Part shown: piece after piece, positions 1 to 64,000 of the stretch
How positions within the stretch are numbered: the first letter of the stretch is position 1
Layout: each line of letters starts with the position of its first letter
NCBI GenBank assembly: GCA_913043225.1
Contig: CAJWLU010000002.1
Location: 160,001-224,000, forward strand
Direction of reading: 5' to 3'
DNA length: 64,000 nt
Source of the DNA: an uncultured Acidobacteriota bacterium
Lineage (GTDB): Bacteria; Acidobacteriota; Vicinamibacteria; Vicinamibacterales; UBA8438
Notes under the pieces: model-generated
Seen by the model: only the letters and a program-made list of their open reading frames with translations
What the model was told of the DNA's origin: nothing
Databases searched by the model: none
Position numbers and translations under genes: made by a program

Positions 1-2
1 CC

Positions 3-1001
3 ATGATGGCGATACCGGACACGATGCGGGTGGTCGAGGTAGAGCAAGACGGGCCTCCCGAGGGGCTGAGGCAGTCGACCAGGCCGGTGCCTGACGTCAA
101 ACCCTCCGAGGTGCTTGTCAAGGTGGTGGCGGTTGGGATGAACCGCGCCGATTGCATGCAGCGGCGAGGCAAGTATCCGCCGCCGCCCGGTGCATCAGAC
201 TTGCTGGGACTTGAGGTGTCCGGGACTGTCGCTGCAGTGGGGGCGGCCGTAATTGGATGGAGCGTAGGCGACCCGGTGTGTGCGCTGCTGGCTGGCGGGG
301 GCTACGCTGAGTACACCGCGGTGCCCGCCAGGCAGTGCCTTCCCGTGCCCACCGGCGTGGACCTGGTTGATGCCGCCGCGTTGCCCGAAGTGGCCCTCAC
401 CGTCTGGACTAATGTTTTCGACCGCGCTCGGCTGCGGCCGGGCGAGACCTTGCTGGTGCATGGCGGCTCGAGCGGAATCGGTACCATGGCCATCCAACTA
501 GCGCAAGCGCTGGGGTCGCGGGTGCTGGTGACGGCTGGTTCGGCCGAGAAGTGCGCTGCGTGCGAGGCGCTGGGCGCCTCGATGGCGATCAACTACCGGG
601 AGGACGATCTGGCCGGGAGGCTTCGGAGCGCGGCTGGTGACCTAGGCATCGACGTGATCCTCGACATGGTCGCGGCGCCCTATCTGGCCATGAACCTGAG
701 CCTACTGAACCTGGAGGGGCGCTTGGTGTTGATCGCCCTGATGGGCGGGGCCACGACAGAGATCGACCTGAGTGCGCTGATGTTCCGCCGCCTGACGGTG
801 ACCGGTTCGACGCTCCGGGCTCGGAGCGTCGAAGAGAAGGGCGCGGTCGTAGATGCCGTTCGAGAGCGGGTCTGGCCGTTGATCGAAGCCGGCCGCGTGC
901 GTCCCGTCGTCCACCGCCGAGTGCCGATGGATCAGGTGATCGATGCCCATCACGAGATGGAAGCCAGCACCCACATCGGGAAGATCCTGCTTACGCCCTA
1001 G
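3..1001 (+). CDS. NAD(P)H-quinone oxidoreductase, PIG3/zeta-crystallin (MDR) family
   Basis: NRADCMQRRGKYPPPPGAS, GLEVSG, VHGGSSGIG nucleotide-binding motif, C-terminal HIGKILL. Confidence 0.9.
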   Translation: MMAIPDTMRVVEVEQDGPPEGLRQSTRPVPDVKPSEVLVKVVAVGMNRADCMQRRGKYPPPPGASDLLGLEVSGTVAAVGAAVIGWSVGDPVCALLAGGGYAEYTAVPARQCLPVPTGVDLVDAAALPEVALTVWTNVFDRARLRPGETLLVHGGSSGIGTMAIQLAQALGSRVLVTAGSAEKCAACEALGASMAINYREDDLAGRLRSAAGDLGIDVILDMVAAPYLAMNLSLLNLEGRLVLIALMGGATTEIDLSALMFRRLTVTGSTLRARSVEEKGAVVDAVRERVWPLIEAGRVRPVVHRRVPMDQVIDAHHEMEASTHIGKILLTP

Positions 1002-1171
1002 GAGCTAGGTCGTCAGAACCGACAGCTCATCACTTGGATGCTCCATATTGGTTCTGCTGGAAGACCGATGAGAGTGGCATGTCGGCCAGCCGGGCGTGCA
1101 GCTCGCTGGGACTCGGAGCCCGGACGCCGGTCAGCGTCACGAGTCGTAGCACGGTGTCGAAGAGGAACGCC

Positions 1172-2080
1172 TTATCGGTCTGGTGTGCCGGCGGGGAAGA
1201 GCCGCTCAAAGTTCCCTGCCATGATGGCCTCTTCGGCGGCCGTCTCGACTCCTAGCGTCTCTAGGATGGTGCGCTGTCGCTCATACACCGTGAGTTGCCA
1301 GCCCCGAGGAAAGAACGACGAATCAGTACCAAACACGATCCGCTCCGGGCCGAGCGTCTCGAGGGCGGCGGCGAATACCGCTTCGAGGGTCAGGCCGGGC
1401 GTGTAACGGATCCAGCCGTTCGAGCTGGATGTGTCCACGTGGATGTTGCCGCACAGGTCCGCCGCCATCAGTGTGCTGCGCAGCTGTCCTCCGCCGAAGT
1501 GCGGAATGATGACCGGCACTTCGGGGTTACGGGTCGCGGTGCCGATCAGCGCCAATGGATCGCCGAGACGCACGTCGACTGGGGTGGGGAGTCCCAGTTT
1601 CTTCCGCACGCCGACGGTGAGCACGCCGCAGTGCACGAAGACCACCGCCCCGGCTGTTGCCGCTGCGGCAAACACACGGTCGACCGCCTCGTCGTCGAGC
1701 GGGTAGCCGTGGAGAGCTGGGAACAGGCAGACGCATCGCAGCCGTTCGTCTTCGAGCGCCGTCCGGATCCGGACATCGGCGTCCGGCGCGACCGGGTTGA
1801 ACATCGTCATCCCCACCAGTCTGCCGGGATGTCGGCGGACGGCGGTCCCGACCGACGCTTCGTCCCCAGGAAGGCTAGCCATAACCGCGGCGCGGCCAAC
1901 CTCGTTGGCATCAAGCGTTTGCACCCACCGGTCGGCCAGTTCCTCGGGTGAACCGGGAGCGTCCCACCTGAGTCGCTCGGGGAGCGTGGTGAAGGTGTCG
2001 TCTTCCGCCGTCGAGAGCTGGCCGCCGAGGATCTCGAAGAAACGGGTAGAGAAGAAGTGACAGTGGACGTCGTTGATCAT
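1172..2080 (-). CDS. Amidohydrolase family protein (amidohydro_2 type)
   Basis: N-terminal DVHCH metal motif, VFVHCG, IIPHFG, VFGTDS. Confidence 0.85.
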
Positions 2081-2162
2081 GGACGCGTGCGTGGGGTGCT
2101 ACGGGCGGTGCGCCGCTCGTGCAGTATACTGGCTCCTCCCCGAACGCACGGAGCTACAGACC

Positions 2163-2402
2163 ATGTCAGGTGTCAAGGTCGGCCGCAATGATCCCTGCCC
2201 CTGTGGCAGCGGCAAGAAGTACAAGCAGTGTTGCGAGAAGAAGGCCTCGGCGCTGAGCCCCACCGCGTGGCTTACGATCGTGGGCGTCGCGATCGCCGCC
2301 CTGGTCGTTTTGGTCATGAGCTTCACCACCGACACGGCGGTGACCAACGCCGCCTGTCCTCCCGGACAGGTCTGGTCGGTGGACCACGGACATTGTCACT
2401 GA
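2163..2402 (+). CDS. Small SEC-C motif membrane protein
   Basis: ATG 2163; [18 protein letters not shown], one TM helix, C-terminal [15 protein letters not shown]. Confidence 0.8.
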
Positions 2403-2523
2403 GGCGGGCGCGGCACATGTCGCCTGCCGGACGACTGCAGGCTCCGAGCTTCAGGCGCTCGGAACATTATCCTGCAGGCGTCGCTCTTTTCGAGCGCTTG
2501 TAGCCTCACAACACAGATCTCCC

Positions 2524-3507
2524 ATGCACTACATCCGCCTCGGCACCACCGGTCTGAAGGTTTCGCCTCTCTGTCTCGGCATGATGACTTATGGGTCGTC
2601 GAGCTGGCGCGAGTGGGTGCTGCCTGAGGAGGACGGACGACGGTTCTTTAAACAGGCGCTCGACCATGGCATCAACTTCTTCGACACCGCCGACATGTAT
2701 TCGATTGGGATGAGCGAGGAGATCCTGGGTCGAGCCGTCAAGGACATGACCCGCCGCGACCAGGTGGTGATCGCGACTAAGGTGCATTTTCCGATGGGCG
2801 ACGGGCCGAACGACCGAGGGCTTTCCCGGAAGCATCTGTTTGACTCCATCGATGCGTCACTGCGTCGACTGGGCACCGACCACGTCGACCTCTATCAGAT
2901 CCACCGGCTCGATCCGGACACCCCGCTCGAGGAGACCCTCGATGCGCTTAACGACATCGTGCGGTCTGGCAAGGTCCGCTATCTCGGTGCGTCGAGCATG
3001 TATGCGTGGCAGTTCGCGCGCGCGCTGTATCTGGCCGACAGGCACGGGTGGGCTCGGTTCGTGACCATGCAAAACCACTACAACCTGATCTATCGCGAGG
3101 AAGAGCGGGAGATGCTTCCCCTGTGCTTGGCGGAAGGGGTAGGGGTGATTCCCTGGAGTCCGCTGGCCCGTGGATTCCTGGCAGGCAGCCGAGCGAGGGG
3201 TGAGGACTCTGGTGGCGCGACCAGCCGGGCCAAGACCGACGACTTCGCCCGTAAGCTGTACTTCGCCGACAGCGATTTCGACGTGCTCGACGCGGTTAAG
3301 GCGCTTGCTGAGAAGCGCGGCGTCACGCTGGCCCAAATCGCGCTCGCGTGGATCGTCCGCCAGCCCTCGGTGACGGCGCCGATCGTGGGAGTCTCCAAGC
3401 CGGAGCAGCTCGATCAGCTGGTTGCCGCACTCGACATCGAACTTGACGATGACGAGTGCGAGGCGCTGGAGTCGCCCTATCAACCGCACCCTGTGCTAGG
3501 GCACTAG
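2524..3507 (+). CDS. Aldo/keto reductase (YajO/aryl-alcohol dehydrogenase-like)
   Basis: GINFFDTADMY, SLRRLGTDHVDLYQIH, GKVRYLGAS, PWSPLARG. Confidence 0.92.
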   Translation: MHYIRLGTTGLKVSPLCLGMMTYGSSSWREWVLPEEDGRRFFKQALDHGINFFDTADMYSIGMSEEILGRAVKDMTRRDQVVIATKVHFPMGDGPNDRGLSRKHLFDSIDASLRRLGTDHVDLYQIHRLDPDTPLEETLDALNDIVRSGKVRYLGASSMYAWQFARALYLADRHGWARFVTMQNHYNLIYREEEREMLPLCLAEGVGVIPWSPLARGFLAGSRARGEDSGGATSRAKTDDFARKLYFADSDFDVLDAVKALAEKRGVTLAQIALAWIVRQPSVTAPIVGVSKPEQLDQLVAALDIELDDDECEALESPYQPHPVLGH

Positions 3508-6500
3508 ACCATTCGATGCTGCTTTGAGTCGATTCATTCCGCGGTCAAAGACCTCTCGGATTTCCGCCGTCACCTGTTCATAGCGCCGCTTAAGCGTTTC
3601 TCCCGTCGGGGGCGGTATGCCCATGCGTACGCCAAGGACCGCAAGACGAGCAGGGTCGGTGGACAAAGTAGACGCCCCGGCGTCAGCTTCGATCCGGAGT
3701 CTGGTCTCCAGCGTGCGGAGGAAGGCGTGGCCGTTCCGCAGCCGCGTCGCATCATCGGTATCGAGAAGTGACGTTGGCGGCAGGTCTGCTAGTAGGCGGC
3801 GGGTGCCGGCCACTCGCCACACCGGCGTCCGTTCTCCATGTCTGATCTGCAGCAGCTGCATCAGAAAGTCGATGTCTGAGAGACCGCCGTGACCGACCTT
3901 CAGGTGAAACCGGTTCTTCGCGTGTTCCTGGCCGAGCTCGTTTTCCATCCGGCTGCGAATATGGCAGGCGTATTCGGGCAGAGAGTCGTCCCACCCTTGG
4001 TAGACGAAGTCGCTGACTACCCGAGTGACATCCTTGGCGAGATCCTCTGAGCCGGTCAGCACCCGGTATCGGGTCCACGCCAGACGCTCCCACCGCTCGG
4101 CCCGTTCGGTGAGATAGCTCTCGAACTTGTCCAGAGGCATGGCTAGCGGTCCCTTCTTACCGTCCGGCCGGAGCCTGGTGTCGAGATCGTAGGCGATGCC
4201 GGCCTGAGTGGGTTGTTCGAGGAAGCGATACAGCTTTTTGACCGTCGCCTCCGCGCGAGTGAACAGCTCACCGTCGTTCGGTGCGCCCCGATAGAGGAAG
4301 ACCAGGTCGAGATCCGAGTGCACGGTTAGCTCTAATCCGCCGAGCTTGCCCAGCGCCACCACGAGCCATTCGGTGTCGTCCCGCGTCGCCTCATCGTCCA
4401 GCAGCCAACGCAGGCCGTGGCTGACGCAGCTGTCGGCCAGTCCCGAGAGCTTCTCCTGCAGAGCCGCCAGGTCGCCTCCATCCAGCCACTCGACCATGAT
4501 CTTGAATTCTTCGATGCGCCGGAGTCGGCGAACGCGGTCCGCGCGGACCGCGGGTGCTTCGCCGGCCGACGCCCTGAGCTCCTTCTCCCAGCCTTCCTGC
4601 TGTGTCGCGAAGTCTGGCGCGGCCTGTACGATTGCGTCCAGCATCTCGGGGTGACGGGATAGCCGGTCGGCGAACAGGTCGCCGTTGTCGAGGAGCGTTG
4701 CCAGCTTGTCTCGGAGAGGCGCCGACTCGAGCAGCGTCCGAAAGAGCGCGCCTGACGCGCCTGAGCCAGAGACGATTCGTTCAAGCCTGTTGAGAATGCG
4801 CTCCGGCTCGGCCCGCGTGAGGAGCGCCGGCAGGACGGAGCCCACGAGATTTGATAGCAGGTTCCTGGTGGTAGAGCGCGACTGCACGAGCGACGGCACC
4901 TCGTCGAGTGCCCTGATCTGGGCCAGAATCGCGTCCGGGTCGCGGAACCCCAGTCCGTGGAGATAGCCGGTCGTGTCGTCGTCAGAGATCTCGCCGCTCA
5001 GCCAGCGGAAGAGGAGCCGGCCGGCGTCCTCCTCCTCCGGCTCTGGGGCCAGCAGGTCGGCATAGATGGTGTGCACCTGGTTGCGGTGATGAGCCAGCGT
5101 TTCTTCCAGTTTGCCGGCCGATTCGAACCCCATACGGCGGGCGCTCAGGTCGAGCATCTCGCCGTCCGCGTTCAGGGTGTGCGTCTGGCTTTGGTGGACG
5201 ATCTGCAGTCTATGCTCCACCATCCGGAGGAAGCGGTAGGCCTCGTCCAGCTGTCGGTGCACGTCGGCGTCGATGATGTCCTGTTCGAGCAGGGCGGCGA
5301 GCGCCAGCAGGGTGGTGGGGGATCGCACGGCCTCGTGCTCGGCGCCGTAGGTCACCTGCAGAATTTGTGTGAAGAGCTCTATCTCACGGATGCCGCCCCG
5401 GCCCACCTTCACGTCCCGGTCGCCATCACCGGCCTGCTCGGCGCGCCGCTTGTAGCGCGCAATCTCTTCGAACGCCGCGTGGTCGAGGTAGCGCCGGTAG
5501 ACGAACGGCCTGACCAGATCCATGAAGTCGGCGCCAAGTTCGGTGTTGCCCGCAACCGGTCGAGCTTTGATCAGCGCGAACCGCTCAAAGGTTTCACCCA
5601 TCGAGTCGTAGTAATGGCTGTACTGCTTCAGCGTGCAGGCCACATCGCCGTGCCGTCCCATCGGCCGCAGCCGAAGGTCGACGCGATACAGATAGCTCTC
5701 GTCGGTGTGATCGCCGAGCGTCTTGGTCAGACGACGGGCGAGCTTGTGGAAAAGCGCGTGGTGCGCCGGGACGCTCGGATCGTCTAGCTCGTACACATAG
5801 ATGAGGTCGATATCCGAACTGTAGTTCAGCTCGAGGCCGCCCAGCTTACCCATCGCGATGACGGCGAAGCGACCCGGCATCGCAAGGAGTGACTCAGTTG
5901 ACGAGGGGTCCGTGCTCAAGAGCTCAAGCACTCCGTCGATCACCACATCGGCTAGCAATGACAGTTGCGCAGTGGCCGTGGGCATGTCGCTCACCCCAAG
6001 CAGATCCCGGGCGGCGATGCCGAGATACTCGCGTCGCCTAAAGCGCTTGACCGCCTCGATCCTGGCGTCGGTGCTGAGATTGCTCGATAGCACCTGCTGC
6101 AGGCCGTTCCGCAAATCGATCAGGTCAGGGGCTGGCCGCTTGAGCGAGAGTTGCAGCCAGTGGAAAAACTCGGGGTTCCGGATCAACACTTCTCCGAGCG
6201 ATGGAGAGGCGCCGAAGAGTGCCGCCAGAATCTCGGCGGCTCGCGGGTCGTCCTTGAGGTAGCCGAGAAAGCCGCTGATTGGAGCCCGCGTCACGAGGTA
6301 GCGCGTGACCCCGACCAGCGCTCCGTCTGGGTCGGCAGAATTGGTCAGCGCGTCGATAAGTACATCGGCGACTTCACCCAGCGCCAGCCGCGTCGGTAGG
6401 TCCTGGGCCAGTGCCTGCAGATGCTCGTCGGCCGCCTTCGGATCGGCGAACCCGCGCGAGGCAAGATATGCTTCCGCATCTGCCTCGGTCAGATCTTTGG

Positions 6501-6543
6501 AGAGAAAGAGGTCCCGGGCCGTGGTAGCCGAGTCTGACGTCAT
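3496..6543 (-). CDS. glnE: Bifunctional glutamine synthetase adenylyltransferase/adenylyl-removing enzyme
   Basis: Two nucleotidyltransferase halves (MGKLGGLELNYSSDIDL; LGKLGGLELTVHSDLDL), DLRLRPxG twice, GGIREIE; directly downstream of glnA. Confidence 0.95.
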   Translation of the reverse strand: MTSDSATTARDLFLSKDLTEADAEAYLASRGFADPKAADEHLQALAQDLPTRLALGEVADVLIDALTNSADPDGALVGVTRYLVTRAPISGFLGYLKDDPRAAEILAALFGASPSLGEVLIRNPEFFHWLQLSLKRPAPDLIDLRNGLQQVLSSNLSTDARIEAVKRFRRREYLGIAARDLLGVSDMPTATAQLSLLADVVIDGVLELLSTDPSSTESLLAMPGRFAVIAMGKLGGLELNYSSDIDLIYVYELDDPSVPAHHALFHKLARRLTKTLGDHTDESYLYRVDLRLRPMGRHGDVACTLKQYSHYYDSMGETFERFALIKARPVAGNTELGADFMDLVRPFVYRRYLDHAAFEEIARYKRRAEQAGDGDRDVKVGRGGIREIELFTQILQVTYGAEHEAVRSPTTLLALAALLEQDIIDADVHRQLDEAYRFLRMVEHRLQIVHQSQTHTLNADGEMLDLSARRMGFESAGKLEETLAHHRNQVHTIYADLLAPEPEEEDAGRLLFRWLSGEISDDDTTGYLHGLGFRDPDAILAQIRALDEVPSLVQSRSTTRNLLSNLVGSVLPALLTRAEPERILNRLERIVSGSGASGALFRTLLESAPLRDKLATLLDNGDLFADRLSRHPEMLDAIVQAAPDFATQQEGWEKELRASAGEAPAVRADRVRRLRRIEEFKIMVEWLDGGDLAALQEKLSGLADSCVSHGLRWLLDDEATRDDTEWLVVALGKLGGLELTVHSDLDLVFLYRGAPNDGELFTRAEATVKKLYRFLEQPTQAGIAYDLDTRLRPDGKKGPLAMPLDKFESYLTERAERWERLAWTRYRVLTGSEDLAKDVTRVVSDFVYQGWDDSLPEYACHIRSRMENELGQEHAKNRFHLKVGHGGLSDIDFLMQLLQIRHGERTPVWRVAGTRRLLADLPPTSLLDTDDATRLRNGHAFLRTLETRLRIEADAGASTLSTDPARLAVLGVRMGIPPPTGETLKRRYEQVTAEIREVFDRGMNRLKAASNGLVP

Positions 6544-6555
6544 CCCGGGTATGCA

Positions 6556-6591
6556 GAAAAGCGAAGGGGTGACCAGATGGCCACCCCTTCG
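6556..6591 (-). terminator. Intrinsic terminator or attenuating hairpin between glnA and glnE
   Basis: Perfect inverted repeat CGAAGGGGTG (6562-6571) / CACCCCTTCG (6582-6591), followed on the - strand by CTTTTCT. Confidence 0.7.
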
Positions 6592-6643
6592 TCAGGCGCC
6601 TAAAACCTAAAGCTAGAGCTAGAGCTGTCGGCGCACAAGCGGC

Positions 6644-8077
6644 CTAGATGTCGAAGTACATCGCGAACTCCCACGGATGCGGCCGCAGGCGGATTGCGTC
6701 GACTTCACCGCGCTTGTAGTCGATCCAGGTATCCACTAGATCCTGGGTGAAGACATCGCCCTTCAGCAGGAACTCGTGGTCGGCTGCCAGCGCGTCGAGG
6801 GACTCCTCGAGGCTGCCAGGGGTACTCTCGATCTTGGCCAGATCCTCGGCCGGCAGATCGTAGAGGTCCTTGTCGAGTGGTCCCGGCGGGGTGATCTTGT
6901 TCTGGATCCCGTCGAGGCCGGCCATCAGCAGCGCGCTGAACGCCAGATACCCGTTGCAGGTCGGATCCGGGAACCGGGTCTCGATCCGCTTCGCCTTCTC
7001 GCTGCCGGAGTAGACCGGAATCCGGACGGCTGCGCTGCGGTTTCGCATCGAGTAGATGAGGTTGATCGGCGCTTCGTAGCCTGGTACCAGACGGCGATAC
7101 GAGTTGGTGGTCGGGTTGCAGAAGGCAAGCAGGGCCGGTGCGTGCTTCAAGATGCCGCCGATGTAGTAGAGGGCGTTCTTGCTGAGCCCGGCATAGGTGC
7201 CCGCCTCGAAAAACGTGTTTGAGCCATCCTTCCAGAGGCTCTGGTGCACGTGCATGCCCGAGCCGTTGTCCTGGAAGATCGGCTTCGGCATCAGAGTGAC
7301 GGCCTTACCGTGACGCCGAGCCACGTTCTTGACCACGTATTTGTACTTGAGCAGCTTGTCGCCCATGCTGACCAGCGAGTCGAACCGCATGTCGATCTCG
7401 GACTGGCCAGCGGTGCCGACCTCGTGGTGGTGTACCTCGATTTCGACACCCACCTTCTCGAGTTCGAGCATCATCTCGGTCCGCAGATCCTGATGGCTGT
7501 CCATCGGTGGAACCGGGAAGTAGCCCTCCTTGTATCTGGGCTTGTAGCCGAGGTTGCGCGAGTTGCCGGCCGAGTCAGGGTTCTCCACGCGTCCGCTGTT
7601 CCAGAAACCCTCGGCCGAGTCGACGTGGTAGAAGCCTTCCTGATGGGTCTGGCCGAAGCGCACGTCGTCAAAGATGAAGAACTCCGGCTCGGGACCGAAA
7701 TAGGCGGTATCGGCGATGCCAGTGCTCTTGAGGTAGGCTTCGGCCTTCTGGGCCACATACCGTGGGTCACGCGAGTACGACTCACCGGTGATGGGGTCCT
7801 TGATGGTGCAGATGATATTCAGCGTGGGCGCTTCCATGAAGGGGTCGACAAAAGCCGTCGACGCATCCGGGAAGAGCAGCATGTCGCTCTCTTGAATTGC
7901 CTTAAATCCTCGAATACTCGAACCGTCAAACCCTGCGCCCTCCTCGAAGACGTCGGCTTCGAACTCTTTAGCTGAGATCGTGAAGTGCTGCCAGAGCCCG
8001 GGCAGGTCGATGAATCGTAGGTCGATCGCCTGGATCCCCTGATCCTTTATCAATGCCATCACGTCGCTAGGTGTCAT
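6644..8077 (-). CDS. glnA: Glutamine synthetase type I
   Basis: [30 protein letters not shown], adenylylation loop [14 protein letters not shown]. Confidence 0.98.
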
Positions 8078-8174
8078 CGGCGTTCCTCCTTTTCGTCCCT
8101 TCAGTTGGTGACTCGTGTGTCGGCGTCGCGGTCGGGCTAGAGCCGCTTGGCGATGCCGGTGTGTTGGTGCGTTC

Positions 8175-8507
8175 TCACACCACGTCGCGTTCCCCGGTTC
8201 GGATGTTCCGACTCTCTTCCACCGGGAGCACGAAGACCCGTCCGTCGCCGATCTCGCCGGTCCGGGCCGCCTCGGAGATGGCCTCGATGACGTCTTCCAC
8301 CATGTCGTCGGGAACCACCGTCTCGATTCTCATTTTGGGGAGTAGCGAGACCTCATACTCACGTCCCCGATACATCGCCGAATGGCCACGCTGTCGGCCG
8401 TGACCGCGTACCTCGGACACGGTCATGCCGGCCGCGCTGCAGCTCGCCAGCGCATCCTTTACCGCGTCGACCTTGTTGGGTCGCACAATCGCTTTGACCA
8501 GCTTCAT
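8175..8507 (-). CDS. glnB: P-II nitrogen regulatory protein
   Basis: [10 protein letters not shown]...[15 protein letters not shown]...[15 protein letters not shown] 8507 overlaps the glnD stop (ATGA). The glnB versus glnK label is by context only. Confidence 0.93.
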
Positions 8508-11068
8508 TCGACCAGCGCCCCTTCGAGGTCGGTGCGCAGGTCCTGTTCCATTCCGGGCGAGAGCTTGGCGCCGTTCCGCGTGAGGTGGAACACGTCGATG
8601 GCTCGGTCGCCTTCGGTCGAGATCAACACCAGGTCGATGTCGCACCCCTGCTCGGAGATGACTCGGCTGATCCGGTGGAGCAGACCCCACTGGTTGGAGC
8701 CGCCGATTTCCAGCACGGTGTAGCGATCCGAGTAGTGATGATCGAAGTGTACCAGCGTGCGCACGGGCGGGCGTCCTCGTCGACCGCGTGAGCCGGCCTC
8801 TCGACCCTTGAGCATCGACGCCAGGTCGGTTTCGCCGGTGACCACGTCCTGCAGCAGTCGGGTCAGCTCAGAGGAACCGGCTTCGTTCAACGCCAGGAAC
8901 CGGTCGGCATCCACGAAGCGGAACAGATCCAGCACGACGTTCTGGCTGTTGCTCATGGCCTGACCACGGAGGATGTCCATGCCGAAGTAGGAGAGTACGC
9001 CGCAGATATTCGAGAAGATGCGTGGTCGGTCCTTGGTGGCCACGCTGAGTTCCCAGACGTCGTTCTGTCGGTCAAGGTGGAGTCGAACCTCTTCGTGTTC
9101 GAGGTCTTGCGACAACCGGACGTGGTCGTAAATGGTCCGGGGGTCGACCAGCCGCAGGTACCGTTGAGGTAGACCTTCGAGGAAGTCGGTGATCTGCTGC
9201 TCCGAGATCTCGGGAGGTCGATGCGTCTTGATGTCAGCCAGATTCGGCTGACCCGTGGCGATCACCTCGTCACCGTAGCCTAGCGTCAAGTGATTGTACG
9301 TGTCGACGTAGAGCCGCCACAGCAGCTCCTCCTTCCAGGGCGTCAGCGTGTCCGGACTTACCGCCTGGATGTCGGCCAGCGTCAGCAGGCAGAGCATCTT
9401 GAGGCGCTCTTCGGTCCCTACCAGTCGGGCGAACTGCCTCGCCACTTCCGGATCTTCGTTGTCACGACGAAACGCCGCTACCGACATCTGGAGGTGGTGG
9501 CGAATGAGGAACTCGACGGTCCGGATCGACTCGGGTGAGATCCGCAGCCTCCGGAGCGGCCCGACGACCATCCGCACGCTCTCCTCGGCGTGGTTCTTGT
9601 TCGTCCACTTACCCACGTCGTGGAACATGAGTGCCAGTACGATCAGTTCTGGCTCCCTCAGCTCAGCGAGCAGGCTGGCGAACCGCTGGCGACGTGTGGA
9701 CTCGGGGTCGGCCAGATCGGAGAGATTCCGGATGGTCAGGAGCGTGTGTTCGTCGACGGTGTATTTGTGGTAAAAATCTCGAATCACGCGACAGTAAATC
9801 TTCCGGAACTCCGGGAACATCCGTCCTAGGAGTCCGTTCTCGTGCATCTCCGAGAGCCGGCCATAGAGCCCGGGCTGCGGTGTCAGAAAATGCAGAAACT
9901 GGTCGCGTTCATCGGTGCCGTGGAAGAACTCCTCTGAGGTGTACCGGTCCCCGTGACGCTCGACGAACGCCAGGGTATCTGGTGCTACCGCGCAGCCTTC
10001 GTCGATGGCGGCCTGAAAGAGACGCAGCCAGCTCTGCGGACGGAGAGATGCCCGTACGGTGTCAATGAAGCTGACGCCATTGGGTCCACGTTGGAGGTTG
10101 TCTCCAACCTCTCTGATTTCGACCTCTTCAGTTGATGGGCGGGTTTCGGCCAGTGCCGCGGACAGGATGCGGGCGATGATCCTGGCATGGTGGAAGTACA
10201 CGCTCATCAGCGCTTCCACCTGGGTGCGTTCCTCGCTGCCGGGTGAGCTGAACCGGTCCGCCACGGTGACTTGATGCTCATGGCTGAGACCGTTCAGGTT
10301 TCGGCGGTTCTCGAGGTGCAGCAGCGAACGGATCCGCAAGAAGAACTCTTCGGCCTCGTCCAGCGCCTCGTCGAGGCGGCCGGCGGTCAGTGGGACCGCG
10401 CGCCCCGTTTCGGGCTGGGTTAGCTCCGCCAGCGTTCGGATGGCGTTGATGTCGCGGAGCGCGCCCGGCGCTTCCTTGATGTCCGGTTCGAGCTGGTAGA
10501 TGGTGGAGTTGAACGTGTGGTGACGGTCCGCGACCAGTTGGCAGAGCGCGTCGACCGTTGGCTGACGCCAGGCCGACGTCGGGCTGAGCACCTCCTGGGT
10601 GAACCCGTCAAATAGGGAAGCCTCGCCTGCAAGGAACCGAGCGTTGGTTACAGCGGTCAGAAACTCCGGGTTGTCAACTTCCGGCCGTTCCAGTTCTGAC
10701 AGCTGCCGGATCTGATGACCCACAGCTAACCCGAGATCCCAGAGTGGGTGGAGCAGGGCTTTAACGATCCGCTCTTCCGATGCCTCAATGGGGCCACCAA
10801 AGAGAATCAGCAGGTCAATGTCCGAGTGCAGACAGAGCTGGCAACGGCCGTAGCCGCCGATCGCGATGAGCGCGACCGGCGTGTCCGTTTCCGCGGTGGC
10901 ATCGGCGTAGATCCGCCCCAGAAGCACGTCCATTTCAGCGGAGAACGTTTCCGATTCCACAGCGCCGCCTCTCGCCTCCCGGCTCGCCGATCTGAATCGG
11001 TCACGGGCTACGGCCAGAGAATCGGCCAGGCTGGGCTGGGCGGCGTCGGTGGCAAGCTCGTTCGTCAT
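8504..11068 (-). CDS. glnD: [Protein-PII] uridylyltransferase/uridylyl-removing enzyme
   Basis: AIGGYGR..LCLHSDIDL, EPDIKEAPGALRD, YHKYTVDEH, FHDVGK (HD domain), two C-terminal ACT domains. Confidence 0.95.
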   Translation of the reverse strand: MTNELATDAAQPSLADSLAVARDRFRSASREARGGAVESETFSAEMDVLLGRIYADATAETDTPVALIAIGGYGRCQLCLHSDIDLLILFGGPIEASEERIVKALLHPLWDLGLAVGHQIRQLSELERPEVDNPEFLTAVTNARFLAGEASLFDGFTQEVLSPTSAWRQPTVDALCQLVADRHHTFNSTIYQLEPDIKEAPGALRDINAIRTLAELTQPETGRAVPLTAGRLDEALDEAEEFFLRIRSLLHLENRRNLNGLSHEHQVTVADRFSSPGSEERTQVEALMSVYFHHARIIARILSAALAETRPSTEEVEIREVGDNLQRGPNGVSFIDTVRASLRPQSWLRLFQAAIDEGCAVAPDTLAFVERHGDRYTSEEFFHGTDERDQFLHFLTPQPGLYGRLSEMHENGLLGRMFPEFRKIYCRVIRDFYHKYTVDEHTLLTIRNLSDLADPESTRRQRFASLLAELREPELIVLALMFHDVGKWTNKNHAEESVRMVVGPLRRLRISPESIRTVEFLIRHHLQMSVAAFRRDNEDPEVARQFARLVGTEERLKMLCLLTLADIQAVSPDTLTPWKEELLWRLYVDTYNHLTLGYGDEVIATGQPNLADIKTHRPPEISEQQITDFLEGLPQRYLRLVDPRTIYDHVRLSQDLEHEEVRLHLDRQNDVWELSVATKDRPRIFSNICGVLSYFGMDILRGQAMSNSQNVVLDLFRFVDADRFLALNEAGSSELTRLLQDVVTGETDLASMLKGREAGSRGRRGRPPVRTLVHFDHHYSDRYTVLEIGGSNQWGLLHRISRVISEQGCDIDLVLISTEGDRAIDVFHLTRNGAKLSPGMEQDLRTDLEGALVE

Positions 11069-11082
11069 TGCGGGGGCAGGCT

Positions 11083-11955
11083 TCAGTAAGAGATACCGAC
11101 ACCGAGCGTCGCCACCGGCTGTAACTTGTCACCGTTATTCACAGTCGTGAGTCCGTCGCCGAGAGAGAGCAGGTGAATGCCGGCAATCAGATCCCAGCTG
11201 CCGTAGGCATCCCCGACCGGGATCGGGGTGCTGCCGACCACGCCCAGCGAGACGAACCCGAAGGCGCGGTCGTTGCCCGGACTGGCCTCGTAGTAATCGC
11301 TCATGCTCAGACCGAGGGTGACTGGCACGGTCAGCGAAACTGGAACTACGGTCTCGAACGTATAGCCTGGTTCGACACCTATCTCGAAATACACGCCCTC
11401 GCTTCCGCCGCCGTCCGCTTGTCCGTCGAGCTCGATCGCCATCAACACGTGTGGAGACAGAGTGAGACTGCCGAGCAAGGCGCTGTCGTCGACCGTCAGG
11501 CTGAGCGCCAGCTCCTTGACGGTGCCAAACACATCGTTCGGGCTGAGATAGGAGGTGTAGGTGACGCCAAAATCCAAGTTGTCGACCCCGAAACCGACTC
11601 CCGCGTAGAAGTCCGACTCGTACCAGGCGCCCACATTGACGGCCGGGCCGTCGGTGCCGGTTGGACCGGAGTGCAGGCTGTTCCAATGGCCGATGTTCAG
11701 GGAGACGCTGTTGAGCCCCTGCGTGCCGTCGAACAGGTTGATTGAGACGTCGAAGTACGGCTGGGTGACGACACCCTGGCGTTCCTGCAGGATGCCGCGG
11801 AAAAAGTAGGCGTGGCTGAAGTCCGTGCCGGTCGAGAACGACAGCTTGCCGTTGTTAGCCTGGGCGTGCGCGCTGCTCGCCAGGCTCCCCCAGGCCAGTG
11901 TCATCACGGCGATGGTGACCAGGGCGTGTCGCACAGGTCGCCGATCCGCTGTCAT
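11083..11955 (-). CDS. Exported putative outer-membrane beta-barrel (TorF/TIGR02001-like, divergent)
   Basis: Signal peptide ending AHA, AYFFRG and ESDFYAG motifs, alternating beta-strand pattern, C-terminal aromatic residue (GISY). Confidence 0.6.
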   Translation of the reverse strand: MTADRRPVRHALVTIAVMTLAWGSLASSAHAQANNGKLSFSTGTDFSHAYFFRGILQERQGVVTQPYFDVSINLFDGTQGLNSVSLNIGHWNSLHSGPTGTDGPAVNVGAWYESDFYAGVGFGVDNLDFGVTYTSYLSPNDVFGTVKELALSLTVDDSALLGSLTLSPHVLMAIELDGQADGGGSEGVYFEIGVEPGYTFETVVPVSLTVPVTLGLSMSDYYEASPGNDRAFGFVSLGVVGSTPIPVGDAYGSWDLIAGIHLLSLGDGLTTVNNGDKLQPVATLGVGISY

Positions 11956-12022
11956 GTACGTGCCTCCTGAGGTGTCCGATGCTGTCCGACTGAACGAAAT
12001 ATCTTACCAGAGGAGGGGAAAG

Positions 12023-12067
12023 TCGGCATCGCCGCACGGCCGGGTGTGCGGCGTGCGGCGATGCCGA
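12023..12067 (-). terminator. Strong hairpin (terminator or mRNA-stabilising) after the first TorF-like gene
   Basis: Perfect 16-bp inverted repeat TCGGCATCGCCGCACG / CGTGCGGCGATGCCGA with 13-nt loop; only a weak CTTT tail on the - strand. Confidence 0.55.
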
Positions 12068-12116
12068 GCTGTAGGGCCCGCGAGGGATCGACGTGTCGAG
12101 CGTGTCAGAGGCTGTC

Positions 12117-12794
12117 CTAGTTGAGGTCGAAGGTCTTGCCCACCCCAAAGACCAGGGTGACGCCGGGCGTCGGGGCGAAGGCATTGTCGACCAGGCCGGA
12201 CAACGTTGAGTCGTTCACGATGCCCGAAATGCTCCAGTCCATATCGCCAGCGCTGAACCCGTAGCCCACTTCGCCATAGGTCCCGTCGAAGTCCCCACCG
12301 AAGGTGCCCACCGTGGCGCTGAATCCTTCGTGCCCGGCGGAGATGCCGAGGAACGAGTAGTTCTGTGCGCCCAACCCGAAGTTCTCATACTGGCCAACCG
12401 AAAACTCGACACTCAGGGGACCGGCCCCGGCATTGAAGTTGGCTTCCTGGTAGGTGTCGTCGAATTCCCCAGTGTAGAAGTAGCCGGTGTAGCCGACACT
12501 GATGTTAAAGGTGTCGTTGCCGCCGCCCACGGCGGCGTAGAGGTCGACCTCGGCGCCGTCGCCCACATCGGCTGCCCAGGTTCCGGCCGAGAATAGCCCG
12601 GCGCTGAGGTCTAGCCCGGCACTGGCCGACGAGGTCTTCTGGAGGATTCCCCGGTAGAAGTACTGGCTGACCCAGCCGGCATTGGCCGAGACGCTGACAT
12701 CCTGGGCGGCGGCGGTGCCGCCGAGCAGGCCGAAGGCGAGGGTCGCGGTCAGTGCGACCCGGGTCAAGCGAGAGTGCAGTGTGCGTGACATCAT
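12117..12794 (-). CDS. TorF family putative porin (TIGR02001/Gcw_chp-like)
   Basis: ATG 12794 with GAGGAG RBS; signal peptide; SQYFYRG, EVDLY, YTGYFY, ends GVGKTFDLN; follows amt. Confidence 0.75.
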   Translation of the reverse strand: MMSRTLHSRLTRVALTATLAFGLLGGTAAAQDVSVSANAGWVSQYFYRGILQKTSSASAGLDLSAGLFSAGTWAADVGDGAEVDLYAAVGGGNDTFNISVGYTGYFYTGEFDDTYQEANFNAGAGPLSVEFSVGQYENFGLGAQNYSFLGISAGHEGFSATVGTFGGDFDGTYGEVGYGFSAGDMDWSISGIVNDSTLSGLVDNAFAPTPGVTLVFGVGKTFDLN

Positions 12795-12841
12795 GTGTGG
12801 ACTCCTCCTCGAGTTAAAGATCTGTGCCTTGAGTTCCATTG

Positions 12842-14167
12842 CTATGAATGCGTGATCGAGAAGCCGCCGTAAGACTCCATGCCGTGCTCGGCGACATCCA
12901 GCCCGATCCGTTCTTCTTCGGGGTCGACGCGGATCCCCATCGTGGCCTTCAGCGCCAGGAAGATGATGAATGCCGCGACGAAGCAGAACGCGCCGTAGGC
13001 GGCCACCCCGATGAGCTGGGTGACGAACGAGTGTTCGGGGTTGGTGCTGAAGAGGCCGACCGCCAAGGTGCCCCAGATGCCGCACACGAGGTGAACCGAC
13101 AGAGCACCGACCGGGTCGTCGATCTTGGCGCGGTCGAAGGCCAGCACCGACAGCACCACGATGACGCCGGCGACCAAGCCGATGAGGATCGACGCGTTGA
13201 CCGACACCGTGTCGGCACCGGCGGTGATTCCGACCAGGCCAGCTAGCGACCCGTTCAACACCATGCTAAGGTCCGGCTTTTTCTGGAACGTCCAGGATGC
13301 GCCCATGGCGCCGACGATGCCCCCGGCCGCGGCCAGTGACGTGGTGACGAAGACGAGCGAGACCAACTCGGGGTCCGCGCTTAGCACCGAGCCTCCGTTA
13401 AACCCGTACCAGCCGAGCCACAGCAGGAAGACACCGATCGTAGCGAGCGGCATGCTATGCCCCGCCACTGGTCGGATTTTTCCGTCAGCGAGGTACTTGC
13501 CGACCCGCGATCCCAGCACGATGATGCCGGCCAGGGCGGCCCAGCCGCCGACCGAGTGCACCAAGGTGGAGCCTGCGAAGTCATAAAAGCCCATCTGGTC
13601 CAGCCAACCCGCACCCCACTTCCAGGATCCGGCGATCGGATAGATGAAGGCCACGTAGATGGTGGTGAAGACCATGAACGACCCGAGCTTGATCCGCTCG
13701 GCCACGGCACCGGAGACGATCGTGGCCGCGGTGGCGGCGAACATCCCCTGGAAAATGAAGTCGGTCCAGTAGGTGTAGGCGCCGTCGGCGTAGGCGACGG
13801 TGTTTCCTTCGGGGCCCGGATCCAGGCCCATACCGGCGAATCCGAAGAACTGTCCGATCGAGAAGTCGCCCGGATACATCAGATTGAAACCGACAAACGC
13901 GTAGGTCAGCAGCCCGATGGCGATGATCGACGTGTTCTTAAACAGGATGTTTACCGTGTTCTTGGCGCGCGTCAGCCCAGATTCCAGGCAGGCAAAGCCA
14001 AGATGCATGATGAACACCAGGAAGGTGGCCACGAGCATCCAGGTGTTGTTGACGGTGAACATTTCTTGCGAGACGTCCTGGGCGCTGGCCAAAGCCGGGG
14101 CCAACAGGAGCGCCAGCAGCATCAGCGCAATCCGTCGTCCGGTAGAGTGAAGGCGTATCTTGTTCAT
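12842..14167 (-). CDS. amtB: Ammonium transporter
   Basis: FQGMFAAT..IVSGAVAER, DFAGSTLVHSVGG, WYGFNGGS, IDDPVGALSVHLVCG, EERIGLD. Confidence 0.97.
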   Translation of the reverse strand: MNKIRLHSTGRRIALMLLALLLAPALASAQDVSQEMFTVNNTWMLVATFLVFIMHLGFACLESGLTRAKNTVNILFKNTSIIAIGLLTYAFVGFNLMYPGDFSIGQFFGFAGMGLDPGPEGNTVAYADGAYTYWTDFIFQGMFAATAATIVSGAVAERIKLGSFMVFTTIYVAFIYPIAGSWKWGAGWLDQMGFYDFAGSTLVHSVGGWAALAGIIVLGSRVGKYLADGKIRPVAGHSMPLATIGVFLLWLGWYGFNGGSVLSADPELVSLVFVTTSLAAAGGIVGAMGASWTFQKKPDLSMVLNGSLAGLVGITAGADTVSVNASILIGLVAGVIVVLSVLAFDRAKIDDPVGALSVHLVCGIWGTLAVGLFSTNPEHSFVTQLIGVAAYGAFCFVAAFIIFLALKATMGIRVDPEEERIGLDVAEHGMESYGGFSITHS

Positions 14168-14194
14168 GTGATTTGTCTCCTCGGATGCACGCGG

Positions 14195-16346
<2,152 letters not shown>

Positions 16347-16415
16347 TGGTCGTCAGCGTAATGCGATCTTCATCGAAGGACAGCCACCGCCGTCGTTCGA
16401 CAGGTTCGAGGGGCG

Positions 16416-17864
16416 CTAGGGTAGCGGCATCGGCAGGCGCGTCTCGCCCATCAGATACCGATCGATTCCAGCCGCCGCGCTACGACCCTCGGCGATAGCC
16501 CAGACAATCAGCGACTGCCCGCGCTGCATGTCACCGGCGGTGAAGACGCCATCCGCGCTTGTCATCCAGTTGCGGTCACGCGAGACGTTCCCTCGGTCAG
16601 TAAGGTCCACACCCAGCTGGGTGAGCAGCCCCTCCCGCTTTGGACCGAGGAACCCCATAGCTAGAAATACGAGGTCGACGTCAAGCTCGAACTCACTTCC
16701 TGGCACAGGGTCGAACGACATGCGACCGTCCCGGCGGGTCATCTCGATCTCTACGGCGTGGAGCGTGGTGACCTCGCCGACGTCGTTCCCGGTGAAGCGT
16801 TGCGTTGACACGGAGTAGACCCGCTCGCCACCTTCCTCGTGAGCGCTCGAGACGCGGAAGATCTGCGGCCATTCAGGCCAGGGGTTGGCGTCACTCCGGC
16901 TGTCCGGCGGCCGCGGCATCAGCTCGAACTGGTGGACCGACCGGGCGCCCTGCCGGTGTGCGGTGCCGAGGCAGTCGGCGCCGGTGTCGCCGCCACCGAT
17001 GATGACCACGCGTTTCCCCTCGGCCGAGATGAACTCGTCGTCGCCGATGACATCACCTTCGCACTTGCGGTTCTGCTGGGTCAGATACTCCATCGCGAAG
17101 TACACGCCCTTGAGCTCACGGCCAGGAACCGTGAGGTCGCGCGGTACTCCGGCCCCGCCGGCCAGCAGCGTGGCATCGAACTCGCTCTTGATGTCGCTCG
17201 CCGTGACGGTCTCGCCCACATCGGTGCTGGGCCGGAAGATCACACCCTCGGCTTCCAGGATGTCGAGGCGTCGGTTCAGGAACCGCTTCTCCATCTTGAA
17301 CTCGGGGATACCGTAGCGCAGGAGTCCGCCGATGCGGTCCGAGCGCTCGAACACCGTGACGAGGTGGCCCGCCTTGTTCAGCTGATCTGCGGCGGCCAGT
17401 CCCGCCGGCCCCGAGCCGATCACGGCCACGCGCTTGTCTGAACGTCGGGTGGGTGCTTCGGGCCGGATCCAGCCCTCCTCGAAGGCGCGTTCTACGATGG
17501 CCAGCTCGATCGATTTGATGGTGACGGCGTCCCGATCGATGGCCAGGACGCACGAGCCCTCGCATGGCGCTGGGCAGAGCCGACCCGTCCACTCTGGGAA
17601 GTTATTGGTCTTGTGGAGCCGGTTGATAGCTGGTTGCCACTTGGCGCGGTAGACGAGGTCGTTCCAGTCCGGGATCAAGTTTCCTAGGGGGCAACCTTCA
17701 TGGCAGAACGGGATCCCGCAGTCCATGCACCGGGCGCCCTGTGCTCGGAGGTCCGTGGTGGCATACGGCAGATAGACCTCGTGCCAGTCCTGCCGCCGCT
17801 CGTCGACGGGGCGACTCGGCGCCTTCTGCCGTTCGATTTCGATGAACCCTTTCAGCTTGCCCAT
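16416..17864 (-). CDS. gltD: Glutamate synthase small subunit
   Basis: RCMDCGIPFC..GCP, GRLCPAPCEGSC, GSGPAG, GGGDTG, RGQSLIVWAI. Confidence 0.97.
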   Translation of the reverse strand: MGKLKGFIEIERQKAPSRPVDERRQDWHEVYLPYATTDLRAQGARCMDCGIPFCHEGCPLGNLIPDWNDLVYRAKWQPAINRLHKTNNFPEWTGRLCPAPCEGSCVLAIDRDAVTIKSIELAIVERAFEEGWIRPEAPTRRSDKRVAVIGSGPAGLAAADQLNKAGHLVTVFERSDRIGGLLRYGIPEFKMEKRFLNRRLDILEAEGVIFRPSTDVGETVTASDIKSEFDATLLAGGAGVPRDLTVPGRELKGVYFAMEYLTQQNRKCEGDVIGDDEFISAEGKRVVIIGGGDTGADCLGTAHRQGARSVHQFELMPRPPDSRSDANPWPEWPQIFRVSSAHEEGGERVYSVSTQRFTGNDVGEVTTLHAVEIEMTRRDGRMSFDPVPGSEFELDVDLVFLAMGFLGPKREGLLTQLGVDLTDRGNVSRDRNWMTSADGVFTAGDMQRGQSLIVWAIAEGRSAAAGIDRYLMGETRLPMPLP

Positions 17865-17875
17865 GCTTCCCTTAA

Positions 17876-20800
17876 CTAGTCCGCTCCGCTGCCAACGAGC
17901 TCCGCGAAGCCAGGTTCGCGCGATTCAGCTCGGGCCTTGGCTTTGGCCATCAGTACACGTTTGTAGTCCCGAGGCATGACCTTGACGAATTTCGTCGCCA
18001 GCGTGTTCCACTCGTCAAGCACGGTCCGACCGCGTCGGCTCAAGGTGTGGTCCACGTGGCGGGTTACCAGACGGTGGATCGACGCTGCGTCGTTGTCGTC
18101 GATCTGTTCGAGATCCACCATGCCGAGGTTACACTGGCTGGCGAAGTTACCCCGTTCGTCGAGAACGTAGGCGATACCGCCGCTCATGCCCGCCGCGAAG
18201 TTGCGACCCGTCGAGCCCAGCACCACCACCCGTCCACCGGTCATGTACTCGCACCCATGGTCGCCGATTCCCTCGACCACCGCATGGACTCCACTGTTTC
18301 TGACGCCGAACCGTTCGCCGGCCACGCCGTGCACGAACGCCTCACCTCCGGTGCCGCCATACAGGGCGACGTTCCCGATGATGATGTTCTTCTCGGCCAC
18401 AAAGGTAGAGTCGGCCGGTGGGAACACGGCTAGCCTGCCTCCCGACAGTCCCTTGCCAAAGTAGTCGTTGGCGTCTCCCTCAATGGTCAGGGTGACTCCC
18501 TGAGGCACGAAGGCGCCAAAACTCTGGCCGGCCGAGCCGGTGAAGCGGATGTCGATCGTGCCGTCGGGCAGGCCATCGCGACCCCAGCGGCGGGTGATCT
18601 CCGACCCTAGCATGGTGCCCACCGTGCGATTCACGTTTCGGACCGGAATCGTGAACGACACCGGTGTGCGCTTATCAATCGCCGATCGGCACTTGTCAAT
18701 CAATGTGTTGTCGAGCGCCTTGTCGAGACCGTGGTCCTGTTCCCTGACGCACCGTCGTGCGACCGACTCCGGCATGTCTGGGTTGTGGAGAATCTGCGAG
18801 AGGTCCAGCCCCTTGGCCTTCCAGTGGTCGATGGCCTCGGCCGTGTCGATCCGATCCACCCGGCCGATCATCTCGTCCAGCGTCCGGAAGCCCATCGTGG
18901 CCATTAGCTCGCGCACTTCTTCGGCCACGAACCGGAAGTAGTTTTCAACGAACTCGGGCTTGCCGGTGAAGTGTTCGCGTAGCTCGGGATTCTGGGTGGC
19001 GATGCCCACCGGGCAGGTGTCCAGATGACACACGCGCATCATGATGCAGCCCGACACGACGAGTGGTGCGGTCGAGAAGCCGTACTCCTCGGCGCCGAGC
19101 AGGGCCGCGATCACAACGTCCCGGCCCGTCTTCATCTGACCGTCGGTTTGCACCACGATCCGGTCGCGCAGCTGGTTTGTAACGAGGACCTGCTGCGTCT
19201 CGGCGAGGCCGAGCTCCCACGGCGCACCGGCGTGCTTGAGGCTGGTGAGCGGCGAGGCGCCGGTCCCGCCGTCGTGTCCCGAAATGAGCACTACGTCGGA
19301 ATGCGCCTTGGCTACCCCGGCGGCCACTGTGCCCACGCCGACCTCTGCTACCAGTTTCACGTGGATCCTGGCGTCCTTGTTCGAGTTTTTCAGGTCATGG
19401 ATCAGCTGCGCGAGGTCCTCGATCGAATAGATGTCGTGGTGCGGCGGCGGGGAGATCAGCGGGACGCCGGGCGTGGAATATCGCACCTGGGCGATCCAGG
19501 GATAGACCTTGTAACCGGGGAGCTGCCCCCCTTCTCCAGGCTTGGCGCCCTGCGCCATCTTGATCTGCAGATCGTCGGCGTTGACCAAATATTCGCTGGT
19601 TACTCCGAAACGTCCCGAGGCGACCTGCTTGATGGCACTCCGACGGTGGTCTCCATTAGCGTCCGGGGTGAAGCGGTCCGGATCCTCTCCGCCTTCGCCC
19701 GTATTCGACTTGGCGCCGAGCCGGTTCATCGCGATGGCGAGCGTCTCGTGGGCCTCGGCGCTGATCGAGCCGTAGGACATCGCGCCGGTCGAGAATCTTG
19801 GGAGGATCGCTTCGATCGGCTCCACTTCGTCGAGCGGAATCGGAGTGTCTGCCGATTTGAGCTCGAAGAGTCCTCTGAGTGTCGCCCGCTGTTGGCTCTG
19901 GTCGTTGACCAGTTCAGCGTACTCCCGGTAGATCTCGTACTGACCGGACTGGCTGGCGTGCTGCAGTTTGTAGACGGTTTCTGGATTGAACAGGTGGTAT
20001 TCGCCGTCCCGGCGCCACTGGTACTCGCCACCACTGTCGAGCTCACCGTCGTCGGAGCCCCGGGTCGGAAACGCTCGCGCATGCCGCCGTTCCACTTCCG
20101 CCGAGACGGTCTCGATGCCGATACCCCCGATCCTGGACGCGGTCCAGGTGAAGTAGCGGTCGACAAACGGTTTGTCGAGTCCGATCGCCTCGAAGATCTG
20201 CGCGCCGCGGTAGCTCTGCAGGGTGGAGATTCCCATCTTGGACATCACCTTCAACACGCCCTTGGTCAGCGCCAGGATGTGATGCTGGATGCCCTGCGGG
20301 GGATCGATGTCTGTGACCTCGCCCTCGCAGATCAGGTCTTCGATCGTCTCGAATGCGAGGTAGGGATTGACGGCGCCGGCGCCGTAGCCGAGCAGCAGCG
20401 CCATGTGGTGCGCTTCACGGGCCTCTCCCGATTCCACGATGAGTCCGCAGCGCGTCCGCGTGCCCTCGCGTACCAGGTGATGATGCACCCCGGCGGTGGC
20501 GAGCAGGCTCGGGATCGGGGCATGGTCGGCGTCGACCCCTCGGTCCGAGAGTACAAGCAGCGTCTTGCTTGCTTCGACCGCCGCGCTCGCCGAGCGACAG
20601 AGCTCGTCCATCGCCCGCTTGAGGCCTTCGGCTCCTTCACGGGGGTCGAACAGGATCGGCAGTGTGGTCGTCTGTAGCGCAGGGTCAGGATTGTGGCGGA
20701 TCCTCGCCAGTTCGTCGTTGTCCAGAATCGGGTACTCAGCCCGAATCTGGTGACAGGAGTCCGGGGTCGGCTTGAGTAGGTTCAGCTCCGGTCCGAGGGT

Positions 20801-22468
20801 GGAGCTCATGTCCGTGACCAGCTCTTCCCGAATGGCGTCCAGGGGCGGGTTGGTGACCTGCGCGAACAACTGCTTGAAGTAGTCGTAGAGCAGACGTGGC
20901 CGGTCCGAGAGCACCGCCAGCGCGGTGTCGGTGCCCATCGACCCGATCGGTTCAATGCCCTTGGCTGCCATCGGTCCGAGCAGGATCCGCAGGTCCTCCT
21001 CTGTGTAGCCGAATGCCCGTTGTCGTCTGAGGATCGACTCATGGGCCTCGGGCGGTGTGTAGGGCGCGTCCGGCAGATCACCGAGTTGCACCACGTGCGT
21101 GTCGAGCCACTCCTGATACGGGAACTCGGCGGCCAGACCCGACTTGATCTCCTCGTCGTCGATGATGCGGCCCTGAGCGGTGTCGACTAGGAAGATCCGA
21201 CCCGGGTGCAGACGTTCCTTGACGAGGACGTTCTCGGGCGGAATGTCGAGTACTCCGACCTCTGACGCCATGACCACCAGGTCGTCCTTGGTGACGTAGT
21301 AGCGGGATGGACGTAGACCGTTTCGGTCGAGAACCGCACCCACCACCGTCCCATCGGTAAACGCGATCGAGGCAGGTCCGTCCCAGGGCTCCATCAGCGA
21401 GGCGTGGTACTCGTAGAACGCGCGCCGGTCCGGGGACATCGACTCGTGCTTGCGCCACGGTTCCGGAATCATCATGAGCACCGCGTGTGGCAACGAGCGG
21501 CCGGTCATGACCAGGAACTCGAGCACGTTGTCGAACGTGGCGGTGTCGCTCTGGCCCTCCCGGGCGACCGGGAACAGCTTCTGGAGGTCGTCTCCGAATA
21601 GGTCCGATTCGCAGAGTGCTTCGCGCGCGCGCATCCAGTTGATGTTTCCGCGCAGGGTATTGATCTCACCGTTGTGAGCGATGTAGCGATACGGGTGCGC
21701 CAGGGGCCAGGACGGGAACGTATTGGTACTGAACCTGGAGTGAACGAGCGCCAGCGCCGATTCGAACTCCGGATCCATCAGGTCCGGGAACATGCCGGTC
21801 ACCTGATCGGCGATCAGCATCCCCTTGTAGACCACGGTCTGGGAGGAGAGGCTGGCTGCGTAGAACAGTCCTGCCTCGCTCAGGCCGAGGGTCTGTACGT
21901 CGCGGGCGAGGCGCTTACGGACGACGTAGAGCTTCCGCTCGAATCGCGCCTGGTCGGTGGGAGCGTCTGAGGCTGTCTCGCCGCGACCGATGAAGATCTG
22001 CCGGATGGTTGGTTCGCCCTGCCGAGCGGTGGCACCGAGCGCGCTGTCGTCGGTGGGGACGTCGCGCCACCCGAGCACAAAGAGTCCTTCCTCCAGCGCA
22101 ATCCGAGTGAGGCGATCCTCGATCGCGAGCCGTTCGTCCGACTTGCGGGGGAGGAACAGCATGCCCACTCCGTAGGCGCCCGGTTCAGGCAGTTCAAAGC
22201 CCAGCGCTGAGGTCTCGCGACGCAGGAAACGGTCCGGGATCTGCAGCAGGATGCCGGCGCCGTCTCCCGTGTTCTCCTCGCACCCGCAGGCGCCCCGATG
22301 CAGCAGGTTGACGCCTACCTCGAGCGCCTGCTCGACTAGTCGTCTGGATTTGATCCCCTTGATGTTCACGACGAACCCGACGCCGCAGGCGTCGTGCTCG
22401 TGACCGGGGTCGTACAAACCGTACGGGCCAGGGGGCGCGACCGATCGTGTCTGGTTGGATCGACTCAT
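17876..22468 (-). CDS. gltB: Glutamate synthase large subunit
   Basis: HDACGVG amidotransferase N-terminus, [32 protein letters not shown] [3Fe-4S]. Confidence 0.98.
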
Positions 22469-23493
22469 TGCGTCGCTCCTCGGCCGGCCGACGCATGCGC
22501 GTCGCTACGGGGGGTGGCCTGTCGCTCGCTGGCATGGTGCCGGACGTTCGCTTGCGGTCGATGCAGCTCGGGCTTGACCGTTGGGGCGTCTGCATCCGCC
22601 TGTAACAGCTTGATGAACTCGGTGACGGCCGGGTTCAGCCGCCGATTCCGCCGATGCACGATGCTCAGCGGTCGCACTAGCGGAGGCTCGCCCGCTTTTA
22701 GCTCGAACGCCACCCTAAGCAGGGTGCCTCGCTCGACCTCTCGACGTAGCGTCGGTTCCGGCAGCACCGCGATCCCGGCGCCCTCGTCCACCGCTTGCTT
22801 GATGGTCTCGATGTTGTCGAACTCAGCCGTGATCTCCACTTCGACATCGTGGCTTCGGAGGAACCGGTCGATCGCCCGTCGGGCCGGGAGCTCACGGTCG
22901 AACGCCACGAAGCGCTCGCCCTGCAGGTCTTCTGGGCGGAGCGCACCCTTAGTGGTGATCCGACGCGCCAGTGAGTGGCCCGGCGAACAGGCGACCACCA
23001 TTAATTGCCGTTGCCAGGGAATCGCGGTCAGATCCCGACCGGGGGAGATGAACGACATCAGCCCGAGGTCGGACTGGTCGTTGAGCACCCGTTCACAGAT
23101 CTCGTCCGGGTGCATGTAGTCCAGGTCGACCCCGGCGCCGGGGACCAGCGTCCGGAACTGATCTACGTACTGACTGAGATGGTGTAGCCCGACCGAGTAG
23201 ATGGCGGCCACGCGGACCGTGTGCCCTGAAGGCTTCTGCTGTCGGCGCACAGCGTCCTCGAGTTCGTGATAGCGCTCCACGATCTCCTGGCAGCCTTTGA
23301 AGAAGATCTTGCCTTCGGCGGTCAATTTCCAGGGCCGTTGCGATCGGTCGATCAACTCGGCCCCAAGGTGACGCTCGAGCTGCCGAACCGCCTGGCTGGC
23401 TGCGGACTGGCTCACGGAGTTGGCCATCGCACCGCGCGAGAAGCTCTGATGACGCACGACGTCACAGAAAATGTTCAGCGTTTGGACGTGCAT
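22465..23493 (-). CDS. LysR-family regulator translationally coupled to gltB
   Basis: HTH SFSRGA...[19 protein letters not shown]; LysR substrate domain ([12 protein letters not shown]); stop overlaps the gltB start (ATGA). Confidence 0.92.
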
Positions 23494-23503
23494 GGGACCG
23501 ACC

Positions 23504-23556
23504 AATGTATCACACGAAGTCTAATATCCTGAAGACGCAGCATAAGGAATACTGAT
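23504..23556 (-). promoter_or_regulatory. Candidate extended -10 promoter and LysR box for lysR-gltBD
   Basis: - strand TGATACATT (TGn + TACATT at 23509-23504) and ATCAG-N5-CTTAT, a T-N11-A dyad, at 23542-23556. Confidence 0.4.
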
Positions 23557-23638
23557 TCGGGCGGGAAGTCGACGGCACCAAGTGGACCCCGGTGAGCGAT
23601 CCGCACCCACCCCGCCGCGGCCACGATGACTAGTCGAC

Positions 23639-25480
23639 TCAGGTGCTCGGGCGGAGCCGTGTTTCGGCGCGCATGAGCCCGTCGGTGGCCGTGTCGAAGA
23701 ACGTCTCGAATTGACTGCGGATACGGTCGAGCTTGGCCACCTCGGCGGCATCCGCCTCGGTATCCGGACTGACGATGTAGATGAAGGCCTGGCGGTGCAC
23801 TTTCTCCGACGTGTCGACCGACGGGAACCGCGGTCCTTCGATGTCGATCACGTCCTGGATCACGATGTCCCGTCTGGTGCCGTTGAAGGTGACCCCGACC
23901 TGCGGGGCCGACGTGTTTATCTCGACGGGAATAACGTTGGTCGGTGACTCGACATAGAAGAATGCCGGGACCTCGGTGTCCCGGCGGAGGCCCATCGCGT
24001 ACTGGTCCAGCGCACTGTAGCGCTCAACCGCCGCCACGGTTTCGAACATGCCGCCCCCCTTGTCCTCGATGTCGTTGCCTTCCATCACCGAAGCGTCCGA
24101 GTCGAAGAAGAAGCTCCAGTGGGCGTTAGCACGGCCGAGCAGGGCGGTCGACCGCTGTCGGTCCACGTCACTGAACTCGAAGAATGCAAGCCACCGGTGG
24201 CCGACCTCGTGTGCTAGTACGCCCATGGTGGTGTTCTCGCCCACAATCTTTTCGGCGAGGTCTTCAGAGTATTTGTCCAGCCAGCCCATGACCACGATGC
24301 TGCTGAGCTCCTGGCTGCGAAATTCTGGCGAGACCGGGAACGTCGGCTGGCCGAGTCCCTGGATGCTGTTGGCGACGGTGGTCTCGTAGGCGAACGCGCC
24401 ACCGAAGACGAGAGGCTGGTTCCCAAAGATGATGATCTGGTCGTAGGCGTCAGGGTGTGTCTGGAAGAACTTCTGCGCCACGGCCACGATGTCAAGCTCC
24501 GACTCCCGAGAGAATCGCTCGCCGATCGCGCCGGTCGAGCCGGTGTTCGCCTCTGCCTGACTGAGATCGACCGCATGGAATGTTCCGGTTCGTCCCGGAG
24601 ACACGCCGACGATCGCGTCGAACAGCTCGATGCCTTTGTCGAACGCCATCTCGACCACGCCGTCGGTCAGCAGGCTCGCCTGTACCGTGGTCGTGGCGCT
24701 CATCCCGAAACCGGGGACACGGCACCAGGTAACCGTGGTCCGGTCGGCCAAGGTGGCTGCGAAGACCCCTCCGCTGACGCTCGGGTCGAGGTCGGCCAGG
24801 AAGGGGGAGAGCCGGGGTGGCCCCGAAAGTAGTCGGGAAACGTTCCGAGGCGTGCTGGCGTTGTCACCTTCCTCAAAGGTGAGGTTGCCATCCGAGTTGA
24901 TGAAGAGTGACGAGTGGCTTTCGCCGAAGAATGGGAAGGTGAAGCCCATGGCGAGCGAACTGGTGTCGTCGTCGCCAAGCGTCACCCGGTCGCCAAGGGG
25001 CGAGCGAAACGCGGCCGAGCTCGTTCGGGCCACGTCGTAGCCGCCGCTGTCGTTGGGTGTGAAACGAAGGCCGAGATCGAGCAGGTCGTAGGGGTTGAGG
25101 GCCCGGAACAGGTCACCTTCGTCCTGGAGCACGGCGATGTCGCCGATATCCTCGGTCATCGCGTTGGGGCTCACCGGCGAGAGCTGTCCGTGGGCCAGGG
25201 CAGACCGGTGATTCCAGAGGCTGTCCAGCACGCCCCAAGGCGCATCCTGGTCTATGACGCCGGCCCACTTGTCGGGTCCTCCGGCTGATCGTGCCGCGGT
25301 GCGCAGCTCCACCGCGTCGCACGGGTTCGTATTCGCCGTTGGGGTGCTGGTTGGCGTCTGTGGCGCCCGGGTATCGGAGCCGGAATCACACGCGTGTTGG
25401 ACGCCGCTGGCCAGTACACCCGCCGCCACAATGGCCGTTTTCGTCCAATAGATCACATCGCCGAATATGTCGACGCTCAC
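23639..25480 (-). CDS. Exported protein with NIDO-like region and HExxH zinc-metallopeptidase motif
   Basis: Hydrophobic N-terminus (possible lipobox QHAC), FTFPFFG..FINSDGNLTF..PFLADLDP, LAHEVGHRW..HWS..SVMEG, DQYAMG. Confidence 0.65.
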   Translation of the reverse strand: MSVDIFGDVIYWTKTAIVAAGVLASGVQHACDSGSDTRAPQTPTSTPTANTNPCDAVELRTAARSAGGPDKWAGVIDQDAPWGVLDSLWNHRSALAHGQLSPVSPNAMTEDIGDIAVLQDEGDLFRALNPYDLLDLGLRFTPNDSGGYDVARTSSAAFRSPLGDRVTLGDDDTSSLAMGFTFPFFGESHSSLFINSDGNLTFEEGDNASTPRNVSRLLSGPPRLSPFLADLDPSVSGGVFAATLADRTTVTWCRVPGFGMSATTTVQASLLTDGVVEMAFDKGIELFDAIVGVSPGRTGTFHAVDLSQAEANTGSTGAIGERFSRESELDIVAVAQKFFQTHPDAYDQIIIFGNQPLVFGGAFAYETTVANSIQGLGQPTFPVSPEFRSQELSSIVVMGWLDKYSEDLAEKIVGENTTMGVLAHEVGHRWLAFFEFSDVDRQRSTALLGRANAHWSFFFDSDASVMEGNDIEDKGGGMFETVAAVERYSALDQYAMGLRRDTEVPAFFYVESPTNVIPVEINTSAPQVGVTFNGTRRDIVIQDVIDIEGPRFPSVDTSEKVHRQAFIYIVSPDTEADAAEVAKLDRIRSQFETFFDTATDGLMRAETRLRPST

Positions 25481-26076
25481 CGTAGCCGTGCTTCCAGCAG
25501 GTCAAGGGCGGCACCCGAGTCGCTTGTGGCCAGTACGCTGAAGCGTTCCCGCTCATCGATTTCCTGGGTGAGAGACCAATCATCGTCTGGTCCCATGGTG
25601 CTGAGCAGACGTTCGAACGTCGGCCTGAACGCCTCCATCGTCTCGCCACGGTTGGGTGCCCGCAGCCGGTCGTTGGCTAGGCATTCGAGTTGGTCTCCGC
25701 GGAAGCGGACGCGCCCGTCGAGAGTATCGTTCGTCTCGAGCAGTCGGCCAGCCTTCACGAGGGTCCGGGCCGCGGCATGAAGGCGGTCCGCCAACTCTCC
25801 CTCCTGATCGGCGCGCCTCGCGTACTGGAGGCCGAGACGCCCGCCTGACTGTTCGATCGCGTAGTAACCCTCGTGGGTTGCCAGCAGGACACTGGGCCCG
25901 CTCGTCATGTGGGAGTAGTCGGCCACGTCAATGAGCAGTCCGTCCACGGCCGATGTCTGGATCCAACGATGGAATACGGGGATTACGTCTCGCGGATCGA
26001 GCACCGTTTCCTCGTCGAGAAAGATCTTGAGTGCGATGCGTTGCAAGGTCCCAATCCTCGCGGCTGCGTCTGTCAC
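25477..26076 (-). CDS. Hypothetical protein coupled to sulfite reductase
   Basis: GTG 26076 overlaps the reductase stop (GTGA); 199 aa with FHRWIQ, LIDVADYSH, NDRLRAPN; its stop overlaps the next ATG. Confidence 0.7.
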   Translation of the reverse strand: MTDAAARIGTLQRIALKIFLDEETVLDPRDVIPVFHRWIQTSAVDGLLIDVADYSHMTSGPSVLLATHEGYYAIEQSGGRLGLQYARRADQEGELADRLHAAARTLVKAGRLLETNDTLDGRVRFRGDQLECLANDRLRAPNRGETMEAFRPTFERLLSTMGPDDDWSLTQEIDERERFSVLATSDSGAALDLLEARLR

Positions 26077-28355
26077 TGCACCCCCCCGGGTGAGGGCGCC
26101 GAACCGGCCTTGGGTGGGGAAGGCATAGACGCTAGGCGCGCCTGACAGGCGTGGGTCGCTTCGAGGAAGAGCTGCGCCTCTTCGATCAGCCGCCGCGCCG
26201 TATCGCGTTCGGTGGCAGGGCCCGGCTGTTCGTGTCTTCTGAACAAGTAGTTGGCGAACTTGCCCCTCGCGTACTTGTCGAAGAACACCTCGGTGTCGTA
26301 GAACCGGGTCCGGAACTCCATGACGATCTGTGTTGGTTCGTCGGAGATGTCGATGAACTCGGTCTTGATCAGCCCCTTGGCCGCCTGCAGCATCGCGCCG
26401 TACGCCAGCTGGTCGGCGCGCGTTGGGTCGTTCTCCTCGAGTGCGAGTTGCGCCTCGAAGACCTGGCTTTCGGCACCAGCCAGATCGAACTCGGTGAGCG
26501 AGACCACCTCTCCGGCGCATTCACCCACGCCCATGTCGCCGATGCCGAATTCGCGTGGGTCGCCCCAGTCGCGGAAGAAGTCTGGCCTCTCTTCCCGACC
26601 AGGAATCGCCATCAGATCCTTCAGGATCTCCTTTAGCGTTCGCTTGCCGATCCGGCTGGCAAAGTCGTAGAAGGTCTCGTTCTCCAGACGTTCCTCCACG
26701 AAACGGCTGGTAACCCGCCGAACCACTTCTGGAATGTTCTTGGATGGGACCGCCCCGATGGCCAGGCCATAGCTTCCGCCGTTTTCGACCCACTTACCTC
26801 CCAGGAGTACCTGGAAGTGGGGCACCACGTGACCACTGGCGTGTCGACTGACCCCGTAAAACCCGAGGTCGCTGATGTGGTGCTGTCCGCAGGAGTTGAA
26901 GCAGCCGCTGACTTTGATCCGCAGGTTTCGTGCGGACTCGTCAAGGGAGCTCATCTGATCGACGAGCTGCCGCTCGAGTTCCGCGGCTAGTCCGCGCGAC
27001 GACGCAATACCGAGCTTGCACGTATCGGTGCCTGGGCACGCCGTGATATCGGCAACGGTGCCAGCGCCCGGTTGCGCGAGGCCAATGGAGTCCAGCTCGC
27101 GGTGGAGCTCCGGCAGGTCCGCCTCCCGCACCCAACGCAGCACGATGTTCTGCTCGACCGTCGTTCGGATCGCGTCACCCACGAAGCGCCTGGCGAGGTC
27201 AGCCAGGCGTCGAAGCTGCCAACCAGACAGGTCGCCAAGTGAGAGCGTGATCGTGGCGACGACATAGCCGGCTTGCCGCTGGCGATAGACGTTGGTGCCT
27301 ACCCAGGTCTGGAAGGCACCGGAGTTCGGCGCGGTTTCGAGCGGAGCGCCCGCATGGAGCGGCCGTTCGCCCTGGGCAGGCACGTCGTCCAGATAGGCGG
27401 ACCACCGCTCGTCAGGCGCAAGCGCGTCGCGCTCTTCCTTCACGAGGCGACGAAACTCGTCGATGCCCAGTTGGGCGACCAGGAACTTGATGCGCGCCCG
27501 GGCACGGTTGCGCTTCTCGCCCAGCCTGGCGAAGACGCGTGAGATGGCTTGCAGCGTCGGCAGCACTTCTTCCTCGGTCAGGAAGGGGTCGAACAGCTTC
27601 GCTTCGTGCGGTACTGCGCCCAGGCCGCCGCCCACGTAAACCTCGAAGCCACGTTCGATGGTCCCGTTGACCTCCCGCGTCACCGCAATGCCGCCAAAGT
27701 CGTGCATGTTGACGAGGCCGCAGGCGTGCTCTCGGCAGCCGGAGAAGGCGACCTTGAACTTTCTCCCGAAGTCCTGGGTATCGGGGTGTCCGAGGAGGAA
27801 ATGCATGGACGCTTCGGCGTAGGGCGTGACGTCGAAGGTCTCGTCCCGGCAGACGCCGGATAACGGACAGGCCGTGACGTTGCGCACGGTGTTACCGCAC
27901 GCTTCACGCGTGGTGATACCGACGGCGGCCAGTCGGCGCATCAGCTCCGGGGTGTCGTCGATATGGACGAAGTGCAGCTGGATGTCCTGGCGGGTCGTTA
28001 TGTGGCAGACGCCGTCTGAGTACTCCTCGGACAGATTGGCCAGGGTGTCCATCTGGTCCGCCGTGAGGCCGCCAAACGGGATCTTGATCCGCTGCATACC
28101 TGGAGCGTCCCAGACCGTGTCCGGCCCCTTGGTTTGCCCATCCGAAGGAAAGGGGAGCAGCTTCACGCCGGTCCCGTCGTTGCGCTGGCCGTTGTCGTAG
28201 CGTTGCCCGTACGCTCCCCGCCGAAGTCTGGTTTCAGCGAACACCTTGTCGTCGATCTTGCCCTGGCGCTTCAGTGCAATCTGGTTCTCGTAGGTATCGA
28301 TCTCTCTCCCGAGGTCGTCCGGGATCCGAGCGCCTAATGTGTCTTTCCAGCTCAT
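26073..28355 (-). CDS. sir: Siroheme-[4Fe-4S] sulfite/nitrite reductase hemoprotein with C-terminal extension
   Basis: HITTRQDIQLH, EACGNTVRN, RKFKVAFSGC, ACPGTDTCKLG, SGCFNSCGQH; context (cysH, Cys leader) favours sulfite. Confidence 0.88.
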   Translation of the reverse strand: MSWKDTLGARIPDDLGREIDTYENQIALKRQGKIDDKVFAETRLRRGAYGQRYDNGQRNDGTGVKLLPFPSDGQTKGPDTVWDAPGMQRIKIPFGGLTADQMDTLANLSEEYSDGVCHITTRQDIQLHFVHIDDTPELMRRLAAVGITTREACGNTVRNVTACPLSGVCRDETFDVTPYAEASMHFLLGHPDTQDFGRKFKVAFSGCREHACGLVNMHDFGGIAVTREVNGTIERGFEVYVGGGLGAVPHEAKLFDPFLTEEEVLPTLQAISRVFARLGEKRNRARARIKFLVAQLGIDEFRRLVKEERDALAPDERWSAYLDDVPAQGERPLHAGAPLETAPNSGAFQTWVGTNVYRQRQAGYVVATITLSLGDLSGWQLRRLADLARRFVGDAIRTTVEQNIVLRWVREADLPELHRELDSIGLAQPGAGTVADITACPGTDTCKLGIASSRGLAAELERQLVDQMSSLDESARNLRIKVSGCFNSCGQHHISDLGFYGVSRHASGHVVPHFQVLLGGKWVENGGSYGLAIGAVPSKNIPEVVRRVTSRFVEERLENETFYDFASRIGKRTLKEILKDLMAIPGREERPDFFRDWGDPREFGIGDMGVGECAGEVVSLTEFDLAGAESQVFEAQLALEENDPTRADQLAYGAMLQAAKGLIKTEFIDISDEPTQIVMEFRTRFYDTEVFFDKYARGKFANYLFRRHEQPGPATERDTARRLIEEAQLFLEATHACQARLASMPSPPKAGSAPSPGGVQ

Positions 28356-28356
28356 G

Positions 28357-29175
28357 TCAGCCCTTTCCCTCGGCGGTCTGTGCCGCGTCGGTCGCCGGTG
28401 GACTGGCAAGTACCGTCGCCAGGTCGACCACCGCCCCGATAATGATCGTCCCGGTGGCGTCTTGCGGATGTGGACTGGCTGTGCGCCCTAGTTGCTCCAG
28501 GCTGCCCGTCCAGGTATGCGCCGCCGGGGTGGCGGCGTCAGAGGCGATGGCCACGCTCGTATCCGGAGGCCAGCCCCGGTCGAGCAGGCATCGCGCGATG
28601 GTCCGCCGCTGCGTCAGGCCCATTAGCACCACCACGGTGGCGCTGTCTGGCGCTAGTGATTCGAGTATCGGTGCGTAGCTGCTCTCATCGTGCCCGGAGA
28701 CGACGACGAAGCCGGAGGCGAGTCCGCGATGGGTCACCGGGATGCCGGCCAGCGCCGGCGCGGCGATCGCTGCGCTCACTCCCTGCAAGACCTCGAACGG
28801 GATTCCCGCGGCGCGTAGCGCAAGGCCCTCTTCGCCACCGCGTCCTAGTACAAACGGGTCTCCTCCCTTGAGACGCACCACGTGGCGTCCCCGTCGCGAG
28901 GCACGGATCATCACCCGGATGATCGTGTTCTGGGGGACCGAGCGCCGTCCCGCGCGCTTGCCGACCGAGAAGCACTGGGCCCGGGAGGCGAGTTCGATCA
29001 CCTCTGGCGAGACCAGGGCATCGTAGAGTACCAACTCCGCGGCTCGCAGGCGCTCGGCGGCGCCGAGCGTCAGCAGCGCGCGGTCGCCCGGTCCAGCGCC
29101 GACAAGCGAGACGAGTCCTCTGGAGCCGTTGGGTGTCATGGTCGTCGTTTGGCGCTGACGTATCGTTCGGGACAC
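28357..29175 (-). CDS. cobA: Uroporphyrinogen-III C-methyltransferase
   Basis: LVGAGPGD, VLYDALV, VRLKGGDPFVLGRGGEE, AGIPVTHRG; start may be ATG 29139. Confidence 0.93.
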   Translation of the reverse strand: MSRTIRQRQTTTMTPNGSRGLVSLVGAGPGDRALLTLGAAERLRAAELVLYDALVSPEVIELASRAQCFSVGKRAGRRSVPQNTIIRVMIRASRRGRHVVRLKGGDPFVLGRGGEEGLALRAAGIPFEVLQGVSAAIAAPALAGIPVTHRGLASGFVVVSGHDESSYAPILESLAPDSATVVVLMGLTQRRTIARCLLDRGWPPDTSVAIASDAATPAAHTWTGSLEQLGRTASPHPQDATGTIIIGAVVDLATVLASPPATDAAQTAEGKG

Positions 29176-29178
29176 GTG

Positions 29179-29754
29179 TCAGTGCTGTCGATCTTCGTAG
29201 AGACCGGCCAGCGCGCGCAAGAGCAGGGGCCGGCGTTCGTCCATGGGGACCTCGTTCGCCATCCACTGTCTGCGCTGTTCCTTGGCCGTGGACAGCCACC
29301 GCGCCACTTCTTTTTCCGGGAGCAGCGCCTCGAGTGCCTGTCGAATCAGACCGGCCAGCGCCGGCGCCTGCCCATCGGTCGAGATGGCCACCGTTACGCC
29401 TCCCCGCCGGACGACGCCTCCCAGGTAGACCGTGGCATTAGGGGGGTCGTCGACGGCGTTCACGAAGAGCTGGCGTGCCTCGGCCTCTCGTGCCACGTCT
29501 CGGTTGACTTCCGGAGGCGCCGCGGCCACGACCATCCACGCGTCATCGAGGTCGGTCGGCTGAAAGCGACGCTTGATGAGCTCGGCTTCTGCCGTTCGGA
29601 TTTCAGGCACCATCTCGGGGGCGACCACAACTATATCCGCGCCGGCGGCCGTCAGTGCGACCAGCTTGGAGGCGGCGACGGGTCCCCCACCGACGACGAG
29701 TACCCGTCGCCCGGTCAGTTTCAGGAATGCCGGGAAGAGCGTGGTCGCACTCAT
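29179..29754 (-). CDS. Precorrin-2 dehydrogenase/sirohydrochlorin ferrochelatase (CysG N-terminal type)
   Basis: LFPAFLKL, VVGGGPVA, VNAVDDP, VAISTDGQAPALA. Confidence 0.9.
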   Translation of the reverse strand: MSATTLFPAFLKLTGRRVLVVGGGPVAASKLVALTAAGADIVVVAPEMVPEIRTAEAELIKRRFQPTDLDDAWMVVAAAPPEVNRDVAREAEARQLFVNAVDDPPNATVYLGGVVRRGGVTVAISTDGQAPALAGLIRQALEALLPEKEVARWLSTAKEQRRQWMANEVPMDERRPLLLRALAGLYEDRQH

Positions 29755-29802
29755 GGCCGGTGCCCGAGGGCCGGGAGTGGGGCAGCGGAGAGAAAAACGG
29801 GA

Positions 29803-30567
29803 TCAGACGGTCGAGCGAGCCTCCTGTGCTTCGCTCGACGTCGACGGCGGTTCGTGGAGGCCACACTCGGTCTTCGACGTCCCACGCCACCGGCCAGCCC
29901 GGTCGTCTTCTCCGGCGGCCACCCGGCCGGTGCAAGGAAGACAACCGATGCTCGGGTAGCCCTGATCATGCAGCGGATTGTAGGGCACGTCGTGCCGCAG
30001 CAGGTGTTGCCAGGTGTCCTTCTTGGTCCACCGCACGAGCGGGTTGACCTTCTCGAGGCCGAACTTAGCATCCATTTCCACGACGAGAGTATTGGCGCGA
30101 GCCGCGGTCTGGTCCCGGCGAATGGCGGTGATCCAGGCGTCGACTCCCGCCAGTTGACTTTCCAGCGGGCTCACCTTCCGCTTGGCGCAGCACAGATCCG
30201 GCTCGCGCGTCCAAAGCTCCGGGCCATGCGCGGCCGCCTGCACCTCGACGGTCTGTTCCGGTGACACGCGCCGGATCGTCACCCCGTAGCGCGACTCGAG
30301 ACGCTGCCAGAGGTCGTAGGTCTCCGGGAAGAGCAGTCCCGTGTCGAGTGTGAACATGTCGATCGGCAGTTGGTGACGACCGATCAGGTCGATCAGGACG
30401 CAGCCCTCCGCGCCGAAACCGGTGGCGAAGGTTAGCCGCGAGCCGTAGCGGTCAGCCGCCCACTTCAGGATCTCGAGCGGAGCGGCTTCTTCGAGTTCCC
30501 GCGCCGGGTCGATCAACTCGGCGGGGTCGAAGGTGGCCGTGTCCGGGCGAGTCAGCGTGTCAGTCAT
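29803..30567 (-). CDS. cysH: Adenylyl-/phosphoadenylyl-sulfate reductase (Fe-S, APS-reductase type)
   Basis: LDTGLLFPET, CCAKRK, GYPSIGCLPCT, RAGRW, ECGLH; CC plus CxxC indicate the Fe-S type. Confidence 0.93.
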   Translation of the reverse strand: MTDTLTRPDTATFDPAELIDPARELEEAAPLEILKWAADRYGSRLTFATGFGAEGCVLIDLIGRHQLPIDMFTLDTGLLFPETYDLWQRLESRYGVTIRRVSPEQTVEVQAAAHGPELWTREPDLCCAKRKVSPLESQLAGVDAWITAIRRDQTAARANTLVVEMDAKFGLEKVNPLVRWTKKDTWQHLLRHDVPYNPLHDQGYPSIGCLPCTGRVAAGEDDRAGRWRGTSKTECGLHEPPSTSSEAQEARSTV

Positions 30568-30605
30568 TACTGTTCCAGTCGGTCGTTTCGAGAACGCGGT
30601 CGAAG

Positions 30606-30641
30606 AAAAAAAGCCCGGGAGCCGTTGGGCCCCCGAGCTTT
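30606..30641 (-). terminator. Attenuator terminator in the cysH leader
   Basis: - strand AGCTCGGGGGCC-CAAC-GGCTCCCGGGCT 12-bp stem (two G-U pairs) with a 7-T run starting at its last base, 39 nt before the cysH ATG. Confidence 0.88.
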
Positions 30642-30681
30642 GGTCTTTCGCGTTGATGCTTTCGTTCTTATGAGTGATGCC

Positions 30682-30771
30682 TCAGCGCGACACGACCGTC
30701 AGCTCGGGGGCCCAGGAGGCCTCCGGACAACAGCAACAACAAGTGATAGTCGTGTATGCGCGGGCGCTCAA
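30682..30771 (-). CDS. Poly-cysteine leader peptide (M)SARAYTTITCCCCCPEASWAPELTVVSR
   Basis: TGT TGT TGC TGT TGT at 30741-30727; TTG start 30771 (alternative in-frame ATG 30813); TGA 30684-30682; contains the antiterminator strand 30714-30701. Confidence 0.85.
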   Translation of the reverse strand: MSARAYTTITCCCCCPEASWAPELTVVSR

Positions 30772-30780
30772 AACGCCAAT

Positions 30781-30809
30781 GTTGTACCCCTTCGCTCCTG
30801 ATTCGTCAA
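30781..30809 (-). promoter_or_regulatory. Candidate sigma70 promoter for the leader-cysH operon
   Basis: - strand TTGACG-17 nt-TACAAC, ending 9 nt before the leader TTG. Confidence 0.55.
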
Positions 30810-30835
30810 GCATGGTTGTGACCTGTCTGGTTGAG

Positions 30836-33193
30836 CTACCTCAAATACCCCAGGCTGCGGAGCCGTTCTAGCTCCTCAGATGACAGCGTGCCGGTCGACT
30901 CGTCGTCGGTGGGGAGTTGTCCGGCTCTAGTGCGCCGGCGCCACCGTTCAAGCTCGGCCCGCAGCTGCTCGACGACACCGGGGTGTATCGCTGCCAGGTC
31001 GGTCTGGTTCATTGGGTCAGCTTGGTGGTCGTAGAGCTCGTACTCTGGTTCGTCGGCCGACCGCTGCTCGTTGTGGATCAGGCGCCACCCGTCCAGCACA
31101 AGCGCCACCGACGCATGCCGGTCTTCGATGCCAGCCGCCTCGCGGGTGTGTTCCTCAGCGACTGCGGGGACCTCTAGCCATTGAGACGCGTCGGTCGCTC
31201 CTCCCGTTCCGGTCGTGGTCAGCAGCGGCAACAGGCTCTGGCCTTGCGCTTCCTCAGGCACCGGTAGACCGCTCAGCTCGAGAAGTGTCGGCATGAGGTC
31301 GATACTCCGCACTGTCTCTGACACCACCTGGCCGCCAGGAATCTTCCCCGGACCCCACAGCAGCAGCGGTATCTTGGTCTGCTCTCCGTAGACCGTGTGT
31401 CCATGCCAGGATTCTCCGTGCTCAAGGAATTCCTCACCGTGGTCGCTCAGCACCGCCACGACCACGCGGTCTGCCAGGCCGCTGGACTCGAGTCGCTCGA
31501 CCAGACGCCCGATTTCCGCGTCCATGCCACGGATGGAACCGTCGTACCAAGCCCGGCGATAGTCCATGAACGGGCCGACGTCGACGCTGGCCGCGCGGAT
31601 TTGGGCCCGCGTTGGCATGACCTGACCCCGGAGTAGCGGGCTCTCGATCTCACTCCGAATGTCAGCCATGCGAGCCTGGTGAGCTGCCCGTGCCTTCGGG
31701 TCGGCCCACCAGGTGTCGTACGGAGGTCGAGGTTCGAACGGACTATGGGGATCGAACACGTGCAGGAAGGCGAAGAACGGCGCGCCTTTACGACGATCGA
31801 GCCAGTCCAGCAGTCGGTCTACGTACTCGCGCGCCGACTTACTCCGCTTTGTTCCGGTGCGTGACGTGGCTTCGTGAAGCTCTTCGAAGCCCTGGTGCAG
31901 ATTGGTGTCGGCGCCGGTGAAGTTGACCGACGAGAACGACACCGTCGCGTAGCCGGCCGTGCGGTAGGCTTCCGCCAGCGTGACCGCGGCGCTGGGCAGC
32001 CGATGGGGTACGTCGAGCACGCCATGCGCAAGCGGATACAGCGAGGTGAGGATCGACGGGGCCGACGCTTTCGTCCAAGTGGCTTGCGCCAGGGCGTCGT
32101 CGAACCGGGCGCCGCCGGCGGCCAGTCTCGAGAGGGCGGGCGTGGTCTTGCGCTCGTAGCCATAGAGGTCCATGTGGTCGGGCCGGAGGGTGTCGGCCAT
32201 GACCACGATGACCCCTTGGGGCGTCTCCTGCACCGGCGCGCGCCGGCGGATGACCGGGGCGCCCCAGAGCCCGATCACGGCCGGTTCCGGCGCTTCCACC
32301 GAAAGGGCCAGCGTTATCTGACGACCCGCCACGGCCGTGAGGTCGACGGCGGCCGGCTCCCACCGGTCGGGGGTGGTGAGGGTTTGGCGGAACAGCTCAA
32401 TCCGGTCGGTGTCCGACTCGGCCACCACGCGGAATGTAGTCGGCGTCGGAGTCATCGTCCCCAGCGCGAGGTCGAGCCAGGACCCGTCCGGGATGGTGAC
32501 CGGTACCCGGAAGGTCTCGGGTGACTTGGCGACGACTGACTCGCGAAAAACGTTGGACTGACCTCGCCAGGCTACGCCGCTTGGGGTCTCGGCGAGATAC
32601 TCGCGGTCGAACACCAGCCGGACCGAGGCGATCTCGAACTCGGCGCCGGCGACATCGCTCGGGCGGATGAATACCCTGTGGATAGCGGACGACGGTCTGG
32701 CGTCCTTGGCTCGGATCTCGTAGGTCCGCAGCTCGTCGCCAGGGATCAAAGGACTCGAGAGTGCCCATGCCTCGTCGTCACGGACGCCTTCCAGGTCGAA
32801 GGTCCCTCGGCTGCGGAACTCGACCTCCAGAGTGGTGCCCTCTGAGACTTGGATCTCGATCTCGACCGTGTGAAGTCGGTCAGTGCGGTGGCCATCGTCC
32901 GGCCATTCCGCATAGACCATGCCCGTAGGGTCCGCACTGCGGCCACGGAGGCGACCTTGCCGCACCACGACGTCCTCGAGCCCGCCGCCTTCCTGCCAAG
33001 CCGTGGCCTCGTCCTCCACTGCGAATCGCCAGAGTGCTCGTGGCGGGGAGGATGCAGCCGGGGTGTCGGAGATAGTCGCCGGCCCGCCGCCGACCAGATC
33101 TACCAGGTGAATCGCGGTCGGAAGTCGGTCCGGCTGACCGCCGCAGGCGGCGCCGAAGAGGATGATGACGATGGCCGCACTGACGCGGGGCAC
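30836..33193 (-). CDS. Sulfatase-like hydrolase/transferase lipoprotein (no formylglycine motif)
   Basis: Lipobox GAAC; ~320-aa beta-rich N-region; DTLRPDH, WTKASA in place of CxPxR, FDPH, SDHGE; C-terminal ERLRSLGYL. Confidence 0.85.
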   Translation of the reverse strand: MPRVSAAIVIILFGAACGGQPDRLPTAIHLVDLVGGGPATISDTPAASSPPRALWRFAVEDEATAWQEGGGLEDVVVRQGRLRGRSADPTGMVYAEWPDDGHRTDRLHTVEIEIQVSEGTTLEVEFRSRGTFDLEGVRDDEAWALSSPLIPGDELRTYEIRAKDARPSSAIHRVFIRPSDVAGAEFEIASVRLVFDREYLAETPSGVAWRGQSNVFRESVVAKSPETFRVPVTIPDGSWLDLALGTMTPTPTTFRVVAESDTDRIELFRQTLTTPDRWEPAAVDLTAVAGRQITLALSVEAPEPAVIGLWGAPVIRRRAPVQETPQGVIVVMADTLRPDHMDLYGYERKTTPALSRLAAGGARFDDALAQATWTKASAPSILTSLYPLAHGVLDVPHRLPSAAVTLAEAYRTAGYATVSFSSVNFTGADTNLHQGFEELHEATSRTGTKRSKSAREYVDRLLDWLDRRKGAPFFAFLHVFDPHSPFEPRPPYDTWWADPKARAAHQARMADIRSEIESPLLRGQVMPTRAQIRAASVDVGPFMDYRRAWYDGSIRGMDAEIGRLVERLESSGLADRVVVAVLSDHGEEFLEHGESWHGHTVYGEQTKIPLLLWGPGKIPGGQVVSETVRSIDLMPTLLELSGLPVPEEAQGQSLLPLLTTTGTGGATDASQWLEVPAVAEEHTREAAGIEDRHASVALVLDGWRLIHNEQRSADEPEYELYDHQADPMNQTDLAAIHPGVVEQLRAELERWRRRTRAGQLPTDDESTGTLSSEELERLRSLGYLR

Positions 33194-33194
33194 C

Positions 33195-34025
33195 TCACAC
33201 CTCGACCCCGAGCACGCCCTTAAAGGCGAACCCGAAGAACATCGAAAACACGAAAAAGCCGATCAGCCAGTTGACGCCGAACCCGAGCAGGCTCATCTCG
33301 AGTGGGGGGTACGCGACCTCGATTGTCTCGATCGGGTGACCCGCGTCGATCGGCGGTTCTCCGGGGTAGAGCAGCGCATCCAGAGGGTTGGTGGTCCGGA
33401 GCTGACCGATGCTGCGCCAACCGCCGCCCCCGCTGAGCCCCTTCTCGAGCGCCTCGTCGCCGATGTGCACCAGGAGGACGTGGTCGCCGGCAGTGTCTAC
33501 CCGCACCCGCCATGCCACCTCTGGGTTGGTACGGACTCGCACCGGCGGTGTTTCCACGGTCACACCGTGAGGTGCTTCGAGGCTCAGCGGCTGGTCGAGC
33601 AGAGACGCATCGCGGACGATTGCCTTCAGCACGACCGATTCGCCCGGAGAGAGGGGGCGGACATCGAACCGCAGCGCCAGCTGGGTCATGATCAGCACCA
33701 CCGGCACCAACATCACCAGGAGCGGCACTAGCGCCAGCCGCATGAAGCCGAAGGTGTCGGTAAAGATCCGACGCTGCAGGCCGAGCACGACACCGATGTC
33801 GTGTTGGAACAGCCGGACGCCGATCAGGTTGCCTCGAATCCGGTCCCGCACCGCCTTGATCTGCTCCTGATCCGAGGTTTTGCCGAAGAGCCAGACGAGG
33901 AAGATACCAGCGCCGGCCGAGATCGCGGTCAAAGCCCAGACCGGGGCGAGGCTCCGAAATGGCCAGGTGATGACCTCGAAGATCGGCGTCATTACGACGT
34001 GCAGGACGTGGACAAGCGTAGACAT
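33195..34025 (-). CDS. Membrane protein, DUF106/EMC3/TMCO1-like architecture
   Basis: Amphipathic N-helix, TM1, SDQEQIK helical segment, TM2 (VPLLVMLVPVVLIM), soluble insert, TM3 (WLIGFFVFSMFFG) and short basic tail. The ORF is solid; the family call is pattern recognition. Confidence 0.6.
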   Translation of the reverse strand: MSTLVHVLHVVMTPIFEVITWPFRSLAPVWALTAISAGAGIFLVWLFGKTSDQEQIKAVRDRIRGNLIGVRLFQHDIGVVLGLQRRIFTDTFGFMRLALVPLLVMLVPVVLIMTQLALRFDVRPLSPGESVVLKAIVRDASLLDQPLSLEAPHGVTVETPPVRVRTNPEVAWRVRVDTAGDHVLLVHIGDEALEKGLSGGGGWRSIGQLRTTNPLDALLYPGEPPIDAGHPIETIEVAYPPLEMSLLGFGVNWLIGFFVFSMFFGFAFKGVLGVEV

Positions 34026-34217
34026 CTACGAGATGTAGCCGAGTCCCTTCAGGCGCTTCTTGATCTCCTCTTCGGAATCGGCGCCCTCGAGCTGGACGAT
34101 CTCCTTCTCCAGCGCGTGGTTGACGAACTCTTCGACGGTCGAGTACCCAGCGATTTCAGCATAGCGGGTCGCTTTCTCGAGTAGTGCCTTGTCGATCTTG
34201 ACCTTGGAACCGAACAC
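34026..34217 (-). CDS. 63-aa protein, RHH-like N-terminus with RLKGLGY tail
   Basis: GTG start with AGGAGG RBS; stop abuts the next ATG; KVKIDKALLEKA..AGYSTVEEFVNHAL; EEEIKKRLKGLGYIS. Confidence 0.8.
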   Translation of the reverse strand: MFGSKVKIDKALLEKATRYAEIAGYSTVEEFVNHALEKEIVQLEGADSEEEIKKRLKGLGYIS

Positions 34218-34243
34218 GTTGTCGTTCCTCCTTTGTTCCTGGC

Positions 34244-36241
34244 CTACCGATCCGAGATCACGTCCTGTCCGATCATCTCGGGCAGCGGAGCGACCCCGAA
34301 TTCGTTGAGCACGCTGACGGTCAAGTCCGCCAGTCCCGGGTTCTCCACGCTGACCTGGCGGTTGGTCAGGAGTATCCCAGGTACCAGTCGGTAGTCATTT
34401 GTGTGGTCACCGCTCCATGGATCGTCGTTGTCGACGACGATCTCTTCCGAGAACTCTCCGAGCGGGCTTTCCCACGAATAGCGGTAGCCGCGGTTGTAGC
34501 CGACGAGCAAATCCGGGCTCAGTTCGAGGTGAGGGCCAGTGAACTCCTCGCGCGTCTTGAGGACCAGACCGATCGGCGCGTTGCCGTTTCGCTCGTCCAC
34601 CAATGCCAGCAGGTCGCGCTCGAGCTCGTCGAGGAGCCGGTTGTACTCTTCACCCGGTCGGACGATGCCTCCCTGCTCGCGGCCCTCCAGGTTCACGAAC
34701 ACCCCGCCCATGCCAAAGGCGTAGGCTTGGGTCCGGGACCAATCGACGTTGGTGAACATAGGGAGATCGGTGACCCGCGTTGGGTCACGCAGGGTGATAT
34801 AGCCTCGTTCGAGCAGGTAGGTGTTCAGGTTGACGCCCCAGTAGAACGGCGAGAACCCGTGGTCGGACATCACCATCAACGTGGTGTCGTCGTCTACCGC
34901 GTCGAGTACCCGGCCCAGCGCCTCGTCCATTTCCTCGTAGAGCTGCCGGATGCCCTGCTCGAGCAGCTCGTCCGGCTCGTGAAGTGGATGCTCCGGATCC
35001 GCGTAGTGGTAGAGCATGTGCGAGCCCTGGTCGACGCTGGAGAAGTAAAAGAAGAGCAGGCCGTCGTCGAAGTCCTCGAGGAAATGATCGAGTGCCCGCC
35101 GCCGTTCCTGATAGACGAACTGCGCCTGTTCCCAGAACTCTCGGCCGCTGAAGATACCTTCGGAGAATGCCTTGGTCTCCTCGGGGAGCTCCTGCGTGTA
35201 GAAGGGTCCGAGGACGTCATGCAGATCCCCCGACCAGTCCTCGGGGCTCGACAGTGGCATCGCCGGGTTGTCCGGGTGGATCTGCAGTGGCGACACATAC
35301 AGCCGGAAGTCGGGTCGTACCTTCTGGAGATAGAAGCGGCCCATTGCACTCACGTTGACCAGATACGGGAGCGCCTCGAATTCCACGTCCACCCAGTCGC
35401 TCCACTCGCCCTCGTTGAGCACGAGCTCGGTCTCCTGAACGACGATCTTGGCCGCCGGAGCTTCCGGGTCGATGTGCACCTCGAAGTCGATCGTTAGCTC
35501 TGGGTTCTCATACTCCACCTCTCCCGCGCCGAACACGGTGGTGGTGGTCGGCTCTCGGCGGAGCGCATTTGGGGGGCCGTAGAGCTGGGCCTCGACTCTG
35601 CCGTTGACCACCTCCACCAGCTCGAGCCGGCCGGTCATCGCCTCCTGATTTTCTGGAGGGTAGTCAGTAAAGAAGGTGTAGATGCCGTGGAGGCCGAGGA
35701 TGTCTGGGGTGCCCATGCCGGCGAACGACCGCCCGCCGATCACCGGAGGAAAGTTCACCGGCATCCGGAAAATCGTCGTCTCGATGCCGGCCTGGTCGAG
35801 TAGCTCCCAGAAGGCTTGACCGCGGCGATAGAGTTCGACGTCGCCGCCGGAGAGCGGCACCACCCAGGAGCCGATGTTCAAACTGCGGCCTTCCGGGCCG
35901 ATTGCGTAAAACGGTTCGACGACCTCCATCGTGGCCGGGTCCCGGAGCAGGAAGTCGAAGACGCCATGACCACCTGGGTCGAGGCCGGTGATGAACGTCG
36001 ACCAGGCCACCGGACTGAGGGGGGGCATGGTGGTCTCGAGCGGACTGAGGCTGCCCTCGTCTGCCAGACGGGAAAAGTTGGGGAGCCGGCCCTCGCCCAT
36101 GAACTGCTCAAGCAGGCCATGGTCCATGCCGTCGATGCCGATCACGATGACTCTCTTGCCCGAGCCGCCGACGCGACAAGCGGCGGCCACGGCCGCCATC
36201 GCGACGAGTCCGAGCGCCGTCAGCAGCCGAAGGCGGGTCAT
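34244..36241 (-). CDS. Alkaline phosphatase superfamily (type I phosphodiesterase/NPP-like) lipoprotein
   Basis: Lipobox AAAC; IGIDG, PPLSPVAWSTF, HGVFDF, MSDHGF, VDWSRTQAY, WSGDH. Confidence 0.87.
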   Translation of the reverse strand: MTRLRLLTALGLVAMAAVAAACRVGGSGKRVIVIGIDGMDHGLLEQFMGEGRLPNFSRLADEGSLSPLETTMPPLSPVAWSTFITGLDPGGHGVFDFLLRDPATMEVVEPFYAIGPEGRSLNIGSWVVPLSGGDVELYRRGQAFWELLDQAGIETTIFRMPVNFPPVIGGRSFAGMGTPDILGLHGIYTFFTDYPPENQEAMTGRLELVEVVNGRVEAQLYGPPNALRREPTTTTVFGAGEVEYENPELTIDFEVHIDPEAPAAKIVVQETELVLNEGEWSDWVDVEFEALPYLVNVSAMGRFYLQKVRPDFRLYVSPLQIHPDNPAMPLSSPEDWSGDLHDVLGPFYTQELPEETKAFSEGIFSGREFWEQAQFVYQERRRALDHFLEDFDDGLLFFYFSSVDQGSHMLYHYADPEHPLHEPDELLEQGIRQLYEEMDEALGRVLDAVDDDTTLMVMSDHGFSPFYWGVNLNTYLLERGYITLRDPTRVTDLPMFTNVDWSRTQAYAFGMGGVFVNLEGREQGGIVRPGEEYNRLLDELERDLLALVDERNGNAPIGLVLKTREEFTGPHLELSPDLLVGYNRGYRYSWESPLGEFSEEIVVDNDDPWSGDHTNDYRLVPGILLTNRQVSVENPGLADLTVSVLNEFGVAPLPEMIGQDVISDR

Positions 36242-38403
36242 AGTGCCGCCGCCCGTGCCGCCCCGCCCGACATGGCGTCTCGGGGTGGAGAATCGGCAGC
36301 TGCCGGCATCAACGACTGGCCGTCGCAGTAGCCGGGCACCTTCACCCCGAAGAGATCGAGGACGGTGGGGCCGATGTCCATGATGCTCGGCGTGTCGCTA
36401 TTGATCCTTCTGTTCGAGAAGAGCATGCCGGGGACGTCGGGCGGGTTGAAGTTGTGGTCGCCGCTCCAGTAGCGGGTGTTGTCCTCGATGACCTCGGTGC
36501 CGACGCCGCCGGTGACCGACGTCCATCCCACCCGGTGCCCCGGGCGGAAGCCGACGATCAGATCCGGCGCCTCCGGCACATACGGGCCTGAGTAGACCTC
36601 GGTAGCGTCGTACACTTCCCGGACCGGCTGGACCTGCTCGACGTGGTCGACGAGCTCGAGCAGACCCTCGCGGATTGCCTGCTTTAGCGCGGGCACTTCC
36701 TCAGCTGTCACGGTGCCCTGGGCCTCGCGCCCGGCGAGGTTGAGGTAGATGCCGCCGAATCCCACCGCGTAGGCCTGGGTGCGCGACCAGTCGACGTCGC
36801 CGAACATGTCCGCACCGGTGGGGATGTCCCCTTTTAGCGCGAGGAATCCGCGTTGATACAGCCAGGTGTTCAGGTTGACGCCCCGACGGAACGGTTTGAA
36901 GCCGTGATCGGACATCACGAAGAGTGCGGTGTCGTCACCGGCGGCCTTCATCGTCTTGCCCACGAGTCGGTCCATCTCGATGTAGAGCTTCCGGATGGCG
37001 TCCTTGTGCTTCCCGTTCCGGCCGCGATTGGCGGGGTGGGTTTCGTCGAGGTGCCGGAAGAACATGTGCTGCAGGCGGTCGGTGATATCGAAGACGCAGA
37101 CCACGGCTCCCTGGCTGGTCTTGTCCAGCGCGTCGAAGAACATCCGTTCCCGCTCCTCGTGCACCAGATAGGTCTGCTCCAGGAACGCATCCTCATCGAC
37201 CACTTCTTCGTTCAGAGCCGACGTGTCTTCGGCCAGTCCGAGTGTGGCGTAGCGACCCTGGGTCTTCGAGAGGTATACCGCATAAGTGAACGGGTGTGAG
37301 ATCGGCAGCGCCGGCTGATCCGGGTCGATGTTAATCGGCGTCATGTACAGCTTCAGGTGCGGATCGGTCTCGAGTAGGTAGAAGCGCACGATGCCGGTCA
37401 CCGACATGCCGAGTCCTGGCTTAAAGGACAGCGTGATCCAGGGCGTGTGCTGGCGGCGAGGTAACGGGTGAGTTTCGTCACCGAGCAGCAGCGTGGCTGC
37501 GCCGTCCTCTGCGGCCTGGACCTCGAACTTGAGCAGCATCTCGCCGCCTGCCTCTAGGAGGCTGTTCTCGGGACCCGTGATGACGCTCTGGGCGCGGCCA
37601 CCGGTCCACGTGACTGGCACCCGCACGCCACTGGTCATCGAGAGCCGTTCGTCCGGGTCGCTGCTGTAGTAGTGGTAGGTGCCCTGGCTCCCGTTCAGGT
37701 CGGGCACGCTCATCGCCGATAGCAACGTTCCGTTGAATTTCTCGGCGGGGAAGGTGATGGGGACGCGGAGGATGGTGCTGACGATGCCGTGGTCGCCCAA
37801 CGTTTTCCAGAACGGTTGACTCTTGCGTCCCTGCTCGATGAGCGGCTTGCCGAGCGGAATCCGGAACGGTCCGAGCGGCAGCGAGCGCCGGGGCGGCTCG
37901 ACGCGGGCCGAGCAAAGTTCCGGCAGATGCGATTTTCGATTCGGGACGAGAAAATCGAAGATCCGGTGCTTGCCGGGGTTGCATCCGGTCTGGAATGAGG
38001 TCCACGCGACCGGGGACTCGGCGAGCAGGGTCGTACCGAGCCGGTTGAAGCTTCCGGCATCGCGGAGCTTCGCGAAGTTCGGCAGTACCCCTTCGTCCAT
38101 CAGGGCTTCGGTCAGCTCCGGATCCTGACCGTCGAGGCCAAGAACGATGACCCGTTTGACCCGGCTGGCGGCTAGCGCCCGGCTCCCGCGGATTTTCTGG
38201 ATGGCCAGGCGGACGGGCCAGGTCACCAGGGTCACCACTGCCAGCATCATGGTGACCAGCAGGATGAAGAGGGACGAGACGAAGGCGAAGCCGGCGCCCG
38301 GGCCGACGTAGGCGTGGACCGCGGCGGGAGCGATTAGCTCTCCGGCTGTCACCGCCAGCAGTGCGGCGGCAGGTAGGGACCCGCGAAGACTCTTGGGCAT
38401 CAA
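36238..38403 (-). CDS. Alkaline phosphatase superfamily (NPP-like) membrane-anchored protein
   Basis: Signal-like segment AVHA|YVGPGAG, TM helix, basic stretch; LGLDG, ESPVAWTSF, MSDHGF, VDWSRTQAY, WSGDH; paralog of the downstream gene. Confidence 0.87.
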   Translation of the reverse strand: MMPKSLRGSLPAAALLAVTAGELIAPAAVHAYVGPGAGFAFVSSLFILLVTMMLAVVTLVTWPVRLAIQKIRGSRALAASRVKRVIVLGLDGQDPELTEALMDEGVLPNFAKLRDAGSFNRLGTTLLAESPVAWTSFQTGCNPGKHRIFDFLVPNRKSHLPELCSARVEPPRRSLPLGPFRIPLGKPLIEQGRKSQPFWKTLGDHGIVSTILRVPITFPAEKFNGTLLSAMSVPDLNGSQGTYHYYSSDPDERLSMTSGVRVPVTWTGGRAQSVITGPENSLLEAGGEMLLKFEVQAAEDGAATLLLGDETHPLPRRQHTPWITLSFKPGLGMSVTGIVRFYLLETDPHLKLYMTPINIDPDQPALPISHPFTYAVYLSKTQGRYATLGLAEDTSALNEEVVDEDAFLEQTYLVHEERERMFFDALDKTSQGAVVCVFDITDRLQHMFFRHLDETHPANRGRNGKHKDAIRKLYIEMDRLVGKTMKAAGDDTALFVMSDHGFKPFRRGVNLNTWLYQRGFLALKGDIPTGADMFGDVDWSRTQAYAVGFGGIYLNLAGREAQGTVTAEEVPALKQAIREGLLELVDHVEQVQPVREVYDATEVYSGPYVPEAPDLIVGFRPGHRVGWTSVTGGVGTEVIEDNTRYWSGDHNFNPPDVPGMLFSNRRINSDTPSIMDIGPTVLDLFGVKVPGYCDGQSLMPAAADSPPRDAMSGGAARAAAL

Positions 38404-39044
38404 GTGGCTCCTGATCCAGCGTCTTGTCCGGCACGATTCCGGTAGAGCTGGCTGTCCACGACGCCGCTCATCTTCTCGACGTCTAGGCTGCCGCCGAGGA
38501 ACGCGTTTACCCGTTCTGCCACCGCCGCAGGCTGGGTCACCGCCGCCCGGTGCTCGACATAGAGCACCTCGCAGTTCTTCCGCGCCGCCAGCTGCCGCTC
38601 GACCTTGCTCAGATGGGCCGCGAACACACGCGCCATCTCCGCATCGGCGGCGTCGCCGCCAGATGCGCCCCGACGATCTAGCATCTTTTGCTGGGAGGCG
38701 AGGACCTCCTGCAAACTCCGTCGAACGAAGACGATCTTGTAATGGTGGGTGGCGGGCAGATGCTGGAGCAGGAAGGAGATGATCTTCACGACTTTGCCGT
38801 GCGCGTCGTCGAGCCAGGCGGTGTCGCCGTTCTTGTCGAGGTCCTTGACCGCTTCGAGCTCGTGATATCCCCTCGGGTTGTCGTCGTCCGCCTGGCGGAC
38901 ACCGTCGACGACCTCCTCCAGGCCCCCGGCCGAGATCATGCTCATGAGCATGGAGGTGCCCGAGCGAGGCAGACCGGAGACCACAACCACCGATTTGTCT
39001 ACGCCAGGCGGGTCACCGGCGAAGAGCCGGCGCAAGAACTCCAT
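38400..39044 (-). CDS. PAPS-dependent sulfotransferase family protein
   Basis: 5'-PSB loop VVSGLPRSGTS, DNPRGYHE, 3'-PB-like R-x-x-x-EVLAS; ATG 39044. Confidence 0.85.
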   Translation of the reverse strand: MEFLRRLFAGDPPGVDKSVVVVSGLPRSGTSMLMSMISAGGLEEVVDGVRQADDDNPRGYHELEAVKDLDKNGDTAWLDDAHGKVVKIISFLLQHLPATHHYKIVFVRRSLQEVLASQQKMLDRRGASGGDAADAEMARVFAAHLSKVERQLAARKNCEVLYVEHRAAVTQPAAVAERVNAFLGGSLDVEKMSGVVDSQLYRNRAGQDAGSGAT

Positions 39045-39138
39045 CGTGACAGCTATTTCAATCGATGACCGGGGACCCGTCAAGCGGGTGCTCAGGCCGT
39101 TTGCGCCGCCGGGAGGGGGGCACTACACTGCGCACGCG

Positions 39139-39918
39139 ATGATGCAGATCGAGGCGGTGAACGAGGTCGCGCTGCGAGCCGGCGAAGTCGTCATGCGCCA
39201 CTACACGGCGCGCGATACCTGGGTGCGGGCCAAGGAGGACGGGTCGCCGGTGACCGGGGTGGACCTAGCGGCGGAGGAGATCATCTACGCCGGCCTGCGA
39301 GAGCTGGATCCGTCGATCCCCTACGTGTCCGAGGAGCGGGAGCTGCCGGACTACGAGACGCGGCGGGCGTGGGCGCGCTACTGGCTGGTCGATCCGCTCG
39401 ATGGCACCAAGGAGTTCATCAACCGGACCGACGAGTTCACCGTGAACATCGCGTTGATCGAGGCTGGACAGCCGGTGCTTGGGGTCGTGATGGCGCCAGC
39501 CTCTAACCTGCTCTACTACGCGACCAACGGCCAGGGGGCCTGGAGACGGAAGGGTGAGGGGGGCCCCGAGCGGCTGAGGTCCAGGCTCGCGGATCCGGCC
39601 GAGCCGCTCCGGATTGTGGAGAGCCGTTCTCATCCGAGCCCGGCGCTCGAGGCGTTTCTCGAGCCGTTCACGATCAGCGAACGGGTTAAAAGCGGCAGCT
39701 CGCTCAAGTTCTGTGTGGTTGCGGACGGACGGGCTGACATCTATCCACGTCTCGGGCCGACGATGGAGTGGGATGTCGCCGCCGGCGACTGCGTCTACCG
39801 CAACTCCGGAGACCCCGAGCCTCATCCGGGCACGCTGCGGTATAACAAGCCATCACTCAAGAACCCCAGCTTCGTTATCGGGCTGTCGCCTGGCAGCTAC
39901 GAGCTGCCTGAGGGCTGA
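39139..39918 (+). CDS. cysQ: 3'(2'),5'-bisphosphate nucleotidase (PAP phosphatase)
   Basis: KEDGSPVT, VSEE, WLVDPLDGTKEF, GSSLKFC, YPRLGPTMEWDVAAG. Confidence 0.93.
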   Translation: MMQIEAVNEVALRAGEVVMRHYTARDTWVRAKEDGSPVTGVDLAAEEIIYAGLRELDPSIPYVSEERELPDYETRRAWARYWLVDPLDGTKEFINRTDEFTVNIALIEAGQPVLGVVMAPASNLLYYATNGQGAWRRKGEGGPERLRSRLADPAEPLRIVESRSHPSPALEAFLEPFTISERVKSGSSLKFCVVADGRADIYPRLGPTMEWDVAAGDCVYRNSGDPEPHPGTLRYNKPSLKNPSFVIGLSPGSYELPEG

Positions 39919-40088
39919 TCGAGGCCCCTCGCACTTGGGCGCGTCGCCATCCGTGATAAATTGAAGCGTTTGTCTACCCACCCAAGATGAGTGTGAGGAC
40001 AGTCGTCTCCGTTCGCACATTCCCCATACGCCGTTGCCGGCCTGGTCCGAAAGGGCCGGGCGGCAGGATAGTCAGAGGAGCCGGTACG

Positions 40089-41819
40089 TTGTCAGACCAT
40101 CTCATTGCCCCGCATGGCGGGACGCTTGTCGATCTGTTCGTCGATTCGGAACGCTCTGCCGCGCTGAAGGCCGAGTCACGCGATTGGGCGTCGCACGACG
40201 TGACCGCACGTCAGCTGTGCGACCTGGAACTGTTGCTTGGCGGTGGCTTCTCGCCGCTGACGGGGTTCATGACCTCGGCTGACCATAGCGCCGTGTGCGC
40301 GGACATGCGGTTGGCCGACGGCACGCTCTGGCCGATGCCGATCACGCTCGATATCTCGGAGGCAATGGCGGAGAAGACTGAGGTCGGCGGCACGCTGGCC
40401 CTCCGTGACCCCGAGGGCGTCATGCTCGCGGTGCTACATGTGGAGGATCTCTGGCGTCCCGATCGGGAGGGGGAGGCTCAGGCGGTGTTCGGCACCGCCA
40501 ACCCCGAGCATCCCGGTGTGGCTCAGTTGCTCGAACGGACCCAGCCGGTCTACGTCGGCGGACGGATCGAAGGGCTGCAAGCCGTGTCGCACTATGACTA
40601 CAAGCGCCTGCGTCACACCCCGGCTGAGCTGCGGGAGGCGTTTGCCAGCCTGGGATGGGCCAAGGTGGTCGCCTTCCAGACCCGCAACCCGATGCACCGC
40701 GCACACCAGGAGTTGACTCTGCGCGCGGCGAAGGAGATCGAGGCCAACCTCCTGATTCACCCGGTGGTCGGAATGACCAAGCCGGGCGACGTAGATCACT
40801 ACACGCGCGTCCGTTGCTACCAGGCGCTCCTGCCGCGGTATCCTGAGGACACCGCGATGCTGTCGCTGCTGCCGCTGGCGATGCGGATGGGCGGACCTCG
40901 CGAAGCGGTGTGGCACGCGATCATCAGGAAGAACCACGGTTGTACCCACCTGATCGTCGGGCGCGACCACGCCGGACCAGGCAGCGACTCTGCCGGTAAT
41001 CCGTTCTACGGACCGTACGACGCCCAGGAACTGCTCAGCCAGCACGAAGAAGAGCTGGGCGTAGCCATGGTGCCTTTCAAGCTGATGGTCTATGTCGAGG
41101 ACGACGATGCCTACTCACCGATCGACGAGGTGCCCGAGGGGAAGCGCTCACTGAATCTCTCTGGAACCGAGCTTCGTGACCGGCTGGCGAAGGGAAAGGA
41201 CATTCCGTCGTGGTTCACCTTCCCGGCGGTGGCCGACGAGCTCAAGAAGAGCCACCCTCCTCGGCATCAACAGGGGTTCACGCTGCTCTTTACCGGTCTT
41301 TCCGGCTCCGGCAAATCCACCATCGCCAACGTGTTGCTGGTCAAGCTCCTCGAGATGGGTGGTCGCCCGGTGACGTTGCTCGACGGCGATCTGGTGCGTA
41401 AGAACCTGTCGTCCGAACTGGGCTTCTCCCGCGAGCACCGCGACATCAACATCCGTCGAATCGGTTATGTCGCCTCCGAAATCACCAAGCATGGAGGGAT
41501 CGCTGTGTGCGCGCCCATTGCGCCATACGACAGTGTTCGCAAGCAGGTACGGGCGATGATCGAGCCGATCGGCGGATTCATGGTGGTTCATATCGCCACC
41601 CCGCTCGAGGAATGCGAGAAGCGAGATCGGAAGGGGCTCTACGCCAAGGCGCGGGCCGGCATCATCAAGGAGTTCACCGGCATTTCGGATCCGTACGAGG
41701 AGCCGGAGGATGCGGAGATCGTCATCGACACGACGGAGTTCACGGCCGAAGAGGCGGCGCAGCAGATCGTGCTGCACCTCGAGAAAGAGGGCTTCGTCGC
41801 CGGTCGGCTGACCAAGTAG
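40089..41819 (+). CDS. sat: Bifunctional sulfate adenylyltransferase/adenylylsulfate kinase (Sat-CysC)
   Basis: TTG 40089 after GAGGAG; FQTRNPMHRAH, VGRDHAG, then TGLSGSGKST, LDGD, RDRKGLY, FTGISDPYE. Confidence 0.95.
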   Translation: MSDHLIAPHGGTLVDLFVDSERSAALKAESRDWASHDVTARQLCDLELLLGGGFSPLTGFMTSADHSAVCADMRLADGTLWPMPITLDISEAMAEKTEVGGTLALRDPEGVMLAVLHVEDLWRPDREGEAQAVFGTANPEHPGVAQLLERTQPVYVGGRIEGLQAVSHYDYKRLRHTPAELREAFASLGWAKVVAFQTRNPMHRAHQELTLRAAKEIEANLLIHPVVGMTKPGDVDHYTRVRCYQALLPRYPEDTAMLSLLPLAMRMGGPREAVWHAIIRKNHGCTHLIVGRDHAGPGSDSAGNPFYGPYDAQELLSQHEEELGVAMVPFKLMVYVEDDDAYSPIDEVPEGKRSLNLSGTELRDRLAKGKDIPSWFTFPAVADELKKSHPPRHQQGFTLLFTGLSGSGKSTIANVLLVKLLEMGGRPVTLLDGDLVRKNLSSELGFSREHRDINIRRIGYVASEITKHGGIAVCAPIAPYDSVRKQVRAMIEPIGGFMVVHIATPLEECEKRDRKGLYAKARAGIIKEFTGISDPYEEPEDAEIVIDTTEFTAEEAAQQIVLHLEKEGFVAGRLTK

Positions 41820-41838
41820 CTCGCGTCGCGAGGCGGAC

Positions 41839-42435
41839 ATGGACGGGAAGGGACGATTCACCCGGGCCGTCGAGCGGTTCGACGCGGCGAACGCGGACGA
41901 TCCCAACCACGAGACGGTCGATGGGGCAGACCAGCCCAAAGAGCTGGTCTACGCTCGTCGGATGACCGCTACGTTGGCGAGGTTCGCCCCGAACGCGTCA
42001 GAAATTGTCCGGCTGGCGGCCCGCAGCCAGCATATCCGTCGTTGGTCTGTGCCCCGTACCGACTACCCTAATGGGCGGGACGGCTACCGCCGATGGCGGA
42101 CACATCTTTACGGCGTGCACGCCGACACGGCCGCTACTATTCTGCGAGACGTAGGCTACGACGAGCCGACTGTGAGCCGCGTCGCCTCGCTTCTGCGCAA
42201 AGAGCGCCTCAAGGTCGACCCCGAGGTACAGCTGCTCGAAGACGTGGCATGCCTGGTGTTCCTGGAGCACTATCTATCTGACTTTGTGCCGAAACACGAC
42301 GAACAGAAGCTGACGGGGGTCTTGCAGAAGACCTGGCGCAAGATGTCGGCAGCCGGCCACGAGGCCGCGCTCGCGCTGGATTTTCCGTCTGAACTTCGAG
42401 CATTTCTCGCGCGCGCTGTCGGTCCTGTGCGTTGA
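41839..42435 (+). CDS. DUF4202-like protein
   Basis: DAANADDPN, PKELVY, ARSQHIRRW, EDVACLVFL, KTWRKMS. Confidence 0.8.
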   Translation: MDGKGRFTRAVERFDAANADDPNHETVDGADQPKELVYARRMTATLARFAPNASEIVRLAARSQHIRRWSVPRTDYPNGRDGYRRWRTHLYGVHADTAATILRDVGYDEPTVSRVASLLRKERLKVDPEVQLLEDVACLVFLEHYLSDFVPKHDEQKLTGVLQKTWRKMSAAGHEAALALDFPSELRAFLARAVGPVR

Positions 42436-42594
42436 GCGGACCGGCAGCCTTTCCTCCGGCGACTCAATCTCACACAGTGCTACCGATAGGAGGGCCCGCG
42501 TAGCCACGTCCAGTGTCACGCCGCCACTCCATCGCAAGGCCATGTCTGACAGCTCGGATCATATGACCCGGGGTCGTGCGATCATCGAGTGAGG

Positions 42595-43020
42595 ATGGCG
42601 CTTGTCAAGCTGTCGGAGACGGTCGCGGTCGAGGAGCATGAGCTCGAGGAACGCTTCGTTCGCGCGTCGGGTCCCGGTGGCCAGAATGTGAACAAGGTGG
42701 CGACGGCTGTCGAATTGCGCTTCGACGTCGCCGGATCGTCGCTCGACCCAGGCGTCAAGGTGCGGCTCGAAGAGGCGGCCGGCACCCGGATGACTTCCGA
42801 CGGGGTGCTGGTGATCGACAGCCGTGAGCATCGGACCCAGGCGCAGAATCGCATCGCCGCCCGACGTCGTCTGGCCCGCTTTCTCGAAGAGGCCGCCCGT
42901 CCCCCGAAGACGCGCCGGCCGACTCGGCCGAGCCGAGCCTCTCGCGAGCAACGGCTCAACGACAAGCGGCGTCGCGCGCAGGTCAAGACCGGTCGCGGCC
43001 GGCCCGCACGGGACGACTGA
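42595..43020 (+). CDS. arfB: Alternative ribosome-rescue peptidyl-tRNA hydrolase
   Basis: RASGPGGQNVNKV, basic C-tail (RRPTRPSRAS..RL..KR). Confidence 0.93.
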   Translation: MALVKLSETVAVEEHELEERFVRASGPGGQNVNKVATAVELRFDVAGSSLDPGVKVRLEEAAGTRMTSDGVLVIDSREHRTQAQNRIAARRRLARFLEEAARPPKTRRPTRPSRASREQRLNDKRRRAQVKTGRGRPARDD

Positions 43021-43025
43021 GTCAC

Positions 43026-43964
43026 TCAGGTCGCGCTGCCGGTATCCGGTTCGGAGCGGCTCCACCAGGCGGCCGCAAGGCTCCCGATTAGCGAATGACA
43101 GACCGTGGAGATGGCGCTGGGCACGGCCACCAGCGGGTTGGTGAAGTTGCCCCGTGCCAGGACCACTCCAAGCCCTGAGTTCTGCATGCCCACCTCGATT
43201 GCGACGGTTCGCGCCGCGTTCTCCCGTCGCAGCATCGCCTTCCCAGCCAGATAGCCGAACACGAAGCCGAGTGCGTGCAGGAGGAAGATCGCCAGCAGCA
43301 GCCGGCCGCCGGCATCGAAGATCTGTTCGCGGCTCGCGCCGATCACCGAGGCGACGATGAGCGTGATCGCCAGCACCGCCACCAGCGGCGCAGCTGGGAG
43401 CACTGGGGCGATGAGACGGGGGAACTTCCACTTCAACAGTGCCCCGCCAGCCACCGGGAGGATCACTACCTGCACGGTGTCCAGGAAGAGGCCCAGCGCC
43501 GACACTTCGATCCGGTTACCGGCCAGCAGCGCAGTCAGGGTCGGCGTCATCAGCGCGGCGAGCAGGGTCGAGAGTGCGGTCATCGTCACTGACAGCGCCA
43601 CGTCTGCCTTGGCGAGATAGGAGATGACGTTCGAGGCCGTGCCTCCGGGACAACAGGAGACCAGGACGAGACCAACGGCGAACGGCGTCGGCAACGCCAG
43701 GAGATACCCGATGCTCCAGCCGAGCGCCGGCATGACGGTGTATTGCAGCAACACGCCGGGCAGCACCCGCCCCCGCTCCCGGGCGACCCGGCGGAAGTCG
43801 TCGAATCCTAGAGTCATCCCCATGCTGAGCATGATCACGCCCAGTCCCAGCGTGATGAGCGGCCCGCTAAACCAGGTGAACAGTTCAGGACGGACCAGCG
43901 CGAGGACACTGCAGACCAGCACCCAGACTGGGAACGCCGAGGTCAACAGGGAGACAATGCGCAA
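43026..43964 (-). CDS. Bile acid:sodium symporter (BASS) family transporter
   Basis: QYTVMP, CCPGGTASNV, ALSVTMT, IEVGMQNSGLG. Confidence 0.92.
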   Translation of the reverse strand: MRIVSLLTSAFPVWVLVCSVLALVRPELFTWFSGPLITLGLGVIMLSMGMTLGFDDFRRVARERGRVLPGVLLQYTVMPALGWSIGYLLALPTPFAVGLVLVSCCPGGTASNVISYLAKADVALSVTMTALSTLLAALMTPTLTALLAGNRIEVSALGLFLDTVQVVILPVAGGALLKWKFPRLIAPVLPAAPLVAVLAITLIVASVIGASREQIFDAGGRLLLAIFLLHALGFVFGYLAGKAMLRRENAARTVAIEVGMQNSGLGVVLARGNFTNPLVAVPSAISTVCHSLIGSLAAAWWSRSEPDTGSAT

Positions 43965-44005
43965 GACCGGCGCATTGTACGCCGAGCCATTCCGAGAGGA
44001 TTGAG

Positions 44006-44809
44006 ATGAGCTTTCAGATTGATCTGCTGGCCGGACGTTCGGCGCTGGTGACCGGCGGCGGCACTGGTATCTGTCGCGGGATCGCGCTCGCGCTGGCGCG
44101 TCACGGCTGCGACGTCGCCATTACCAGTCGGTCGGCCGATCACCTCGAGCCGACTGCGGAAGAGGTCCGTGCCACTGGACGACGTGGGCTGGCCGTGGTC
44201 GCTGATGTTCGTGACCCGGCCGCGGTTGAGGCGGCGGTGGAGCAGACCGTGGCCGATTTGGGCCGGCTAGACATCCTGGTGAACGGCGCGGCAGGCAACT
44301 TCCTCTGCCTGGCCGAGCAGCTCTCACCGAACGGTTTCGGTACGGTCGTCGACATCGACCTCAAGGGCACCTTCCATTGTTCGAAGGCGGCGCTGCCCCA
44401 TCTCAAGCGGCATCGTGGTACGGTGCTCAACATCAGTGCCACCCTGCATTACGTGGGGACGCCAGCCCAACTCCATGTGTCGTCGGCCAAGGCGGGCGTC
44501 GATGCACTGACCCGGGTCCTGGCCGTAGAGTGGGGGCCCTACGGGATCCGGGTGAACGGGATCGCGCCAGGACCGATCGCCGATACCGAAGGGGTGCGCC
44601 GGCTGCTCGATGAGGCGTCGACACGCCGAGCCACAGAGGCCACGCCGCTGCGGCGGTTGGGCTTGATTGATGATGTCGCCGCGGCGTCGCTGTTTCTCTG
44701 TTCCGAGGCGGCTTCATATGTGACCGGGCACACGCTGGTCGTCGATGGAGGATTGTGGCTGAGCGCGGGGAGGAGCCCGTTCGCGGAGCCCCCTGGTCAG
44801 GAGCAGTGA
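44006..44809 (+). CDS. SDR oxidoreductase, 2,4-dienoyl-CoA reductase-like
   Basis: TGGGTGI, NGAAGNF, HVSSAKAG, EWGPYGIRVNGIAPG. Confidence 0.9.
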   Translation: MSFQIDLLAGRSALVTGGGTGICRGIALALARHGCDVAITSRSADHLEPTAEEVRATGRRGLAVVADVRDPAAVEAAVEQTVADLGRLDILVNGAAGNFLCLAEQLSPNGFGTVVDIDLKGTFHCSKAALPHLKRHRGTVLNISATLHYVGTPAQLHVSSAKAGVDALTRVLAVEWGPYGIRVNGIAPGPIADTEGVRRLLDEASTRRATEATPLRRLGLIDDVAAASLFLCSEAASYVTGHTLVVDGGLWLSAGRSPFAEPPGQEQ

Positions 44810-45261
44810 TGGGTAAGACACTGACGATCGTCGGAATTGCGCTGGGCATCTGGACACTACCAGTCTCGGCCGAGGAACAGACTACCCAATCGGCCCAAGA
44901 TGTGCTGATCGAACTGGAGCGCGGCTGGAACGATGCGGTCTACCGACAAGACGCGGACTTCGTCGACAACCTGCTGGCCGAGGAGTTCGTGGTCACCTAC
45001 GACGACGGGACGCGCGCCGATCGCAGCCACGAACTCCAGCTAATTACGGAGTTCAATCAAGCGGTCGAGTCGGCCACCCAGGAGAACTTCACGGTCCGGA
45101 TCTACGGGGAGACCGCCGTGGTTTGGTTCACCTTGCGGTTGGCTGGTTATCGTCAGGGCGAGCTGATCGAGATTCTGCTCAACTATACGGACGTCTGGGT
45201 GATGCGAGACGGACGGTGGCAGTGTGTGTCGTCTCAGAGTACTCGCGTCCGAGAACCGTAG
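44809..45261 (+). CDS. Exported NTF2-like (DUF4440-type) protein
   Basis: Signal peptide; LAEEF, VRIYGETAVV, YTDVWVMRDGRWQCV. Confidence 0.8.
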   Translation: MGKTLTIVGIALGIWTLPVSAEEQTTQSAQDVLIELERGWNDAVYRQDADFVDNLLAEEFVVTYDDGTRADRSHELQLITEFNQAVESATQENFTVRIYGETAVVWFTLRLAGYRQGELIEILLNYTDVWVMRDGRWQCVSSQSTRVREP

Positions 45262-45641
45262 CTGACGAAAGAAGACATAACTGGCCGAGCGAGCACGAGC
45301 ATGGCGAACGGGAGCACCGGTGAAGCTGTCTAGCGAGCTGCCGTGGTGGTGGTCGTTGTTCTCGAATCTGGCCGACTATCAGGAAGAGGCGTCGCTTGAG
45401 GGCGACTGATTGCTGGAAACGGACGGTGTAAAGGTTCCAACCGGTTGAATGGTCCGTATACTGGTCAGCCTGAGGATGCTACCGCCGGCGATGACCCCTC
45501 CGTCCTGGTGGGGGGCGTTTCTTCGCCTCGACCGCACCTAAGCGCATCAGGGGGTCGACCATGCAGGGTCGTCGCTGGGAGCATGCTGATGGCATGTGAC
45601 CGAGGACGCAACGCCGCCAGCGGTTTGTCTCGCGTGTCGGT

Positions 45642-46085
45642 CTAAACGCGATAGTAGTCGCCCTGCCAGTCCTGGATCTCTCTCTTGATTGACGTGGCTG
45701 AGGTGATCTGCTCGTCGAGCACCTTCCGCGCCAGGTCTGGCAACTCGGCATCGCCAGCGAAGCGGAGTCCTACCATTTGTTGAGGGGTGAACTGGTCGAT
45801 CCGGCCTTGCAGATCGTGAGGGAGCAGCTCCTTCATCCGTAGCCGCATCTCGAGTCTGATGACCCGGTCTTGGGCGCCGAGGGCGAAGAGGCGGGCGTAG
45901 AGCCAGGTGATCACGAGAGCCACCCCCATCAGGGCGTTCAGAACGGCATCAAAGGTCCAGATGCCCACCATGCTATAGAGGGCCCACACCGCGTTGACCA
46001 GAAGGATCGGCGATGCGATGAAGTGATACGCCGGTACCCACTTGGTGTGGTTGCCAAAGTCTTGTCCAGAGGAAGCGTCGGCCAT
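45642..46085 (-). CDS. Membrane protein, DUF6526-like
   Basis: ATG 46085 with GGAG RBS; two TM helices; QDRVIRLEMRLR, GLRFAGDAEL, IKREIQDWQGDYYRV. Confidence 0.7.
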   Translation of the reverse strand: MADASSGQDFGNHTKWVPAYHFIASPILLVNAVWALYSMVGIWTFDAVLNALMGVALVITWLYARLFALGAQDRVIRLEMRLRMKELLPHDLQGRIDQFTPQQMVGLRFAGDAELPDLARKVLDEQITSATSIKREIQDWQGDYYRV

Positions 46086-46194
46086 TGGTTCTCCTTGGTC
46101 ATCTACCCCGCAGCGGCGGGACCCACCCAGTATGATCAGTCTGCTGCCACTATAGTGCAGCCGTATCGACACTTGTTGAACAGGGAGGGTTAAG

Positions 46195-46524
46195 GTGAGT
46201 GACCTGGCGTCGAAGGAATGTGTTCCATGCCGCGGCGGCGTGCCGCCGCTCACAGGTGACGAACTGGTCACCTATCACGCCCAGCTTGGAGGAGGTTGGC
46301 AGGTGGTGGAAGACCACCATCTGGAGAAGACCTACGAGTTCGACGACTTTCGCCAGGCGCTCGACTACACGAACAAGGTGGGCGAGATGGCTGAAGAGCA
46401 GGGCCATCATCCGGACATCTACCTGGCCTGGGGAGTGGTGAAGGTGACGATCTGGACCCACAAGATCGACGGGCTCACCGAGAGTGACTTCGTTTTCGCC
46501 GCCAAGTGTGACACGTTGCGTTAG
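46195..46524 (+). CDS. 4a-hydroxytetrahydrobiopterin dehydratase (pterin-4a-carbinolamine dehydratase)
   Basis: CVPCRGG, AEEQGHHPDI, WTHKIDGLTESDF. Confidence 0.92.
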   Translation: MSDLASKECVPCRGGVPPLTGDELVTYHAQLGGGWQVVEDHHLEKTYEFDDFRQALDYTNKVGEMAEEQGHHPDIYLAWGVVKVTIWTHKIDGLTESDFVFAAKCDTLR

Positions 46525-46539
46525 CGCCGGGGCGCTCGG

Positions 46540-46974
46540 TCAGGTCCAATCGACGGGATCGCCCACGGTGATCGCTCCGTCGTCAAGCGCCTGTGCGAAT
46601 ACGCCGCCCCGCCATCCAGGGGCCAGGGCCGCCTGGAGGCCGGGAGCAGCCTCATCCATGAGTGCGCATGGCCGGGTTTCCCCCCTGATGCGCAGCCGGC
46701 ATTCCCCTATCCGCAGCACCACCCCTCGAGTGTGAGCCAGCCGCACGCCTGATACCAGGAGGTTAGCGCGGCGGAGAGAGGCGTCGAGAGGGATTGCCAT
46801 CGCCTCGACCACTTCGTCCCAGGTAGCGGTGTCGAGCAACGTTACCTGCCGCCATCCACCCTGGTCGGCGTTACCCACGATGCCGAGGCCTGCTTGGAGC
46901 TCTACCCTCGCGGCCTCGTCCATCGGTCCCCGCCGCGTCCGTTTGACCCAGATGCTCTCCAGACGCCCGCCCAT
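46540..46974 (-). CDS. MOSC domain protein
   Basis: RQVTL, RRANLLVSG, ETRPCALM, RGGVFAQ, ITVGD. Confidence 0.85.
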   Translation of the reverse strand: MGGRLESIWVKRTRRGPMDEAARVELQAGLGIVGNADQGGWRQVTLLDTATWDEVVEAMAIPLDASLRRANLLVSGVRLAHTRGVVLRIGECRLRIRGETRPCALMDEAAPGLQAALAPGWRGGVFAQALDDGAITVGDPVDWT

Positions 46975-47040
46975 AATCGCTCCCAGCGCTTCTCCCAGGC
47001 CACCGGGCCGTGGGACCTCCAATGATAAGATCACCAGTTC

Positions 47041-48144
47041 ATGAGTACGGAGAGTGCGGTGACCGACGGTAGAGCAACAGAGGCGCGGACAGGGCTTGAT
47101 GCGTGGGTGCGCGAGATCATCGAGTGGCACTTCAATCCTGATACCGGGTGCCCGTTCTGGCTTGATTGGGCACAGCAGGCGGGTTGGGATCCGCGGAGAG
47201 AGGTCGGCGGGTTCGGCGACCTCTGCAAGTTCCCCCATTTTGAGGACGAGTGGCTGCGCGGGGGGCCCGTGCGTCGCTGGGTGCCGAAAGCCTACGCCGA
47301 CCGCCCAGCGTTCGTCTTCGAGACGGGCGGCACCACCGGAATCCCGAAGAGCCGGGTGGCCCAGGAAGACTTCCGGATCGACTACGAGCTGTTTTCAGAC
47401 ACGCTTCCGGAAAAGTGTTTCCCGCGCGGTAGCAACTGGCTGATGTTGGGGCCCAGCGGTCCTCGTCGGTTGCGGCTCGCGGTCGAGCACTTGGCACAGC
47501 ACCGTGGCGGCATCTGCTTCTGTGTCGACCTTGATCCTCGCTGGGTCATCAAGCTCATCAAGAAGGGCTGGCACGAGCACCTCAAGGCCTACCAGGACCA
47601 TGTGATCGACCAGGCTGTCACCGTGCTGTCGGCCGGACACGACATCAAGTGCATGTTCTCGACGCCGAAGCTGCTCGAAGCGCTGGCTAACCGCTTGGAG
47701 GAGAACGGGTCGAGCCTCAAGGAGACTGGCATCCAGGGCATCTTCGCCGGCGGCACGGAGTTCACGCCGCAGTGGAATCGGTTCGCCCACGAAGAGTTGC
47801 TGGACGGTATCTACATGACCCCAACCTACGGGAACACCCTGATGGGCCTGGCGGCGAGCCCGCCGAGTGGACCCGAGAACGGCTACAAGATCACCTACTA
47901 CGCCCCGCAGCCGAGAGCGGTCATCCAGGTGGTAGACCCTGACGATGCCGAGAAGGTGGTTGGGTACGGGGAGACCGGGCGGGTGATGTTAACCACGCTG
48001 ACCAAGGAGTTCTTCGTTCCTCGGTTCCAGGAGCGGGACGAGGGCGAGCGAGAGCCACCCTGCGAGCAGTACCCCTGGGATGGCGTGAGTGGGGTCAGAC
48101 CGTTCAGTCGGCTGGCCTCGGCAACTACGGTCGGTGTCTACTAG
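47041..48144 (+). CDS. Adenylate-forming protein, GriC/EhpF (PaaK/LuxE-like) type
   Basis: FETGGTTGIPK P-loop, DLDPRWV, GGT, YGNT, GRVMLTTL, ERDE. Confidence 0.75.
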   Translation: MSTESAVTDGRATEARTGLDAWVREIIEWHFNPDTGCPFWLDWAQQAGWDPRREVGGFGDLCKFPHFEDEWLRGGPVRRWVPKAYADRPAFVFETGGTTGIPKSRVAQEDFRIDYELFSDTLPEKCFPRGSNWLMLGPSGPRRLRLAVEHLAQHRGGICFCVDLDPRWVIKLIKKGWHEHLKAYQDHVIDQAVTVLSAGHDIKCMFSTPKLLEALANRLEENGSSLKETGIQGIFAGGTEFTPQWNRFAHEELLDGIYMTPTYGNTLMGLAASPPSGPENGYKITYYAPQPRAVIQVVDPDDAEKVVGYGETGRVMLTTLTKEFFVPRFQERDEGEREPPCEQYPWDGVSGVRPFSRLASATTVGVY

Positions 48145-48194
48145 GGACCTTGACGGTGAGAGCGGAGTTAAAGAGAGGACAGGCAGCGGTGAGG

Positions 48195-48683
48195 ATGAGT
48201 GACAGAACGCGCTGGTGGATGACGGCGATGGCCGTTGTGATGATAGGAGCGGTGGCGTGCGGAGGTGGCGGTGAAGAGCCGATGCCGGCCGAAGATCCGA
48301 TGGAGGATGCTCCTGGTCCCGCCGAGGATCGGTCCTCGATGACCCCGAGCGTCGGCTTCGTGTCGCCTACTGACGGCGCGAACGTTTCGAGCCCAGTCTC
48401 GATGGAGTTCATCGTCTCGAATTACAACGTCTCTCCGGTGCCGCAGGAGGTGGAGACACCACGGCAAGGTATGGGGCATCACCACGTGGGCATCGACACC
48501 GAGTGTCTCCCGGTTGGGGAGGTCGTGCCACAGGGTGACCCCTGGGTGCACTTCGGCGACGGGTCTACGACGTTCGAGACGATGCTGGAGCCAGGCGAGC
48601 ACACCCTGACCCTGCAGTTGGGTGACGACGAGCATCGCACCCAAGAAGGCTTGTGCACGACCGTCACCATAACCGTCGAGTAG
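48195..48683 (+). CDS. DUF4399-type lipoprotein
   Basis: Lipobox AVAC; FVSPTDGA, GHHHV.ID, HFGDG, LEPGEHTLTLQLGD..H. Confidence 0.8.
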   Translation: MSDRTRWWMTAMAVVMIGAVACGGGGEEPMPAEDPMEDAPGPAEDRSSMTPSVGFVSPTDGANVSSPVSMEFIVSNYNVSPVPQEVETPRQGMGHHHVGIDTECLPVGEVVPQGDPWVHFGDGSTTFETMLEPGEHTLTLQLGDDEHRTQEGLCTTVTITVE

Positions 48684-48693
48684 GAGTCGCGCC

Positions 48694-50118
48694 GTGATTC
48701 ATTTTCCAGTCCTTCGGTGGGGTGAGCCCTATCAGAGTCTTGAAACGACCGAGGTGTGCCACTTTTCGACCGGCGAGCCGGTGGCCGCGGTCAGTCAGGC
48801 CAATCCCGGGATCGTGGCTCGCGATCTCCGGAAAGGGTCTGAACGGGCGCGCGACGTGCTTAGGGAGATTCCCTGCGCGGATCTGCTCGCCATGGTCAAG
48901 AAGGGCGGCGAGCTGTTCAAGACGGCCGATCTCCCGCTGGGCGACGGCGTGCAGACTCCGGACGACTTTGTCCGTCAGCAGTCGGCGACCACCGGGCTGC
49001 CCGAGCACATGTGTCGGATGAACATGGGTAAGCTGGAGTACGTCCTGAGTCATCTGGATAAGGTGCTGACTTCGCTGACTCGAAAGCTCGACTACGACAT
49101 CCTGACCCGCGGCTATGGCGAAGAAGACGGTGTCATGCGCAGTTACCAGGCGACCACGCCAGTGTTGGGCATGGTGCTGCCGTCGAACTCCCCAGGGGTG
49201 CACAGCCTGTGGCTCCCGATCATCCCGTTGCAGATCGGATTGGTACTGAAGCCTGGTCCCCAAGAGCCGTGGACTCCTTGGCGCATGGCCCAGGCGTTCT
49301 TCCAAGCGGGTATTCCCAAGGAAGCGATCGCGCTCTATCCGGGTATGGGCGAAGTGGGTGCGGCGGTTCTCAACAATACCCATCGCAGCCTGATCTTCGG
49401 CGGCACCGCGACGGTCGAACAGTACGCCGGAAACCCGGGCGTCCAGGTCCATGGCCCGGGCTTCAGTAAGATCCTGATCGGCGACGACGTGGTCGACAAC
49501 TGGGAGCGGCATCTCGATCTCATGGTCGACAGTGTCCTCACCAACAGCGGGCGGGGTTGCATAAATTGTTCGGGCATCTGGGCGTCCCGTCACACCCGGG
49601 AGATTGCCCAAGCGGTGGCGGAGCGGATCGGGCCGATAGCGCCGTTGCCACCCGAGGACCCGGAGGCCGCGCTGGCGGCGTTCACGGTTCCGGGCCAGGC
49701 GGCTGCTATCTCAGGAGACATCGACAGCGCCTTAAAGGAGGACGGTGTCGAAGAGATTTCGGAGAAGTTCCAAGACGGTGGACGACTCGTGTCCCAGGAG
49801 CACTGCGATTACATCCGCCCAACGGTCATGCACTGCGCCTCTCCTGAGGTGGCGATGTCGAAGAAGGAGTACATGTACCCCTTCGTGACGGTGGTCGAGT
49901 GCCCGCAAGAACAGATGATCAAGGCCATCGGGACCACGCTGGTCGCGACTGGGCTGACCGAAGACCCCTCGTTTACCCGAGCGTTGCTTGATGCCCGCAA
50001 CATCGACCGGTTGAACATTGGTCCGGTGCCAACCATTAAGCTCAATTGGCTGCAGCCTCACGAGGGCAATATCGTCGACTTTCTCTTTCGCCCGCGCGCG
50101 TTCCAGCAGGCCGGGTAA
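48694..50118 (+). CDS. Aldehyde dehydrogenase-fold reductase, GriD/LuxC-like
   Basis: LPSNSPGVH, LKPG..EPWT, HGPGFSK, catalytic NSGRGCINCS, EYMYPF. Confidence 0.75.
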   Translation: MIHFPVLRWGEPYQSLETTEVCHFSTGEPVAAVSQANPGIVARDLRKGSERARDVLREIPCADLLAMVKKGGELFKTADLPLGDGVQTPDDFVRQQSATTGLPEHMCRMNMGKLEYVLSHLDKVLTSLTRKLDYDILTRGYGEEDGVMRSYQATTPVLGMVLPSNSPGVHSLWLPIIPLQIGLVLKPGPQEPWTPWRMAQAFFQAGIPKEAIALYPGMGEVGAAVLNNTHRSLIFGGTATVEQYAGNPGVQVHGPGFSKILIGDDVVDNWERHLDLMVDSVLTNSGRGCINCSGIWASRHTREIAQAVAERIGPIAPLPPEDPEAALAAFTVPGQAAAISGDIDSALKEDGVEEISEKFQDGGRLVSQEHCDYIRPTVMHCASPEVAMSKKEYMYPFVTVVECPQEQMIKAIGTTLVATGLTEDPSFTRALLDARNIDRLNIGPVPTIKLNWLQPHEGNIVDFLFRPRAFQQAG

Positions 50119-50129
50119 AGGTAACGACC

Positions 50130-50801
50130 TTGCTGGAAGTCTCCGGCCTCGCCAAGTCGTATCCGACCCCGCGGGGGGAGTTGGAGATTCTCAAGGACCT
50201 TACGTTCACGCTCGCGCCGGGTGAGGCGGCGTCCATCGTGGGACCTTCCGGCAGCGGGAAGAGTACACTGCTATACATCCTCGGGGCGCTTGAGCCGCCC
50301 ACCCGTGGAACCGTCACGCTTGACGGCGTTGACCCATTCACACTCGGGTCCACCGAGCTGGCCGTTTTCCGTAATCAGCGTGTCGGGTTTGTCTTCCAGG
50401 ATCACCTGCTTCTGCCGCAATGCTCGGTGCTCGAGAACGTCCTGGTACCGGTCCTGGTCGGCCCCGCCGACGAAGAGGCCCCCGAGCGGGCACGAACCCT
50501 GCTCGACCGGGTGGGACTGGTCGACCGGATGGACCATCGTCCGTCTGAACTATCGGGAGGGGAGCGCCAGCGCGTAGCGCTGGCCCGAGCTCTGATCCGC
50601 CAGCCACCGTTGCTGCTTTGTGACGAGCCGACCGGAAACCTCGACGGCGCGGCGGGCGATACGGTGGCCGCCATGCTGTTCGATCTGCATCAGCAGCAGG
50701 AGACCGTGCTGCTTGTCGTGACTCACAACACTGGGTTAGCAGCTCGTTGCCCGATTCGATTCGAGCTGCGCGGGCAATGTCTCGAACGCGCTGTCCAATG
50801 A
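50130..50801 (+). CDS. ABC transporter ATP-binding protein (LolD/MacB type)
   Basis: GPSGSGKST, GFVFQDH, LSGGERQRVA, DEPTGNLD; start uncertain (TTG 50130). Confidence 0.92.
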   Translation: MLEVSGLAKSYPTPRGELEILKDLTFTLAPGEAASIVGPSGSGKSTLLYILGALEPPTRGTVTLDGVDPFTLGSTELAVFRNQRVGFVFQDHLLLPQCSVLENVLVPVLVGPADEEAPERARTLLDRVGLVDRMDHRPSELSGGERQRVALARALIRQPPLLLCDEPTGNLDGAAGDTVAAMLFDLHQQQETVLLVVTHNTGLAARCPIRFELRGQCLERAVQ

Positions 50802-53800
50802 CCTTCTGGACCGTCCTTCGGAGGAGCCTGGCCCATTTTTGGCGCACCAACCTGGCCGTGGTCGCCGGGGTGGCGGTAGCCGTTTCCGTGCTGTCCGGTG
50901 CGTTTCTCGTGGGCAGCTCGGTTCGTGCGAGCCTGCGCGACTTGGCGTTGGAGCGGCTGGGGCGGGTCGACCATGTCGTCACCTCCGGGTTGTTCTTCCG
51001 CGACGAGTTGGCCGCCGAACTGGTTTCTTCGGGCGCGCTCGGGGAGGCCGCGTCGGAGGCAGTCCCGCTGATCGCCATCGAAGGACACACCACCCACCAG
51101 GAGAGCGGCAGTCGCGCCGGCGGTATCCAGGTCTACGGGGTGGATGCCAGGTTCTGGGAGTTCCACGGTCTCGAGCCGGGCGACCGAGTGCCCGAGGCTG
51201 GTGAGGTGCTGGTGTCAGAGGGCCTAGCCCGCGAGCTGGGGCTGTCGACTGACGAGACCCTACTGGTGCGGGTGCAGAAGCCCTCTTCGATCCCGGTCAG
51301 CTCACTGCACGGACGTCGCGATGATCTTGGGCAGACGATGCGCCTCCGGGTGCAGGCTGTGCTCGGACCCGATGAGCTTGGCGCCTTTTCGTTCCGACCG
51401 CAGCAGGGCGTGGCGCGCGCTGTGTTCGTACAGCTGGGACGGATGCAGCGCGAACTCGAGCTCGAGGCGCAAGCCAACACGCTGTTGCTCGGTGGGAGCT
51501 TAACGAAGGACGCCCCGGCCTCGGTCGAGGTCATCGAAACAGCGCTCCGGGCCACGACTCGGCTGGGAGATTTAGGGCTGCGGGTGCGCGAGCTCGATCC
51601 ACAGGGTGTGCTCGTCGTCGAGTCTGTCGCGGGGCTGCTGGACGACGATACGGTGGCGGCGGCCCGAGCCGCAGCGCTCGACGCCGGAATGCCTGACCAG
51701 TCGGTGCTGACCTATCTGGCTAACGAGATCCGGATGGGAGAGCGCGTGACGCCCTACTCGCTCGTCACCGGATTGGATCTCGCCCTGCTCGGGGTGTCGC
51801 CCCCGGCAGGCGGGGCTGTGCCACCGATCGTGCTCAACGACTGGACGGCCGAGGACTTGGACGCCGCCGTCGGCGACCGGATCGAGGTGGAGTACTTCCT
51901 ATGGGAGGACGCGGGCGCACTCCTCACCGAGGTGGCCGAGTTCGAAGTGGCCGCCGTCATCCCGATCGCAGGATTGGCCGCCGACCAGGACTTCGCCCCC
52001 GACTATCCAGGTATCACCGAGGCGACCGACGTTTCTGACTGGGACCCGCCCTTCCCGATCGACCTCGAACTCGTTCGTGACAAGGACGAGGATTACTGGG
52101 ACGAGTATCGTACCGTGGCCAAGGGCTTCGTGAGCTTGGAAGCAAGCCAGGCGTTGTGGGAGTCGCGGTGGGGTCGCGTTACTTCACTGCGGGTCGCGCC
52201 GCCGGCTGGTCTCGGTGCCTCGGCGACGCAGGCGTTTCGTGAGTCGTTCCGGAGCGCCCTCGACCCCCTGACTGCCGGGTTCGTCGTCTACCCGGCCAGG
52301 AGTCTGGCCCTCGAGGCGTCGGTCGGTGTCACCGACTTCGGCGAGTACTTCACCTACTTCAGCTTCTTCCTGGTGGTCTCAGCGCTGCTGTTGGCCAGCC
52401 TCTTCTTCCGGCTGGGGGTCGAACAGCGGTTGCGTGAGGTCGGAGCGCTGCAGGCGCTTGGGTTCGATCGGCGCGGTGTCCGGCGTCTGTTCTTGGGCGA
52501 AGCCGCGATCCTTTCTTTCGCCGGGAGTGTGCTCGGGATGGCCGGGGCTGTGGCCTATGCCGACGTCATCATGTGGGGCCTGCGCACGTGGTGGGTGGAT
52601 GCGGTTGGCACGACCCGGCTGATCCTGCACGTGTCGCTTTTCTCGCTGGGCGCCGGGCTGGCCGGGGGAATGCTGGCCGCCGTGGGGTCCATCGCCTGGA
52701 CACTGCGGTCGGTCGAGGCGGCGAGCCCGCGTGCCTTGATCAGCGGCTCACTGCCAGATTCGTCCAGCGCCGAGGGCGGGCCGTCCGTGCTCGTTCGGTG
52801 GGCCCCGGCGCTCCTGGCGTTACTTGGGCTGACGGCGCTCGGGGCGACATTGGCCGGCCTCATCGACGACACGGCCGGGTTCTTCAGCGCCGGTCTGTTG
52901 CTGCTGGCTGCGATGTTGACCCTATCCTGGGTGCTCCTGGCCGTGCAGGAGGGCCGCGCCGAGGCGCTTGCTCCCGGATGGTCAGTGGCACGGATCGGGG
53001 TCCGCAACACCACAGCTCGGCCCGGCCGGTCCGTGCTCTGCATCACGCTGATCGCCTTCGCCGCCTTTATCATCGTGGCCGTGGATGCGTTCCGGCGCGA
53101 CGGCTCGGCAGGCACCACCGACCCGAAGTCGGGTACCGGAGGCTACCCGTTGCTGGCCGACGCCCTGCTGCCGCTGGTGCATGACCTGTCTAGCGAGGAG
53201 GGCCGTACGGAACTTGGGATCTCAACCTTCGACGATGAGATCTTCGGGTCGGCGACTTTCGCACGTTTTCGGGTCCGACCTGGCGAAGATGCCAGTTGCT
53301 TGAACCTCTATCAGGCCAAGAACCCGAAGCTCCTGGCACCCGACCCGGCCTTCGTGGCCGAGGGGCGGTTCGGGTTCGGTGCCTCGCTGGCTGAGACTCC
53401 TGCGGAGGAAGCTAATCCTTGGCTGCTGCTGCGGCGCGAGTTCCCTGACGGCGCCATTCCCGCCATCGCCGACGCGACGTCGCTGGCCTACGCGCTTCAT
53501 CTGTCGGTTGGCGACGATTTCGTGCTGAATCGAGACAGCGACAACCCGATCACGTTGCGGATCGTCGCCGCACTGACCGACAGCATCTTCCAAGGAGAGT
53601 TGCTGATTGGCGAGACCGCGTTCCTCCGAGAGTTCCCAGAGTACGACGGTTATCGGTTCTTCTTGGTCAACAGTCCTGCGGAGCAGATCGGCGAGGTGAC
53701 CGCCGCGCTTGAGGATCGGCTTTCGGACTACGGCTTCGATATCACGTCGGCGTCCGAGCGGCTCGCCGCGTTCCACCGGGTGGAGAACACCTATCTGGCC

Positions 53801-54169
53801 ACCTTTCAGACGCTGGGAGCGCTCGGTCTGCTACTGGGGACCCTGGGGCTCGGCGCGGTGCTTCTCCGCAATGTGCTGGAGAGACGAAAGGAGCTCGCGC
53901 TGCTGCGGGCGGTAGGCTACGACCCCAGCGCGGTGTCGCGCATGGTCCTGGTGGAGAACGGCCTACTGCTGTTCGGCGGGCTGGGAACTGGGACCGTCTG
54001 TGCGGTTATCGCCATCGCGCCAGCCTTCCTCGAGCGGGGCGGCGGTTTTCCCTTTGCCTCTCTCGGTGGACTGCTGCTTGCCGTGGCGCTGGCTGGTCTG
54101 CTGTCCTCGCTCGTCGCCACCGTCGTGGCCGTGCGTTCGCCGTTGCTGGCCGCGCTTCGATCCGAGTAG
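50798..54169 (+). CDS. Large FtsX-like ABC transporter permease (duplicated)
   Basis: ATG overlaps the ATPase stop; two FtsX repeats (EQRLREVGALQALG; ERRKELALLRAVG) with large periplasmic loops. Confidence 0.88.
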   Translation: MTFWTVLRRSLAHFWRTNLAVVAGVAVAVSVLSGAFLVGSSVRASLRDLALERLGRVDHVVTSGLFFRDELAAELVSSGALGEAASEAVPLIAIEGHTTHQESGSRAGGIQVYGVDARFWEFHGLEPGDRVPEAGEVLVSEGLARELGLSTDETLLVRVQKPSSIPVSSLHGRRDDLGQTMRLRVQAVLGPDELGAFSFRPQQGVARAVFVQLGRMQRELELEAQANTLLLGGSLTKDAPASVEVIETALRATTRLGDLGLRVRELDPQGVLVVESVAGLLDDDTVAAARAAALDAGMPDQSVLTYLANEIRMGERVTPYSLVTGLDLALLGVSPPAGGAVPPIVLNDWTAEDLDAAVGDRIEVEYFLWEDAGALLTEVAEFEVAAVIPIAGLAADQDFAPDYPGITEATDVSDWDPPFPIDLELVRDKDEDYWDEYRTVAKGFVSLEASQALWESRWGRVTSLRVAPPAGLGASATQAFRESFRSALDPLTAGFVVYPARSLALEASVGVTDFGEYFTYFSFFLVVSALLLASLFFRLGVEQRLREVGALQALGFDRRGVRRLFLGEAAILSFAGSVLGMAGAVAYADVIMWGLRTWWVDAVGTTRLILHVSLFSLGAGLAGGMLAAVGSIAWTLRSVEAASPRALISGSLPDSSSAEGGPSVLVRWAPALLALLGLTALGATLAGLIDDTAGFFSAGLLLLAAMLTLSWVLLAVQEGRAEALAPGWSVARIGVRNTTARPGRSVLCITLIAFAAFIIVAVDAFRRDGSAGTTDPKSGTGGYPLLADALLPLVHDLSSEEGRTELGISTFDDEIFGSATFARFRVRPGEDASCLNLYQAKNPKLLAPDPAFVAEGRFGFGASLAETPAEEANPWLLLRREFPDGAIPAIADATSLAYALHLSVGDDFVLNRDSDNPITLRIVAALTDSIFQGELLIGETAFLREFPEYDGYRFFLVNSPAEQIGEVTAALEDRLSDYGFDITSASERLAAFHRVENTYLATFQTLGALGLLLGTLGLGAVLLRNVLERRKELALLRAVGYDPSAVSRMVLVENGLLLFGGLGTGTVCAVIAIAPAFLERGGGFPFASLGGLLLAVALAGLLSSLVATVVAVRSPLLAALRSE

Positions 54170-54279
54170 CGCCGTGACCCTTGCCCTCAGGTCGAACGCT
54201 CCATCGAAAAGATCAAACGGATGATTCGCGAAGATCCGCGGATGCTGCCTAGGCGCCCAGAGCCTCCAGTGAAGACTCC

Positions 54280-56352
54280 ATGACGGTGTTAGACGCCAGA
54301 GCGGCTGAGGTGCCCCGCGCCCGGGTCGACCCGACCGGCTTCAAGCATCACGGCGTGACCCGGGTCGACGACTACTACTGGTTGCGGGAACGGGGCAGTG
54401 CCGAGGTCACGGGCTACCTGGAGGCGGAGAACAGTTACACCGAAGAGGTCATGGCGCCGACTGGTGACTTGCAGGAGACGCTCTTTGAAGAGATCAAAGG
54501 GCGGATCAAGCAGACCGACATGTCGGTGCCCTATCGACAGGGAGACTACACCTACTTCACCCGTTACGAGAATGGTCGCGAGTATCCGATCCACTGTCGG
54601 CGACCGTTGACTGCCGCCAATGACACCGGGGTGGACCAGGTCCTCGTCGACGTCAACGTCGTGGCCGAGGGGCATGACTTCTGCCAGGTGGCTGGGCTGG
54701 TGGTCAGTCCGGACCAGCGGCGGCTCGCCTATTCCACCGACCTCGAAGGACGTCGCGTCTACACCGTTCGTATCAAGGACCTGGAGACCGGCGAGCTGCT
54801 CGCGGACACACTCGAGAATGTCACGCCCAACGTGACCTGGGCGGCTGATAGCCAGACCCTCTTTTACACGCGGCAGGATCCGACGACGCTTCGCTGGCAT
54901 CAGATCTACCGCCACCGGCTCGGGACGCCACAGGAGGAAGACGTCCTCGTCTATCAGGAAGACGACGACACCTTCAACTGTGAGGTGGGCAAGACCCGTT
55001 CGAAGCAGTTCTTGCTGATCGCGTCGTCACAGACGGTGTCGACCGAGTATCGCTACCTCAACGCTGATACGCCCGACGGCGAGTTTCAGCTCTTCCTTGG
55101 GCGCGAGCGCGATCACGAATATCACCTTGACCATTTCCAGGGCCGTTTCTTCATCCGGACCAACCGCGAGGCACAGAACTTCAAGCTGATGGAGACGGCC
55201 GAGCAGGAGTTGTCCGAGGAGCGTTGGTCGGTGCTGGTGCCCCACAGCGACGATGTGTTACTCGGTGCGTTCGAGCTGTTCGACGACTATCTCGTGCTTC
55301 AGGAGCGACGCGAAGGATTGGTACATCTGCATGTGCGTCCCTGGGCAGGGGATGGGGCGCACCACGTCGCCTTTGACGAGCCGGTCTTCGACAGCTACAT
55401 CGGCGTCAACCGAGAGCCGGACACGCAGGTTTTGCGTTTTGGCTACGAGTCGCTGACCACGCCGTCCTCCACCTACGACTACGACATGGCGAGCCGTAAC
55501 CGGATCCTGTTGAAGCGGGAGGAGGTGCTGGGCGGCTTCGACCCCGAGCAGTACGAAGCAGAGCGGCTGTTCGCCACTGCTGCCGACGGCGAGCGGGTGC
55601 CGATCTCTCTGGTGGCTGGGAAGGGTACGCCTCGAGACGGGTCGGCGCCGCTGCTGCTTTATGGCTACGGTGCCTACGGCATCTCCATGGATCCGGCTTT
55701 CAACTCTGCGCGGTTGAGCCTGCTCGACCGGGGGTTCATCTATGCCATTGCCCACATCCGTGGCGGGCAGGAGCTCGGGCGGCGGTGGTACGACGCCGGC
55801 CGTTTGGGACAGAAGCAGAACACGTTCTCTGACTTCATCGCCTGCGCCGAGTTCCTGGTTCGCGAACGGCGCACGGGCGCAGGCCAACTGTTCGCCATGG
55901 GAGGAAGCGCGGGTGGATTGCTGCTGGGGGCCGTTGTGAATCAGCGGCCAGACCTGTTTGCTGGCGCGGTCGCTCAGGTCCCCTTCGTCGACGTGGTCAC
56001 GACGATGCTCGACGAGACGATCCCCTTGACCACAGGCGAATACGATGAGTGGGGTAACCCGAGCGAGCGGCAGGCGTTCGAGGACATCCTGGCCTATTCG
56101 CCCTATGACAACGTCACCGCACAGGATTATCCCGCGCTCCTGGTTCTGGCGGGCCTACACGACTCGCAAGTACAGTACTGGGAGCCGGCCAAGTGGGTGG
56201 CTAAGCTCCGCGCGTTCAAGACCGACAATCGGCCCCTGTTGTTGAAGACCAACATGGACGCCGGTCACGGTGGAGTGTCCGGGCGCTACCGTCGCTACCG
56301 TGAAGTGGCTCTCCAGTACGCCTTTCTGCTGGCCGAGGCCGATCTCGTCTGA
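54280..56352 (+). CDS. ptrB: Oligopeptidase B (S9A)
   Basis: DDYYWLR, GGSAGG catalytic Ser, EYDEWGNP, HDSQVQYWEPAKW, AGHGG. Confidence 0.93.
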   Translation: MTVLDARAAEVPRARVDPTGFKHHGVTRVDDYYWLRERGSAEVTGYLEAENSYTEEVMAPTGDLQETLFEEIKGRIKQTDMSVPYRQGDYTYFTRYENGREYPIHCRRPLTAANDTGVDQVLVDVNVVAEGHDFCQVAGLVVSPDQRRLAYSTDLEGRRVYTVRIKDLETGELLADTLENVTPNVTWAADSQTLFYTRQDPTTLRWHQIYRHRLGTPQEEDVLVYQEDDDTFNCEVGKTRSKQFLLIASSQTVSTEYRYLNADTPDGEFQLFLGRERDHEYHLDHFQGRFFIRTNREAQNFKLMETAEQELSEERWSVLVPHSDDVLLGAFELFDDYLVLQERREGLVHLHVRPWAGDGAHHVAFDEPVFDSYIGVNREPDTQVLRFGYESLTTPSSTYDYDMASRNRILLKREEVLGGFDPEQYEAERLFATAADGERVPISLVAGKGTPRDGSAPLLLYGYGAYGISMDPAFNSARLSLLDRGFIYAIAHIRGGQELGRRWYDAGRLGQKQNTFSDFIACAEFLVRERRTGAGQLFAMGGSAGGLLLGAVVNQRPDLFAGAVAQVPFVDVVTTMLDETIPLTTGEYDEWGNPSERQAFEDILAYSPYDNVTAQDYPALLVLAGLHDSQVQYWEPAKWVAKLRAFKTDNRPLLLKTNMDAGHGGVSGRYRRYREVALQYAFLLAEADLV

Positions 56353-56356
56353 TTTC

Positions 56357-56657
56357 CTAGACCCGCGGGATCGGATTTTGTCCTAAAGCATGGTCCATCA
56401 GTTGCGAGCCGATGCTCTGACCGCGTCGGTTGTCCCCGATCCAGACGAAGTCGATGAACTGATTGTCGAGGGCCGGTCATGTGCGGCCACACGCGCGCGA
56501 CGTAATCGTCGACGTCGGTGCCTTCAATCCAGGAGTGCGTCTTCTCGCGCATTATGAAGTCGGCGTAGGTGGTGACAAGCGAGCGCCTGCAGAGGCCGAT
56601 GATGGCCGGCTGGTCGGCCGCCGTAGCCGGGCGAAACTCAAGACACGGCTGAGTCAA
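56357..56657 (-). pseudogene. GNAT acetyltransferase remnant (frameshifted, truncated)
   Basis: FRPATAADQPAI..TYADFI in one frame; IDFVWIGDNRRGQSIGSQLMDHA (motif A-like) in another frame after ~56470; early TAG. Confidence 0.65.
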
Positions 56658-56737
56658 GTGGCCATCGGGGCGGCGCGGAGCACGCCCGCGAAACGCTGGT
56701 GTTCGTCCACACGCCGGCCGGATATCAGACGTGGGTG

Positions 56738-57010
56738 CTATTGCTGCTCGCCGGGGTCGGCGTCGTCCTTGATGGCGAGTTCGCCCCGCTCCACGCGGGC
56801 CAGCAGGTCGCGGGCCCGCTCCGCCTTGTCGACCGGGACCAGGACCTCGGCGGCGCCGATGCCGTCGATCGAGATGGCGTGGGTCACCCGCAGCGACTCT
56901 CCGCGCAACTGGCACGGAATGTCGTAGGCTTCGAGGAATGACTTTAGCTGGGCCTCCACATACGGCCCCTGCACGGTGGAGATGACGATGTATCCGTCCT
57001 GCTCGATCAT
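56738..57010 (-). CDS. DUF2007-like putative signal-transducing protein
   Basis: EAQLKSFLEAYDIPC..GE, EVLVP..AERARDLL; ATGA overlap with the upstream gene. Confidence 0.75.
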   Translation of the reverse strand: MIEQDGYIVISTVQGPYVEAQLKSFLEAYDIPCQLRGESLRVTHAISIDGIGAAEVLVPVDKAERARDLLARVERGELAIKDDADPGEQQ

Positions 57011-57444
57011 CCAGCCTCTCCGCCCGAGTCTCCCTGCTGGACGATGTTCAGCTGGAGCATGAGTCCTAGCAGGTCCGCTTGCTCCCACCGTTCAACGATC
57101 TTCCCGTCGCGTAGGCGCAGGAACAACATGGAGGTCAGGGCGATCGGGTTTCCGGTGGGCTGGGCGCCCATGAGGGCCCCCTGGCTCGTTCCGCTGAAAG
57201 TGGCGCGGACCGCCACCAGATCCCGTTCTGCCACCATCTCGTGCATGTCGACCCTCAAGTCTGGAAATGCGTTGCGGAACACCGTATACATCGCCCGGGC
57301 CCCGTCAGGGCCAGGGGGCTGGCCCGTCAGGGCGCCGTGGTCCACGTAGTCGTCGCCGATCAGCTCATCAATGGTTTCGTCCCGGCCCTCGTTGAACACC
57401 TCGTCGAGTAACCGTCTGGCCAGTGCTTTGTGCTGATCGGACAT
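57007..57444 (-). CDS. SnoaL-like ester cyclase
   Basis: AFPDL, VAERDLVAVR, FSGT..G..PTG, DGKIVERW, LMLQL. Confidence 0.88.
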   Translation of the reverse strand: MSDQHKALARRLLDEVFNEGRDETIDELIGDDYVDHGALTGQPPGPDGARAMYTVFRNAFPDLRVDMHEMVAERDLVAVRATFSGTSQGALMGAQPTGNPIALTSMLFLRLRDGKIVERWEQADLLGLMLQLNIVQQGDSGGEAG

Positions 57445-57466
57445 GGCGGTTGTCGGTGTTGTGGGT

Positions 57467-57883
57467 CTACTTCATCGGCGAGTAGTCGGTGGCGTCCATG
57501 AAGACGCTCTCGACCTGGACGCGCCCCACCCCGGATGCCTGCGCGATACCTGGCCAGTCTGGGTCCTCTCGGAACGCGCCCCAGTTCTCGCGGGCTGCGT
57601 CGCGGCTGTCGTGGGCGATGATGTAGATCAGGGTGTTAGGAGTGTCCTGCGGCACCCAGTAACCCACGTTCTCCATGTTGTGGCGCTCGAAGATCCCCAT
57701 GGTGTGGTCGCGGAACCGGGCATTTAGGTTCGGGAGCTTGCCGTCGTCTGTAGCGTAGGTCCGGAGCTCGAACACCTTATTACCCTGGGCCGAGACACCA
57801 TCGGTTGTCCAGAGATTACCGGCCATGAAGCCGAGCACGAAGACTGCGATGCCGCACGCCGTGAGTACGTTTCGATTCGTCAT
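57467..57883 (-). CDS. NIPSNAP family protein with N-terminal signal/TM segment
   Basis: FELRTY, RFRDHT, VGYW, W.AFREDPDW, TDYSP. Confidence 0.85.
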   Translation of the reverse strand: MTNRNVLTACGIAVFVLGFMAGNLWTTDGVSAQGNKVFELRTYATDDGKLPNLNARFRDHTMGIFERHNMENVGYWVPQDTPNTLIYIIAHDSRDAARENWGAFREDPDWPGIAQASGVGRVQVESVFMDATDYSPMK

Positions 57884-58317
57884 GTTGTCTTCTCCTGTTC
57901 CGACGGTTTTATTCCGCGACTGAGGAGCGCGACTGCTTGGTTGAACACCAGGCTGACGCCTCGCCCGTCAAGCAGTCGAGCCGCGACCTCAGGTGACGTC
58001 CACTGCCGTTGTCTGACCATTTGTTCGTCCCACTCGTCGTCGACCTGCTCCGCTGTAAGCAGATATACGGCGACGGTGTCGGTGCCTCCGTACTTGGTGA
58101 TGTCATAGTAGCCGACCGGGTCGCCAACCACACGGCCATGCACGCCAGCCTCCTCCTCCGCCTCGCGGCCTGCCGTCTCGTGCGGACTGTCTCACGGGTC
58201 GATGAAACCCTTTGGGATCGACCATTTCCCAGAGCTGATTGTGGTGATCAGACAGACCTCAAGGCCGCCCCTGCTGAGTCGGTAGGGGACGGCGGCGGCT
58301 TGCTGCACATCCGGCAT
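57880..58317 (-). pseudogene. NUDIX hydrolase interrupted by an in-frame TGA
   Basis: WSIPKGFIDP*DSPHETAGREAEEEAGV: the Nudix box is continuous across TGA 58194-58192, at a position where Gly is typical. Confidence 0.8.
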
Positions 58318-58730
58318 CACCGGTCGGGCAATTGTCTGGCCAGCCAGAGGGTGGCGAGCCCCAGCGGGATAACGAGCGGACCCTCGAACAGGGTCCAGGA
58401 CATCGGGAGGCCCTCGTAGGTGTCGATGCCCAGCAGCGCGACTCCGAAGAGGGCCTGCGCCCATCCCAGGTAGATGAGTACCTCTCGGTGGCGGGTGAGG
58501 TCGAAGGACACCACCCACATCAGTCCCCCCAGCATCGCGTAGAAGGCCGAGGTCGAACGGGCCAGATAGCCGACGATCGGGTCTCGAGGTAGCTCGCCGA
58601 GTCCCAGCCACGCATGGATGCTGACCATCCACGACTCGGGTGCGACGATGAAAATCAGGGCGAAGAGCTCGATGGTACCGGCCACCCGCAGTAACCACCG
58701 GAAGATGCGGTCGCGGGCGTCTTGACGCAT
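58317..58730 (-). CDS. Hypothetical 4-TM membrane protein
   Basis: Hydrophobic segments; YLARSTSAFY; stop overlaps the NUDIX start. Confidence 0.7.
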   Translation of the reverse strand: MRQDARDRIFRWLLRVAGTIELFALIFIVAPESWMVSIHAWLGLGELPRDPIVGYLARSTSAFYAMLGGLMWVVSFDLTRHREVLIYLGWAQALFGVALLGIDTYEGLPMSWTLFEGPLVIPLGLATLWLARQLPDR

Positions 58731-58763
58731 CTTCGACTGCTTCGCGCTACGGTCGAGCAGAGC

Positions 58764-59222
58764 CTACTGCCGGCTGCGAGGCTGATGAGTGCCGAAGACC
58801 TCCAGCTCACCGTCTTCGGTGAACGAGTAGCTCGAGTACTGTCGCCCGCCGGAAATTCCTTCCATGCCCGGCGAGCCGATCGGCATACCCGGTACCGCGA
58901 TGCCCTTGACGTCAGGCCGTTCGGTCAGCAGTTTCTTGATGTCCTCTGCGGGGACGTGACCTTCGACCACGTAGCCATCGACGATCGCGGTGTGGCACGA
59001 CCCGAGCCGTGGCGGCACGCCCTCTTCGATCTTCTTGGGCGTCACGTCAGGCATGTCCGTGGTTGTCACCTTGAATCCGGCGTCTTTGAGATGATTGACC
59101 CATCCCATGCAACAGCCTCAAGTCGGGGCCTTGAAGACCTCCACTACCGGTTCCTGGCTGCGAACGGTCAGGGAGCCGATGCCGACCAGGGCGGCGAACA
59201 GCGCGATCTGAAGCTTACGCAT
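58764..59222 (-). CDS. DUF411 (CopG-type metal-binding) exported protein, probable selenoprotein (PT-U-GCC)
   Basis: ATG 59222 with GGAGG RBS, signal peptide, KAPT-TGA-GCC..WVNHL, SCHT, EGHVP, AVPGMPIGSPGME. Confidence 0.8.
59087..59107 (-). other. Candidate bacterial SECIS hairpin
   Basis: 10 nt after the UGA: UGGGAUG-GGUCAAU-CAUCUCA, a 7-bp stem with a loop starting GGUC. Confidence 0.6.
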
Positions 59223-59274
59223 GACGTGTGATCCTCCGCGTGAACCTGCGCCCCTGAGGGCGTCGGACTTCAGG

Positions 59275-59844
59275 CTACTCTGTGGCCGCGTCTTCCGCAA
59301 CCCATCGTAGCGCCGGCAGGCCATCGACGCTGGTGGCGTTGTTCTCCTGCTGATAGCGACGGAGCCCGCTTTCGCCTTTGCGAGTGGTCCAGTCGTCGAG
59401 CTGGGGTCGGTCGGTCGTGAACGTGTACTCAGGCACGCCGTAGCCGCAGGAACCGGTGATCCGGTCGACGTCCACGACAATGATAGCTCGACCGGCCGTG
59501 CCGGGATCGAAGCGGGCGCGTGCTCTGGGCCAGTGCTCGTCCTGGGGCTCCAGGACCTGACCTCGTCCGTGGAGTCTCACGATGTTGGGAGGGCCCTCGA
59601 AGGCGCAGAACATCACGACGATGCGTCCGTTCTCTCGCAGGTGCGCAATGGTCTCAGTGCCGCTCCCCACCTGGTCGAGGTAGGAGGCCTGGGTTGGACC
59701 AATCACTCGGAAGCTGTCGAGCCCCTTCGGAGATAGGTTGACGTGGCCGTCGGCTGAGAGCGGCGCCGTCGCGACAAAGAACAGGTGCTGTCGCTCGATA
59801 AACTGACGAAGCTGCGTGTCGAGTGTGTCGTAGTGCTTGCCCAT
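59275..59844 (-). CDS. Pyridoxamine 5'-phosphate oxidase family protein
   Basis: FFVATAP, NLSPKG, GSGTETIAHLRENGR, CAFEGPP, SCGYGVP. Confidence 0.9.
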   Translation of the reverse strand: MGKHYDTLDTQLRQFIERQHLFFVATAPLSADGHVNLSPKGLDSFRVIGPTQASYLDQVGSGTETIAHLRENGRIVVMFCAFEGPPNIVRLHGRGQVLEPQDEHWPRARARFDPGTAGRAIIVVDVDRITGSCGYGVPEYTFTTDRPQLDDWTTRKGESGLRRYQQENNATSVDGLPALRWVAEDAATE

Positions 59845-59845
59845 G

Positions 59846-60724
59846 TCATTGATTCTGCCAGCGCCGAAGCAGGTCGTCGTGTAACCGACAGGTCTCGTCG
59901 GCGGTTTCGGCGTTGAGCAGGATGAAGCTGTCCTCGGTATTGACCAGCAGATAGGGTGGTTCGTCCGCCCGGGTGAACAGGAGCCCGTCGCCCAGGGTGT
60001 GGACTCGGAACCGGCCTCGCCGAGTGCCCCCGGCGGAGAACCCCCGAAGTCGGTGACGTACCCGAGGGTGGCCAGGTTCGAGGGAGACGGACGTGATGTC
60101 GTCGAGCTCGATCGTGGCGCCGTAGTTCCCGCTGACGATGAACTCTGCGGCGGTGACCTGCGCGGTTGACGGCTGACCGCTGCGGTAGAACATCACGCCG
60201 GTCACGAGGAGGAGGGGTACGCCAATGACGATGACCGGCGCGAGAGCGACGCCAGGAATCGTGGAGTCGCCGGCTACCTCCAGTTCTTTCTCCTCACGGC
60301 TCTCGAATCCGTGGACCGCGATGGAAGGATTGTGCCGGCTCAGGATGGCGACGAATCCGTCCCGGTCACGGGGTGATACCTGAGTTCGGCCAGTCGCATG
60401 CACGAGCTCGATCCGGTCCAGAGAGAGGGCTAGCGCCGAGAGCAGGCTCCGGCTCGGTCGCAGCGAGCGGATTGAGTCGAGGGGGATCAGTTCCCTGAGC
60501 CACATGCACCGTACGTCGAGCTCGTAATTCGTCACCGTGTAGCTGGTCGAGGAGAGTCCCCAGCCTATCAGCGCGACCGGAGTGAAGACGACCAGCGGGA
60601 CCCAGATGTGGCCCTCGGTCGCCGCGCGCCCGGCGGGGTACAGCCCGATGAGGACAGGAAGGACGGTGGCGGTGATGACCCAGCCGTCGATCTTTAACCG
60701 GAAACGCAGATCGGTCGCAGTCAC
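59846..60724 (-). CDS. Membrane protein with bacterial PH domains
   Basis: GTG 60724 overlaps the upstream stop; FRLKIDGW, two TM, TSYTV, ALSLDRIEL, VSPRDRDGF; second TM plus bPH-like module. Confidence 0.7.
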   Translation of the reverse strand: MTATDLRFRLKIDGWVITATVLPVLIGLYPAGRAATEGHIWVPLVVFTPVALIGWGLSSTSYTVTNYELDVRCMWLRELIPLDSIRSLRPSRSLLSALALSLDRIELVHATGRTQVSPRDRDGFVAILSRHNPSIAVHGFESREEKELEVAGDSTIPGVALAPVIVIGVPLLLVTGVMFYRSGQPSTAQVTAAEFIVSGNYGATIELDDITSVSLEPGHPRVRHRLRGFSAGGTRRGRFRVHTLGDGLLFTRADEPPYLLVNTEDSFILLNAETADETCRLHDDLLRRWQNQ

Positions 60725-61470
60725 GAATTCGCTCCGGCACGTTTGGCCGACCACTCGTCGAGTGTGTCCTGGATCGCGGCGCGGGTATGTGAGATCAGCT
60801 CGTTAATCTGGGCGTCGGTGTAGTCGGCTGTGTCGATCGGCTCGCCGATGATGACATCGACCCGACCTGGTCGCGGAGCCAGAGTTGTCTTAGGGAGCAG
60901 AGCAAAAGTCCCGCAGATGGTGACCGGAATGATCGGCACGCCCGCCTTCATCGCGATCTTGAATGTGCCTGGTTGGAATTTCTGGAGCTGTCCATCGGGC
61001 GTCCGGGTGCCCTCCGGGAACACGGCCAGTGAGCGCCCGCCGCGCACCCCCTCGATGGTGCGTCGCACGCTGGCTACCGTGCGCCTGGCGTTGCCCCGGT
61101 CGATCGGAAAGTGTCCCGCGGTCCACAGATGCCAGCCCATGAACGGGACGTAGAATAGCTCCCGCTTTGCCATGATTCTGAACGGGTAGGGCAGGTAGGC
61201 AAAGAGCGCCGGTGTGTCGATCAGACTGGAATGGTTGGCCATGTAGACGTAGGGCCGTCCAGGCTCGACGTGTTCGTTGCCGTGGACCCGGATCCGCGCG
61301 AAGATCGACCACGCCACGAGCCGGCACCACCATCGAGCGCACCAGAACTGCCGATTACCCGTCCGGTCGAATGGCCAGACCAGGAGCGACAGCGACCCCA
61401 TCACCACCGTGTGGGTGTACCAGAGCAGGTTGGCGAGCGGCGCCCAGAGATAGACGAGGAGGAGTCGCAC
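60721..61470 (-). CDS. plsC: 1-acyl-sn-glycerol-3-phosphate acyltransferase family
   Basis: NHSSLID, AKREL, FPIDR, FPEGTR. Confidence 0.9.
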   Translation of the reverse strand: MRLLLVYLWAPLANLLWYTHTVVMGSLSLLVWPFDRTGNRQFWCARWWCRLVAWSIFARIRVHGNEHVEPGRPYVYMANHSSLIDTPALFAYLPYPFRIMAKRELFYVPFMGWHLWTAGHFPIDRGNARRTVASVRRTIEGVRGGRSLAVFPEGTRTPDGQLQKFQPGTFKIAMKAGVPIIPVTICGTFALLPKTTLAPRPGRVDVIIGEPIDTADYTDAQINELISHTRAAIQDTLDEWSAKRAGANS

Positions 61471-61626
61471 GGTTCGTGGCTAGGCCGGTCTGGTGGCCTT
61501 CAGGTTGGCAAGGACGGCGCGTCCACGCGCCGAGAGGGAATACCCGGTCTTGTGGCTGATGGTTAGCCCGAGGTTCTTGAGCAGCATCAGTCCGTCCGCC
61601 CGGCGATTTTATCCCCGCGCGAGCGC

Positions 61627-62325
61627 TTAGCGGGGAAGTGCCGCCCTTGTGTAGAAGATGTTGATGAGGGCTTGACCGCGGGCCAGTGCGTCCGGTTGTT
61701 CGAGGAGACCGAGACGGTCCAGAGGTTCGATGTCGATCAGCTGGGCGACGCCGTTGACCACATCCTCGTCGGCGAGTCCGTCTGGGATCTGGATGCCAGG
61801 GAGTCCGATTGGCAGCAGTCCCGCCAATTCGTCTCGGAGATCCTCGAGCTCGAGCCGTTCAGAGGGTGACAGCACCTCCGGAATCGGTTCGATGTTGGCA
61901 AGTCGATAGGAGCGACTATGGTCTTCACTGGTGATCCGGAACTTGCTGATACCGCCCAGCACGATGTTGTAGCGGCCGTCGGGCAGCTCTTCGGCCTCGG
62001 CGATGACCCCGACGCAGCCCACCGAGAACACCGGGGGGTTCCCCTCGTAGTTTCCCTCGCGGCTCGGTTCGAGCAGCACCATTCCGATCAGTCGATCGCC
62101 GGCCAGCGCGTCGGCCACCATGTCCCGATACCGCTGCTCGAAGATATGCAACGGGCGGGTCGCCCGCGGGAACAGCATGATGTCCTGCAGCGGGAAAATT
62201 GGGATCGTGCTGGGCAGCACGGTGGGGGCGTACCCACGGGTGGTGGAACCCTGTGCCTCGGACGGCGTTGCCGTCGCGAGCACAGAGACGCACAGGATCA
62301 CGGCGGTTAGTCGACACACGAGCAT
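61627..62325 (-). CDS. Lon N-terminal (substrate-binding) domain protein with signal-like N-terminus
   Basis: IPIFPL, PLHIFEQRYRDMV, VGCVG, LPDGRYNI; no AAA or protease domain. Confidence 0.8.
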   Translation of the reverse strand: MLVCRLTAVILCVSVLATATPSEAQGSTTRGYAPTVLPSTIPIFPLQDIMLFPRATRPLHIFEQRYRDMVADALAGDRLIGMVLLEPSREGNYEGNPPVFSVGCVGVIAEAEELPDGRYNIVLGGISKFRITSEDHSRSYRLANIEPIPEVLSPSERLELEDLRDELAGLLPIGLPGIQIPDGLADEDVVNGVAQLIDIEPLDRLGLLEQPDALARGQALINIFYTRAALPR

Positions 62326-62615
62326 CTGTGAGGTCCCCTCGCGCGCCCGGCAGCCGCGTTAGGAGGCCATTCGGTCGCGGGCGCTGAGTCCGTGCTGGCG
62401 ATAGCCGATAGGTCGCGCCACACTGTCTCCAGAGGGGCAGGCTATCACGGTCTGACGGTCCTGGGCGTCGCGGAGCGGAGTCACGACCGTTCGTGTGCAG
62501 GACGGGGATCGTCCGGGTTGAGCGCGACTGCCGATATTTTCCGACGCCGGATCCGAGCGGGTCCAGTCACACCCTGTCCATACGCCGATTGCCTTCTTTT
62601 GGTTCACCGCTGTGT

Positions 62616-63476
62616 TCAGGAGCGGACGGCGGTGAGTCCGAACAGACCTGCGGAGGCGGTCTCCTCGTCCGACGCCAGGGAACTGTGTACTTCGATCTGT
62701 TCGAGGCCGGCTTTCCGCAGCGTCTCGGCCAGTTTGTCCGTCTCCCAAGCACAGGTCGACATGGCGTGTCGTTTGACCGCTCCTGAGGCGAGGTCCACGA
62801 CGTGCCAGCGTTCGGTGGCGGTACGCGACGCTGTGTCCCAGAACGGCTCGTGGAGTAGCAGGTGGGGGTGGGGTGAGAACAATCCGGCATCTAGGGTTTC
62901 CCAGGTGGGAATGCCCTCGCCCGTGTCCCGAACCGATTCGGCGAGCTGAGGTTCGAGGATCAATGTGCCGCCTGGCGCGAGCGCCGTCCCGGCCCGCGTG
63001 AGCAGCTCGCGGGCAATTGATCGGGGGAAGACGTTCAGCTGACCGAAGAGCAGCATCACCACGTCATACCCCTCGCCGAAGGCTGCGGTGCGGAGATCAA
63101 CCTCCTCGAACTCACAGTCGAGCACGTCTGTTTTGGCCACGGTGCGGGCATGGCGGATGGCGGCTGGTGCGAAGTCGAGGCCGCGTCCATGGTGACCGAG
63201 TTCGGCGAGCCCGTGCAGGTACAGTCCGGGACCACAGGCCAGATCTAATACGCGCCCCGTGGTGGGAGGCACACGGGCGGCGATGAACCGGAGTTGGGCG
63301 TCGATGACCTGCTGGCGTCGACTGGCCCGGTCGTGGTCCTGTGACAGATGTTCGACTAGCACCCGTTCGCTGAATGCCGGGTCATTCCATGGCAGGTTGT
63401 CGCCGTCCTGCCATGGCACGGCCGGAATCGCTCGACCGGCTATCGTCGCGAGCCGGCTCGCTTCGTTCGTGGTCAT
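62616..63476 (-). CDS. Class I SAM-dependent methyltransferase
   Basis: VLDLACGPG, GLDFA, LAPGG; N-terminal PWNDPAFSERVL.EHL. Confidence 0.88.
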   Translation of the reverse strand: MTTNEASRLATIAGRAIPAVPWQDGDNLPWNDPAFSERVLVEHLSQDHDRASRRQQVIDAQLRFIAARVPPTTGRVLDLACGPGLYLHGLAELGHHGRGLDFAPAAIRHARTVAKTDVLDCEFEEVDLRTAAFGEGYDVVMLLFGQLNVFPRSIARELLTRAGTALAPGGTLILEPQLAESVRDTGEGIPTWETLDAGLFSPHPHLLLHEPFWDTASRTATERWHVVDLASGAVKRHAMSTCAWETDKLAETLRKAGLEQIEVHSSLASDEETASAGLFGLTAVRS

Positions 63477-63581
63477 GCCGCTATCTGACGTAGCCCGGTC
63501 GTTACCACCTCCGCGAACGCTGCCGACTATTCGACGAACGGCTTCCGGAGGGGGCCGACCACGAACAGGCGGTATTAGGCC

Positions 63582-64000
63582 TTACCGGGGCCGGTTGAGG
63601 GCGAAGACTACGCCGAACAGGACAACGCCAGCCGCATCGAGAATCGGCACCGGCAGGCCTGCGAGCGCCACCGAAGGTCCGGGGGCAAGGAGCAGTGCCG
63701 CGGCGCCGAACATGGCGATCCGGAGCGGGGCGGGCAAGGCTGTTCTGAGTTGGCCCGTGATCCCGGAGGCGAAGCAGAGCACGCCGAGGACCCCGATGAC
63801 CACCGGGACCAGCATTTCCGACGGACTGGCCGCATCACCGGTCGCGGTGAGCATCAGTAACTCGGGGCGGTACACGAAGATATAGGGCAGCGTGAAGCCG
63901 ACCAGGGCGAAGCGGAAGGCCGCCAGGCTGGTCTGCATGATGTTCGTACCGGCAATGGAGGCGGCGGCGTAGCCTGCCAGGGCCACCGGTGGGGTAACCA
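63582..64000 (-). CDS. TRAP transporter fused (DctM-type) permease, C-terminal part, truncated by window edge
   Basis: VTPPVALAGYAAASIAG, FTLPYIFVYRPELL. Confidence 0.8.
   Translation of the reverse strand, partial: VTPPVALAGYAAASIAGTNIMQTSLAAFRFALVGFTLPYIFVYRPELLMLTATGDAASPSEMLVPVVIGVLGVLCFASGITGQLRTALPAPLRIAMFGAAALLLAPGPSVALAGLPVPILDAAGVVLFGVVFALNRPR

Follow-up and report, generated by a model that had tools for sequence, protein, structure and literature searches.

What does a reading frame of 29 codons, five of them consecutive cysteine codons, do immediately upstream of the sulfate-assimilation genes of a marine acidobacterium? To our knowledge, cysteine has long been without a classical attenuator, experimentally studied Cys-codon leaders are confined to mycobacteria, where they act on translation, and gene regulation in Acidobacteriota is almost unknown. 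The locus was analysed in the window (the whole stretch of DNA under study, 64,000 nucleotides) and in related genomes. We conclude with good confidence that the leader is a transcription attenuator of the classical ribosome-mediated type, with cysteine as its specific signal, and that it most likely turns the sulfate-assimilation genes on only under cysteine shortage. Its parts, with their predicted roles, and the downstream genes are as follows.

30804..30809, minus strand: -35 hexamer, TTGACG
30781..30786, minus strand: -10 hexamer, TACAAC, lacking the final T of the family consensus TA(C/G)AAT
30682..30771, minus strand: leader ORF of 29 codons with TTG start and UGA stop, probably leaderless or nearly so
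30727..30741, minus strand: five consecutive, putatively regulatory Cys codons, TGT TGT TGC TGT TGT
30702..30728, minus strand: hairpin A (anti-antiterminator, '1:2'), 5' arm 30728-30717, 3' arm 30713-30702, -14.1 kcal/mol
30701..30714, minus strand: antiterminator 5' strand (strand 2), UGGGCCCCCGAGCU
30642..30697, minus strand: central hairpin B, outer helix GGUC 30697-30694 with GACC 30645-30642
30626..30639, minus strand: antiterminator 3' strand, which is also the terminator 5' arm (strand 3), AGCUCGGGGGCCCA
30606..30641, minus strand: intrinsic terminator, stem 30641-30610, loop 30627-30624, U run 30612-30606
29803..30567, minus strand: cysH (PAPS/APS reductase), first regulated gene, PF01507, E 6.8e-45
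29179..29754, minus strand: sirC-like siroheme synthase N-terminal domain protein, PF13241 and PF14824
28357..29175, minus strand: uroporphyrinogen-III methyltransferase (cobA/sirA type), PF00590
26073..28409, minus strand: sulfite reductase, PF01077 and PF03460; the bounds are those of the longest ORF, which overlaps the preceding gene

The leader ORF runs from TTG (30771-30769) to TGA (30684-30682) with the translation MSARAYTTITCCCCCPEASWAPELTVVSR up to the stop codon, and it contains the only five-codon TGY run in the 64-kb window; no such run arose in 100 dinucleotide shuffles. An earlier note on this DNA had described the minus-strand frame with its five Cys codons and an alternative ATG at 30813, and both were recovered, the ATG being in frame. 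The TTG of the window aligns with a GTG in the same-genus relative L002, and TTG serves as the start in 5 of 76 leaders, window included. Seventeen nucleotides separate TTGACG from TACAAC and nine separate TACAAC from the TTG, in line with the promoter and the near-leaderless peptide that had been proposed. Relatives are spaced similarly: 80 of 83 distinct leaders have a TTGAC no more than 100 nt ahead of the Cys run, the spacer measuring 17–19 nt, and the gap between -10 hexamer and start codon is 7–10 nt in 51 of 76 (L155 and L164, which have interrupted Cys runs, were excluded from the promoter and codon counts). Such kept geometry would place the start codon at or near the 5' end of the transcript.

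Hairpin A starts at the last Cys codon, and the stop codon is located in the 5' arm of hairpin B. The terminator hairpin has 14 pairs, 9 of them G-C, and a loop of 4 (-25.5 kcal/mol); the cysH ATG at 30567 lies 39 nt past the U run, so that the GC-rich terminator with a 7-U run was correctly placed by the earlier note. The same is true of the inverted repeat between 30626-30639 and 30701-30714, which spans 14 nt and is 100% complementary. That note had recognised the competition between antiterminator and terminator, but had overlooked hairpins A and B. The minimum free energy (MFE) fold of 30830-30590 includes the 14-bp antiterminator, at -98.5 kcal/mol (z -4.3; 0/200 shuffles as stable). Simple scans contributed little: the promoter scan of the window did not report the leader promoter because TACAAC lacks the final T, and one terminator-like site was found against 1.4 expected from shuffles. 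Since these scans are weak, with the promoter unlisted and terminators equally common in shuffles, the case rests on conservation.

The same layout of promoter, start codon, Cys codons, hairpins A and B and terminator is shared by 87 Vicinamibacterales (Acidobacteriota) loci, with a start codon predicted almost at the 5' end of the transcript as a recurring trait. A DNA search of 41 related genomes yielded 17 further loci at E <= 5e-4. Scanning 185,579 species genomes with a degenerate pattern gave 108 loci, of which 60 had the full layout; these 60 are conserved by construction at TGYTGY, GG and CCC...GCYGMCGGTC. Taxon titles were available for 80 of the 108, and every full-layout locus among them is titled Vicinamibacterales, Vicinamibacteria, Vicinamibacteraceae or Acidobacteria. 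The other 48 matches (Streptomyces, Marinobacter, Hahella and others) were rejected as chance: either nothing beyond the pattern's own two TGY was present, or a T run was missing at the proper distance. L077, L110 and L094 were inspected and discarded. Of 151 genomes from the order, 59 matched a covariance model, among them 12/12 in the family of the window, and 27 of the 29 loci fetched in this way have at least three consecutive Cys codons. Outside the order, matches in 9 genomes scored 27–34 bits, the level of plain terminators. Among 13 loci examined, a Cys-run ORF together with a T run occurred only in L181, from another family of the phylum, and L182, from the same order and ~300 nt from the match. 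No second copy of the leader was seen in the window's own genome among the three next-best model matches (28.2, 26.9 and 16.3 bits), which are ordinary gene-end terminators lacking Cys codons. The element is thus a family spread across one order of Acidobacteriota, and not a single case.

In this family the cysteine codons behave as codons. Of 83 distinct leaders, 81 have 3–7 Cys codons in a row and two have 2; run length changes by whole codons, with exchanges between TGT and TGC. TGT makes up 70% of run codons (271/387) versus 32% in the long frames of the window. The N-terminal parts of the leader peptides are variable, and past the run the frame differs between subfamilies (..APELTVVSR, then stop, vs ..GPRADGRTALH.., then stop) over conserved nucleotides, which indicates selection on codon identity in the Cys run alone and on the RNA elsewhere. 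Throughout the relatives, the stop codon comes before the terminator.

Structure counts were taken from a covariance-model alignment, A4, with 86 distinct rows, fitted to the terminator-state structure; three MAFFT alignments (A1-A3) were dropped for a one-column offset between subfamilies in the terminator region. The terminator-state structure is 96.6% paired, and 17 of its 24 pairs have changed on both sides; none of 500 shuffles equalled this, although shuffle counts overstate significance because related sequences are non-independent. The terminator helix is 98.5% paired across the family (7 of 12 pairs changed on both sides), and in each of the 87 loci the hairpin and its U run keep the same spacing. 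The outer helix of hairpin B is 95.2% paired over the 86 distinct rows, with 3 of 4 pairs changed on both sides, and all 4 pairs of the hairpin A core helix have changed on both sides, this hairpin also appearing in the RNAalifold consensus. The alignment of relatives that the earlier note had called for thus recovers both a Cys run and covarying stems, conserved over 87 loci.

The antiterminator is kept more loosely. Its perfect 14 bp were confirmed in the window, where they are an outlier, and do not hold as a general feature: relatives have 7–12 bp with mismatches and the register kept, the strand-2/strand-3 duplex register being the same in 59 of 65 leaders. The helix is 75.9% paired in A4, compared with 28–50% when slid by 1–3 columns. 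Its pair 56:200 is C-G in 40 rows, U-A in 35, U-G in 4 and other in 6. The same column, T5, covaries with its terminator partner too (triplets U/A/U in 35 rows and C/G/C in 31; the window row, shifted by one column in the terminator 5' arm, is counted as U/G/C), and both triplet states occur within families f1 and f5. Cognate duplexes average -18.4 kcal/mol versus -16.2 for non-cognate ones, with 0/5000 permutations as low. Against a shuffled strand 3, the z of strand-2/strand-3 pairing is +0.2 to -2.9 in 16 relatives and -4.9 in the window, so in relatives the pairing is only slightly better than with shuffled strands.

The leader thus combines tandem Cys codons, an intrinsic terminator, an antiterminator sharing a strand with it and a disruptable 1:2 pairing, as in leader-peptide attenuators. 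From this anatomy we infer ribosome stalling, the order of folding and a response to cysteine. Transcription would start ~3 nt before the 29-codon ORF, so that ribosomes would enter at the extreme 5' end, and cysteine would be sensed through the supply of charged tRNA-Cys. By analogy with the trp 1:2 element, hairpin A would sequester the antiterminator strand and be partly covered by a stalled ribosome, and hairpin B would bring both antiterminator strands together. When Cys-tRNA is short, a ribosome on the last Cys codons would cover the 5' arm of hairpin A and free strand 2 (30714-30701) to pair with 30639-30626, stacked on hairpin B; the terminator would be prevented and RNA polymerase would read into cysH, the sirC-like gene, cobA and sir. 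When cysteine is plentiful, the ribosome would reach the UGA in the 5' arm of hairpin B, hairpin A (30728-30702) would re-form and hold strand 2 while B stays open, and the terminator would form, ending the transcript ~170 nt from its start. The core proposal of the earlier note, that a Cys-stalled ribosome favours the antiterminator before cysH, is supported by the comparison with 87 related loci, but its account of the opposite state should be replaced: the ribosome was there said to cover 30714-30701, whereas at the stop codon it would cover the 5' arm of hairpin B (~30699-30670).

Folding with blocked strands, also suggested earlier, gave a divided answer. At equilibrium, the window leader prefers the antiterminator in the absence of a ribosome, with one stalled and with one at the stop codon alike. 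Among full-length leaders folded in four ribosome states, the terminator wins in 16 of 17 (the relatives), whatever the state. Full-length equilibrium folding was therefore rejected as support, as it reproduced the switch in none of the 17 leaders; since the window is always in the antiterminator form at equilibrium, a switch here would have to depend on folding order. Transcripts ending before the terminator 3' arm were folded instead for 65 leaders. Placing a ribosome on the last Cys codon left strand 3 mostly paired to strand 2 in 65/65 of these shortened transcripts; placing it at the stop codon did so in 23/65. Ribosome-free, the shortened transcripts gave 50/65 versus 65/65 when stalled, a modest difference. 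In later-stop subfamilies, a ribosome at the stop masks no switch strand.

The genes downstream agree with a cysteine signal. Pfam domains confirm the cysH, siroheme genes and sir that had been named in the window, and the first downstream gene was sulfur-related in 31 of 31 loci scanned: sirC-like in 12, TauE in 8, DUF2061 in 7 (one of them fused to CysH), CysH alone in 3 and Cons_hypoth698 in 1. These genes and their start regions vary between loci, and the terminator is constant.

That constancy bears on an alternative that we consider improbable, namely that the poly-Cys ORF acts on translation or via Rho, with stalling unmasking the next ribosome-binding site and the terminator being incidental. 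It has precedents in the literature. According to Canestrari et al. (2020, 10.1101/834739), the Cys tract of mycobacterial polycysteine leaderless sORFs pairs with and so masks the Shine-Dalgarno sequence of the next gene, and termination was excluded. On that account, the present leader resembles these sORFs in its leaderless short ORF, consecutive Cys codons, downstream sulfur/cysteine genes and Cys-stalling as the sensor, but differs from their translational output in its conserved terminator and competing antiterminator. Similarly, Seliverstov et al. (2005, PMC1262725) describe Cys-run leader peptides before cys operons of Mycobacterium and P. acnes and before cbs of B. longum, in which a conserved terminator hairpin was not found and Rho was invoked; by contrast with what is described there, the terminator here is the best-conserved part. 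Expression signals in acidobacteria are little studied, which lends this alternative some room. However, in a fold of 30774-30540 no pairing joins the Cys run to the sequence preceding the cysH ATG, and the mycobacterial type of Cys tract/Shine-Dalgarno pairing is thus absent from that fold; moreover, a G+C-rich, covarying hairpin with its U run keeps its distance in 87/87 loci while downstream genes and their start regions change. These observations favour transcription attenuation.

It is still less probable that the ORF encodes a functional Cys-rich micropeptide, with a metal or redox role, and that the terminator sets the ratio of peptide to operon mRNA. Conservation of the ORF, a promoter of its own and its apparent abundance as a short RNA speak for this. 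Set against this, outside the Cys run the peptide is unconserved, with variable N-terminal parts and a C-terminal part in different frames; the run itself is 3 to 7 codons long and favours the less common codon, and the link to sulfur-assimilation genes is constant.

Equally unlikely is a riboswitch or protein-binding leader that senses a sulfur metabolite and makes translation of the ORF irrelevant. S-box and similar RNAs regulate sulfur genes in other systems, and the nucleotide sequences of hairpins A and B and of the terminator/antiterminator pair are conserved. An Rfam search of 29500-32000 at a permissive threshold, however, returned only two chance matches (E 3 and 7), far below gathering scores, and this explanation leaves unaccounted for the codon-wise Cys run, the in-frame start after the -10 hexamer and the stop that always precedes the terminator. 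Finally, that the hairpin is simply the terminator of the upstream sulfatase gene, which is on the same strand and ends 22 nt before the alternative ATG, and that the ORF is meaningless, is scarcely credible, common as terminator-like sites are in shuffles, since a promoter separates the sulfatase stop from the terminator, the unit as a whole recurs beside other upstream neighbours in 86 distinct rows that are not assembly duplicates of one sequence, and shuffles do not produce the five-codon run.

The principle of ribosome-mediated attenuation is textbook biology; the present terminator-type version for cysteine, before acidobacterial sulfate-assimilation genes, appears undescribed, and no description of a Vicinamibacterales Cys leader was found in Rfam or the searched literature. 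Compared with enteric trpL, hisL, leuL, thrL and pheL, the order of energies is similar (here hairpin A -14, antiterminator -10 to -29 and terminator -16 to -33 kcal/mol), whereas the present leader serves cysteine, has an apparently leaderless ORF with no room for a Shine-Dalgarno sequence, carries an extra central hairpin containing the stop codon and belongs to Acidobacteriota; it is unrelated to these attenuators in sequence and matches no Rfam family. The earlier note knew of no intrinsic-terminator Cys attenuator in this kind of organism; the type itself has been predicted elsewhere. Brewer et al. (2021, PMC8632094) describe uORFC-8-2, before cysS in Rhodobacterales, as a predicted uORF that has tandem Cys codons and lies upstream of an intrinsic terminator. 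As described there, uORFC-8-2 is likewise by prediction a Cys-sensing transcription attenuator, but its first stem contains the Cys codons, two in number and at about positions 14-15, where the present run precedes the first stem, and it controls a tRNA synthetase gene in alphaproteobacteria with a different structure, where the present leader would control sulfate assimilation. In the 31 loci scanned, cysS was never the first gene. The Rfam search of 29500-32000 did not match uORFC-8-2, a motif that may be absent from Rfam.

If cysteine attenuation is correct, the trp/his logic would have been recruited for sulfur assimilation too, from a leaderless transcript and in Acidobacteriota, with the first ribosome entering at the 5' end, immediately behind RNA polymerase. 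The leader would also tie uncharacterised membrane proteins (DUF2061, TauE-type and Cons_hypoth698) to assimilatory sulfur metabolism, with a part in sulfate or sulfite handling. It is a compact, searchable marker of cysteine-controlled genes and offers a natural cysteine-responsive expression switch. Tentatively, and as a real possibility, we see here an undescribed Cys regulon of Vicinamibacterales with look-alikes elsewhere in Acidobacteriota, in which attenuation is leaderless-driven, the leader marks sulfur genes and the window's antiterminator reflects a lineage-specific retuning to higher read-through.

RNA evidence comes from assembled contigs of related strains, which cannot prove transcript ends or levels. 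The RNA contigs of run X16 leave 30305-30601 uncovered, from which no inference is drawn. A marine metatranscriptome contig of 176 nt, with 6 differences from the window, spans 30602-30774 at a depth of 30.8, the highest among RNA pieces placed on the window; its extent equals that from the predicted start to the terminator, a weak hint of the terminated transcript. A contig from another study, covering 30560-30709, bridges the terminator.

The minus strand between the sulfatase gene and cysH carries a real, conserved Cys-codon leader with a terminator/antiterminator switch, placed before sulfate-assimilation genes. Its parts in the window are as follows.

33193–30836, minus: sulfatase gene (PF00884), whose stop codon precedes the leader
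30809–30804, minus: -35 hexamer TTGACG
30786–30781, minus: -10 hexamer TACAAC, at a 17-nt spacer from TTGACG
TTG 30771 to UGA 30684–30682, minus: leader ORF of 29 codons, MSARAYTTITCCCCCPEASWAPELTVVSR*, starting 9 nt after TACAAC
30741–30727, minus: five Cys codons within the leader ORF
30728–30717 with 30713–30702, minus: hairpin A (-14.1 kcal/mol), directly after the Cys run
30697–30694 (GGUC) with 30645–30642 (GACC), minus: outer helix of hairpin B, between hairpin A and the terminator
30641–30610, minus: terminator-like G+C-rich hairpin, with seven U at 30612–30606
ATG 30567, minus: cysH, 39 nt past the terminator U run

Downstream of cysH follow a sirC-like gene, a uroporphyrinogen methyltransferase and a sulfite reductase. 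The earlier note had placed the leader ORF, Cys run, promoter, terminator and a 14-nt pairing here, and sequence, fold and repeat checks found all of its coordinates correct: 30714–30701 (strand 2) is perfectly complementary over 14 nt to 30639–30626 (strand 3), in the 5′ arm of the terminator hairpin. The leader region folds with a z of -4.3, more stably than 200 of 200 shuffles, and its minimum-energy structure includes the 14-bp pairing. Five TGY codons in a row are found at this one place in the 64-kb window and in none of 100 shuffles, and the leader is present in one copy in the window's own genome. The promoter was missed by a simple scan because its -10 hexamer is without the final T; a simple scan for terminator-like sites found shuffles as rich as the real sequence, and Rfam covariance models gave no match in the leader region (29500–32000). 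Ordinary gene-end terminators of the same style occur elsewhere in this genome (G000; C28:23956–24073, C8:85772–85839 and C21:13625–13702), each a G+C-rich stem rich in CCGGG followed by 5–8 U, which suggests that this acidobacterium routinely relies on canonical intrinsic terminators.

Upstream in the leader frame, an ATG at 30811–30813 (minus) sits 22 nt past the sulfatase stop, just before the -35 hexamer; it would yield a 43-codon ORF on sulfatase read-through transcripts, and is common only to the window and a same-genus relative (L002). The sulfatase itself (785 aa) has a Pfam domain only from residue 328, with ~320 N-terminal residues unassigned. Directly downstream of the sulfite reductase, minus-strand ORFs at 23639–25480 (613 aa) and 25477–26520 (347 aa) gave no Pfam match; they may be further genes of this operon.

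When 40 related genomes and that of the window were searched at the DNA level (E ≤ 5e-4), 17 further leader loci emerged, in which similarity begins exactly at the Cys run and stops at the U run. A degenerate pattern, built on the Cys run, hairpin A and the first part of hairpin B and run on one genome per species across 185,579 species, matched 108 loci, 60 of them with the full layout of at least three Cys codons (one locus C-S-C-C) and a T run 77–93 nt further on. Among the 80 loci with a title (28 had none), those with the full layout were all Vicinamibacterales, Vicinamibacteria, Vicinamibacteraceae or Acidobacteria. The other 48 matches, in Streptomyces and others, were rejected as chance, having only the pattern's two TGY or no properly spaced T run. 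Twelve pattern loci were identical to loci of the DNA search, and on that basis the window's family falls within Vicinamibacterales. Of 151 genomes from the order, covariance model R1 (E ≤ 0.001) matched 59, including 12/12 in the window's family and 11/12, 8/12 and 6/11 in three others, the weakest matches scoring on a par with plain terminators; at least three consecutive Cys codons were present in 27 of the 29 R1-derived loci fetched, and interrupted Cys-rich stretches in two. Over 151 phylum-wide genomes, R1 matches beyond the order reached only terminator-level scores. In another family of the phylum, locus L181 (genome G187) has a Cys-run ORF and a terminator; this locus and L182 (G029, same order) have divergent short ORFs with C-C-C-S-C or C-C-R-P-S-C-C-C, then a G+C-rich hairpin and T run, and probably represent the same device, arisen independently or distantly related.

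The promoter is shared, with TTGAC at most 100 nt upstream of the Cys run in 80/83 distinct leaders, a spacer of 17–19 nt and a family -10 consensus of TA(C/G)AAT. In-frame starts (GTG 36, ATG 35, TTG 5 in 76 leaders) lie 7–10 nt past the -10 in 51/76, a gap too short for a ribosome-binding site; as judged from this spacing, the start codon would be at, or a few nt from, the expected transcript 5′ end. The Cys run comprises 3–7 codons in 81/83 leaders, differing by whole codons and by TGT/TGC exchange, and TGT makes up 70% of its codons (271/387) versus 32% in the window's long frames. Past the run, nucleotides are highly conserved while the reading frame varies: one leader group reads ..PEA.GAPELTVVSR*, and another, shifted one position on the same bases, reads ..GPRADGRTAL..* with a later stop. 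These conserved bases in differing frames indicate that the region after the run is kept as RNA, coding being confined to the Cys codons, start and stop.

RNAalifold on 18 sequences returned two hairpins, corresponding to hairpin A and the terminator, and the outer helix of hairpin B is conserved between them. The earlier note had proposed looking in relatives for a Cys run and covarying stems; both emerged from a model-based alignment of 88 matches (87 leaders and one spurious hit) with 86 distinct rows. The 'off' structure, formed by hairpins A and B and the terminator, was 96.6% paired with two-sided changes at 17/24 pairs (equalled in 0/500 column shuffles), against 27–66% of cells when partners were slid by 1–3 columns, figures that are flattering because the alignment was fitted to that structure and the sequences are related.

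The antiterminator was tested in several ways because it was both the key claim of the earlier note and its weakest point. The window's 14-bp duplex (-28 kcal/mol; z -4.9 against shuffled partner strands) is perfect in the window only, and the same calculation for 16 relatives gave -10 to -22 kcal/mol (z +0.2 to -2.9). What holds across the family is the register: the best duplex between the strand after the hairpin A loop and the terminator 5′ arm fell in a common register in 59/65 distinct leaders, with duplexes of 7–12 bp (median -18.7 kcal/mol) across the 65. In this register the duplex adjoins hairpin B on its outer side and would stack on that helix. Cognate duplexes were stronger than non-cognate ones (-18.4 versus -16.2 kcal/mol; 0/5000 permutations as low), and the helix was 75.9% paired in fixed columns versus 28–50% when slid. 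Its outermost pair covaries (C-G in 40 rows, U-A in 35, U-G in 4, unpaired in 6), and the same terminator 5′-arm column also covaries with its terminator partner, with triplets U/A/U (35 rows) and C/G/C (31). Each state is present in both f1 and f5, two families of leader-bearing genomes, and more than one evolutionary switch has therefore occurred. One strand is thus constrained by two partners, as mutually exclusive pairings predict. The window does away with the two standing mismatches through a U and a G on its shared strand, each able to pair either way, and its terminator (-25.5 kcal/mol) contains G-U pairs as the price.

The element is likely a cysteine-sensing, ribosome-mediated transcription attenuator. 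A ribosome waiting on a late Cys codon would cover ~12 nt downstream, the 5′ arm of hairpin A; strand 2, thus freed, would pair with strand 3 once hairpin B had closed, blocking the terminator. For ample cysteine, the earlier note had the ribosome covering strand 2. A ribosome at the stop codon, which in the window's subfamily lies in the hairpin B 5′ arm, would instead cover that arm (~30699–30670), and hairpin A would re-form behind it, letting the terminator prevail. In equilibrium folds of transcripts ending just before the terminator 3′ arm, strand 3 was mostly paired to strand 2 in 65/65 leaders with a ribosome on the last Cys codon, 60/65 on the first, 50/65 with no ribosome and 23/65 with one at the stop codon. 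With the whole terminator present, equilibrium was the same in every ribosome state, favouring the terminator in 16/17 leaders and the antiterminator in the window, and under this model the decision must therefore be kinetic, as in trp. In the truncated-transcript model, masking at the stop codon fails to explain subfamilies with later stops.

Enteric amino-acid attenuators pair tandem codons in a leader ORF with a switch between terminator and antiterminator; the logic here is alike, but the Acidobacteriota element is cysteine-specific and apparently leaderless. According to Canestrari et al. 2020 (10.1101/834739), leaderless poly-Cys ORFs of mycobacteria mask the Shine-Dalgarno of the next gene, with termination excluded, and the authors are aware of no prior uORF-mediated cysteine attenuation; by contrast, the window's Cys run is unpaired with the cysH start region and the terminator is conserved. 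Actinobacterial Cys-run leader peptides, as described by Seliverstov et al. 2005 (PMC1262725), are without terminators, whereas the terminator is the best-conserved part of the present element. Closest in output is the predicted uORF of Brewer et al. 2021 (PMC8632094), which has two Cys codons and a terminator and precedes cysS in Rhodobacterales, though gene, phylum and structure differ. A full-text literature search excluding subscription-only papers returned no such element for Acidobacteria. The principle is textbook; new in print, so far as searched, are the amino acid, the leaderless design, the phylum and the regulon revealed.

At 31 of 76 loci the first downstream gene was scanned (near-identical N-termini and wrong-looking frames being omitted), and it was sulfur-related in all 31: a sirC-like siroheme synthase domain (12 loci), TauE/SafE (8), DUF2061 (7, one fused to PAPS reductase), PAPS reductase alone (3) and Cons_hypoth698 (1). 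The remaining N-termini, judged by eye, fell into the same classes. DUF2061 membrane proteins of 75–99 aa stand first behind the leader at loci L003, L004, L014, L075, L093 and L105, and L006:459–1496 encodes a 346-aa fusion of DUF2061 with a PAPS reductase domain; this placement and fusion suggest a role for DUF2061 in sulfate assimilation.

Related contigs, 90–99% identical to the window, were present in four marine RNA libraries (labelled marine metagenome). One of 176 nt, with 6 differences from the window, spans 30602–30774: it begins where transcription is expected to start, 7 nt past the -10, and stops 4 nt beyond the U run. Its depth of 30.8 was the highest of the pieces placed, cysH pieces of the same run having 5.9–15. 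RNA contigs from a second study end at 30605 and 30612, and one from a third (30560–30709) bridges the terminator. Since contigs cannot prove ends or levels, these data hint only weakly at the existence of both a short, terminated leader RNA and a read-through RNA. For window positions 29000–32000, and setting aside two runs from which this DNA may itself derive, 12 marine, seawater or marine plankton metagenome runs contain ~1/3 of the sampled words.

Follow-up and report, generated by a model that had tools for sequence, protein, structure and literature searches.

The CopG/DUF411 gene at 58764–59222 (minus strand) of the window, i.e., the whole 64,000-nt stretch of DNA that was analysed, very probably contains a TGA codon that is read as selenocysteine (Sec), at the position of the first cysteine of the family motif. 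Its product is probably a Sec-containing periplasmic copper-binding protein with a redox or buffering role.

A CopG gene with a single in-frame TGA codon

The mechanical list of open reading frames splits the gene into two (59118–59480 and 58764–59108). An earlier note on this DNA had joined them into one gene of 152 codons with a single TGA exactly at the first Cys of the motif, and translation of the minus strand with TGA as U confirmed this: it yielded 152 residues followed by TAG, with one internal TGA (59118–59120; predicted Sec35, the first position of U-G-C-C) in the context PT-U-GCC. In an alignment with 6WIS, the structure of P. aeruginosa CopG and the only solved relative, U35 falls on the first Cys of CGCC. 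The ribosome-binding site that the note had described was recovered as GGAGGA (59232–59237), 9 nt upstream of the ATG, and the downstream motifs are present as Cys76-His77 (58992–58997), Glu87-Gly-His89 (58956–58964) and Met113-x6-Met120 (58863–58886). As to the signal peptide, predicted for residues 1–22 (59157–59222), the claim that it is intact holds for the basic start and the hydrophobic core (residues 3–20, by hydropathy), whereas the cleavage site is one that we infer. The hydrophobic N-terminal core recurs in 54 of 55 TGA forms, and the predicted signal peptide would direct export to the periplasm. The gene is single-copy in the genome, and a scan for promoters and terminators found none at it.

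Predicted fold and candidate copper site

Pfam assigns the protein to DUF411 (PF04214; 99.7 bits against a cut-off of 27, E 7.5e-29), the family of P. aeruginosa CopG (PDB 6WIS/6WJE; Hausrath et al. 2020, as cited in PMC7558416, PMC8456105 and PMC8872213). The AF2 model (pLDDT 92) superimposed on 6WIS in Foldseek with a TM score of 0.89, rmsd 1.6 and E 9e-16. With CopG and R. capsulatus CutG the protein shares 45% identity, the predicted fold, the position of the CxCC motif, M-x6-M and a predicted N-terminal export signal. Unlike in these two, the first motif Cys is here a TGA, the predicted Sec, accompanied by an in-frame SECIS-like hairpin.

The CxCC and M-x6-M patterns were found as U35-G-C37-C38 (Gly36-Cys37-Cys38 at 59109–59117) and M113/M120, with the predicted Sec for the first Cys. 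C37, C38, C76, H77, E87, H89, M113 and M120 are invariant in all 55 Sec and 100 Cys forms compared, an invariance that for E87 and H89 is partly built into the motif search. The methionine pair belongs to the copper ligand set described for CopG/CutG in PMC8456105, and by sequence the candidate ligands of the tetranuclear copper cluster of CopG appear conserved. The role of the Cys homologue itself is unsettled, since Cys and Met mutants of R. capsulatus CutG leave CutO activity unaffected (PMC8456105).

A different function is conceivable for the same selenoprotein. It could be a metal-free periplasmic thiol/selenol oxidoreductase, an oxidant scavenger or a binder of another soft metal; in the oxidoreductase version, U35 and C38 would form a thioredoxin-type UxxC while C37–C76 would be structural. 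In the AF2 model U35 begins helix 1, after strand 1 of a thioredoxin-like fold, so that U35-x-x-C38 would be a UxxC in the thioredoxin position, which may speak for such an enzyme, and UxxC is the commonest motif in a recent selenoprotein inventory (PMC13188914). Moreover, 37 of 39 Sec loci are without a copper gene nearby, and the genome holds several other exported redox selenoprotein candidates. However, the His/Glu/Met ligand set, needless for a plain disulfide oxidoreductase, is invariant in the Sec forms, and thioredoxins match the model weakly (TM 0.34–0.44, against 0.89 for CopG). Membership of the Trx, Grx or Prx families was not found either: the best NCBIfam model is TrxC, whose 16 bits stay below its cut-off of 125, and Pfam gives DUF411 only. 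We regard a metal-free or other-metal function as the main rival, less likely than copper binding, which we favour.

Gene neighbourhood

Around 18 loci, 17 of them Sec forms, no member of a copper family was found among 147 neighbouring ORFs. When 22 further Sec and 32 Cys loci were scanned with two to three neighbours per side, a multicopper oxidase appeared near two of the 22, which brings the total with copper genes nearby to 2 of 39 Sec loci. The corresponding numbers were 5/32 for Cys loci and only 1/21 for the acidobacterial ones among these. All these scans used a crude ORF caller with long ORFs cut to 420 aa, and two loci (L177, L188) had no neighbours called. As the acidobacterial Cys forms also mostly lack copper neighbours, their scarcity would be a trait of the lineage. 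The copA, cus and multicopper oxidase genes with which CopG genes are often, though not by definition, linked were absent from this locus, and no conserved operon surrounded the gene across the loci scanned. This sets the gene apart from CopG and CutG: it is unlinked to copA, cus and cueO, and its relatives are seldom linked to them. A Cu-ATPase gene and a gene with a multicopper-oxidase domain lie elsewhere in the genome.

Gene context thus gives a copper function little support, and with copper genes near so few Sec loci the copper role remains one that we infer. The earlier note had proposed an exported Sec-containing metal-redox protein; its Sec part is supported by the machinery and the shared TGA described below, while the metal-redox part is carried over from the Cys homologue. 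Because the gene is single-copy and stands outside a copper operon, it is more likely to act as a standing buffer or chaperone for copper in the periplasm than as an inducible resistance gene.

Two other groups of genes were noticed. A plus-strand cluster at 47041–54169 of the window comprises ORFs resembling acyl-protein synthetase and aldehyde dehydrogenase, an ABC transporter and a small exported His-rich ORF (48150–48683), all labelled from reading the translations. Elsewhere (L230, G000 C14:17900–24000), the gene of the PDO selenoprotein candidate and the Cu-ATPase gene share a strand, the former about 2.8 kb upstream of the latter; a peptidase M61 gene and a DUF481 gene separate them, an arrangement that may be due to chance.

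Selenocysteine machinery and further selenoprotein candidates

The genome (96% complete) encodes selA (440 bits), selB (314 bits, the C-terminal part in frame) and selD (292 bits), together with a tRNA-Sec of 69.9 bits with anticodon UCA. With all four components present, a lack of Sec machinery, which would have spoken against the earlier note, is ruled out. The selD gene (G000 C10:21255–22178, L010) is a Cys form within an open frame of 788 codons and likely part of a fusion.

A genome-wide scan for in-frame TGA codons with coding signal on both sides plus a hairpin ranked the CopG gene 7th of 779. The same scan recovered FdhN alpha, PDO (TIGR02187), two UGSC proteins, three Prx-like proteins and an ArsC-like protein, of which PDO and both UGSC proteins exceed their family cut-offs; a rhodanese candidate was found by the coding scan alone. 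This recovery of catalogued selenoprotein families marks the organism as a rich Sec user. The nine further candidates, all of catalogued kinds, have their sites at G000 C23:51760, C14:23566, C28:28737, C28:37738, C10:105621, C20:2987, C50:988, C6:61097 and C1:184963. Signal-like N-termini were seen on the rhodanese and all three Prx-like candidates, so an exported Sec protein is as such nothing special in this genome.

A SECIS-like hairpin downstream of the TGA

The earlier note had described a 7-bp stem ten nt after the UGA with a loop starting GGUC, and we found this hairpin either as 7 bp with the loop GGUCAAU or as 8 bp with the loop GUCAA. In the latter form it spans 59087–59107 (arms 59107–59100 and 59094–59087, loop 59099–59095), overlaps codons Met39 to Leu45 and has a possible lower-stem extension up to 59117/59079. 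Its stability alone is within chance (z −1.4 to −1.6 against shuffles) and was dropped as stand-alone proof of Sec; for this reason we relied on comparative tests. The published model of bacterial SECIS elements specifies a loop of 3–9 nt, a stem of 4–16 bp, a G in the first two loop positions, a distance of 16–37 nt from the UGA and at most −7.5 kcal/mol (PMC13188914, Fig. 2A legend). In our own implementation the CopG hairpin falls narrowly within this model (GUCAA loop, 8 bp, spacing 18, −7.6 kcal/mol), as do 28/55 TGA loci, 5/100 Cys loci and 9% of random TGAs.

We also devised a hairpin rule of our own after inspecting the first TGA loci, and since it was written with these in view, its yield of 36/41 TGA vs 2/81 Cys loci (five repeated loci included) counts as in-sample. 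Out of sample, it was passed by 10/16 TGA vs 1/22 Cys loci from the phylum and by 7/10 vs 0/68 from metagenomes, pooled 17/26 TGA vs 1/90 Cys forms. The background was 1.2% (1199 of 97,476 genome TGAs), and 14 of 67 scored TGA loci fail the rule. Under this rule the FdhN, PDO, Prx-like, UGSC and ArsC-like genes of the genome also rank high; the loop of the PDO gene, GGUCA, lies as far from the UGA as that of the CopG gene, and the short hairpin with a G-U loop 17–21 nt past the UGA is common to the CopG, PDO and Prx-like genes.

Synonymous changes, which depend on no hairpin rule, point in the same direction. In 15 disjoint pairs of Sec forms they came to 7 of 88 in codons +4 to +11 vs 210 of 607 downstream; in 15 Cys pairs the counts were 27/78 vs 258/558. 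One stem pair covaries: of 35 sequences, 17 have G-C and 14 have A-U there, a count that carries no probability as the sequences are related. The stem occurs in three registers among 39 TGA loci (16, 6 and 13 loci; four fit none), all of which retain the G-U loop from the Trp-Val codons. Unlike the lone hairpin, the comparative signal exceeds chance. At the protein level, residue 42 is Val in 49/55 Sec vs 65/100 Cys forms and residue 45 Leu in 54/55 vs 52/100, a bias consistent with an RNA constraint on the protein sequence to which shared descent contributes. The TGA forms of family f2 (L195, L196, L197, L201) combine a longer stem with a loop of 9 nt, some 19 nt from the UGA, a further SECIS register missed by our rule; two f2 loci lie near a multicopper oxidase.

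Could the UGA be read through without Sec, for example if a suppressor tRNA or near-cognate decoding supplied Cys or Trp? The genome's set of 39 tRNAs is incomplete and tRNA-Cys is absent from it, which leaves room for an unassembled suppressor. Yet tRNA-Sec is the sole tRNA with a UCA anticodon detected by ARAGORN, the SECIS-type constraint is confined to TGA forms, and TGC is the codon in both CopG-bearing relatives (G041, G060) that lack a strong selA as well as a tRNA-Sec-grade match. Such decoding is therefore very improbable, and Sec insertion is the reading that we retain.

Conservation of the TGA codon

The TGA is not unique to this sequence. We searched 61 related genomes, of which 44 matched, and read all 44 loci: 33 have TGA at the same column and 11 TGC or TGT, with TGA in 31 of 34 within the gene's own family. 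Relatives with named records are Vicinamibacterales (Acidobacteriota). A phylum sample matched in 51 of 401 genomes and added 39 new loci in three families (17 TGA, 22 Cys). Among the best 80 of 579 confirmed loci from a genome collection, 8 of the 78 parsed have TGA, two of which repeat relatives; these TGA loci include one in an Anaerolinea MAG with selA and tRNA-Sec and one in a Desulfuromonadales MAG that has selA but no tRNA-Sec-grade match and whose gene is without the hairpin. For metagenomes, 78 of the best 80 loci (of 589) were parsed, and 10 of these have TGA. In total, the same TGA was found at 56 distinct genome loci and 10 metagenome loci. TAA or TAG never occurred at this column in any locus read, all others having TGC or TGT, and no stop was found at the other two Cys columns.

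Strong selA matches accompany 32 of the 33 TGA relatives, and the remaining one has a tRNA-Sec; as 56 of the 61 relatives have a strong selA, this co-occurrence is nearly saturated and has little power as a test of Sec. The stretch is present in seawater metagenomes. Public contigs from eight runs of seven studies (four DNA, four RNA-library) all have the TGA unchanged, so the TGC or TGT that would have exposed a sequencing error did not turn up. Nine of 11 in-gene variants in these contigs are synonymous. Contigs from all four RNA-library runs cover the gene, although contigs cannot show transcription. Pooled dN/dS was 0.14 after and 0.20 before the TGA (12 pairs, partly non-independent).

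Gene callers imply that translation ends at the UGA and that a cytoplasmic protein of 114 residues restarts at Met39. GAGG precedes this ATG, and databases store products of 108–114 aa. Such a restart is nevertheless highly unlikely: only 15 of 55 TGA forms have ATG there and 19 of 55 any start codon, neither of the Cys residues that separate the TGA from Met39 ever varies, and the part upstream, which contains strand 1 of the predicted fold, is under purifying selection. A nonsense mutation (pseudogene) or assembly error, of which the genome does have examples in a NUDIX and a DUF4440 gene with TGA at unshared Gly columns, has a negligible probability and is refuted by the sequence comparison, given a TGA at 56 genome and 10 metagenome loci that is never TAA or TAG, its persistence in the contigs of all eight runs and the low dN/dS downstream.

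These two genes illustrate what nonsense looks like here, as their TGAs are confined to a single genome and behave unlike that of CopG. The NUDIX gene (57880–58320, minus strand), two genes downstream in the window, has its TGA (58194–58192) at a column that is Gly in 5/5 relatives read, likely a nonsense change or assembly error. The DUF4440/SnoaL gene (G000 C28:7858–8283, minus strand, L146; TGA at C28:8064) has a 10-bp hairpin with a GGUAG loop; it was rejected as a second new selenoprotein, its TGA standing at a Gly column with no stop in matches from 16 other genomes.

Evolution of Sec and Cys forms

In genus g10, three Cys genomes keep selA and tRNA-Sec, and their Cys genes have no hairpin and nest inside the Sec clade in quick trees. 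Together this suggests a reversion from Sec to Cys, with a nesting that lacks AU support (p 0.229). On a careful tree (68 of 155 rows, 126 columns), the Sec label needs 9–10 changes, at least five of them forced by starred branches, and the AU test does not reject a single origin followed by reversions (p-AU 0.119). One genome (G114 C7; L213, L214) has both a TGA and a Cys paralogue of CopG.

Relation to known selenoproteins and implications

DUF411/PF04214 is absent from Table 1 of the 2026 inventory of 119 selenoprotein families (PMC13188914). In the available portions of the main texts of BSepDB, deep-Sep, Haft and Gwadz (bioRxiv) and SelCysML, no DUF411 selenoprotein appears, nor is one mentioned in the accessible deep-Sep supplements. 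NCBIfam release 20 has no matching model, and listings of the openly available literature on DUF411 or CopG with selenocysteine or selenoprotein returned nothing relevant. The full-length protein is also absent from an exact-sequence look-up, which cannot find records carrying U. As foreseen in the earlier note, annotation pipelines truncate the gene: NCBI, JGI/IMG, ENA, Logan and Tara all contain its 114-aa downstream fragment.

Thioredoxin-fold UxxC selenoproteins (Trx, Grx, Prx-like, PDO TIGR02187, DsbA-like; PMC13188914, Table 1) likewise have Sec at the N-terminal position of UxxC, but the protein differs from them in its family, an extra Cys and the conserved His/Met set of candidate metal ligands. 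With the predicted metal-handling selenoproteins of the same table it shares Sec in place of Cys in a likely soft-metal motif and a function that is predicted. These comprise the P1B-ATPase with UxxC (TIGR01525), the CopZ-family protein Csac_0668, the Cu/Zn transporter SO_0444 and MbdU (PMC13188914); their Pfam and NCBIfam families differ, and the inventory describes none of them as a soluble multi-copper-cluster protein of the periplasm. Since exported and predicted metal-binding selenoproteins are already known, we propose a new selenoprotein family, not a new category.

The mechanism that we envisage starts with SelB and Sec-tRNA, which very probably bind the in-frame hairpin, with its G-U loop from the Trp-Val codons, and insert Sec35. 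The signal peptide would then send the thioredoxin-fold protein to the periplasm. There, Sec35 would probably stand in for the first of the Cys ligands in CopG's copper cluster, while Cys37/Cys38, His and Met113/Met120 are kept. The selenolate would stay ionised and resist irreversible oxidation, as is general in Sec chemistry (pKa 5.2 against 8.5). In an oxic periplasm poor in copper, these properties would favour the capture of Cu(I) and its exchange with Cu(II). The protein would likely bind and redox-buffer copper via the Sec/Cys/His/Met site.

The fuller picture we advance only tentatively: a natural Sec-ligated multi-copper-cluster protein, widespread in Acidobacteriota and present in single Chloroflexota and Desulfuromonadales genomes, in which Sec and Cys may toggle at one copper ligand while the SECIS element shifts among several registers over the conserved Trp-Val-x-His-Leu codons. 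The bacterial selenoproteome thereby gains a family that occurs commonly in an under-studied phylum and whose members databases store as an N-terminally cut fragment without signal peptide and active motif. With a solved structure of the Cys-form copper cluster and natural Sec/Cys sister genes, it offers an unusually direct system for asking why Sec is used at metal sites. If the copper reading is true, comparison within the Sec/Cys pairs would be a direct way to test what selenium contributes to a copper site, and the family would link the handling of selenium with that of copper in bacteria of the sea and the soil.
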